Below, one piece after another: positions 1 to 64,000 of a stretch of DNA of 64,000 bases (within the stretch, counting starts at the first letter, position 1; every line of letters starts with the position of its first letter). The notes under the pieces are model-generated. The model had not been told where the DNA came from and did not search any database. It was given only the letters and a program-made list of their open reading frames with translations. This DNA comes from Macrostomum lignano (Eukaryota). The stretch is taken from positions 124,001 through 188,000 of the forward strand of contig NIVC01001561.1 of the NCBI GenBank assembly GCA_002269645.1. The letters are read 5' to 3'. Made by a program: the position numbers and the translations under genes.

Positions 1-311
1 CTCAGCCAACGTCTCTGACTTGACCTTGGCAACGGCGTCCAGTTCGGTCCAACGCCAGCGCAGCTTGTCCATGGATTCAACGTAGGGCGTCATTGGCGAC
101 AGGCCGCGAAGCGAACCGTTGCTGAACGAGCCGGTGTCGCTGCGCTCCCGACAGCCGCTGGAGGAGTCGCGACGCCTCCGCTGGGTGACGCGGAAGTACT
201 TCTGCATGTGCAGCAGGGCCAAGTTGAGGGCGTCGCGTAATTCAGCGCACTCAGCAGTCTCGTCCATCTTCAGCAGGAACTGGTGAATGTAGGCCGCGGC
301 TTTCTGGAAAT
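1..311 (-). CDS. Internal exon of an unidentified gene that continues off the left edge; possibly a spectrin-repeat-like helical protein
   Basis: Acceptor ...ttcatgcag at 312-314 on the minus strand, then a stop-free GC3-rich frame (D)FQKAAAYIHQFLLKMDETAECAELRDALNLALLHMQKYFRVTQ...SMDKLRWRWTELDAVAKVKSETLAE. The L..RW..L pattern recalls spectrin-repeat helix C (weak inference). Confidence 0.6.
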
Positions 312-410
312 CTGCATGAAAGGAATTGACAGATGAGTGAGATATGCACCCGTCGAGTTTGCGTGTCAATATACATTTTCAACATTTTTCTACTCTTTCG
401 AAAGCATTTC

Positions 411-595
411 GGGGTCACCAAACACCCTCAATCACCCCAGCTAATGCTGGCACCCATTTTACAGCTGGGTGGACTGAAGCAGTGCAGAGTTAAGTGGCTT
501 GCTCAAGAACACAAATTGTTCTGAGTGGGTCGAGAATCGAACCCCCGACCTTTCAGTCGTAAGTCCGACGCTCTATCCACTAGGCTACAACCCCC
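411..595 (-). mobile_element. tRNA-derived CORE-type SINE, copy 1
   Basis: Minus strand gives a tRNA-like head (A box TAGCCTAGTGG, B box GGTTCGATTC) with an imperfect anticodon arm, followed by TGTGTTCTTGAGCAAG..ACTT...CAGCTGTAAAATGGG, which resembles the MIR/CORE domain. A second copy lies at 11164-11308. Confidence 0.75.
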
Positions 596-3500
596 ACTTA
601 GGCAACCCCCCAACTTACAAGTTGGAACTTAGGAGTCAGTCTTAAGACGCAGTTCGTAAAACACCCCCCCTGGGCAAGCATGCCACATCTCCGTTCTATC
701 TTGATGGATTCAAATGTAATTTGTGTATTAATCTTTGCACAAGCGTATGTGTTCCTTCGGTGACTATGGAGAAGAAAGTACGACAGACACTGAAGAAACA
801 GATCCAGATCGTATTTAATCTGCAGATATTTTGAGGCAAAGGGTAGACAGAGAGCCCCATCGGCAATGGACACATAATTAGAACAGGTAAATATAATACT
901 ATTTTATACCGCTATTTCAGTTTTTAACATGAAAGAAGTGGATATTAACTTTAACTGGCAGGAAACCTATAACAAGAAAAATGTGTAAGAGACGCTATAA
1001 AGACTTGGCGTGGTCTCCGATAACCAATTAGATGAAAAAATCAATTCAGCCGCTCTATCACTAAATATGCGGGTCTCCATCATCGGTGAAAACAACAGGG
1101 TCGATATCGTCTTTAAAATTACTTCGACCGAAATTCTCGGCAGCGTATTCATTGAAACTGTCTTTTTAATGTTCCATTTCGAGAATTCTCGCTTCTGATT
1201 TAGTTCCTAGGCCTTGTTTTGTATCCTCAGGCATGGACTTCCATACTTGTATCAATCAACCATAATTAATCAACCATATTGTACATGTCTAACTTGCATT
1301 TACAAATGCGTATACTTCTGGGACTTCAGAACTTAAATTTAAAGAATAGGCGTTTATTTCAACTTTTAATGGAAATAAAAGGTAGTTTTATATATATTAA
1401 ACTGATTTCTCTGCTCGCAGAATTCAGAAAAATGGCTAAAAGCATCTTAAAAAGTATGGTCTTGTTCCTGCCCCTACCATTTATTTGAAACAATATTTGG
1501 TTTAATGTAGGCAGTAGCCGCAGTACCATGCAGTCTGTCGACTGCAATCTGTCGACTGCAATAAAATAAAATTGGTTTATCGATTAATCTATTATTAGCC
1601 TATCTACAAACTGTTAATCTATGAATGCCTCTGTCAGTGTGCAAGCTCTTGAGATTGTACTTTTGGAACAAAATCCCAGAGATACAACAAAAGCCGGAGC
1701 AAGTTCCCATCTAGAGGCTTTGCATAATTCGAAATTTTAGTTTCCCTAAAGAGCAAGTGAAGGTTTTTATTCACTTAATAAAAAATTGTCTTTACTTAAA
1801 TGTGTGTTTTCGTAGAAAAATCTCAACGAAACAAAGAACATATTTAGCTGACAGAAGATAGAGAAATTACCTTTTCTTTTAACAGTCATGCTTCCGAAAT
1901 AAACAGTTCAAAATGAGATTTATAATTTTGCTTTTGTAGTTTAACTGCTCAGTCATACAAAATGGAAACCAACAATCAATATTTAAAGGGTAAACTCCAT
2001 TGTCATCTTATGAATTGTAGTCACCATAGCTAGTGGATTTAACAAAAAGCAGTGTAAAAATGAAAGTTAAAAAGTCACAGACGCCACTATATCAGTAAAA
2101 CAAATGTTTTATATAAGAATCATTTTACCTCGTTCACACTAGCTCAGAGTTAATAAACCAAAACTAAAAGCAACGAAAATCCTGTAAAGACTACATTTTT
2201 ATTTCTTTACAAATGACTGAAATTATCTAGAAATTCTCGAAAGCATGCATGCAAATCGGGACCTGACCTCATCTCATGCCTGACCTGAGGCTTTTCATAT
2301 TATTACCAATTCCAGAATCAGAATCGGTTCGGATCTTCCAAGAAAAACAGCAGTATAACTATTTAATTCTGTTGAATGTTTGTCTGCCTTAACAGCCTCA
2401 CTTTGCACGATTTTCACTTCTTGGCGATTGTCATTCAATAATAAAAACTTTATAGCACGTATCTCCCTCTAGTTATGGAGACAAAAAGTTATACTTCACA
2501 AATTGGTTCTGGTTCTGGAACCAGAACAAGCAATATGAAAAGGCCCCCCTGATGGAAGGAAGGAAGGGTTAACCGGAATCCAATATATATGAGTAATTTA
2601 ATGTTCATACTTTACATATTTATAATATGATCAATTTTATAGGTTATATTTTCTAAGAATATATACTAAATGGGTTTGGTTAGGCCTACAAACTATCCTT
2701 GATGTCAAATTGCTTAAAAGTTAAAGTTAAAACTTAAAGTTTTAAATCTACCATCCAAAGTCCATAATAGGCATAGCATAGAACTTAGAAGTTAGGCCTA
2801 GGGTTTATTATTTAAAGAACCAATTTTAGTTCATAGGCCTAACAACTGTAAGCAGTTAACTATTTAGGAACTAGCCTTAGAACTATGTTAAAATGTTATA
2901 GACTCATATATGCATATTAATTAAGACTACCATAATAAGTTCTTAGACTTAGGTTTAGCTATTAAAGCTATTAAACTATTTATATCATGCGGTTATAAAT
3001 TATCATAGACAATATAATTAGTTATGTTAGCATTCAGTTATTTAAATAAATGTCTCTAAACAATAGGTTACTATAACCTATCAGTATAATATAGGTTATA
3101 TTATAATATAACAGTAGATATTATAAAACTTAGATCTAAAGTTCAAAGTATAATTAATAGCTTGATTCATAGAATATTGTCTATTATATTTTGGCCTAGG
3201 TCTATAGGGAATTAAACTGTTAGAATAAATTATTTTTTACTTTCAAGACTTTATTTTACTAATATTATCAAGGGCAAATCTAGGCAAGGCAAATAGGCCA
3301 TGGTCTCACCTTAGCCACAGCCAAAAAATATGCTAGGCCTAGGTCCATTCTCTAACATTCCGTTGTAGTGCTTGGTATAGCTTGCCCCCCCCCCTAAAAC
3401 TTTTCTGGATCTGCATTTGATATTATAATAGACAAGCTGTTGAAACCCGCGGATTTTGAACCTGGGGAATTCCAATCCCGGAACTACTTTTGCATGTATT

Positions 3501-3749
3501 CTGAAATCTAAGGCCATAAACAAACAAAAACTTGCTAATAGTTCGTAGGATAGAGGTAGACATAAAATGGAGCACATTCGTGTAAAATTAGGGTTTGAGG
3601 CAAACATTGATATTGTTGGCTGGGGTACTCCAAAGAATGCCAGGCAATGTCTGTCTGACTCTAAAACATGTATTGGCAAACTCTGGCCTCTCCCTGACTC
3701 TCCCGTCCCTATGTCCCTTGGATCCTTTAAAATTTCTATCGTCTCTTCT

Positions 3750-4525
3750 GTTTCCTTTCTTTCCTCTCCTCTCTCTCCCTGTCTCTCCTCTCTCCTCTAG
3801 TCTCTGTAATCTCTTCTCTCTTATCTCTCCTCTGTTCTCTGTACTCTCCCATCTCTCATCTGTTCATCTGCTCTCTCATCTGTCATCTTTACTCTCTTAT
3901 ATGTTCTATCACTTATCTCCTCTGTACTCTTCTCTTTCACCTCTTCTGACTCCTCTCTTTCCTTACTCCTCTCTTCTTTTCTTTTCCCTGTTCTATACTC
4001 TCTCTCCTCTATTATCTTCTCTTGTCTCTCTGCACTCTCCTCTCACCTTTTTCATCTCTCATCTTTACTCTCTCATCTCTCCTTTAATCTGTCTCATCTC
4101 TACTATCTCATCTCTACTATCTCATCTCTCCTTTCTCCCCTCTTCTTACACCCCTCTCTTATCTCTATCTCTTCTCTTCTCACTCCTCTCTCCCCCTCTT
4201 ATCTCCTCTCTTCTCTATCCTTTCTACTCTCTCCTCTCTAATCTCTCCTCTCCTCTTGACCCTCTTTCATCTTCTTTCTGCTCTCTCATCTCTACTCTCT
4301 TCTCACTCTTCTCTACTCTCCTCTCATCGATCCTCTGTCTCATCTCTCCCCTCTTCCCACCTTTACTCTTTCCTCTCCCTCCTTTCTCCCCTCCTCTTGC
4401 TTCTTCCTCCCTTCTTCTCTGCTCTCTGCTCACCACTTGTCTCTTCTCTTATCTTCCATGTTTTCTCTTATCCCCCTCTCGCCTCTCCTCTCTTCTAATA
4501 GTCTATTCCTTCTCCTTTCCTCTCT
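3750..4525. repeat. CT-rich low-complexity tract
   Basis: Degenerate (CT/CTCTC/TCATC)n; it explains the spurious Leu/Ser-rich ORF 3595-4752. Confidence 0.9.
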
Positions 4526-5230
4526 CATCTGGCCCGCACATAAGCTGGATTCTTTATCTGGCTTTTGAAGTAAAAGTCTGCCGATCCCTGCTTCGAAAGC
4601 CAGTTTGTGGGACGTACTACTCTCATCGTTGTTCTCATGCTTTGATCACGTCATCTTTCTTGCCAATTTGCAGCCCTGAAAGGAATTTGTGTATCTTCAG
4701 CTCCACTGCAGTCTGCATCAGTCTAACAACCAAGGAAATACGCATTTCTTAGGCCATTTAATTTCAAAGTACTTTTAAGAGAAACTTAAAATTTCCATGG
4801 TGTGCCTAATTTAGTAGGGTTGTTGTATTTCATTGCATCGCATCGCCTTTTCATAAATCTTTCGCTTTTACAAACCATGCTGGATTGCCTCGATTTGCCA
4901 ATTGCCATCCACTGTTAAACTGCTGCAGAGTTTGCCAATACAGAGGGGAGGGCAGTGGTTAGAATTTCTCACTAAACTGTTATGGCTAAACGTAGGCTCT
5001 CCACTCTCGGGGTGCAGAGAAGGCTATAAATAAAGTTATTCCAAAACACTGTACATTCGCTATGTACATTCAGTCCTATCGCCTGACCCTTCGTCTGGCT
5101 CTGGGGGAATGAGTGAGTGAGTGAGTGGCACAAACAACAGAAAAAGCAGACAAACTTCACATGCTTACAGTTTCTGTCCTGATTTAGATACAGAGTTGAG
5201 ACTTTACATGTAGGCAGAGAATGAGTCAAT

Positions 5231-5707
5231 AAAGAATTGTGTCAAATTTGAAGTCAATCGCTTCACGTGGAGCAAAACTGTGGCCGCCGAAAGTTAGGCA
5301 TTTTAAAACCTGATTCACACCCTTTGCCCAGATCGGGAAAGAGAGGCAGGCGGGCGGAGGTTGGGGTGGCTGCCTCGCTGAAAAAAACAGCCTAACTTTA
5401 AAAGTGCACAGCGGCTTTCAGGATTAACTTTGAGATTTGAAATTTTACACGATTGTGTCAAAATAGTTGAAAATTGCCTGTGTCAAATTTGAAGAGAATC
5501 GGTAGAAGTGGAGCGGCGCTATGGAGGATTTAGTGAAAAAATCGCGCATTTTGAGCAGTTTTTTGTACTTTTAGGTAGGAAGACTTGAGTCTAGGAAATT
5601 AAAAGGTAGCCTAAGACATTCTCCGTAGTGAGTTTAGGGTGGGTGTAAAGTTTGGTGTAATTTGGTTGAGTGGTTTGGGGTTTGGGAGCGATCAAAATTG
5701 TCCACAC

Positions 5708-5752
<45 letters not shown>

Positions 5753-5775
5753 GTTTTGATTTTTATAGGTAGAGA
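5231..5775 (-). mobile_element. Putative non-autonomous Helitron-like element (Lep1/HINE-type) containing a (GACA)n microsatellite
   Basis: The minus-strand start A|TCTCTACCTATAAAAATC is followed by (TCTG)n; GTGTCAAATTTGAAG occurs twice internally (~5239, ~5480). This layout resembles invertebrate non-autonomous Helitrons. A 3' CTRR/hairpin end was not found. Confidence 0.35.
5708..5750. repeat. (GACA)n microsatellite
   Basis: About 10 perfect GACA units. Confidence 0.95.
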
Positions 5776-6101
5776 TATAATCCTGATCATAATTCAGTTT
5801 ATCCTAAATTACCTTGATCTCTAAAAATGAAATCTCAATTCTATCTAGTCTCAAAAATGTTTGGATCTCATCCAACCTTGAGGAAAAGTTCAAAGGGGTC
5901 AAGGGTATAGCTTACCTTAAGGAAAACTTTGGACCTAGCCTTGTCTCATTTTATTGTGATCTAGGTTTCTTAAATATTGTATTGCTCTTGTATCTATGTT
6001 AGTGCTATGTTAATTGCACCTAATGAGCTAAGATGATATCTAGATTTAAAATATAGCCAACTAATTGCTACAGGGTTTCTCTCCATATTGTTATTTTCCA
6101 A

Positions 6102-6852
6102 GAATCGCCAGCAAGCAGCTGTCATCTGCCGTGTGCACTCTGTTGCACCAGCTTCAAATGGTGCCACCCGCCGTCTTATTCTGGCTGACACTGACGGCAA
6201 GTTGCTCACTTGCTATGTGCGCGACCGAGCTTTGCTGACTCGTCTGCTAGGAAATGACAGCTACAGTAGCGGTTACAGCTGGTGGCGCTGTTATCTGTCT
6301 GAATTTGCGCCTCAATTGTATGGCATGGACAGGGCCGAGCCTCTCTATTTCCAAGCTCCCTCAACCCCTGCTGGCCAGTCTTCCAACTCCAGCTTCTGCC
6401 CCTCATCTTCGTCGCGTTTTTTTTTGACACCCTCGATCGGCGTTGGCGGCGCGAGCAGCTACAGCAGCCTGTGCCTCCGCACGCCAGTTTGTGATGACGA
6501 ATTTGCCCAACTACCTGATGGCGCCTTTGAAACTTTGTCCGAGTCTCGATTTTTAGCCCTACCAGCTTCGGCGTTATTGGCGTCGCCGCCAGCGTCTCAG
6601 TCTCCTGCATCATCTTGGCCCTGCTCAACTCCGCGAATCCAATTGTCAGGCTCTGTGGCCAAGGCGGCTAATGCTGCTCCAAACTCTGCAGTCATCCATT
6701 CTGGTCTTGATCTGTTTGCCAACAATGTGGACGAGACAATAGAACAGGAAGCCGAAGCATCCAGGGACTCAAATGTGACAATTGTGACAGACAACCTGTC
6801 TGGCAACTGCCGCAGTGGACGCCGTTTCATGCCAGTCCCTGCTACACCTTAG
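6102..6852 (+). CDS. Probable terminal exon of an unidentified gene; N-terminal part OB-fold-like, followed by a Ser/Pro/Ala-rich tail
   Basis: 254-codon ORF. Acceptor-like gttattttccaag ends at 6101, stop TAG at 6850-6852, AATAAA at 7125-7130. The beta-rich segment AVICRVHSV..RRLILADTDGKLLTCYVRD.ALLTRLLG recalls RPA70C/CTC1/POT1-type OB folds (pattern impression only). Upstream exons not found. Confidence 0.4.
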
Positions 6853-8054
6853 CAAGCCGAAATTGTTGTTTTCGCATCGCTTGCATGGGAGTAGTTTAGT
6901 AACTCAGTAACCACACCCCTCTAGTCTTATTTCTTTACAGTATCGGCTTTCTGCAAAACTTTTTCCTGTGACAGTATTTAATTTATCCAGAATTTTGCTT
7001 GCTTCTGCTTCTACTAAAAGTAAAAAGTTGCGCGCATATAGTCTTCTAATTTTATTGAATACTAAATGTATTCGTACGAATATCTCGTGTCAAACGTGCT
7101 TGCATTATTTTCTTTTTGTGACAAAATAAATAGTTTTTTGTTTTAATTTTTTGTCCAGCATAAGCTCCTGCTTTATTTAATTTCGCATTAAATAATTCGC
7201 ATTCTGTAATCAAACTTAAACTTTGTAATTAAACTGTCTGTAATTAAACTGTAGTTAATGTATTCGGAGCTGCAAATTTGAATTAAAATATGTTAATAAT
7301 AACTTTTTTTGACTAGGATTAAATAAATGCACTATAATATTCGAATGCTTATCAGCCGTTGTGGCAAAGCAGATCGACATTAGCAGTGTAACTCATTTTT
7401 GTCAGTTGTCATTCTTTCGGCTTGTCATTTCCATGCGCTCGTATTCATATCAGAGCCCGGTTGCCAGCAGCAGCAGCTTCTCACTTGCAGGCACAGCTTG
7501 CGTGATGTCTGCTGAATCATTAATTGAAATCCACACTCACAGGATACGACTTGCAAGCCATTCACTTTGGCATTTAATTAAAATCTCAATTTAGCCTGGG
7601 ACTTCTTTTGCAGCTATGCCGTATGGATTTTTCAGTGGGGGAAACTGAGACCCTGTAGCTTAGATACATGATTCTCTTTTTTACGTGCTTGGCTTTGATT
7701 TATCAGCGTGCTAATTAGTTTTTCGATTCGACAAACAACACAAGATGTTGCATAAGCTTCATCTGCTGCTGTGGGCTTCTTTCTCAAACTGGGCACTAGC
7801 TAACATATGTGACAACTCTTCTGGCAGTTTACCGACTTCTTTAATTTAATTTCTAGTCCGCACTCAGCCTTTAGGGTCGCTCTTTTACAGTCTGCCGATT
7901 ATTACAGTTAATGTTTCTACGATTTTTCGTCTCGACTTTATAAACTGAATCGCAGCTAATCGTTTGCAACTTCACTTTTAGTAATTTTTGTTGTCACCTT
8001 GTCGAATGTAGAGGCAGGGGGTTGTGTGCACCCTGGCGCACTTCAAGCGAGATA

Positions 8055-8372
8055 GGCTCACAACCGGCGAGAGGCATTACTGCCCATTCCGCCGACTCCC
8101 CTGAGCAGGCACACAAGCGCGCGGATACGTACGCAGTCATACGCACAGGCACTCACACAGAAGTGCACAGCGGCCCTAACTTCATATTATCGTTAGGCAT
8201 GTACACTTCACTGCGCCTTGGGGGGGGGGGGTTGGCTCTCAAGGCCGTTAATTGCACGAGCAGAGCCAAGCCGATATTCCAATTCAGCCCCAAATTAATG
8301 TGACTGCACTTGGAATCGAGCCTGGGTCGCTGGCACACCAGAGCCTGCGCTAGACCGCTGGGCTACGGCCCC
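8055..8372 (-). mobile_element. tRNA-derived SINE family B, near full-length copy
   Basis: Minus-strand head GGGGCCGTAGCCCAGCGG...GGCTCGATTCC (A/B boxes). Body motifs CCATTCCGC(C/T)GAC and CGT(C/T)AGGCATGTACAC recur at 28319-28402 and 34930-35137. Confidence 0.6.
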
Positions 8373-8504
8373 CTGCGTTGCATTGTTTACATCGTAAATA
8401 AGACATTGTATTATACAGAATAAACGAAAAAATATATGAGTTGCTGCGATGCTCTGTTGCTCAAATAATGGAAGTGAAGAGACAACACGTTTGCTTGATT
8501 ACAG

Positions 8505-8510
8505 TTTATT
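8505..8510 (-). promoter_or_regulatory. Candidate polyadenylation signal of the peptide precursor gene
   Basis: AATAAA on the minus strand about 240 nt downstream of the stop codon. Confidence 0.45.
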
Positions 8511-8751
8511 TTTATCATTAAATCGTTTTAAAGTTTTTTTATATTCCGTTTTTTGAAAAGAATAGTTAGCCATGACTTCCGCGTAAATTAACTTTAAAGA
8601 AGTCTGATTTTAAGACCGAAAAACCTGAAATCGAATTTCAAGTACCAGTGTAGGTCAGTAGAATTTTTAAAGCCTTTAGTTAGCTAACCCTAAAACTCGT
8701 TGGAATCATCATGCTTCATGCTTCCAATCTACTTGAGTTAACAGTTAATTG

Positions 8752-9474
8752 CTAATAGTCATTCGTCGAGTCGCTGTCGTATTTCCACATTCCAGGCCAG
8801 TAGTAGGAACGCTTTCCAGATGACTCTCGGTTGAAGTTCCACATTCCAGGCCAGTAGTAGGACCGCTTTCCAGTTGACTCTCGGTTGAAGTTCCACATTC
8901 CAGGCCAGTAGTAGGACCGCTTTCCAGATGACTCTCGGTTGAAGTTCCACATTCCAGGCCAGTAGTAGGACCGCTTTCCAGTTGACTCTCGGTTGAAGTT
9001 CCACATTCCAGGCCAGTAGTAGGACCGCTTTCCAGATGACTCTCGGTTGAAGTTCCACATTCCAGGCCAGTAGTAGGACCGCTTTCCAGTTGACTCTCGG
9101 TTGAAGTTCCACATTCCAGGCCAGTAGTAGGAACGCTTTCCAGATGACTCTCGGTTGAAGTTCCACATTCCAGGCCAGTAGTAGGACCGCTTTCCAGATG
9201 ACTCTCGGTTGAAGTTCCACATTCCGGGCCAGTAGTAGCCCTTCTTGTCCAAATATTGGTTCGCTATTTGATTGCTGACTTCTCCTTCATCAGCTTCGTC
9301 ATCATCGGAAGCAGCAGGAACTGCCATTCCACAGTGTCCCAGTGCTACAATCAACAATCCCAGTATAAGGATGTGGTAGATGACTCTGGAAATGGATAAA
9401 AGTATAATTTCGTGTTAAACTTGTCAATAAAACAAAAAAAGAAAATGGAATATCCACTTTTACCCCTTATCCAT
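8752..9474 (-). CDS. Secreted multi-copy peptide (neuropeptide-type) precursor; exons 9464-9474 and 8752-9385
   Basis: ATG GAT AAG GG|gtaaaag..78-nt intron..ccag|A GTC ATC gives MDKGVIYHILILGLLIVALGHCGMA (signal-peptide-like). An acidic spacer and KK follow, then 8 x (G/S)YYWPGMWNFNRES(S/T)-G-KR and a final SYYWPGMWKYDSDSTNDY-stop. Dibasic convertase sites and Gly amide donors are the classic prohormone layout. Confidence 0.9.
8775..9240 (-). repeat. 54-bp coding tandem repeat (peptide units)
   Basis: 8 full units plus a partial ninth, nearly identical including synonymous sites. Confidence 0.95.
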
Positions 9475-9599
9475 AGTGGCTCAGTTATTATAAAGGCTGT
9501 TGCTGCTAGCTCTTGTTTCCAGTTGCTGGCTTACGCGCTCGCAATCTAGAGGTTTTGACTAGCTCATAAATGGAGGCGGGAATCGCACACCTAGGTCTC

Positions 9600-9605
9600 T
9601 TTATA
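9600..9605 (-). promoter_or_regulatory. Candidate TATA box of the peptide precursor gene
   Basis: GCTATAAAGAG on the minus strand about 130 nt upstream of the ATG. Confidence 0.3.
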
Positions 9606-11163
9606 GCTCTGCATTTTGTTTGCGAAGAGATGGGAAGAGAGAAACTAACTAGGTGGAAGAAATGTATTTACTATCAACCAATCGTGATCGTTCATAACTT
9701 TTCCCATGGCTAGACATTTATGGCTGATCATTTAGCTTTTTATCTTTAGGTTGTCCATACTATTCTGTAGTCGCAGACTTACGCGGCAATCGGGTCATGA
9801 TTGACAAAAAATAAAGCTTTTAGCTGGTTTCTTGACTAGCTACTTGGATAGTTTGTTTGGCGTGCTACATTTAAATAACGGTAATTATTTACGAGTGTCA
9901 AACAACCTATTACCACTAAAACTTCCGAACATAAAATACCTGGGTTAGGTTAACCAGACGTATCGTCCACATTCGAAGCGCTTGATAAACTGTTTCAATC
10001 GGTCGGTGTCGGCCAAGTCGGTATCATCACTCAGTTCGCATGATATATTAGTTAATAGACTACAGTGTACGATGTATTATTAATTAATACACGTATGTAT
10101 CATAATTCGAGCCAATACCCTAGCATATTTTGCATCTGTGAGCCTCATAAAATAGAAGTGTCTGTGACCGCTGTATTAGTAGGCTTTCTACTAGCTTAAG
10201 TAGAATAATAAAACAGAAGTCACAAAATATCACGTTGTATTCGGCAGGCAAACTTGGCAAGTCAGATTTAGCAAGCAAGCAGCACGCTGCCACAAGGCAA
10301 ACATCGCAACTCCCCTTTTGTGCGTCTTTTTAGTTTCATTATAAGACTTATGACAAGTCTGCCGCAATACCCTGGATAAGGTATAGCAGCAGCCGCGCTA
10401 GGGAGGCAAGCTAAGATAGGATTTGATCCGCCTTTCTTATTACTTTAGAGGAGGGTTTTAAGATAGCCATGATATAAAAGAGTAGATTGATAAACGGAGC
10501 CCCAGAAGAAACACCATAGATACCATTTTCTAATATTAGGCTTCAGTGTCCTCAGACAGTTGAATCGCATCCTGTGTGCTTTAAACACGCGCAAGCAGTC
10601 ATCAGGATATTGCCGAGCTGCATATAGAATATTGCAATACTCCCATCACAAGGCCTAATGTTTGCAGTCCACTCACGCCATCCGTCAGTTTGCATAGGCT
10701 GAAGGGAAGGATATATTTTAATATTCTCCGCAGCCCTTGGAGGACTAAACGTCAGTCCCTGAATCTGCGGTCAGTGGGTTGCCTTCGTTTTCGCTGTGCT
10801 CTGTCTACTCTGTATAGCTCACCCTGCTGAGAATTTGTAGCGAGAAGACAAAGCACTATTACATGCAACAGCACCTCATTGATCATTTGGGGTATTAAAT
10901 TTCTGGCCCCAATATTTTCAAATACATGATGCATACGCGACCATATGTATGGATTGTGGTTGACTTATTTCCAGCTGACCAGTTAGCGATACCTGTTACT
11001 TTCAGTGGCACTATATGAAAGATATGAGTAAAACCTAGAATGTCAACTTACAATGGGTGGGTGTCTGAAAAGTAGTGGGAATTTTCAACCTGACTTTTTA
11101 ACGTGAGATCCAATCCGCAGGCCAATCTCTGTGCACGAGTGCACGAGTAGTTGTTGGAGCCTA

Positions 11164-11308
11164 GGGTCGGGGGTTCGATTCTCGACCCACTCCGAACAAT
11201 TTGTGTTCTTGAGCAAGACACTTCGATCTGCATCACTTCAGCTCACCCAGCTGTAAAATGGGTGCCAGCATTAGCTGGGGTAGTTGAGGGTGTGTGTGGC
11301 GACCCCTA
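11164..11308 (+). mobile_element. tRNA-derived CORE-type SINE, copy 2 (5'-truncated)
   Basis: GGTCGGGGGTTCGATTCTCGACCCACTC...TTGAGCAAGACACTT...CAGCTGTAAAATGGGTGCCAGCATTAGCTGGGGT matches the reverse complement of 411-550. Confidence 0.75.
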
Positions 11309-11834
11309 GTGCTTAGCCTGAGCAGCCATACGCAGCCTTCAGATGCGGCGCGCAATACGCTCGTAGCTGCAGCTGAGCTGTCGGTTGCACATCTGCGCAT
11401 TAAAGCAGGTGTAATTAAAAAAAACGAGTATCAGAATAAGCTGTGACTGTGGAATCGAACCCATGGACTTCAGCGCTATCAGTCCTCGTGCTAAATTAAT
11501 CCTTGATAGTGTTAAGCTATAGCGCCAACATTCAATTTAATGAACCTACATCGGACTTAGTTCAAAGCAGCAAAGAAGCCAATGCGAAATTTTATTTAAT
11601 TATAATTTTTTCCGCCGCGATGTTCGTACTCGTTGCTTTTAACAAAAAAATGGCCGGGACCAGCTATAGTTAAAATAGCATTATTTATTGATATCCATAT
11701 TAATTAGCTACAGTGTTTTACACGAAGAGATCCATAGAGCAGTAAAAATAAAAATATTTTTTAAAAGTTTACGATGTCTAGTTTTAGCGAAAAACGATAT
11801 AGCTACAGCAACGGTACAGCAACGGCACAGAATC

Positions 11835-11840
11835 TTTATT
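11835..11840 (-). promoter_or_regulatory. Candidate polyadenylation signal of the Shisa-like gene
   Basis: AATAAA on the minus strand about 400 nt downstream of the stop codon. Confidence 0.35.
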
Positions 11841-12244
11841 AAAATATCACCAATCGCCGTTTGAAATTTTTTTGGAAAAAATGGGATAAAATAGAAAAAA
11901 AACTGATTTTTATAAAATAATCAACAATCTTTTGTCTTTGTCGATTTTCGTCAGATAAATAGTAGAAAGCAAGGCGATGCATAGAAACTGCAAGCAACAG
12001 GTATTTGGCTTCCGTCCAGCAAGGTGGTGGTGTTCTCAAAGGGTTCAGTAAATGAAAAAGAGCGATTATGAATTCCTTTTTTAGATTATCAGAATGAGAA
12101 GCAAACAGTTTGCCGCAATTCTTCTTTAAGCTTTAAAAATTTTCAGGTTCGATTCAGTTCAGCTCCTCCAGACTCCCTTGTCCACTGGTCTTGTTCCCCC
12201 AGATTCTTCTAGCTTCATCGAGCACAAGTGTCTCAGGCCATCAA

Positions 12245-12850
12245 TCAGAACCAGGAGTCCTGCACCTTCGCCTTGAACTCTTCCGGTGCCTCCAGCTTCA
12301 GATTGGCCCGCCTGGTGTCATCGACACTCGTCGGGGATTCATCCTCTTCTTCGAACGCGTCTGGTTCGCCGTCGTGTTCAGCCCCGTCCTTGGCGGCGTA
12401 CTTGCGGCGGTGCTCCTCCTCGAGGCGGCGGCGTTCGACGCGGTCCCGACAGCAGATCAGGCTTTCCTCCAACTTGTGCTGCTTGGGCCGCCAGGCGTCC
12501 TCGATGCGGCCGATGCAGGGCCAGGTGTCCCTGTCGCACCAGGTGCAGATGTACACGATGATGCCCAGGCCTAGGGCCACTCCGATTATTCCGAAGGCGA
12601 TCTTCAGCATTCGGCCAGTTTCGGTTGGCTTGCAGCAGCCTTTCTCGCCGCCCACAGTGCAGCACTCCGTGCGACCCTCCTCGGCCGCTTCAGAATTCGT
12701 GCAATCCTGGTAGTTTTCCTTCGAGTAGGGCTGGTTCGAGTCCTTCAAACACTTCTCATTGTAGCCTTCTGGAAGCTCTGCCTCAGCCCCGAATGCTGGC
12801 TGCAGAAACAGCGGCAGCAACAGAAGAAGCAACGCAGACCAGTGGCGCAT
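12245..12850 (-). CDS. Shisa-like (STMC6-type) single-pass type I membrane protein, 201 aa, intronless CDS
   Basis: Signal peptide MRHWSALLLLLLPLFLQPAFG; short ectodomain with a C-C-CC-CC six-cysteine pattern (CLKD..DCTN..ECCTVGGEKGCCKP); TM IAFGIIGVALGLGIIVYIC; juxtamembrane cysteines; charged cytosolic tail; GC3-rich codons. Confidence 0.8.
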   Translation of the reverse strand: MRHWSALLLLLLPLFLQPAFGAEAELPEGYNEKCLKDSNQPYSKENYQDCTNSEAAEEGRTECCTVGGEKGCCKPTETGRMLKIAFGIIGVALGLGIIVYICTWCDRDTWPCIGRIEDAWRPKQHKLEESLICCRDRVERRRLEEEHRRKYAAKDGAEHDGEPDAFEEEDESPTSVDDTRRANLKLEAPEEFKAKVQDSWF

Positions 12851-14439
12851 TTCGTTTTGATGTTGCAGAACTTTGGCTATACCAGCGATTAGTATTGGAA
12901 TCCTGTCTCCCTGCCTGCATGTCTGCGCTTCCCTAGTGACGCCAAATTTGTAGCCAACCAGTCTCTGCTGGCGCCACCCCAACAGCCGCTGACAGCCCAT
13001 TGTTTCTCTGGTCTTCCCCACCCTCCTCTCCTTAACCGGCTCTTCAATTTCTGTTGCTTATCTGGGCTCCAGTTTCAGCTCTATCGCCCCCTCCCTCTCT
13101 TCCCTCCGTGCCCGTCCATGCAGCAGATCGATGTTGGCGAGCGCTTGTGAAGGCCAGAACGGTGGGGTGTTTGAGTTGCTGGCTGCCAAGGTTCTCTGCG
13201 CAGCTGTGTGGCTTGGGCAGACAATGCGCGTGCAGCCTCCGGGACCTTGCTTCGTCGGGGTAGACCTTGCCAGCCACTCTGTTTGCTCTCTTGCCTTAGA
13301 ATTGGGAAGGATGCATGGAATTAAAGCCTTCAGCGCTGCGACTGGGGGTGGGGGTTGTGGAGTAAAACTGGTGAAGCCGTGTTTTGCTGCGTTGCCCCTA
13401 ACAACTAAAACGGAGGGTAGGAGAGAGGAGCAGCAACAGAAAGAGAGGAGAGGAGGCAACTGAAGGCAGCTAGGTGATAGAGCGTGTAAAACGAGGAAAT
13501 TGTTGCTGGCATATTCCATGCAAGCGCACCAGTCAATGCTGCATGCATGGCTTTGAGGGGGGTCCGTCCCTGACTAGTAGACACTGTCAGAGAGCTTTCC
13601 GGCTCCTCATGCAAGGATAGAAAGGCTCTCAATAGCTCTGAATTGCTGCTTTAAAAGCTATTGACCAAAGTCCCAGCGTGTGACAGCTGCAGTGCAGCCG
13701 CTGTGGCGTCACTGCTTAACCATGAAACATAGCTAGGTATGCGCGAAACAGCGCAGCTTCACTACTTCCCATCAAGCTCAACATAGCTTTGCAAAATTTA
13801 GTCGTATTTGTTTTTATAGTTCCATTTTGAGGTGGCTGACTTTGCGACGTTTTGCGTTGTGTTGCGCAATAAAGTCAGATTTTGAAGAAACTTACAAGGC
13901 GTACCAAAGCTAATGAGACGATATTGCTTGTAAGAAACCACCCATAATTTTAAAGCTACCCCTTAAAAGTACCTTAAAAGTGGCCGTTACAAGCATTCAT
14001 TATTCAATTGATTATTCAATTTTCATATGATTACCATCAAAAATTTGTTGAAATAGATGTGCGAGAGTGACATAAGAACCAAAATCACAGATGTAACTGT
14101 TGTCAAACATTCATTAATGATCGATCATCAAGCTTTACAGTTTATTTGCATATCAGTTTCTATTTCGTCTATTGGCGATTACGGAAAAATTCCTTTTAAG
14201 CATATTATTATCCACCCTAGTAACAGTAGTGCGAATGGATTGTTAGAAAAAAATAATGCAGATCGGCTTCACTGCTCGTGCAATTAACGGCCTTGAGGGG
14301 GCCATAAATAAATTTAGGGCCACTGTACACTCCTGTGTGAGCAGTAATGCCTCTCGCCGGTTGTGTGACAATGTCAGGGTGCACAGCCCCTTGCCTCTAT
14401 GTTAAAAGTCGCATGGACAGTTTACAACGACGGGGCAGA

Positions 14440-14893
14440 TAACGAGCCGGATAGCTTCCCGACTTTCTCGGATTCCATGGTATTCAAGCACCACTAATTA
14501 TTTACCAAAGACATGATTGGTAATTTGAAAGAGTTTACCAATGCCCCTACATGGGAGGGCTGTGCATCGTTGAGAGCAAAGTGTTTGACCAGCAGCTACC
14601 ACCAAGTCTTATGGCGACCAGTGTTGTTTATGAGAGAAAACTGTCGGTCTCGCCACCGATTCCAGCAAATCTTATCTTTTCTGAAGTTCTACGACTAGTC
14701 CAAGTTCTATCGCGTTGCTGAGAATGACGTTCCACTTTGAGAATTCCGCTCTTTCCTTGAATTTAGTGTAGGGAGCTTGATAGCGCAGAATTTGTCAACC
14801 TGACAGGAACGTCACTGTCGACAAGGAGCTTGTTCAGCACAAAGGACGCCTGGCGCTAGAGCAGCATATTCCCCGGCTAGATATGGCGTTAAA
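14440..14893 (+). pseudogene. Degenerate piggyBac-family transposase fragment
   Basis: Reads SRHRFQQILSFLKFYD* (piggyBac MSRNRFxQILRFLHFxD) and PDRNVTVDKELVQHKGRLALEQHIP/ARYGVK (piggyBac xTVDEQLVPFKGRxxFRQYIPxKPAKYGIK), with stops and frameshifts. Confidence 0.7.
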
Positions 14894-15603
14894 GCATGAC
14901 TCAAAGACCCGTTTGGCAGCGACATCGTCGACTAAAGCCTGTCCGTCTGAAGCCTGCTGAATTTTTTCTACTCTTTGTTGACGTCTATTTTCTCCTCCCG
15001 ACGACTGTCTTAGTTTCTACTCGCTCACAATACCTTATTACCAGCTAGGCCCATTTCAAATTCCAGTATGGAGCATTCCAGTCGAGGTCCAGCGGATTCA
15101 AACAATGCCTTTATTCCACTACCTACATTCGAATCGGCGATTCAGAGTGCAGAGAAGTGCTCAGAGAACAGAGCACTTGCGCGGCAGCGGTAAACGGTGT
15201 AAAAAATAATTGGGGGGGGGGGTGCTGAGAGATGCTGAAAGTTAAAGGCGGAGTGTTGAGGATTAAAGGATTAAAGGATCCAAGGATTAAAGGGGGAGGG
15301 CCAAGACCTCAAAGTTAAAGGGGGGTTGAATCGCTTACTTTAAGAGACCACCAATGGTAACTAGATGATTATAATATTCTTTGCAAGTAGCCAGCGTGCA
15401 TTGGAAAGGCTTTTTCACTGTCTTAGTTGCCTCTCTAACTAATTGTCTATAAGATTTCTAGGAATTTTCTTTCATTCTGGGCAATAACGAAATTACCACT
15501 TATCATTTTATTACCATTAAAATTTGAGTCCACTGGTTTCTCACTCATAAAGACTGAGGCGTGACGAAAAACGCCCGATCGTAGCACGAAATTCAGACAT
15601 GTT

Positions 15604-15838
15604 TACCGTAGAGTTTTAATTAGCCCACCCCCCCCCCCCCTAGAAAGGATCGCGGATGTGTAATTAGTAGATACCAGGTTAAGTAAAACGCAGAGACACA
15701 GTTGGGTGTATATATGCAAATACGAGCGTAATAATAATATTTTAACGTTCTATTTTTTATTTAAGAATAACTTTTCACTGACCAGGGGGGGGGAGAGTTG
15801 GGATATACGGTGAAAAATAGCAGGGTTAATCTACGGTA
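15604..15838. mobile_element. Possible degenerate Tc1/mariner-type MITE
   Basis: TA|CCGTAGA....TCTACGG|TA termini with further imperfect inverted similarity (TTAGCCC / GGGTTAA, C-run / G-run). Confidence 0.3.
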
Positions 15839-17489
15839 CAAATAGGCAATAAACCGCTGCTTCTGGCTAGCTATCCAAGGCCATGCAGGCATGGGCTGAT
15901 GTGTATGCGGTTAACCCTGACACCGAAACCCATCAATATGAAATATGAGTTATCAATTAACGACAGAAATATAAGTTTATAACACACGGAGATTAGCGGA
16001 GTCTGTTGCTGACACAGGAAACAGGAAAATTGGAAGACATTGACACAGCAAAAGATTTTAAGACCGTAAATTTTTTATCACAAACACATGGATTCTGCAT
16101 TTAAAAAATATCCAATTACAGCAAATTCAACGCACGAAAAAAGAAACATTGTGACATCCGATAGTGTCGAATTCATATTCCATCGAATACCTTAATTGAT
16201 TAATAATAAGTAAAAACTTTGACACCGTGAAGTTAAGACTGACAGAAAAAATCTATTGGTGGGTATAGTGTGCAATGAGCCTTTAACTGAATACTATTTA
16301 CCGGAAGGTCATAGTCTGAGCTGACTCGATCATGCTACGACACAAATAATAATGATAATTTCCCACAACAATACCTTGTAGTATGAGCAGTAATGACTTA
16401 AGTATATGTTAGTAGAAAATTTGGGAAGACTTTAAAAATGGCTTTTTCCATTTGTTCGTGTTATTGCTATATCAGGACTCGAAGAAACAAAACAGACTGT
16501 TGACAGAATTTAGCTTGAATAGTATTTAGTAATATTTTGTAGTATACTTAGCTATTGTTTAATGTTTAGTAATATTTAGAATTTAGTAATTCATGTAAAT
16601 CCAATTCGAATTTCTTATAATTCCTGTTTTGTTATAAACGGTGCAATTTGTTCGTGTGAATTTTAGTTAGTCGGTATAATGCAAGCAAAAGGAATTCGAC
16701 CAAAAATATATAGTAATAAAATAGAAATAAAACGCAAAAAAAGTCGCCAATGAAGTTTGAATGGATAGAATGATTGATGCCAATAGGGGTTAGCGTGCGT
16801 CATATAAATATTTATGCAATGTTTTATAGTAATTGGGCGACGTAGTCAACATGATAACGTGAATATAACTGCATTGAATAACGCAAAGGTATACCACAAG
16901 GAGCGTATATCAATATCAATGTTTTTAATTGTGTGTAAAAATAAATCAGACAAGCAGGTGCTTGAAGCTGGAAGTCACTGCATTCACACGCCGACCATCC
17001 TTCTGGCTGTGAGACCCTGAAATTGGAATTGCAGTGGATTTTCATCTCAACATCGGAAGAATAAGCTGAACTCCAATTCACCTTGCTGTGATAGGATTGC
17101 AGGTGTGTGAGCTGCGGTAGAAATAGAGTTTCCACCCCTAGCACAGTGCCAGCACTGTAAATACAGCACAAACAAGTTCCGTGCGGTTTGCGGACGGTCG
17201 GGTTTAGAGAGTGCAATTCTACATACTGCTTCTATTATTAATTCTGTCAAAAGTTAAATATAAACAGATCATGATGTCTATGGTCAAAAGTCAGCTATTT
17301 CTTCAACAGCTGGAATGAGATGACTGAGAGAGAATTTCTCTGGAAAATGATCATATTACACATTTTCACGTTCAATTTTGATCAAAGTCCAGTTCTAAAA
17401 AAACTAGCGGAAATTCAATTCAGACTGAGGATAACTTTGTCTATGGCTAAACCTTACTTCGGTTAGAATGTTTTGAGCTGGGGTTAGAC

Positions 17490-17879
17490 CATGGATGAAT
17501 GAATAGAATGGATTGCTATTCTGGCTCTGGCTATTTTCGTTTTTGACTCTTTTGCATCCGGTTCCCCCCCGTGCCTTTTCATTGGTTGATGATTGCCATA
17601 GACAATTTTCGGCCTTCGCCCCTTTCTTTCGATGCACAAGCGCTTTTGCTCGTGTTTTGAAATAAAGGGGGAAGACCTACGAGCGCTCGATATTCTCTGC
17701 AAGTAACTGACATTCTCAGTTCTTTGCGCTTGTGCATCGAAAGAAAGGGGCGAAGGCCGAAAATTGTCTATGGCAATCATCAACCAATGAAAAGGCACGG
17801 GGGGGAACCGGATGCAAAAGAGTCAAAAACGAAAATAGCCAGAGCCAGAACAGCAATCCACTCCATTCATTCATCCATG
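17490..17879. mobile_element. Non-autonomous P-element-superfamily-like MITE (390 bp)
   Basis: 154-bp TIRs (17490-17643 / 17726-17879, about 3 mismatches) starting CATGGATGAA, 82-bp spacer, exact 8-bp TSD GGTTAGAC at 17482-17489 and 17880-17887. Confidence 0.85.
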
Positions 17880-18278
17880 GGTTAGACTGGGCCCAAGTCT
17901 ATAGACAGCAGTCGTCTGCTTGCTAACCACTGGCACAAATTCAATGCAGGAGCAGTTTCAGCTTCACAACATCAGAGAACGCTGTCTATGGTAAAAAAGT
18001 AAATGCCCGGGAAGCTTCACACACAGTTTAGCCGCGAGCTGGTTAAAGCAAGTACCTATTAGACCGCGGAAGCGTAAAATACGACAATAGTACAGTAGTT
18101 TTATCACAAGTTGGGCGAAATTCAATTGATTCATACTGTACTGCAAACTGGCTTCCCAGAGAACACTCAGAGGCTACTACCAGGCTTTGAATTACTTTAG
18201 ATGTTAGTTATCTATATGGCTTCTTAAGCTCTAAAATTACCGCTAATTGTATAGAACTATAGAAATTAACCTGCCTTA

Positions 18279-18311
18279 TCAAACTCCGACTACTTTTCTG
18301 GCAACGAGGCC
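18279..18311 (-). CDS. Ferlin terminal exon ([10 protein letters not shown])
   Basis: Acceptor gtttgttttcag; typical short luminal ferlin tail. Confidence 0.7.
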   Translation of the reverse strand, partial: GLVARKVVGV

Positions 18312-21300
18312 CTGAAAACAAACGATGTATGCATGGTTTCACTTGGATTTTTGGGCATAGATCGACGAGAATTAAAATTTTCGTTCTGGATTCCCGCTTG
18401 AACTGCTAGAAATTGATATTGTCCACCGTGACATGCATCTGGGACTCGTGCCCCCCCCATCTGTATGTCTGACAATGAGAAAGTCAGGACCGCTCTGCAC
18501 CTTGTTCTGTTCAGGGGTTCAACGGTCAACGGTCAACTATAGGTGATAGTTCCTCTACGGCGGGACTATCAGTTCGAAACTCGCTCACGGTGGAATCCCA
18601 ACCAGTGAAATCCCAAGAAGCAGCCTTATTGTGTCACACATTTGAATCCCAAATCCCTTTTCATCCCTGGCAGTCCCAATTCCCTCGTTCTTGATTCGCC
18701 TTTCCCCTTCCTCACCGGAATGGCATAGATGAACAGCACTAGAAGCAGGCCGAACACAACAGTTAGCAGAGCGCCAATGATGTACCATTTGAAGTTTTTC
18801 CACACAATGTACTTGAAGGTCTTCCACGGAGATGTGAACCACAGGAAGGAGGTCTCCGGTCGCCTGAAAGCAAATAGTATTGTGATCAGTTCACCTGGAT
18901 TGCATCTCCTTAGCTAAAATTTTGGAATGATAAGCACTCCGCATGCAGAGCGGAATCTGTCCGTCTATTGCTACCGCAGGTAGCAGTAGGAAGTGACACT
19001 TCAAAATCATGGTCAAACATAATTTTTGGCCCACTTTCCTTCGCCGTAGCGAGAACAGAATTAAAGTTTTTCTGCTTTTTCGCATCAAATTGAGATACCA
19101 ACTCACTTTGGCGGGTCCAGGTGCGGATTCTCATTCGGCTCGTCTTGTCCGAGTCCGGCCGGTCGGAGAGCGGCCTCCTCGGCCGTCAGCAGCTCCAGCT
19201 CCATCTCTATTTTGCCCTGCAAGAGTGAATTTTATTAAAAATATCTGATTACACGGGTGTTTTACGAACGTATTTGTTAGACGTTGCAAGTTTAACGCTA
19301 CAAGCGCTGATATCGTATCAGGGGTTAGCAAGAAAGTGCAGATCAACAATACTGCGTGTCTCTAGCGCTATGTTTTAGGTTTAAAATCAAAATCAAATAC
19401 AGGAAGTTTATATTGGTGTTTTACTTATTAGCTGGGCTTACAAATTCAGTTTATAAAGTATATAAATAGATCGCAGTTAGACAGACAATTAGTGTTTTTC
19501 AAAGCAATGCACTCAAACAAGCATGTTGAGAGTGTTTACTGCTATTCGATGTTTGAAACCCTGTAAATCACAAAGATGATAGGATAAGTTTATTGAATTC
19601 TAAACTAGACAAACTCAGCAATCATCTATTTGAAAAGTCTAACAAATCCACGCCCAAACAACCCCAACCGACTTTCCCTGCTATCTGACCAGCTTGCCAA
19701 CCAAGTCAATTCCCAAACTCCAGCTCACCGTGAGCCGTTCGTCCTCCGGTTTCTCGTCGTTCACGCAGGGCCAGTATCCGTAGGCGCGCTTGCACTCGAA
19801 CAGGTTGATCAGCTTGATATCCTTGTTGTAGGCTGGCAGCTGGTCGACGCCGCACTGCCTTGACTTCTTTTTAGGCGCCGGCATGCTGGACAAGTTGAGC
19901 TCCAGAGTGCCAAGGAAATCGTCAGCCGAGAATTTGTCGTTGTCCCAGATTTGGACGACCAGATTTGGCGGCAGGAACTGCTCGGTGGCGTCCAGGGAGA
20001 AGATGTGCTCCTTCTTTTTCACCACCATCACGTTCTCTGTCGGCAGGTACTGCATGGGGAACTTGAACCGCCAGTTGAAGTTACCTTCGCCGTCAAGACT
20101 GCGGTAGTGCACGTCTGTCTCCTGCTTCTCGTCGATGCCGGCGAGCCAGCCCTGGGAGAAGCACGTCGATTTGATGTACGTCGATTAATGGTTCAATGCT
20201 TGAAAACTAAATCTGAGCTGAGTTGAAGAATGTAACGACCGACTCTGACGGAGAGCTCATTTAAAAACTTTAAAGCAAAGGCCACTGTTGGTCAGAGAGT
20301 CAGTCATGGACCACTAGAAGTTGCACATGACACCCAATTTTAATTGAGTGATGGCGTACATGTAGCTATGAGCTAGAGTAGCTATGAGCTAACGTAGCTA
20401 TGAGCTAACGCAGCTATGAGCTAGCGTAGCTATGAACTAACGTAGCTATGAGCTAGCGTAGCTAACGTAGCTAGCTCGTATGAACTAACTTAAGCGACCA
20501 AGCACAGGTCGGTTTCAGGTAATTGAACGAAAAAATGTTGAAAAAACTCAAAGAAATTAGGATTGAAAGTTTCGATAGTGCATCAAAGTTCATTCGAGGT
20601 AACATACCTTGACGTAGATGTCGGACATGGCCTCGCCAGTGATGGAGATCTCCTCCAAGACAACGTCCTTCGTGTTCCAGATGATGATGCGCAGCTCGTA
20701 GTCTTTCGGCTTGCGCGGCTCAATGTTGATGGGAATTGGCGGCGTGCCGAACTGCGCCGGGAAGATGTCCACCCAGCACTGCAGCTTGCCCTGCTCGATG
20801 CCCGGCTGCAGCGGCGAGTACAGCGGCCGGGTCTCCACGTGCTCCTTCACCAGCGGCAGGCAGTTTAGCACGTGAAGCGCCAGTCGCTCATCGTCTGGCC
20901 CGTAGTGCGGATTCGATTTGCGATTGGGCTCGAAGCTGTCCAAGTAGAACGTCTTGGCACCGAGGCGAAGACAGTCCGTGCCTTCGAACTGCGGCTCCGG
21001 CAGGTAGTTCTTGCCGCAGAAGTCGGCCAGGATTTCTTTGGGCTTGCGAGAGTCACGCCATTGATTTGGGCCCTCAGCGTAGTAGGATTGCGGCAGGCCG
21101 ACGCAGGCGTTGAACTTGCTCAGGTAGCGATTCTCCAGGTCGATCACCGTCTCGCCGATTACGTCGTCCGAGCTGAGAAAGTCGTAGTCTTTGATGCGGA
21201 TGTAAAGATCCTTGTCGATTGGCAAGATGCATTTTAGCTCGAAGACTCTGCAATTTGATGATTAAATCTATAATAGGGATCTTTACATTTTGAAAAGGAA

Positions 21301-24300
21301 AGAAGAAGAAAGGAAGACGGAAGGAAGGAAGGAAGAAGGATCTAAGAACAGAAAGATTGAGGGGAGCAAAGACATGGTCAAAGCGCCAGGCTTACTGTCC
21401 GAACACAGGTGACAAGCAGTTAGGAATGTATTTGTCCTTGTTGTCCACTCGCTTCTTGCCCAGCTCAATTTCAACGTAGGGATCGGCCAGTCCGCTTGGA
21501 TCGTTCGGCTGCAGATCGATCGCCTTGATGGTGTAGACCCGGACAATGCAGTCGACGGGATTTGAATCCGGGATGCCTTTTTCCAGCTGTTTCAACGGCA
21601 ACGGCAGTCCGAGGTCCTCCGGAAGCGGGTAGATCCTGAACGTGCCTTTGAACTCGCCGACAACGTTACCCTCATCGTCGTCCAGATTTTTGCCGCGCTG
21701 GAAGCCGTAGGTGCTGCAGAAATCGCTGAAGTTGTCGAAGTTCTCCGAGAACTCCAGAGAATGTGTGTACAATTTGAGCGTGTCATAGCCAAGGTCGACG
21801 TATTTGCGACACTTTTTAACATCGCCAGTGCTGGCGTAGTACTTGGACCACCAATCGATGTCTTCATCTAGCTGCGAGATGTCAATCTGTAGGTGTTAGT
21901 ATTGTTTATTGACAAGAGTTTGAAGTCAGTTAACTCTTCCTTAGAAGTCTAAGAACGTTGCCCTGTTGGCATGTCCTTTTTCAACTGTTTTTTAAAAAAA
22001 AGCCTCGTATTAACAGATATTTTCCTATCTCATTGGCTGATGGTAGAACTTAACATTCAATAAAACTAAGGAAGTTGCTTTTCAAAGCCTGAACTAGCCA
22101 GGTTTCTTGGCACAAAACCGGCTTTCTCTTCCTATGCGCCTACGTACCGATTTCTGAATATTCCAATAACGCCCTGTTTATGTTATGCATTCTACAAAAT
22201 TCCATGTATAGAACACGCGCATTACTTTAGATAGCTTCCGGTTTCTAATAGTCTTCGTGCAGGAATGAAATACGTCGTAGTCTATGGGACAATCGACAAT
22301 GGGGGGATTCCCCGCTTGATCTGCTTGGTTATCAACTTCACTGACAACAGCTGTACTACGTGTACCAGAGTACATTCGAATAAAACCATTGTAAGATTAA
22401 CAAATAATAAATTGAAAAACAGTGACCGTTGCCAGATACAAGATGAGGAAATAAATATATTATACTTAGCAGGAAGTTTGTGCGTATTAATCAATCAATT
22501 AATTATCATTGCACTCTATCGCTGCCATTCATTTCAACGAAATCTAAGTAGCGAGAATTTGCTAAAACTGTAGGAAGTTTCCCTTTCCAACCCCGCCGAT
22601 ATGAGGGACCTGATTTCGGTTCGAAAAATTCCGATTATTCGATTTAAAAAAAAACTTCAGGGACAATTTTGTTTTCAGCATTAGTGCCAGACCACTAAGG
22701 ATGTCAGCAGGTTCACGAGAGCCTGGCAGTGTCGTGTTTGAGCTTCAATTAGTGCGCTAGCTTTCAACAACATCAAAATGCTGGAAACTGGTCGAAAAAT
22801 TTTAAAGAAAAGTGGTGCGTGGTAACTTTTGGCCTATTCTGAATCATTGTGCTGCAACTAAAATGGGTATGCGGGTTGGGGTAAGGTTATAGGGCTTGGG
22901 TGTGGGGTGTAGGGTGTGGGGTGTGGGGTGTGGGGTGTGAGGTAGGGTCTGGCTGTGGGTACCGCGTATGGGATGTAGTATGGGATACGGTATAGGATAT
23001 GGTACGATATATGTTATGGGATACAGTATGGGATACGGTATGGGATACGGTATGGGATACGGTATGGGATACGGTATGGGATATGGTATGGGATACGGTA
23101 TGGGATACGGTATGGGATACGGTATGGGATACGGTATGGGATATGGTATGGGATATGGTATGGGATACGGTATGGGATACGGTATGGGATACGGTATGGG
23201 ATATGGTATGGGATACGGTATGGGATATGGTATGGGATACGGTATGGGATACGGTATGGGATACGGTATGGGATACGGTATGGGATACGGTATGGGATAT
23301 GGTATGGGATACGGTATGGGATATGGTATGGGATACGGTATGGGATTTTCTAAGAGTTATGGTGTTACACATCGCATTTGAACGAGTACACTAGAATAAA
23401 AGTGGACTAAGTAAGATTTTCGCACATAAAACCGCACCCGAATGTCAGCGAGTGCAAAGTAGGGGGATAAGCGGAGAAAAATATGAGGTCGCAAAGCGGG
23501 GGGACAACAAATAAAGCAAAAATTTGAGTGACCCATTGAACAACAAACCCGCCGCCACCTGGGTTGCTGTGCTGGCGAACTAAATTAGCGACACTTCGAC
23601 CACCGGCATGGGATCAAGCGGCTAGTGGGGAGTTTTTATCAATGGAAATTCTACAGGCTGTACTGAAGCCATTTCGCTCTGGCTTCCTGCTGTCACCAAA
23701 CTGACCGTTTTACCCTCGTCGGATTTGAAAAAATTGAAGTTCATCTTTTTGGCCTTGAGCTCCTGCGGAGATTGCGTATATAATAATTCGACGTCGATCA
23801 GATGAAGCCAAAATTGTCGAGCTGGAAGCTGGATGGTCTAACCTGGTCTTTAAGTTTTAATCTAATTATTCACTAAGGAGCTCAGAGTCCTGTGCGACTT
23901 TGTCATTTTTATTTAGGATAAGCCATTTTGGCAGCAAATATTGACAATGACAATGCTTTTCCGAGGTTGCCGTTTATTCTGATAAAGTTTTTTTGTAAAC
24001 GGAATTGTTCTCCGCCTTGCCCTTGTCTAAACTGGCTCAATTTACAATTTAGAAGTTTAAAAAAGTGAGATCACTGTGCTAACTATTTCATATCCATGTT
24101 ACATTCGACGATTATTGACGATTTCGAGGCTCGCTACTTGTACTTTTAAAAGCCAACCAGAATGCTCAGCCGCACAGGAGCTCCCTCAAATGCTCTCCTA
24201 GCAACTATTTTATCTAACTACAGAGACGACAGCAGGAGGCAGGTGTATTTACTTTGTTCTTCTTTTTTCGGCGTTTAAGAAAGCCGGGAATTCTGCTGCG

Positions 24301-27300
24301 CTTCTTCTTTGGCGGCGGGTCGATGAGGCCCTGCGTCTCGCTCATCTGCCGGCTGGGCGGCTGCTGCGTCTGCAGGGAGGCCGCGTCGGCGGCGTCAGCC
24401 TGCGTGCGGTGCCGCGCGAGTTTCGGTGGCGGTGTTCATTGGACCAGTCAGTCTACTTGAGGAGTCTGCTTGAGCACTTGTCTTTTTTTCACGAGTTTTT
24501 TTGTTTAATTAGGTCAACTGTTTTGGTGAATTATCGAATCTCGTTGACTTGTTGACCCATCGACCCATTGACCCAAGCAACCCTCCCCGACTCTTCAACA
24601 ATGCTCGGCCCAAGTGTGCAATTGTCTACAAGAGGTCAGACTAGTAGACAGTACTAGATGGACAGCTCTACAGTTCAAGATTATAGATAGAGAATTCAGA
24701 CAGACAGACTTTAAACCATTAACTCGCGTTCTGCGTGCTTCGACATGCGCAAGAAGAAAACGCGCCATAACTACTCATAAAACAGCATGCAAGAGCAAAA
24801 AGATAGCTCTAGTTTATTATAGGTACTAAAATAATTTCTTTTTCCAAACCTTGAACTCGTCTGGATTAACGGTGTCCTTAATCTTTTCGAAATTGCTCTT
24901 AATTCCCTGAAAGAAGTCCTGATTGTGGCGCGACAATCAAGTTGCACGGGGTTGAACAAAAATTAAACAAAATCGCATCTCAAAACATTACGCAGCTGAA
25001 AGAGCTATAATAACTAATTTAGCACCTTTGCATTGACAACTTATAACTGTAAAAATATTCACACGCAGCTGCTATGAGCTACAATTCGAAATTTAAAGGG
25101 AACTGAAAATCGAGTTTCAATCTGTAACCTCTTACCTGAGTGCTTTTTTGAAGACCCTGCTTTAACTCGATATTAACTATTAAGTTAGAAACATTTTTAC
25201 AGGGATATCCGGGTTAGACATAAACTTACGAGTATGTTGAAGAATCACCTTTTACCAAACACATTTCTATACGAGACCAGGCTGTCCGGAACTACTTTGC
25301 AAGCTATGTACATTATGCTGGACAGTCACCACCATGGATAACTACACTGAGCTTTCTGATTTTTTCATGAAAACGATTACACAGATGGCCTAACAGCTAA
25401 CATTAATCAAATTTAGTTGGCGATATTCGTTGATAGATTTTGAAAACTTTGTGCGTGGTAAAAAATGGTATGAACTGTCATATAGTGGCTGGAGTCTACA
25501 AAAAAGTAGAGTCTGAATTAGGTGGTTATCGGAGTGACGTGGCTGCGGAGTGAGGTGGCTGTGGAGTGAGGTGGCTGCGGAGTGGGGTGGCTGCGGAGTG
25601 GAGTGGCTGCGGAGTGGGGTGGATGCGGAGTGGAGTGGCTGCGGAGTGGGGTGGATGCAGAGTGAGATGACTGCGGAGTGAGGTGGCAGCGGAGTGGGGA
25701 GGCTGCGCTTATTTTTTAACAAAAACCCAACTGCACTTTTATGACAGTTCACGCCGCTTATTTTTTAGTGAAGTTTCATCTTTACAATCTTCACGTAGCA
25801 CAATAAGAGACGTGACTCATATAAGACGGAGTTGAAGACTAGCTGACACCTCTAAGCTACACAGAACACAACAATAGAATAATTACAAGGCAGTGCTCAA
25901 ACTGCCTCTCGAAAAGTCCCATAGCTGGATGGGTCGCACAGACACCTACTGGGTGGACGCTGGAAGCTGAATTTCCAGCTCCATCGCTTTGCTGTCTCTG
26001 CAGCTGCTGCTGGTCCTGTACAGTTGTTTTATTGCAAAGCGGTTCATTCAACTTTAGTTGATCGAATGCGCTCAGTTGATAAAAAGTGCATCTGGACACT
26101 TCTTTTCTTGCTCGGTTTGTATAAATGCGCTGGTACTATTGCTCGTATGAGCACAAGAAGCATCCAACCAGATGGCCTACTTACCTTGGCTTTTGTAGTG
26201 ACCTCCGTTTCGACCTTTGGCGCCAGATTGACAGGCCGTTCGTTCGAGTGGGCGTTCAGAAGCGCTGAAATGATTCGCGTTGCGGTGTTTAGCCACAGTT
26301 TCTTAGAATCTGCGTAGGTTTTTAGCTAGGAAGATTAGTGGGAATAAGAGAAGCGAGAGAGAGGGAAAGAAGCACAACAGCAACCGAATAAAAGCCGGAA
26401 GAGAGAAACGGAAACAGACGTTGCAGAGAAGCGGAAGAGAAGTACCAGAGAAGCGGAAGAGGAGTACCAGAGAAGCGAAATAGCTCGTAAAAGCGGTAGG
26501 AAAAGAGAAAAAGAAGACAGACGCAGAGAGCCCACAGGGAAGCCCAAGTGCGGATGTACAAGTGTAGATTCAGACTAGCTTAAGATGAATTTAGCTCGTA
26601 GAAGCGAAACGTAGCTTTGAAACCTCTCGGTCGCGAGTGCGCCCACGACTGGCTGAATGTACACACTATTAACACAGATCTAGACACCCGTAAACACCCA
26701 TTAAATGCGTAGGTTTTACATAAAACACACTCACCAGGAAAGTTGGAGATAGCGTCGAACTCTTCGCTGAGTGGCTCTGTGCGGTACTCGTCCAGACACT
26801 TGATCACGTGCAGGCCAACCATTGGCTTCCGGCCGAACTGGCGATGATCCCGAACCCGGATGTTCATGGGCGGCAAGTAGAGCGTCTCTTTCGGCAGCAT
26901 GACGTCCATGAACAGCAGCGGCTGTTGGAAGTTCGGATTCCGTTTGGTATTCTTGATCACGTCCGAGATGACTTGGTGGCCTCCGATTTCAAATTCCACA
27001 CTTGGCGAGGTGACGGACATCAGTTGGAAGCTCTGCATGTTGCGGACGCCCCAGCAGAGGATCTCTATGCCAGTGCGCTGCAGTACCGGTTTAATACCGT
27101 CGGGCACGACGAAAAGATCGGAGCCTCGTTTCGGCGGCGTTGGCGGCATCGGATCGGCCGACAGGAAGAGTTCGAACGCGGCCAGAAGCTCCCCGCCCTC
27201 CTTGCTGCCCTTTAAGATTGGGTGCCATTGCAGCACAGGGCGGCGCGGGTCTGTGGGGTCCAGCTTCACCATCGGTTGGACCAGGGCGCGGCCGAGGAAT

Positions 27301-30300
27301 TCATCCTCACCAAGCTGGTCCGCGTCGAATATCTCGACGACAACCTGGCGAAGCGAATCGGGTGGGTGGTTAAGCGTGGAATGACCGATACATGCGGTTA
27401 CATGCTGAGCATGTCGGAATGTACTTTTTGAGACAAGGTTATTTAAGTTACTTAGCAATCAATGTAGCTTTAAAAGCATTTTTTGGGTTACGTTGGATTA
27501 GGCTCTACGTGTGTACGAGTTGGGTTGAAATTGCAGGAAACTTGAGTCAGATTGTAAGCTACGACGCATTTTTCTAATGATGTAGGTTTTCAAGTTAGTT
27601 TTTGGCTTATTTGTGTCACGCTTTTAGGTTATTTGGGTCAAATTGTAGGCTATTTGTGTCAATTTGTAGGTTATTTGGGTCAAATTGTAGGTTATTTGCG
27701 TCAACTTGTAGGTTATTTGCGTCAAATTGTAGGTTATTTGCGTCAACTTGTAGGTTATTTGGGTCAAATTGTAGGTTATTTGCGTCAACTTGTAGGTTAT
27801 TTGCGTCAAATTGTAGGTTATTTGCGTCAAATTGTAGGTTATATGTCTCAGGCTTATAGGTGTTCGTAAAACGCTAGAATTTAAAGTCATCCTGAATCAG
27901 ATGTTAGGTGAGTTAGTTCGAATGCGTCCAATGATCAGGCCATAAACCGTAAAACCAATTTCGAGATTTAAAAAGCCCAAGCGCAAATTTTTGGCTCAAT
28001 TTACCGGCGGTGGATTGGCCTCGATGCTGTAGGGATCGCTGAACATTTCGACATTGTCGAATATAAGCGTCTGGTCCCAGGTCGGGCAGAGCGATTGGTC
28101 GATGGTCTCAGTGACGCCGGATCTGGTGTGGAAGCAGACCCTGGCGTAGGGGTCCGAGAGGCCGGACTGGTCGCCAGCCAGCAGGTCGCGGGCTTGGAAA
28201 ACGTAGGCGCGCAGCTGCCACTTGCGAGAGTCTGTCGGGGCGATGGAAGTACATTGGGGACTTTGAAATGAATTTGAAATGACAGTCTATCCGCAGCCAG
28301 CAAGGAGGCAGGCAGTCATGCCATTCCGCTGACCCCTGAGCACGCACACATGCTGTAGCTACCGTCAGGCATGTACACACTCTGTGCATTGGGGGTTGGC
28401 CTGAATCAGAAGCCCGGCCCTGACCATAATCTGACAATAACAATCTGAATATTACCTGTAGTTTTCACGGAGATTTGACAAGAATCAACCTCAGAACAGA
28501 CCATCGGTCTGACCTAACCTACCCTAGAACATTCCTTCGAGTTATAGAAGCTTCTTACTTGAAGACCGTCTTCTATAAGCTACCATCTTTGCGATTTTTT
28601 ACACCCAAATAGATTGTTTAAGAGTCGTTAAGGTGCGATTGCATCATCCAGAAAGTAAACTCGAACCCACCTCCTAAATATTTGACTCTGAGAACTGACT
28701 ACTAGATGATTATGCATCAGTATTACAGATTTTATTAAACAGATCAGCCAACAAAGGTCATTTAGGTCTACTCACTGTCGTATAGCAAAACCATCCTTGG
28801 TGCCGCCATCAAGGCTTTCTGAAACATTCAATAATGCTTTATCTTTTAGATTTCATTCATGGAAAATATTTTCGTTAAAATTTGTTAGTTGATTAAACGG
28901 CATTAGCTAGTGTTCAAACTTCATTTAGCCATGCTGCTAAATAGCAAACGTTTATTAGAGTATCATACATTAGTTCGTAGTTGAAAAGCTGTTTGATTAT
29001 CAAAATTAGTACAAGAAGCAGGCTAGAACATTGGGGATTAATATATTTGATTTGCCAAAACACTACATTTTATGACTTGGTTTATACGTTCGTGATTCAT
29101 TTTACCCTGGCAGACGACTGAAAGATGGATAGTTTTTTTATATGTATTAGACAAAAAAGTACCTGTCCAGACCTATCCCGTGCCTTAGCCCTAGATCTGT
29201 TTTTATTGGCTCCGAGACCCACCTATAGCAGATTCTTTCCTCAGCTTCAACCTGATTCGCTATCAGATCTACCACACCGCCCGCCCCGCCACCCCTCTCC
29301 ACCCCGCTTCTATGTCTATCCCTAGCTCTGCACTGATTGGCTGACAGGCCACTTACATTGTCGCCGGACGATTCGGTCATGTTGAAGAAGCACGGCGCTC
29401 CAGGCTTAGTAGGCACCATTTTCCTGTGCCAGCGGCGCCGACGGACCATGTCCACTGGGCGCTTGTTGGTGTGAAACTTCTGGCCGAACCCGATGGCGTA
29501 CTCCCAGCACTGCTCCGGGTCCGTGATCTCAGCCGGCTGAAATTAAATTCAAAATTTATAGCAAAATTCATATTCCTTTTTTCGCTGACAGATTTACGTC
29601 TGAAAGAATTTTTTTAGCGAATACACGTCAGTGAGGCGCATCAAACGATGCATTGTGAGCCAAAATGTTTTAGTCAAAAGCTAGGAAATCGTTATAATCA
29701 GCATGCATTAGATTTTGAAAGATGCTAAATATATTACTGAAAGCTTGCTTACTCCTTTCCGGGGCTGAAAGTAAAGTGAAGCGTTACTTTTTAGAGTTAT
29801 AGAGTTGCGTACGGGATATTGCCCTCAGCGTGCACAAAGGAGATCCTCAAAACGCGGTGGGGTAGCCAAGGGGGTTGGGCCAAAGGCATTCTCGATTACG
29901 GAAGCCTCAAAATAAACGGTTGGCCTAGTGCGATTCTCAGCTAGGCAGAGCCTCAAATGGGGTGGGTGCAGTTAAGCGGGTTGGCCTAGTGCGATTCTCA
30001 GCAAGGCAGAGCCTCAAATGGGGTGGGTGCAGTTGAGCGGGTTGGCCTAGTGCAATTCTCAGCTAGGCAGAGCCTCAAATGGGGTGGGTGCAGTTAAGCG
30101 GGTTGGCCTAGTGCGATTCTCAGCAAGGCAGAGCCTCAAATGGGGTGGGTGTAGGTAAGCGGGTTGTCATAGTGCGATTCTCAGCAAGGCAGAGCCTCAA
30201 ATGGGGTGGGTGTAGGTAAGCGGGTTGGTCTAGTGCGATTCTCAGCAAGGCAGAGCCTCAAATGGGGTGGGTGTAGGTAAGCGGGTTGTCATAGTGCGAT

Positions 30301-33300
30301 TCTCAGCTAGGCAGAGCCTCAAATGGGGTGGGTGTAGGTAAGCGGGTTGTCATGGTGCGATTCTCAGCTAGGCAGAGCCTCAAATGGGGTGGGTGTAGGT
30401 AAGCGGGTTGTCATGGTGCGATTCTCAGCTAGGCAGAGCCTCAAATGGGGTGGGTGTAGGTAAGCGGGTTGTCATAGTGCGATTCTCAGCCAGCCAGAGT
30501 CCCACTATAATGGGAGTCGCGGTACCAACCTGATTCTCTTCTACCGCAGCGGCTTGCGCCAGAACGCGTGCTCGAATGTAGCGCCTGCGCCGACACATGT
30601 GAAACATTTTCTCCACTGGAACGTAGCCGCCCATGGATGCCTCCACCGTGTACTCCCAGCCCTCCTCGTCGCAGGGCCGGTTGAAGTCCACCTTCCACTC
30701 GTCCTTCCAGCGCCAGCCTTCTGGCAGCTTGACGCTCTGCATGTCGCTGTACGGATCGCCTTTGACGTCAGTGTACTTCACTTTGGCGTCCTGCCAAGCG
30801 CCGCCAGGCAGACGGGTCTCGTTCACGTAGACGTCCTCGGTGAATTCCGAGTGCCCGGCGTCTTTGTCGTAGAACAGGCTGAGCTCGGGGCTCACGTACC
30901 AGTCTTTGTCCCACTTCCAGCCTGGCGGCGGGTTCAGCTTCTCTTTGAGGATCTCAACTCGACCGGACGCGTCCGACCAGGCCGGCCGGCCGGGCCCGTT
31001 CTTCATCCACTTGATGATGAACCATTCGTTCTCGTAAGTCTCGGCCAGGACTGACAGGTTGCCCTCGCGCTGCATCTTGTGCCATTCGTTCTCGTCCTTC
31101 TCGTGGCCAAGCCACACCATGAGGCGGACAAGGGCCGGGATTTGCAGCTTGGGGTCGTCCGACTTCACCGTTGGCGACTGCGGGTGGCGAGTGCGATTTC
31201 CATCTGGTTAGCTGCGTCTCAAAATGCAGAACAAAAGTAATCTTCATTGATGTTGCGCTTTGTGATTGCCAAGGACTACTCAAGCACAAAAATGATTACT
31301 GCTTTTGATAGAATGGAGACCAAGTATTCATATTTTTATGTCGCCTTCTAATAGCACTACTGATAATTATAAAGGTTTTCGTTTAGAAAATTTGGGTTCT
31401 ATGTTAATATTACATCATGTTTGTTTATGTTTATTGCTTTATATTTGCTGAAAAAATGAAAACTTATCTCCGTAATGTACTTTTTCGGTAAAACCGAAAT
31501 TTTCCAAGAAACGTTGTTTCTCTTCCTTCTACTTGACTAGTCCTTGGTGATTGTTCCTGCCAATAAACAGTAGCTGTACCGTTTTGTTTTATTTCAATTT
31601 TTTATGCGATTATTTCCTACTTTAGAAATTTTCATACTAATTAATAGTTGACGAGTTAAAACAAAACTTTCTGCGCATTTAGAAAAGAGTGATTCATAAT
31701 TGCCAAATGTGCGCTTATATAGTGAGAAGCTGGGGATGCAGAATCCATTAGTGACTGCAACTTGTGCCAATGCAAGTGACTATAGGAAGCTCAGTTTCTG
31801 TAAACGTTTTTTTACAGAAAAACATGCAAAAAAAGAATCAAGCAACATCGGTTTACCGGAACATCGCCAAAGCTGCTCAACAATTGAGTTCGAAATCTTT
31901 GCGGATACTGAAGTCAGGAGTCGTGATATCCGTTGTATTGAATTACTAGAAACATCAACTTTGACGGGTGAGTCGTTTAGTTAGTGCAGCAATTAGTGGG
32001 AAAACTTTTGGCATGCATTCCACATAGTAAAAAGTTTAATTTTTAGAGCTAGCTACGTTCGTGATATAATTGAACCCAGGTGCAGGTGATGCTGTCGCTC
32101 AAGACTTCTTCAGCTGGACCCCATTCTGTACAGAACTTCTACTAATAACTCTGCGCTCTCGGATGGCGATATTTCTTTGCCCGCTATGCAAACTTAAGCG
32201 CCACACTCTATACTTTCTACTTGTCAGTAGACGAATTCTGTAATTGCCTAGATTATAATATATATTACAGGATATTATGTGAATCCTGTACATATGATGG
32301 CGAGGTGCTAGAGAGGCCGCCCCTCACCGTAATCGGCTGGCAAAAGTATGTGGCGCCCTCTCAAACGAAATGGCACCCTCTCAAACGAAACGGCGCCCCT
32401 CAAACAAAATGGCGCCCTCTCAAACGAAACGGCGCCCTCTCAAACAAAATGGCGCCCCTCTCAAACGAAATGGCGCCCTCTCAAACGAAATGGCGCCCCC
32501 TCAAACGAAATGGCGCCCCATTTAGATGAAATGGCACCCTTTCAAACAAAATGGCGCCCTCTAAAACAAAATGGCGCCCTCTCAAACAAAATGGCGCCCC
32601 TCTCAAACGAAATGGCGCCCCTCTCAAACGAAATAGCGCCCTCTCAAACGAAATGGCGCCCTCTCAAACAAAATGACGCCCTCTCAAACGAAATGGCGCC
32701 CTCTCAAACGAAATGGCACCTCTCAAACGAAATGGCGCCCCCTCAAACGAAATGGTGCCCTATTTAGATGAAATGGCACCCTTTCAAACAAAATGGCGCC
32801 CTCTAAAACGAAATGGCGCCCTCTCAAACAAAATGGCGCCCTCTCAAACGAAACGGCGCCCTCTCAAACAAAATGACGCCTTCACTCCAATGAAGCGTCC
32901 ACCCTAATGAAAAATCCTGGCTACACACCGTATACAGTGAATTATATTTTAACACTCTAATCCATGTAAATCTATGATATGATTATGCATTATGGTATTA
33001 TTTTAGCCAATGAGGCTACATAATTGAATACATCTAATACATTTATTACATTTAATTAACACAACCCAATAGTTAATTGGTTAATAAATTTCAGCAAACA
33101 ATCCAAAACAAATCTGTGATAAATTAGAAAGTTAGACAAACGATGTCAGATAGACAGCTAATTAATCACGGGATTTGGAAACAATTAGTTACGCATTCCA
33201 TTATATACATCCAATTGAACCAGCCTCACCTTAAGGAATTGCTGAAATCCAAATTGGTGCAATATTTTGAAAATATAATAAAAACATGCTATAATTATAG

Positions 33301-36300
33301 ATGGAAAATTAGCCAAGTTAAAGACACGTACTTAAGTTTAAATACTACGATAAAGGTTTAGAATAGGAATATCTGATTTGAGGAAACAGCTGCCAACAAA
33401 ACGGAGTCCGTAACCCAGAGTAGTATAGCTTACCTTGAATTGCACGTTCTGCACTTTACCGCAGAACTTGCCGCAAAAATCTTCGTTTTTGCTAAACAGC
33501 ACTTCGTAGGCAGGAATTCGGTAATAGGCGATCCGCTTGTCGGCGCACAGCATCCAAATCACCACATCCGGGAACGAGTTCTGAGGCTGTGAGGTCGGAT
33601 TTCAGGAGGGGTTGAAACTGCTTTTAACAAACTAATACAAGCTAGGCTGTGTCTCACTGGCCATAGACTGAAATATGTATTGTGTCTTAGTGGCCATAGA
33701 CTGAATATGTATTGTGTCTTTGTGGCATTGACTGAATATGTATTGTGTCTTAGTGGCCATAGACTGAATATGTATTGTGTCTTACTGGCCATAGACTGAA
33801 ATATGTATTGTGTCTTAGTGGCCGTAGACTGAATATGTATTGTGTCTTAGTGGCCATTGACTGAATATGTATTGTGTCTTACTGGCCATAGACTGAAATA
33901 TGTATTGTGTCTTAGTGGCCGTAGACTGAATATGTATTGTGTCTTTGTGGCATTGACTGAATATGTATTGTGTCTTACTGGCCATAGACTGAATATGTAT
34001 TGTGTCTTACTGGCCATAGACTGAAATATGTATTGTGTCTTAGTGGCCGTAGACTGAATATGTATTGTGTCTTAGTGGCCATTGACTGAATATGTATTGT
34101 GTCTTACTGGCCATAGACTGAAATATGTATTGTGTCTTAGTGGCCGTAGACTGAATATGTATTGTGTCTTTGTGGCATTGACTGAATATGTATTGTGTCT
34201 TACTGGCCATAGACTGAATATGTATTGTGTCCTACTGGCCATAGACTGAATATGTATTGTGTCTTAGTGGCATTCACTGAATATGTATTGTGTCTTAGTG
34301 GCCATAGACTGAATAGGTATTGTGTTTTACTGGTCATAGACGGAATATGTATTTTACTGGTCATAGACGGAATATGTGTTTTACTGGCCATAGACTGAAT
34401 ATGTATTGTCTTACTGGCCATAGACTGAATAGATCGTGTCTTATTAGCCAAACTAGCAGACTGAATAGATGTCTTACTGGCCTGGTCAGAGACTGAATAT
34501 GTAGCTAATGTGTCTTACCAGATTTTGTACCTACGCAGACTCAATGCTCGTTTTAAGAGGAAAGTAGTAAAGAGTCAGCAAGCAACAATCGAGTCTGTTC
34601 CCCAGCACCTTACCTCGATTGCGATGGCTCGAATCTGATTTCTAAACGAATCCAACTCGTTGACGGCCTCCTCAACCGAGGTGCACTCTTCGCGCAGCTT
34701 GCTGGCCGCGCGACGAATGTTTTTTAATTCGTTTTCGCGCAACGACTGCAGGTTGAGGTCGAGCTCGTTGGCTGGACTCTGGCCCGGCTCCCATTCGGGC
34801 AAGTCTTTGCTGAAGGAGGGAGTTTTGAATAATCCATGTATCCAACTGATAGATTCAAGATTCACTGGTCGGTTTTATCGAACTATATATTTGTCTCGGA
34901 ACGCCAAATTGCCATCGGGCGACATCGTCACACAACCAGCACTGACGGCAACACTGGCCATTCCGCTGACTCCTGACCACATGCAAGCGCGTCAATACTA
35001 CCCGCAGGCACGCACTCATGCACACGCTCATACAGGGTGTACAGTGGCACTTTGACTTTCTAATCGTCAGGCATGTACACTGTTGACGTAACGGAATCAA
35101 ACTGGGGGTCGTGTTTACCACTGAGCCGCTCCGCCCCTTATTGAGCTTAGAAGTGTACGTTAATCTTTTTTAGGATTACCCAATGTGCTCTTGCACTTGT
35201 TGCTGGCTGCATTAAAACATTGGAGAACTTACTTGCACATCACAATGAGATCATCTATGGCAGCGATGGTGAACTGGGCTTGCTCTTCGTCCGGCAATTT
35301 GGCCTTAATCGCCACGTGGATCTTCTCGATGTTCTCGTCCTGGACGCGTTCGGAGGATGATGTGAGAGCGCGTTTTTTTTTTCAAGAGAAGAGTGGGCGC
35401 GCTCTCATCTCTTTCCCTCACCCTATTCTGTTTCCTAATCAAAGAAGAGAATGTTTTCCTTTAGCCCAAGCCCAACTTTAGCAGCGCCTTCTTAATGCGT
35501 CTTAGCATTCTGGAAACATCAACTTGATAAGTTTGTGAGTCATACGAGACTTTACTCGATAGCCCAGAAGATGCTGCCAGTTTAGCTTTTAAAAAGGCTG
35601 AATACTTTCACATTTTTTACCATTGCTACGAATTGTCTGTGAGAGATTCAATTTAGGCTACTGAGAAAAGTAGACCAATAAAGATTTGAGTCGCAAAATA
35701 TCTCACATAGCCCGAAAAATGTTGCATAAAAGAAACGTCTGTGCACACTAAGAGTGATGGGTGAGGACGGCGGGTGGCTATGACTGACTGAAGAAGGCAA
35801 AAAAGCCGGAAACCGGTCTCGGTCTGTCTGGCTCGACCCCCACCTTTTGTGGTCACATTATGCCACATTGACTGTCAAACCTAACGCTATCCTGAACCTA
35901 TAACCCTATAGCCTATAACTTGTCGGCAGTCTATCGTCGCGCTCTGAATACTAATTGGCGCGATCTAGTGTAGCTGTTCTTGCTAAATAAACAGTATAAA
36001 CTATAAAGAACTGAAGTGACAATCACCAGCTTCTCCAGGATTCTGTGCAGAAAATTGATGGAGTGCAGCCGGAATCCGATGTCCTCCCACTGGCTCTCCA
36101 CCACCGTACATGGCTTGGTGTTGCCCCACGGCAGGAAGTAAAAGTGCACGCCGTCGAACACCGCATTAGTCGGCTGCGTGGTCGACGCAGTCGGCGGTAC
36201 CGACTCGTCCAGCTTGTTGCCATAGTTACCGATGCTTATCTCAAATTCAACTGGCGCGTCCACCTCGGAGATCATACTGGCGCTGGAGAAGGCCGCGTGC

Positions 36301-39300
36301 AGGCGGTACTTCCGGCGGCGAAGGAACTTCTGCACCTTCAGCAGCTGGTCGTTGCCGATCTCTTCTTTGCTCTGCTCGGGCGTCTCGCCTAACTCGGTTT
36401 TCAGCTCGAGCAGCACGCGGCCCCGATAGGCGACGCCTTCGCCTTTGCCTTCGTTTAACGATTCGTATTGGTCGCCGAGTTCGGAGAATTCGCGCGGAGA
36501 TCCGTAGAAATTGACGAAGCAGGGCCCGAACATGGGCAGGTAGCCTGCGGGGTGGCGGTTGTCACGTCTCCTAGCTTTGATATTCTTGTTCAAAAATGCA
36601 CCCAAGATTTTTATATTGCTACTGACAGTAGCTTGTTTGAATTTGGCTTCTTCTTTGACTTTCTTTTATCACTTATTCAAGTTCTAGGATGAGACCACCC
36701 AGGCATTAAGATTATTGCTAAACTGCAATTTGAGAATGAGCCATCCGGCTTGTATTCTGTATTCTGCTTGACTTTTCAAAAAGTCAAAAGTTTATCAACT
36801 CTTAACCATTAATTGTTCCGATAATTGAATTCGGTACAAAAATTACAATAATTGTCTACCGAAAATGAAGTAAAAATCCGTAAATAAAAAAAGAAATAAT
36901 CTTCATGGAAAGCACTCGTTACCACGAAATATAGCTGCTTTGATGAATGCAACGAAGTTTCTGGTCAAGCGACGCTAGAGGTACTTTCAAATCATCAGGT
37001 ACAACACGAATCGAGGACCTCACTCCCCTACCAATGATCCTTCAGTGACTCACCAAAGCTACACTCTGATCCTTCAGTGACTCACCAAAGCTACCCTCTG
37101 ATCCTTCAGTGACTCACCAAAGCTACCCTCTGATCCTTCAGTGGCTCACCAAAGCTACACTCTGATCCTTCAGTGATTCACCAAAACTACCCTCTGATCC
37201 TTCAGTGATTCACCAAAACTACCCTCTGATCCTTCAGTGACTCACCAAAGCTACCCTCTGATCCTTCATTGACTCACCAAAGCCACTCTCTGATCCTTCA
37301 GTGACTCACCAAAGCTACCCTCTGATCCTTCAGTGACTCACCAAAGCCACTCTCTGATCCTTCAGTGACTCACCAAAGCTACCCCGAGATCCTTCAGTGA
37401 CTCACCAAAGCTACCCTCTGATCCTTCAGTGACTCATTAAAACAACCCTCTGATCCTTCAGTTTGGGTTAGTTCATTGAGTTTATGCTTTTATTTTATAT
37501 TTCCTGCAAGCTTCCACAGGTAAAAGAAGCGACCTCCATCGCGGGTTCGACTGCAGATTAGCGGAGGAATAAATCGAAGGGTAAACAGTAAAACAAACAG
37601 CTACCACTCTTTTTACCTTCCGAGTCTTTATCTGCAACAAAGAACAGATTTTTCGAAGGACGGTTTATCCAACCTCAACTAGTTCTACGGATTTGTACCT
37701 ATTTATACAAAAAATACAGTACAATGACGAACTTTATGAAAAAGGTTAGTCTAAATACCAAAAAGGTTGTGTCAGGTCAGGTTTCTTAATGGCAGGATTG
37801 ACAATGCTTCTGGCTGGGTGTCTGATTTTTAGAGGAAACCTATCAATGAGGAATTCATTGCGATTTTTTTCATAATTTCCCTCGAGCGTTGAACAAATGT
37901 TTTTGTCTCACCTGTGTCGCCTTGAGCTGAGATGAGCGGTATGTCGATGTAATTGGTTCCGATTATATCGTCTTCTGTCATGCGGTCCCTGAAATAATTT
38001 GTATCAAAATTAAGATTTGCGATATACTCTCTCTTCTCTGATTCGCTGACACAAGATTTAAATGTACATTGAGACCGATCATTGCTGGCAGCAAGACGCG
38101 ACGAAATTTAGCATTTTTCCCGATCATATGAGTGCCACTAGCTCTCCTCCCCTTATCTTCTTTCTATTGGCTACTGATAGCAATAAACCCCTTGCCAAGT
38201 TTAGCGAGTACATTGGCTTTCGATCCCTTCCCTTATCTCATTGGTTGATTAAGGAGGCCAATTTAAATGCGTACATAGGCTCTCGCTCCCTTCCCTTATC
38301 TCATTGATTCATTAAGGAGGCTAATTTATATGTGTACATTTGCTCTCGCGTACTTTCCCTCTTATTTTATTGGCTGAAGATCGCAATAAACCCTTGCCCA
38401 AGTTTAGTGCTACGCTAACCTCTCTCTCCCTTCCCCTCTTTCTTCGCTGATTGGCTGTCCGGAACGGCATTCACTCTTGCCCCTATTCCTCTCAAATCCG
38501 CTGGCCACTTACCAGTCAAACATCTGCAATTTGATTCTTTCGCACATTGACGGAAACTGCAGTCCCATGCGCAGTTCTTCATTCCACTCAGGATGGTCGT
38601 TTGTGTACTTTGTCTCGGTGCGAACCTCTTTGCCGGCAAATTGAAACACAAGATAAGGATCCACCAGCTCTTTCGTTGACGTGCCAGTGAAGATCTTCCT
38701 TACGCCTTGGAATATCTCCGTGTCCACTGAAGTCAGAAACAGAAAAATATAATTGTGCATGGCAGGAAACTGAACCATTAATTATCATTTCATCCAACGA
38801 CTCGAGATGGCTCTTAAGACTCACTTTTTGGCAGGTCCTCAGCCCGGTAGACCCTCAGCGTGAATGTCGCCGGCCGCAGCTGCACACCGGCGGGTCGCAA
38901 CAGGTTGGACTCGATGTCCTCATCCTCATCAGCGCTGCTCGCCTGCTTGAAGCTCTGCGGGTGGCAGGCGATGAGGGGCATTGTAATCGGTGGGAGACAA
39001 AGACACTGAGACAGACACTAATACAGACACTAAGATACAGCTGGCAGGCAGGCAGAAGACAGACAATAAGACGTTGACAGAAAGACAGCAGACAGACCCT
39101 AAGACACAGGCATGGAGCAAGACAGGCAAAAATACACAGGCACAAGGACAGCCAGCAGACAGGCACAAAGGCACAGCTAGCAGGCAGACACAAAGACACA
39201 GGCAGCATACAGACACAAAGACAGACAGCAGACGGGCACAAAGACACAGGCAGAAGACAGACACAAAGACACAGGCAGCAGACAGACACAAAGACACAGC

Positions 39301-42300
39301 TAGCAGGCAGACACAAAGACACAGGCAGCAGACAGACACAAAGACACAGCTAGCAGGCAGACACAAAGACACAGGCAGCAGACAGACACAAAGACACAGC
39401 TAGCAGGCAGACACAAAGATACAGCTAGCAGACAGGCACAAAGACACAGCTAGCAGACAGACACAAAGACACAGCTAGCAGGCAGACACAAAGACACAGG
39501 CAGCAGACAGACACAAAGGCACAAAGACACAGCTAGCAGACAGACACAAAGACACAGCTAGCAGACAGACACAAAGACACAGGGAGCAGACAGGCACAAA
39601 GACACAGGCAGGCAGACACAAAGACACAGCTAGCAGACAGTCACAAAGACAAAAGCAGGCAGAAGCTCACGGGCGCTTCATCTCCGGGTCCCAGGATGAC
39701 TGCGCAGATTTTCAGGTAGCCCTTGGCGCCGCCCTGCGGATCCTCGGGGTCGCTGAGCAGCAGCCACTTGTTCAGGAAGACGTGACCGTCCTCCTCGTAC
39801 AGCATGCCGAGGTCGAATTTGAAGGCGCCAATCATGGCGTCCGAGCGCAGACGGCGAGAGTTGAACACCTGATTGCGGTGGATTGGTGCGAGAAGCGAGC
39901 AACGTCAGGTGGGGAACTGAGGAACTGCAGAGCAGAAATCAATCAATAAACCTAAAAACTCACCCCGCATTCGACCAGCTCTTCCATGAGATCGGCCGGA
40001 GACACGTTGAAGTTAAAGAAGAACGTCTCGCCCCAGTATGGCGAATTGGTGGACTTTTTAATCCTGGTCTGCTTCATCTGGTTGTAGCAGGTCACTCGGC
40101 ACACCGGGCTGATGTTGGCGCCCTGCAGCTGGCGGGCTTCCACAATGCGGATGCGGATCTGGAGGGTGACGGCGCAGCGCGGTGGCAGAGATTTATTCAA
40201 CTGCCTCCCGTAACAACCCACGCTGCTTCCCGTAACAACCCACGCTGCTTCCCGTAACAACCCACACTGCTTCCCGTAAAAACCCACACTGCTTCCCGTA
40301 ACAACCCACACTGCCTCCCGTAACAACCCACGCTGTTTCCCGTAACAACCCACGCTGCTTCCCGTAACAACCCATAGCCTCCCGTAACAACCCATAGCCT
40401 CCTGTAACAACCCATACTGCCTACCGTAACAATCCATAGCCTCCCGTAACAACCCACACTGCCTCCCGTAACAACCCACACTGCCTCCCGTAACACCCCA
40501 CACTGCCTCCCGTAACAACCCACGCTGCTTCCCGTAACAACCCACGCTGCTTCCCGTAACAACCCACGCTGCTTCCCGTAACAACCCACGCTGCTTCCCG
40601 TAACAACCCACGCTGCTTCCCGTAACAACCCACACTGCTTCCCGTAACAACCCATAGCCTCCCGTAACAACCCACACTGCCTCCCGTAACAACCCACACT
40701 GCCTCCCGTAACAACCCACACTGCCTCCCGTAACAACCCACACTGCCTCCCGTAACAACCCACACTGCCTCCCGTAACAACCCACACTGCCTCCCGTAAC
40801 AACCCACACTGCCTCCCGTAACAACCCACACTGCCTCCCGTAACAACCCACACTGCCTCCCGTAACAACCCACACTGCCTCCCGTAACAACCCACACTGC
40901 CTCCCGTAACAACCCACACTGCCTCCCGTAACAACCCACACTGCCTCCCGTAACACCCCACACTGCCTCCCGTAACAACCCACACCGACCCATAGCCTCC
41001 TCGTAGCAAAGGAATTTTCGACTTCATCGTCTCTAAAGATGTCTACTCTATATCTATATTAAAGAAGTCATTTTATTTAATAATCTAAAAATTTTATAAT
41101 CGTAATCTTAAATTTAACATTATACTTTAAGAAACGCTGCAGTATACTTTATGATAAGTAGTAAGGTTAAGACACTGTAGAATATATTGCATACCTACAG
41201 TCTACCTGAAATGAATTCTAACCCCGCCCCAATGTACACATAGCTACCTGCTAGTGCACAATAAAAGGTTTGCGAGTTTAATATATCAGGCCAACAATAT
41301 GCGGACAAGTGTAAAAAAATTGAGCTTGATCTTAATGCAAAGAATTGAAGCAAAGAGAGAACAGAGAGCCAGATTTCTATAGTTTCTCAATCCTACTCTC
41401 CCAGAACACTTTTTCCTGGTCGATCAGAACCGCGTCACAACTTTGGGAATAGCTGCTCTCCGCGTCAAAAATTGTTCCCAAAAAAAGAAGTGTTGAGAAA
41501 TAAAATACTTTTTTCGCTGTGCTGACCGCCCCCGCTCTGCGAGAGTGGCTGCGATCGCACCTCTACCTACAGTCTACCGATTTCTGACTGGCACTCACTG
41601 CCGCTCTCGGGCAGGGATTTCTGGGGTGGGGGTTATGGAACAACAGGTGTGCCTGTTGGTTCCAAAATCGCATGGCCCCAGAGCTCATGAGCTGCAGTGG
41701 GCTGAATGAAATGGCAAATGTAGGGAGTTGCGCTAAGCTGCACTTCCGACTCCGCTATATTGAGTGCTGCTTCAAATCTGGGAGAGAGAGAGAGACAAGA
41801 CAAGAGAGAATCTCCATGGCAACATGCACCTTCTCGAACAGTCCCCCTCTCTCCGTATCTAGACCGGAAGTGAAAGACGAGAGAAAGGATTAAGGGACAG
41901 TTTCAGAAGTGAATGCTAGGACAAATTCTGGCCTGCCGCTACCATAGAGCCCAGCTTAGCAACTAAGAGATTAGGAGCCGCCCTACACTCGTACAGCCCC
42001 GCTCTTCAGCGCCCAGTAAAAGGGGATTGGGTCAAAAAATTGGTGTGTAAAAGGCAAAATCGGCTGCCAAACTGAATGTACGCTGCCCTGCTCCGCAGCC
42101 TGTGCATGCCTGCACTCCCCTGCCCAGTCAATATCGATTGTCAACAGCAAATAATTGCGCACTGAAAGAAGACTGAAAGAAAAAAAACGGGATCGAGAGC
42201 CGAGGTGGGGGGGGCGAACCTGTGAGTCTCTGGGTTGATTTGGTATTGAGAGAATAGCAAAGTACGTACGGGTTAAATTCCGATACAACTGCGATGTTAT

Positions 42301-45300
42301 TAAGTGCTATTTTTAGCAACTAGAGCCATACTGTATCGGCTCAGTTAGATTGCTTCTAAAATGGCGCATTTTTCATTTTTTTTTCTGCAATTTTGCTTTC
42401 ACTTTGCATTTGCCGGGGTGCTACATGCTTAGCTGCAGGGCTGTCCCGGAGGGGACACAGCGGGAAGGCGCGGGCGCCCATTCCGCTAGGTGCTACATGC
42501 ATTCAGGTCTCAATGGGAGACACCCATATGCTTCTAATGTCTCCAACTATTGTTTGCTTCGGTTGAGAATAAAAGAACGTGCATGCCTTGAAATGAACTC
42601 AAAAAAGAATCTATCTGACTGTGCAGTCTGCTATTTCTATTATTCATCTCTGCTCACATCTTGGTATATTCTTCTATCAAAACAGAAATTCCTGATACTT
42701 GTAAACACCCCACCCAGGCAGAGCACAGTTGGCTCCGTCTAGAGTACATCGTAGTCCATTGATATTCATACATAGTCAATGTATCCGGTGTACTCGGAGA
42801 GCCTTACGCATCAACCTTGTCTATAGTGTCGGGGATTTACCATGCGCTGGTTTTTGCTAAATTTAATAAAAGTTATTTAATAAAAGTTATTTAATAAAAA
42901 CCTCGAAAATATTCTGCCTAGTTTCTATCAGGTCCCTTCCATTCTGTCTGGTTTCTATCAGGTCCCTTCCATTCTACCTGGTTTCTATCTGGTCCCTTCC
43001 ATTCTGCCTGGTTTCTATCTGGTCCCTTCCATTCTGCCTGGTTTCTATCAGGTCCCTTCCATTCTGCCTGGTTTCTATCAGGTCCCTTCCATTCTGCCTG
43101 GTTTCTATCAGGTCCCTTCCATTCTGCCTGGTTTCTATCAGGTCCCTTCCATTCTGTCTGGTTTCTATCAGGTCCCTTCCATTCTGCCTGGTTTCTATCT
43201 GGTCCCTTCCATTCTGCCTGGTTTCTATCTGGTCCCTTCCATTCTACCTGGTTTCTATCTGGTCCCTTCCATTCTGCCTGATTTCTATCTGGTCCCTTCC
43301 ATTCTTCCTGGTTTCTATCTGGTCCCTTCCATTCTGCCTGATTTCTATCTGGTCCCTTCCATTCTGCCTGATTTCTATCTGGTCCCTTCCATTCTGCCTG
43401 GTTTCTATCTGGTCCCTTCCATTCTGCCTGGTTTCTATCTGGTCCCTTCCATTCTGCCTGGTTTCTATCTGGTCCCTTCCATTCTGCCTGGTTTCTATCT
43501 GGTCCCTTCCATTCTACCTGGTTTCTATCTGGTCCCTTCCATTCTGCCTGGTTTCTATCTGGTCCCTTCCATTCTGCCTGGTTTCTATCTGGTCCCTTCC
43601 ATTCTGCCTGGCTTCAATCTGGTCCCTTCAATTCTGCCTGGTTTCTATCTGGTCCCTTCCATTCTGCCTGGTTTCTATCTGGTCCCTTCCATTCTGCCTG
43701 GTTTCTATCAAGTCCCTTCCATTCTGCCTGGTTTCTATCTGGTCCCTTCCATTCTGCCTGGTTTCTATCAGGTCCCTTCCATTCTGCCTGGTTTCTATCA
43801 GGTCCCTTCCATTCTGCCTGGTTCCTTTCATTCTGCCTGGTTCCTTCCACTCTACTTGGTTCCTATCTGACTCCTTCTACCTGGTTTCTATCTGATCCCT
43901 TCCATCCTGCCTGGTCTCTTCCATTATCCCTGGTCCCTTTTATTCTGGCTGGTTCCTTCCATTCTATCTGATCCCTTCCGTCCTGCCTGGTCTCTTCCAT
44001 TATCCCTGGTTCCTTCCATTCTGCCTGGTTCCTTCCATTCTACCTGGCTCCTTCCCTTCTACCTGGTTCCTCCTTCTTGATCTGGTTCCTTTTATTCTTG
44101 AGCAGACTTGAGCTGTTCTTTACTAGTCCATAGAAATCGCTGATTCAAGCTCCACTATTTGAAGTTGACTTTTTCCCTCATCTTGAGCCCCGTCCATTCA
44201 GCTCTACTCCCTGCTGTAAGCCCTTCGCAACCATCTCAAAGCCGCACCTGAAAGTCCTGCAGCTTCGTGCTCAGCTTGGCCCGAGTCTTTCGCTTTGCCG
44301 CTCCGCCGACGTTTCGCTTTCGCCGCGATTTTTTGCCGCTGCCGCCGCCGCCACCGCCGCCGCCGTCAGCCTGATCGAAGGCCTCTTCTTCCTCGTCGTC
44401 ATCTTCGGCATCCATTGTTTGGCCGCCGCCGCCACCGCTCGGCGAAGAGTCAGTCGTGTCTGCATTGAGTCAGTTCACGCAAGTAGGACGGCTCACGATT
44501 ATTTGTTGATAGATAGATAGATATAATTAGTCACGACAGATAATATATTACGAGCCCCGTCCTACAAGCTACTTTGGGCCTTGTTACATAATTTATTGAC
44601 AGTAAGAACAGCTAGAACTAAAGAGCTTTACACCAATTCACAAAAGTACCGGCAATAAAAATGTGATTTACATGTGCATACACACGAACTGTTTTATCAG
44701 CAAAGTTTATGATTATGTACAACACTATCTAAAACCTAAAAGACTTACAATGCACTCCTGTTCCTAAAATATTTATTTAGTTGCATGTAAACGTGTGTCT
44801 AAGCAGTTATTGTTATAGATAAAGAAACTGTGATTTCAAGGCGCTACCTTTTCCTTTCGGTCCAACATAGACGATCATCACTTTGACAGTTGCCTGAAAT
44901 TTAGGGTGAATTGTTGCCTTTATAGTTTCTGTAAGCTTTCTGATTATAAAATATCGCCAAGCCTCAGGCTGACGCACCCCGACGGCTCTCTTGTTGGCAT
45001 CCTGCAGCGGAGCGTTCACTTCCATCTCGGACTTTCCGCCTTTGACCAGGTCTTTGAGAGCAATTTCACACATGCCAAGCAGTCTGTGAATTTAACCATG
45101 AGTAATTGTTGTGGATTAGAATAAAAACAAATCGTTTGAATTTAAAGTTTACTTACTTGTCCGGCCCAATTGTTTCATGGTCTTTCACTGTCACTGTCAG
45201 TTTATCATCTGGGCTTAGAGGCGGGCCCAAATCCAGCTCAATTTTCTCCTTCCAAACTGGGTTTAAATCATTGTCAATGACCTTTGTCTGACCCTTCAGT

Positions 45301-45820
45301 CCTGAAATTTGTTGCAGTTAAAAACAATATTAAAAAACGATAGCCTGATTCAGTGGAGAGTATTGTTTTAAATACAATAAATTCCTTTCTTCAATAATTT
45401 ATTATTAGACAATGAAGATTTAAGAACAGAATTGACACAAATCAAGTTAAGCTGTCAGCTCTTCAGGAGCCAAGTAAAACAAACTTAAATCCCAGAAGTA
45501 TTTTTGCTGTTACTAGTGCAGATTTCTTTTAAGAGTGTCTAAATAACGAATAAGATCTGATCTGGCGTAACTATATTTAAAAAAGAAAATTAAACAATTG
45601 TAAATTGTTTGAGAGTTATACTACATTTTTTTATTTTCAGAATAAGATTTTCATTCAGGCTTTTATTGTAAAAATAAGTTTCAACAAAAATAGGTTCGAA
45701 GCAACTAAAAAAATATAACATACCTTTAATTTCGACAATGCAAAATGGGTCACTCTCCCCAAACGTGTCAACATTTGGTAGATTTGCAGCGCTATCAACA
45801 GTTACAATTAGTTTCGACAT
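18279..45820 (-). CDS. Type I ferlin (dysferlin/myoferlin-like), 29 exons, about 2113 aa
   Basis: Exons: 45724-45820, 45157-45301, 44978-45083, 44848-44893, 44248-44459, 39964-40158, 39671-39868, 38825-38954, 38513-38726, 37912-37988, 36027-36544, 35233-35339, 34614-34809, 33434-33586, 30530-31177, 29357-29536, 28776-28818, 28005-28231, 26735-27344, 26185-26309, 25950-26015, 24253-24399, 23706-23762, 21396-21886, 20608-21247, 19729-20151, 19107-19216, 18716-18863, 18279-18311. All junctions are GT-AG and phase-consistent (6342 nt in total). Encodes C2A-C2F, FerI/FerA/FerB, nested DysF and a C-terminal TM. An alternative ATG lies at 45826. Confidence 0.95.
18716..18863 (-). CDS. Ferlin exon: Ferlin_C and TM helix
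   Basis: [49 protein letters not shown]. Confidence 0.95.
19107..19216 (-). CDS. Ferlin exon
   Basis: [36 protein letters not shown]. Confidence 0.95.
19729..20151 (-). CDS. Ferlin exon (C2F)
   Basis: [32 protein letters not shown]...[15 protein letters not shown]. Confidence 0.95.
20375..20482. repeat. About 15-bp tandem repeat (AGCTATGAGCTAACG)
   Basis: About 6 degenerate units in a ferlin intron. Confidence 0.85.
20608..21247 (-). CDS. Ferlin exon (C2E end to C2F start)
   Basis: [40 protein letters not shown]...[13 protein letters not shown]...MSDIYVK. Confidence 0.95.
21396..21886 (-). CDS. Ferlin exon (DWWSK motif and C2E start)
   Basis: [21 protein letters not shown]...[23 protein letters not shown]. 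Confidence 0.95.
22975..23346. repeat. 12-bp minisatellite (TATGGGATA(C/T)GG)n
   Basis: About 30 units; source of the GYGM/SHTV ORFs. Confidence 0.95.
23706..23762 (-). CDS. Ferlin candidate cassette exon (phase 0/0)
   Basis: ctccgcag|[19 protein letters not shown]|gtcagt. Confidence 0.5.
24253..24399 (-). CDS. Ferlin candidate cassette exon (phase 0/0, polybasic)
   Basis: cacgcag|[49 protein letters not shown]|gtaaat; GC-rich coding-like sequence. Confidence 0.65.
25530..25702. repeat. 15-bp minisatellite (GGCTGCGGAGTGAGGT-like)
   Basis: About 10 degenerate units. Confidence 0.85.
25950..26015 (-). CDS. Ferlin candidate cassette exon (phase 0/0)
   Basis: ctgtacag|[22 protein letters not shown]|gtaggt. 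Confidence 0.45.
26185..26309 (-). CDS. Ferlin linker exon (phase 1/0)
   Basis: tacgcag|[42 protein letters not shown]|gtaag; it supplies the phase change needed between flanking conserved exons. Confidence 0.7.
26735..27344 (-). CDS. Ferlin exon (C2D end and C2DE)
   Basis: [20 protein letters not shown]...[11 protein letters not shown]...[11 protein letters not shown]. Confidence 0.95.
27615..27845. repeat. 21-bp minisatellite (TTGTAGGTTATTTGCGTCAAA)
   Basis: About 11 units. Confidence 0.95.
28005..28231 (-). CDS. Ferlin exon (C2D start)
   Basis: [31 protein letters not shown]...[10 protein letters not shown]. Confidence 0.9.
28319..28402 (-). mobile_element. SINE family B fragment
   Basis: Shares CCATTCCGCTGAC..CTGAGCA, CGTCAGGCATGTACAC and GGGGGTTGGC with 8081-8240. 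Confidence 0.5.
28776..28818 (-). CDS. Ferlin small exon
   Basis: gtttcag|[14 protein letters not shown]|gtgag; restores phase. Confidence 0.7.
29357..29536 (-). CDS. Ferlin exon (outer DysF C-terminal part)
   Basis: [13 protein letters not shown]...[12 protein letters not shown]. Confidence 0.95.
29915..30490. repeat. 61-bp tandem repeat
   Basis: GCAGAGCCTCAAATGGGGTGGGTG...GCGATTCTCAGC(T/A)AG, about 9 units. Confidence 0.95.
30530..31177 (-). CDS. Ferlin exon (FerB end and nested DysF)
   Basis: LAETYENEW...PPPGWKW...[21 protein letters not shown]...CRRRRYIR. Confidence 0.95.
32352..32880. repeat. About 20-21-bp minisatellite (GCGCCCTCTCAAACGAAATG)
   Basis: About 25 degenerate units. Confidence 0.95.
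33434..33586 (-). CDS. Ferlin exon (FerB)
   Basis: [32 protein letters not shown]. Confidence 0.95.
33650..34505. repeat. 31/32-bp minisatellite (TGGCCATAGACTGAATATGTATTGTGTCTTA(C/G))
   Basis: About 25 units, decaying at the right end. Confidence 0.95.
34614..34809 (-). CDS. Ferlin exon (FerA)
   Basis: KDLPEWEPG...[15 protein letters not shown]...IAIE|gtaag. Confidence 0.9.
34930..35137 (-). mobile_element. SINE family B copy with shortened tRNA-like head
   Basis: Minus-strand head GGGGCGGAGCGGCTCAGTGGT...AGTTTGATTCC; body motifs as at 8055-8210. Confidence 0.55.
35233..35339 (-). CDS. Ferlin exon (FerA)
   Basis: [35 protein letters not shown]. Confidence 0.85.
36027..36544 (-). CDS. Ferlin exon
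   Basis: [19 protein letters not shown]...[11 protein letters not shown]...[11 protein letters not shown]. Confidence 0.95.
37035..37461. repeat. 32-bp minisatellite (TGATCCTTCAGTGACTCACCAAAGCTACCCTC)
   Basis: About 13 units. Confidence 0.95.
37912..37988 (-). CDS. Ferlin exon (C2C end)
   Basis: [25 protein letters not shown]. Confidence 0.9.
38513..38726 (-). CDS. Ferlin exon (C2C)
   Basis: MDTEIFQGV...[13 protein letters not shown]...PEWNEEL...[15 protein letters not shown]. Confidence 0.95.
38825..38954 (-). CDS. Ferlin exon (FerI / C2C start)
   Basis: [33 protein letters not shown]. Confidence 0.95.
38995..39655. repeat. GACACAAAGACACAG(CTA)GCAG-type minisatellite
   Basis: Fills almost the whole intron between ferlin exons 7 and 8. 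Confidence 0.9.
39671..39868 (-). CDS. Ferlin exon (C2B end / FerI)
   Basis: [21 protein letters not shown]...[18 protein letters not shown]...LGPGDEAP. Confidence 0.95.
39964..40158 (-). CDS. Ferlin exon (C2B)
   Basis: [22 protein letters not shown]...[20 protein letters not shown]. Confidence 0.95.
40200..41005. repeat. 22-bp minisatellite (CTGCCTCCCGTAACAACCCACA)
   Basis: About 36 units. Confidence 0.95.
42915..44090. repeat. 30-bp minisatellite (TGGTCCCTTCCATTCTGCCTGGTTTCTATC)
   Basis: About 30 regular units, then a decayed tail. Confidence 0.95.
44248..44459 (-). CDS. Ferlin exon (C2A-C2B linker)
   Basis: Gly/acidic/basic linker ending [10 protein letters not shown]|gtgcgg. Confidence 0.9.
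44848..44893 (-). CDS. Ferlin exon (C2A end)
   Basis: [15 protein letters not shown]. Confidence 0.8.
44978..45083 (-). CDS. Ferlin exon (C2A)
   Basis: [15 protein letters not shown]...[14 protein letters not shown]. Confidence 0.9.
45157..45301 (-). CDS. Ferlin exon (C2A)
   Basis: [20 protein letters not shown]...[10 protein letters not shown]. Confidence 0.95.
45724..45820 (-). CDS. Ferlin first coding exon (C2A)
   Basis: [32 protein letters not shown]|gtatg. Confidence 0.9.
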
Positions 45821-48242
45821 TTTCATTTATGAAAGTAAAGTTGAGCAATATTACATGATTTATGAACAATTCAGACGCGTAGATATTTCACTGCAACAGT
45901 AAATAGGAGGACAGGTTCAAATTTCGTTGGATAGCACGTTCGAAAATTGAATACGATATAAGAGTGAACACTTCTTCAGTAAAACAAAGAATTGATAATT
46001 TGCACAGTAAAAATTTTAAATTTATGATTTTGAAGGAGCTCATTTTCTTTTTAAAAATAACCATTAGCACTAAAAATTACTTAGAAAAACATCTATAAGT
46101 TTTAATTTAATGGTTAAAAACGAAAATCCGGATGCCTGTTACAAATTGGTTGTCTGTCTTTCTCCAATAAAAGGCACGGTTAAAGGATCCCCTTTTTGGA
46201 AAAAAACATTAATGCTAGTCTTTCGTGATCTCTCTTGATTTATCATTATCACTGGAAATTTATCACTAGAAATTTTATCGAGCTTGCTTCGGTTGGATCC
46301 TTAAGATTCTTTAGTAATTGTACAATGTTGAAAAAATGCAATTTACAAGTCTCGAAATTTGATTAGCTGAAGATCGTGCTAAAGATCAGCTGAAGATGTA
46401 AATTCACAAATCACAAGTTTAGTATAATGGATCTCAAGTACCACAGTGTTCCTGGATAAATCTATGTGCGATACAATTAACTTAATGTACATCATGTGCG
46501 CACTGTATTTTGAGTTAACACTATAACAAATACTACTGGTATTAATTTTTTACCAATGAAGCCATATGATAACGTATTAACCAAAATCGTTATTATAGAT
46601 TTCTGAAAATATCTCAGTCATATATGAATTGAAAAAAATTTTTTATAAAAACAGCTGTTTCAAAAAGTAATCAGCATTCGAAATCGTGAGTTAGTAGTTG
46701 TGTCTTTTGAGTTGATTCTGTGAACTCAATTCAAGAATTAAGGTTTCGCTTCTCTAGTGACTGCCTAACTAACTTTTTAAGTAGTGAAGGTATTTACCAA
46801 TAATTTTTCGAAACGCTTTTCTTCAGAAAAATACTTTTAAATAAATTTTGGCCACTTTTGTGGCTTATTATGCTTTAAAGTCTTCATGAAAAAGGTGTGC
46901 ACAGATAAGGAAACAAAGATTCGGGATAAAATGTATCAGAACAGACCCCCCGTAAGTAAAAAAAGTTTATTATTTTTTCAATAACTCTTCGTTTTTATTT
47001 TATTGTTTCCATGTAATGTAATATAATAGATTGCTTCATAAATCATACCATGTTCCTTTTTGCAATAGAATTTTTGTCTTTGACAGCACCTAAAAAGCTA
47101 AAATAAGCCTAAAATTTTACATATAAAATAATTTATATTTTAGGCATCTTATGGCTTTTTTTCTATATAGAAAATTTTCTATCATTCAATAGTATAAGTA
47201 AGTATATTAATTATATTACTTATATTAGTTATTAGTTATATTAGTTAAATTGATGCTCAAGTCTAAAGACTAATTCGGATTATTATTATTATTATTATAT
47301 AGGTATGCTTTATTTAAGGTTAAGTTAGCTTTCCATGAGCATATTTATTGTTATATTACTATAACAACTAACACTATTTTATTTAACTAAGAGCTTTGGA
47401 GCCTTTAGTTATATCTAAAATGAGCATAAATATAATATTTTCAAATTTTATTTAAAACATAAAAATGATTTCTATAGACTTTTGCCATTTACTGATAAAT
47501 TTTTTGCTTTGGATTGTTTTTTTTTTGTAAAAATATATTAAATGGTTCTTTAGTTTAAATATGTCTATCAAACTGTAAATCATAAATTACAAGCTAATTA
47601 TTTCTTTCTTTGCTATAAATGCCTAAGTCAATATATTAAGCAATGAATTATCAATTATCAATTAATTATTCAGTATCAATTTTAGATTACTATTGCAAAC
47701 TAAAACATCATTGGTTATTATAAGGATAGGGTAGAAGTTTGTATTGTGAAAAATTATCAATAACCTAATTAATTTGGTTAATTAGATTATTATTTAGGGT
47801 TTTATTCCCTATAAAAATATGGAGACCCAGCCAATTTTCTATAAAATATAGGCTAATACCTTTAGGACTTGATCTCTCAAAAGGCTTCATTTCCCTATAA
47901 AATCTTTGGTTTATTTGTATCACTAAATACATTTATAGAAATTAAAAAAATTCTATCCTTTTCTCTATTCCTTAATGTATCTAAAACCCTATTATCTATT
48001 AATGAAGTTTATTACAAATTTGACTTTATCTATTTGTTTTTAGTTTACTTGCCATAAGTTTATGCTCTTGTTTTAGTTTTTAAGCTAAAAGAAAGATATT
48101 AGAGAACTTGTATAGAAGCATGAGTGATATATAAGGTTATTTTTTAGGTGGTTGATTGTTAAATTTTGGCTTATAAATAACTTATTCGATAGTTCTTGCT
48201 GATATTCATAAATCCTTTAAACAATTCCCCCCCCAACAACAG

Positions 48243-64000
<15,758 letters not shown>

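Follow-up and report, generated by a model that had tools for sequence, protein, structure and literature searches.

The window, by which we mean the whole 64-kb stretch of DNA that was analysed, carries on its minus strand a gene for a protein made of tandem peptide units bounded by dibasic sites. Its features and the other genes of the window are collected in Table 1; the window yielded neither tRNA nor Rfam landmarks. The ATG of the peptide gene lies at 9474-9472, and the spliced CDS of 645 nt encodes a protein of 214 residues. The preliminary description of this locus had proposed that an 11-nt exon and a 78-nt intron complete a signal peptide, and that an acidic pro-region and a KK site precede eight units ending in G-KR. 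Our rebuilt spliced model agrees with the first of these proposals to the base, and the pro-region, the KK site and the units lie exactly where they had been placed. The unit counts given there (one, four and three copies of three variants, plus a non-amidated ninth) proved exact on recount.

The putative splice (9463-9386) was deduced from the sequence. GC content is 26% in the intron versus 50% in the CDS. Retention of the intron would yield only MDKG followed by a stop codon, and initiation at the first in-frame ATG within exon 2 (M24) would give a product without a signal peptide. At the other end of the gene, the AATAAA found about 245 nt past the stop codon is the sole canonical poly(A) signal in the 350 nt downstream.

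Table 1. Features of the peptide gene and other genes in the window, with positions counted from the first nucleotide of the window.
Feature	Position	Strand	Basis or remark
First coding exon, ATGGATAAGGG, 11 nt, Met-Asp-Lys-Gl...	9464..9474	minus	sequence read
Intron, 78 nt, GT-AG, phase 2, GTAAAAGT...ATTTCCAG, pyrimidine tract 5' of AG	9386..9463	minus	splice inferred
Second exon, 634 nt	8752..9385	minus	sequence read
Exon 2 portion finishing the signal peptide, residues 4-25	9322..9385	minus	hydropathy, -3/-1 rule, translation
Acidic pro-region VPAASDDDEADEGEVSNQIANQYLD, then KK cleavage site	9241..9321	minus	translation
Eight tandem 54-nt units, (G/S)YYWPGMWNFNRES(S/T)-Gly-Lys-Arg	8809..9240	minus	TRF, codon table
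Ninth, divergent unit SYYWPGMWKYDSDSTNDY, without Gly or dibasic site, free-acid C-terminus	8755..8808	minus	translation
Stop codon TAG	8752..8754	minus	sequence read
TATAAA box, putative core promoter, 131 nt 5' of ATG	9600..9605	minus	function inferred
AATAAA, putative 3' end, 3'UTR ~250 nt	8505..8510	minus	function inferred
Small Cys-rich membrane-protein ORF	12248-12850		other gene in window
Ferlin gene (C2, dsrm_Ferlin)	~19-41 kb	minus	other gene in window
Ferlin exons	21249-21133; 19219-19103	minus	collinear with L001 2254-2370, 2485-2601
Groucho/TLE (TLE_N at 48267, WD40 at 62930)		plus	other gene in window

The signal peptide, MDKGVIYHILILGLLIVALGHCGMA, comprises 25 residues with predicted cleavage after GMA. 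This call was made from hydropathy together with the residues at -3/-1: the hydrophobic core ILILGLLIVAL has a mean Kyte-Doolittle value of 3.46, and the small residues G and A occupy the two positions. The pro-region that follows has a pI of 4.05. Next come one copy of GYYWPGMWNFNRESS, four of SYYWPGMWNFNRESS and three of SYYWPGMWNFNREST, each continued by G-KR, and the divergent ninth unit still carries the core of the others. The mature region contains neither His nor Cys and is rich in aromatic residues (Tyr 11%, Trp 9.5%), and the peptides predicted from it are near neutral, with pI values of 5.7-6.0.

Analysis of the array with TRF gave a period of 54 nt, 8.4 copies, 97% matches and a score of 870. 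Variation among the eight units is confined to four codons: the first (GGC/TCC), one for Pro (CCC/CCT), one for Ser/Thr (TCT/ACT) and a synonymous one for Arg (CGG/CGT). Units 3-8 alternate between ST and SS, which imposes a higher-order period of 108 nt; the last expansion of the array therefore used a 108-nt double unit. Because the window is rich in minisatellites, the copy number seen here could be recent or variable, or could stem from mis-assembly.

A word-indexed search of 5.8 billion proteins returned two matches, P0001 and P0002, both from Macrostomum lignano. When 1.84 billion cluster representatives were searched exhaustively with phmmer, P0009 came to light as well, and these three were the only true relatives, with E-values against the window ORF of 4.7e-22 (P0001), 2.9e-10 (P0002) and 4e-7 (P0009). 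The other 30 phmmer matches (P0003-P0008, P0011-P0034) are unrelated repeat ORFs. A profile search with the unit alignment recovered P0009 and otherwise a single retrotransposon integrase fragment, and exact-sequence look-ups of the window ORFs found no matching record.

P0001 (UniRef A0A1I8HFB1), a fragment record automatically named 'Salivary secreted protein', is the best database match (E 1e-21), with 64-71% identity across the array. It contains at least five identical 16-residue KR-GYYWPGMWNFRNAD units that start with GYYWPGMWNF. These units end in ...RNAD-KR without a Gly, so their products would be unamidated. The signal peptide and pro-region of P0001 are unrelated to those of the window gene, and no contig encoding it is on record.

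P0002 (PAA81773.1 / BOX15_Mlig013514g1) has three divergent units, a Cys-containing tail and Tyr-rich stretches (YGERYYDYYGG, and a YYYYYD end). P0009 is encoded on an intron-less Logan contig of 926 nt (L004, SRR30276804) that resembles a transcript. Its complete ORF combines a signal peptide with four units and the Cys-containing tail seen in P0002, of which P0009 is the orthologue. Hydrophobic N-termini are found in P0001, P0002 and the full L004 ORF alike. Like the window protein, P0002 and P0009 have a signal peptide and units that are flanked by dibasic sites and built on an x-Y/S/T-Y/F-WPGMW core, but they differ from it in carrying only three or four divergent units, which are separated by long, variable and partly acidic spacers. 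They also end in a conserved tail, YWLGKACGETGDxxACS(I/V)LNG, whose Cys-containing sequence is missing from the window gene; we looked for a remnant of this tail across the whole window and found none.

Alignment of the units from the window protein, P0001, P0002 and P0009 showed that WPGMW is invariant in all 21. Ahead of this core come a small residue and two that are mostly aromatic, and every one of the 21 units carries a dibasic pair (KR, RR or KK) at a constant three residues in front of its first Trp. On the C-terminal side the core is followed by [NHQRK]-[FYH], and usually by an Arg within three residues. Beyond these positions the proteins diverge: unit spacing among the relatives is 16, 18 or 24-36 residues, the spacers of P0002 and P0009 are acidic, and Gly-KR closes only one unit of three in P0002 and one of four in P0009/L004. 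The codons for Pro, Gly, Lys and Arg differ synonymously between the family genes, and the GC content of the CDS is 50% in the window gene versus 65% in P0002/P0009, so conservation acts at the level of the protein.

These comparisons bear on three further claims of the preliminary description. Its view that conservation resides in the aromatic core at the N-terminus was borne out by the invariance of WPGMW, with tails and Gly donor that vary. In contrast, amidation cannot be kept as a trait of the family, as the P0001 units have no Gly; it is a feature of the window gene. The suggestion of an undescribed family holds in that no description of it was found, and has to be qualified in that uncharacterised M. 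lignano relatives and one Logan transcript assembly were already public. The family is small and apparently restricted to macrostomids.

Gene structure and neighbourhood extend the relationship beyond the peptide units. The P0002 gene lies on M. lignano contig NIVC01000471 (L001) and has a TATAAA box 106 nt 5' of its ATG; its first coding exon spans 17 nt and is followed by an intron of about 560 nt in phase 2. When we compared the exon structures of the two genes, the P0002 gene was found to have the same unusual layout, and the splice proposed for the window gene is therefore indirectly supported. Nothing besides the TATA box could be aligned between the promoters of the window gene and its M. 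lignano homologue. In both the window and L001, the peptide gene is located 7-10 kb downstream of two ferlin exons on the same strand. This gene order is kept in L001 and L003, and a 10-kb flank of L002 did not show it. The syntenic ferlin exons of the window and of the M. lignano copy are 82-86% identical in DNA and 87-92% identical in protein, with 29 of 78 third codon positions (37%) differing, whereas L001 and L003, which are subgenome copies of M. lignano, match each other at 232 of 234 positions in these exons. By this divergence the window is set apart from the three near-identical M. lignano copies, and it stems from a related species or an ancient paralogous segment.

We consider it somewhat probable that the gene encodes a prohormone-type precursor of neuro-endocrine signalling peptides in a Macrostomum-like, free-living flatworm. 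This reading is based on the signal peptide, the acidic pro-region, the lack of Cys in the mature region, the conserved units bounded by dibasic sites and the Gly-Lys-Arg unit ends. This combination is well established as the mark of prohormones that pass through convertases, a carboxypeptidase and the amidating enzyme. The variable and often acidic spacers of the relatives likewise follow the prohormone pattern and do not fit a fold that depends on repeat register. It should also be noted that amidation is not kept among the relatives, which speaks against a prohormone, as does the fact that Tyr/Trp richness and Tyr runs like those of P0002 also occur in secreted structural proteins.

On the prohormone reading, the 214-residue preproprotein would enter the secretory pathway by means of its 25-residue signal peptide. 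Subtilisin-like prohormone convertases would then cleave after KK52 and after every KR, a carboxypeptidase would trim off the basic residues, and peptidylglycine alpha-amidating monooxygenase would turn each exposed C-terminal Gly into an amide. The predicted products are 15-residue amides, namely one GYYWPGMWNFNRESS-NH2, four SYYWPGMWNFNRESS-NH2 and three SYYWPGMWNFNREST-NH2 (monoisotopic masses 1891.81, 1921.82 and 1935.84, respectively), along with a free-acid 18-mer, SYYWPGMWKYDSDSTNDY (2276.90), and an acidic N-terminal propeptide. The active determinant would be the N-terminal x-[YST]-[YF]-W-P-G-M-W-[NHQRK]-[FYH], usually with an Arg within the next three residues, and the short tail and the amide, which vary between lineages, probably tune stability. 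Released in this way, the peptides would most probably serve as signals between cells, of neuronal or endocrine origin, and act at a receptor. The nine-copy array itself may go back to a single unit that was recently amplified in tandem in a minisatellite-prone genome.

A narrower proposal is that the YYWPGMW peptides form a signalling system found in Macrostomum or the Macrostomorpha only and absent from the rest of Bilateria, in which a dedicated receptor would recognize the N-terminal core instead of an amidated C-terminus and a reproductive or mate-directed role in these hermaphrodites, for example seminal or pheromonal, would drive turnover of the precursor. We put this forward tentatively, and as a whole it is rather less likely to be right than wrong.

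The same processing could also serve an exocrine product. Gland cells of the prostate or seminal-fluid, pharyngeal, epidermal or rhabdite type would then produce the peptides and discharge them to the exterior, where they would serve as a pheromone, as a seminal peptide that manipulates the mate, or in defence, including as an antimicrobial. Multi-copy precursors with KR-flanked units also give rise to exocrine peptides such as yeast alpha-factor and insect apidaecin. The architecture of the family has changed quickly, with three or four divergent units and a Cys tail in P0002 and P0009 as opposed to nine, or at least five, identical units in the window protein and P0001; rapid change of this kind is characteristic of genes for reproduction and defence. 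No sequence feature demands neurons, and nothing in the sequence would separate a neuronal from a glandular origin. The supplementary tables of M. lignano expression papers contained no entry for the gene IDs of the homologues. The antimicrobial variant is disfavoured by the near-neutral charge of the peptides, which are unlike most cationic antimicrobial peptides in this respect. On balance, we regard an exocrine role as unlikely, though it is the alternative to be taken most seriously.

We also considered whether the protein might be secreted and remain uncleaved, as a repeat protein that forms beta-hairpins, a single-layer beta-sheet or a cross-linkable material for eggshell, cement, adhesive or functional amyloid. 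Single-sequence AlphaFold2 predictions of the window protein gave one confident model of five (mean pLDDT 77), and the other four scored 54, 52, 38 and 34. The best model is a beta meander with two strands per unit and a pLDDT of about 90 or above over the array, and Foldseek matched it to the CPAP G-box, engineered OspA single-layer sheets and MORN repeats with E-values down to 2e-7. The Tyr and Trp content of the mature protein and the Tyr-rich runs of P0002 would suit a structural role as well. The predictions were alignment-free, perfect repeats are prone to such results, and the Foldseek hits have TM-scores of 0.45-0.5, an rmsd of 6-8 A and identities of at most 10%, which marks them as matches of generic topology. 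P0002, which is not repetitive, gave no confident fold with AlphaFold2 (pLDDT 47.5), and the differing unit spacings in the family are incompatible with a conserved repeat register. For these two reasons we read the meander as probably an artefact of perfect repeats. Moreover, the invariant dibasic pair, the acidic spacers and the Gly-KR ends point to selection for cleavage rather than folding. A structural protein is thus an improbable reading of the gene.

Another possibility is that the locus is non-functional, either because a minisatellite expanded within an old or decaying ORF or because the array is an artefact of assembly. At least 17 other minisatellite arrays lie within the 64-kb window, several of which yield long spurious ORFs, and a second frame of 153 codons is likewise open across the array. 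A repeat with an open frame is therefore no proof of a gene in itself. The 97% DNA identity of the units also implies that the expansion was very recent. Against this explanation, the period of the array is divisible by three and the frame is unbroken from ATG to stop, a signal peptide arises only through a canonical splice, and the TATAAA and AATAAA elements are sensibly spaced from the gene. In addition, the unit codes for exactly the motif that is kept in the homologues, and the core is retained in the divergent ninth unit. We judge the gene to be real because homologues in other genomes, non-repetitive and divergent in DNA, have the same peptide core; as judged from these sequences, its frame is constrained at the protein level. 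We therefore think it very improbable that the locus is non-functional.

Finally, the motif could be a remnant of the H2C2 domain of a Ty3/gypsy integrase, which contains ...YYWPGM..., an idea to which we attach almost no credence. Its basis is the sole Pfam match of the window protein, to 11 residues of Integrase_H2C2 (PF17921; profile positions 31-41) at 16.9 bits against a cut-off of 25.5, together with the integrase-related matches P0004 and P0035 and a metagenome integrase (L005) that reads SRNYYWPGMWRFVKEYVRTCETC. A metagenome pattern scan gave 161 matches, of which the one confirmed was a Ty3/gypsy integrase; L005 was picked by pattern from an enormous collection and so has no statistical weight. 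The likeness is confined to 7-10 residues, the protein has neither the His/Cys zinc ligands of the domain (about 59 residues, His2-Cys2) nor an rve domain, and the locus has no LTRs or further parts of an element. No phylogenetic intermediate between the peptide gene and an integrase was found. As a present identity the integrase is effectively refuted, and at most it would be a speculative distant origin.

If the peptides are made, flatworm biology gains a peptide family that is undescribed and restricted to one clade. Multi-copy precursors of this clade-restricted kind turn up routinely in invertebrate genomes, and such peptides have reportedly been described in xenacoelomorphs. The family offers a compact case in which to follow the evolution of precursor copy number and C-terminal modification: the same seven-residue core appears in very different layouts, with three or four divergent units and a Cys tail in one and, in the other, five to nine identical units in which the amide donor may be present or absent. 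Its points of note are the position of the core at the N-terminus, an amide that is optional and the speed with which the precursor has been remodelled; the processing mechanism is standard, and the general view of peptide signalling is not shifted. Stable transgenesis is reported for M. lignano, which makes studies of expression, knock-down and receptor matching practical in this species.

The preliminary description had been unable to match the peptides to a described family, and our searches lead to the same result within their scope. At a Pfam-A reporting threshold of E<=1, no family reached its gathering threshold for the window protein, P0001 or P0002; apart from the integrase match above, P0001 matched only Neil1-DNA_bind (14.7 bits against a cut-off of 25), and P0002 had no match. 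A sequence search of the PDB gave no match. The full-text literature, searched with the core motif and with gene and UniProt identifiers, contained no description of the family, the flatworm catalogues of Koziol 2016 and McVeigh 2009 lying outside the scope of this search; the string YWPGM occurred there only in an unrelated preprint. The main text of the planarian prohormone study of Collins 2010 contains no WPG, YYW, GMW or YWP.

Three families with superficially similar peptides were rejected one by one. APGWamide peptides end in x-Pro-Gly-Trp followed by Gly and a dibasic site; here P-G is followed by M-W-N-F-N-R-E-S-S, the Trp is internal, and the amide donor comes after Ser/Thr. Peptides of the MIP/allatostatin-B/Wamide type have a W-x6-W spacing and an amidated C-terminal Trp, whereas the spacing here is W-x3-W and neither Trp is C-terminal. 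The CCK/sulfakinin consensus, Y-G-(H/W)-M-(D/R)-F-amide, is only loosely approached, with G-M-W-N-F recalling G-W-M-D-F; the Phe never stands before Gly, and it is followed by N-R-E-S-S in the window protein and by R, D-R or S-R in the relatives.

Pedal peptide/orcokinin precursors are also multi-copy, with mostly non-amidated peptides of 13-20 residues whose conservation extends beyond an amidated C-terminus. They share no motif with the present peptides by eye, and no Pfam match links the two.

The same overall design is found in the classical multi-copy precursors of amidated neuropeptides, those of FMRFamide/FLP, APGWamide, TRH and cnidarian GLWamide, which like the window gene combine a signal peptide, an acidic pro-region and a large number of short, almost identical peptides that end in Gly and a dibasic site. 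In those types it is the amidated C-terminus that is conserved and activates the receptor. The family at this locus has no sequence similarity to them and differs in that conservation is N-terminal and the amide is dispensable.

The C-terminal ends of the relatives P0002 (M. lignano PAA81773.1, encoded on L001) and P0009 (from the transcript-like contig L004) consist of a conserved Cys-containing segment, YWLGKACGETGDxxACS(I/V)LNG. Because a dibasic site precedes this segment (KR in P0002, RR in P0009), the sequence suggests that it may be released as an additional peptide with a disulfide bridge. The window gene lacks the segment, and no remnant was found across the whole window. Upstream of the main ATG of the window gene and downstream of the TATA box lies a two-codon open reading frame (ATG AGC TAG), which would be within the 5'UTR if transcription starts ~30 nt past the TATA box.

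The peptide gene is accompanied by genes for a ferlin and a Groucho/TLE co-repressor, in both of which tandem repeats fill many introns. The density of minisatellites in the window is unusually high, with at least 17 arrays spread over 22966-63891, and most appear to lie within the introns of these two genes. Repeat periods in these arrays range from 12 to 76 nt and copy numbers reach ~90, and several arrays give rise to spurious long ORFs of 150-340 aa. The intron of the M. lignano homologue on L001 also holds a minisatellite, and this proneness to arrays may have driven amplification of the peptide unit. Between the peptide and ferlin genes lies another ORF, whose 201-aa product combines a signal peptide (MRHWSALLLLLLPLFLQPAFG) and a Cys-rich ectodomain with a single transmembrane helix and an acidic tail. 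This protein has no match in Pfam, and the syntenic M. lignano interval contains no counterpart of the ORF.

A dispersed repeat of ~45-60 nt is common to three window sites and the M. lignano loci L002 and L003, at 79-89% identity between the window and those loci. ARAGORN detected no tRNA, and therefore a tRNA identity was rejected; the repeat probably belongs to a small mobile element that both genomes carry.

Features in the window and in the compared loci
Feature	Position	Strand	Details
Upstream ORF	window 9565-9567	minus	
201-aa protein ORF	window 12248-12850	minus	
Ferlin gene	window 19103-41000	minus	dsrm_Ferlin 2e-27, C2 domains, DysF-like region
Groucho/TLE gene	window 48267-63901	plus	TLE_N 6e-56, WD40
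Minisatellites, examples	window 40200-40985, 42911-43919, 49080-49567, 55079-55803, 60630-62879		
Intronic minisatellite	L001 ~10200-10520		
Cys-containing segment	L001 10925-11040; L004 545-650		P0002; P0009
Dispersed repeat	window 8162-8224, 35037-35081, 56256-56302; L002 20483-20541; L003 20694-20755		
Integrase_H2C2 match	window 8755-8790		Pfam, sub-threshold; protein residues 195-205
Integrase heptad, example	L005 327-368		SRNYYWPGMWRFVKEYVRTCETC; metagenome contig

Ty3/gypsy integrases also carry the heptad YYWPGMW, within their H2C2 zinc-binding domain, and this accounts for both the sub-threshold Integrase_H2C2 matches and the false positives in motif searches. That the peptide originated long ago from such an integrase fragment would be, at most, speculation.
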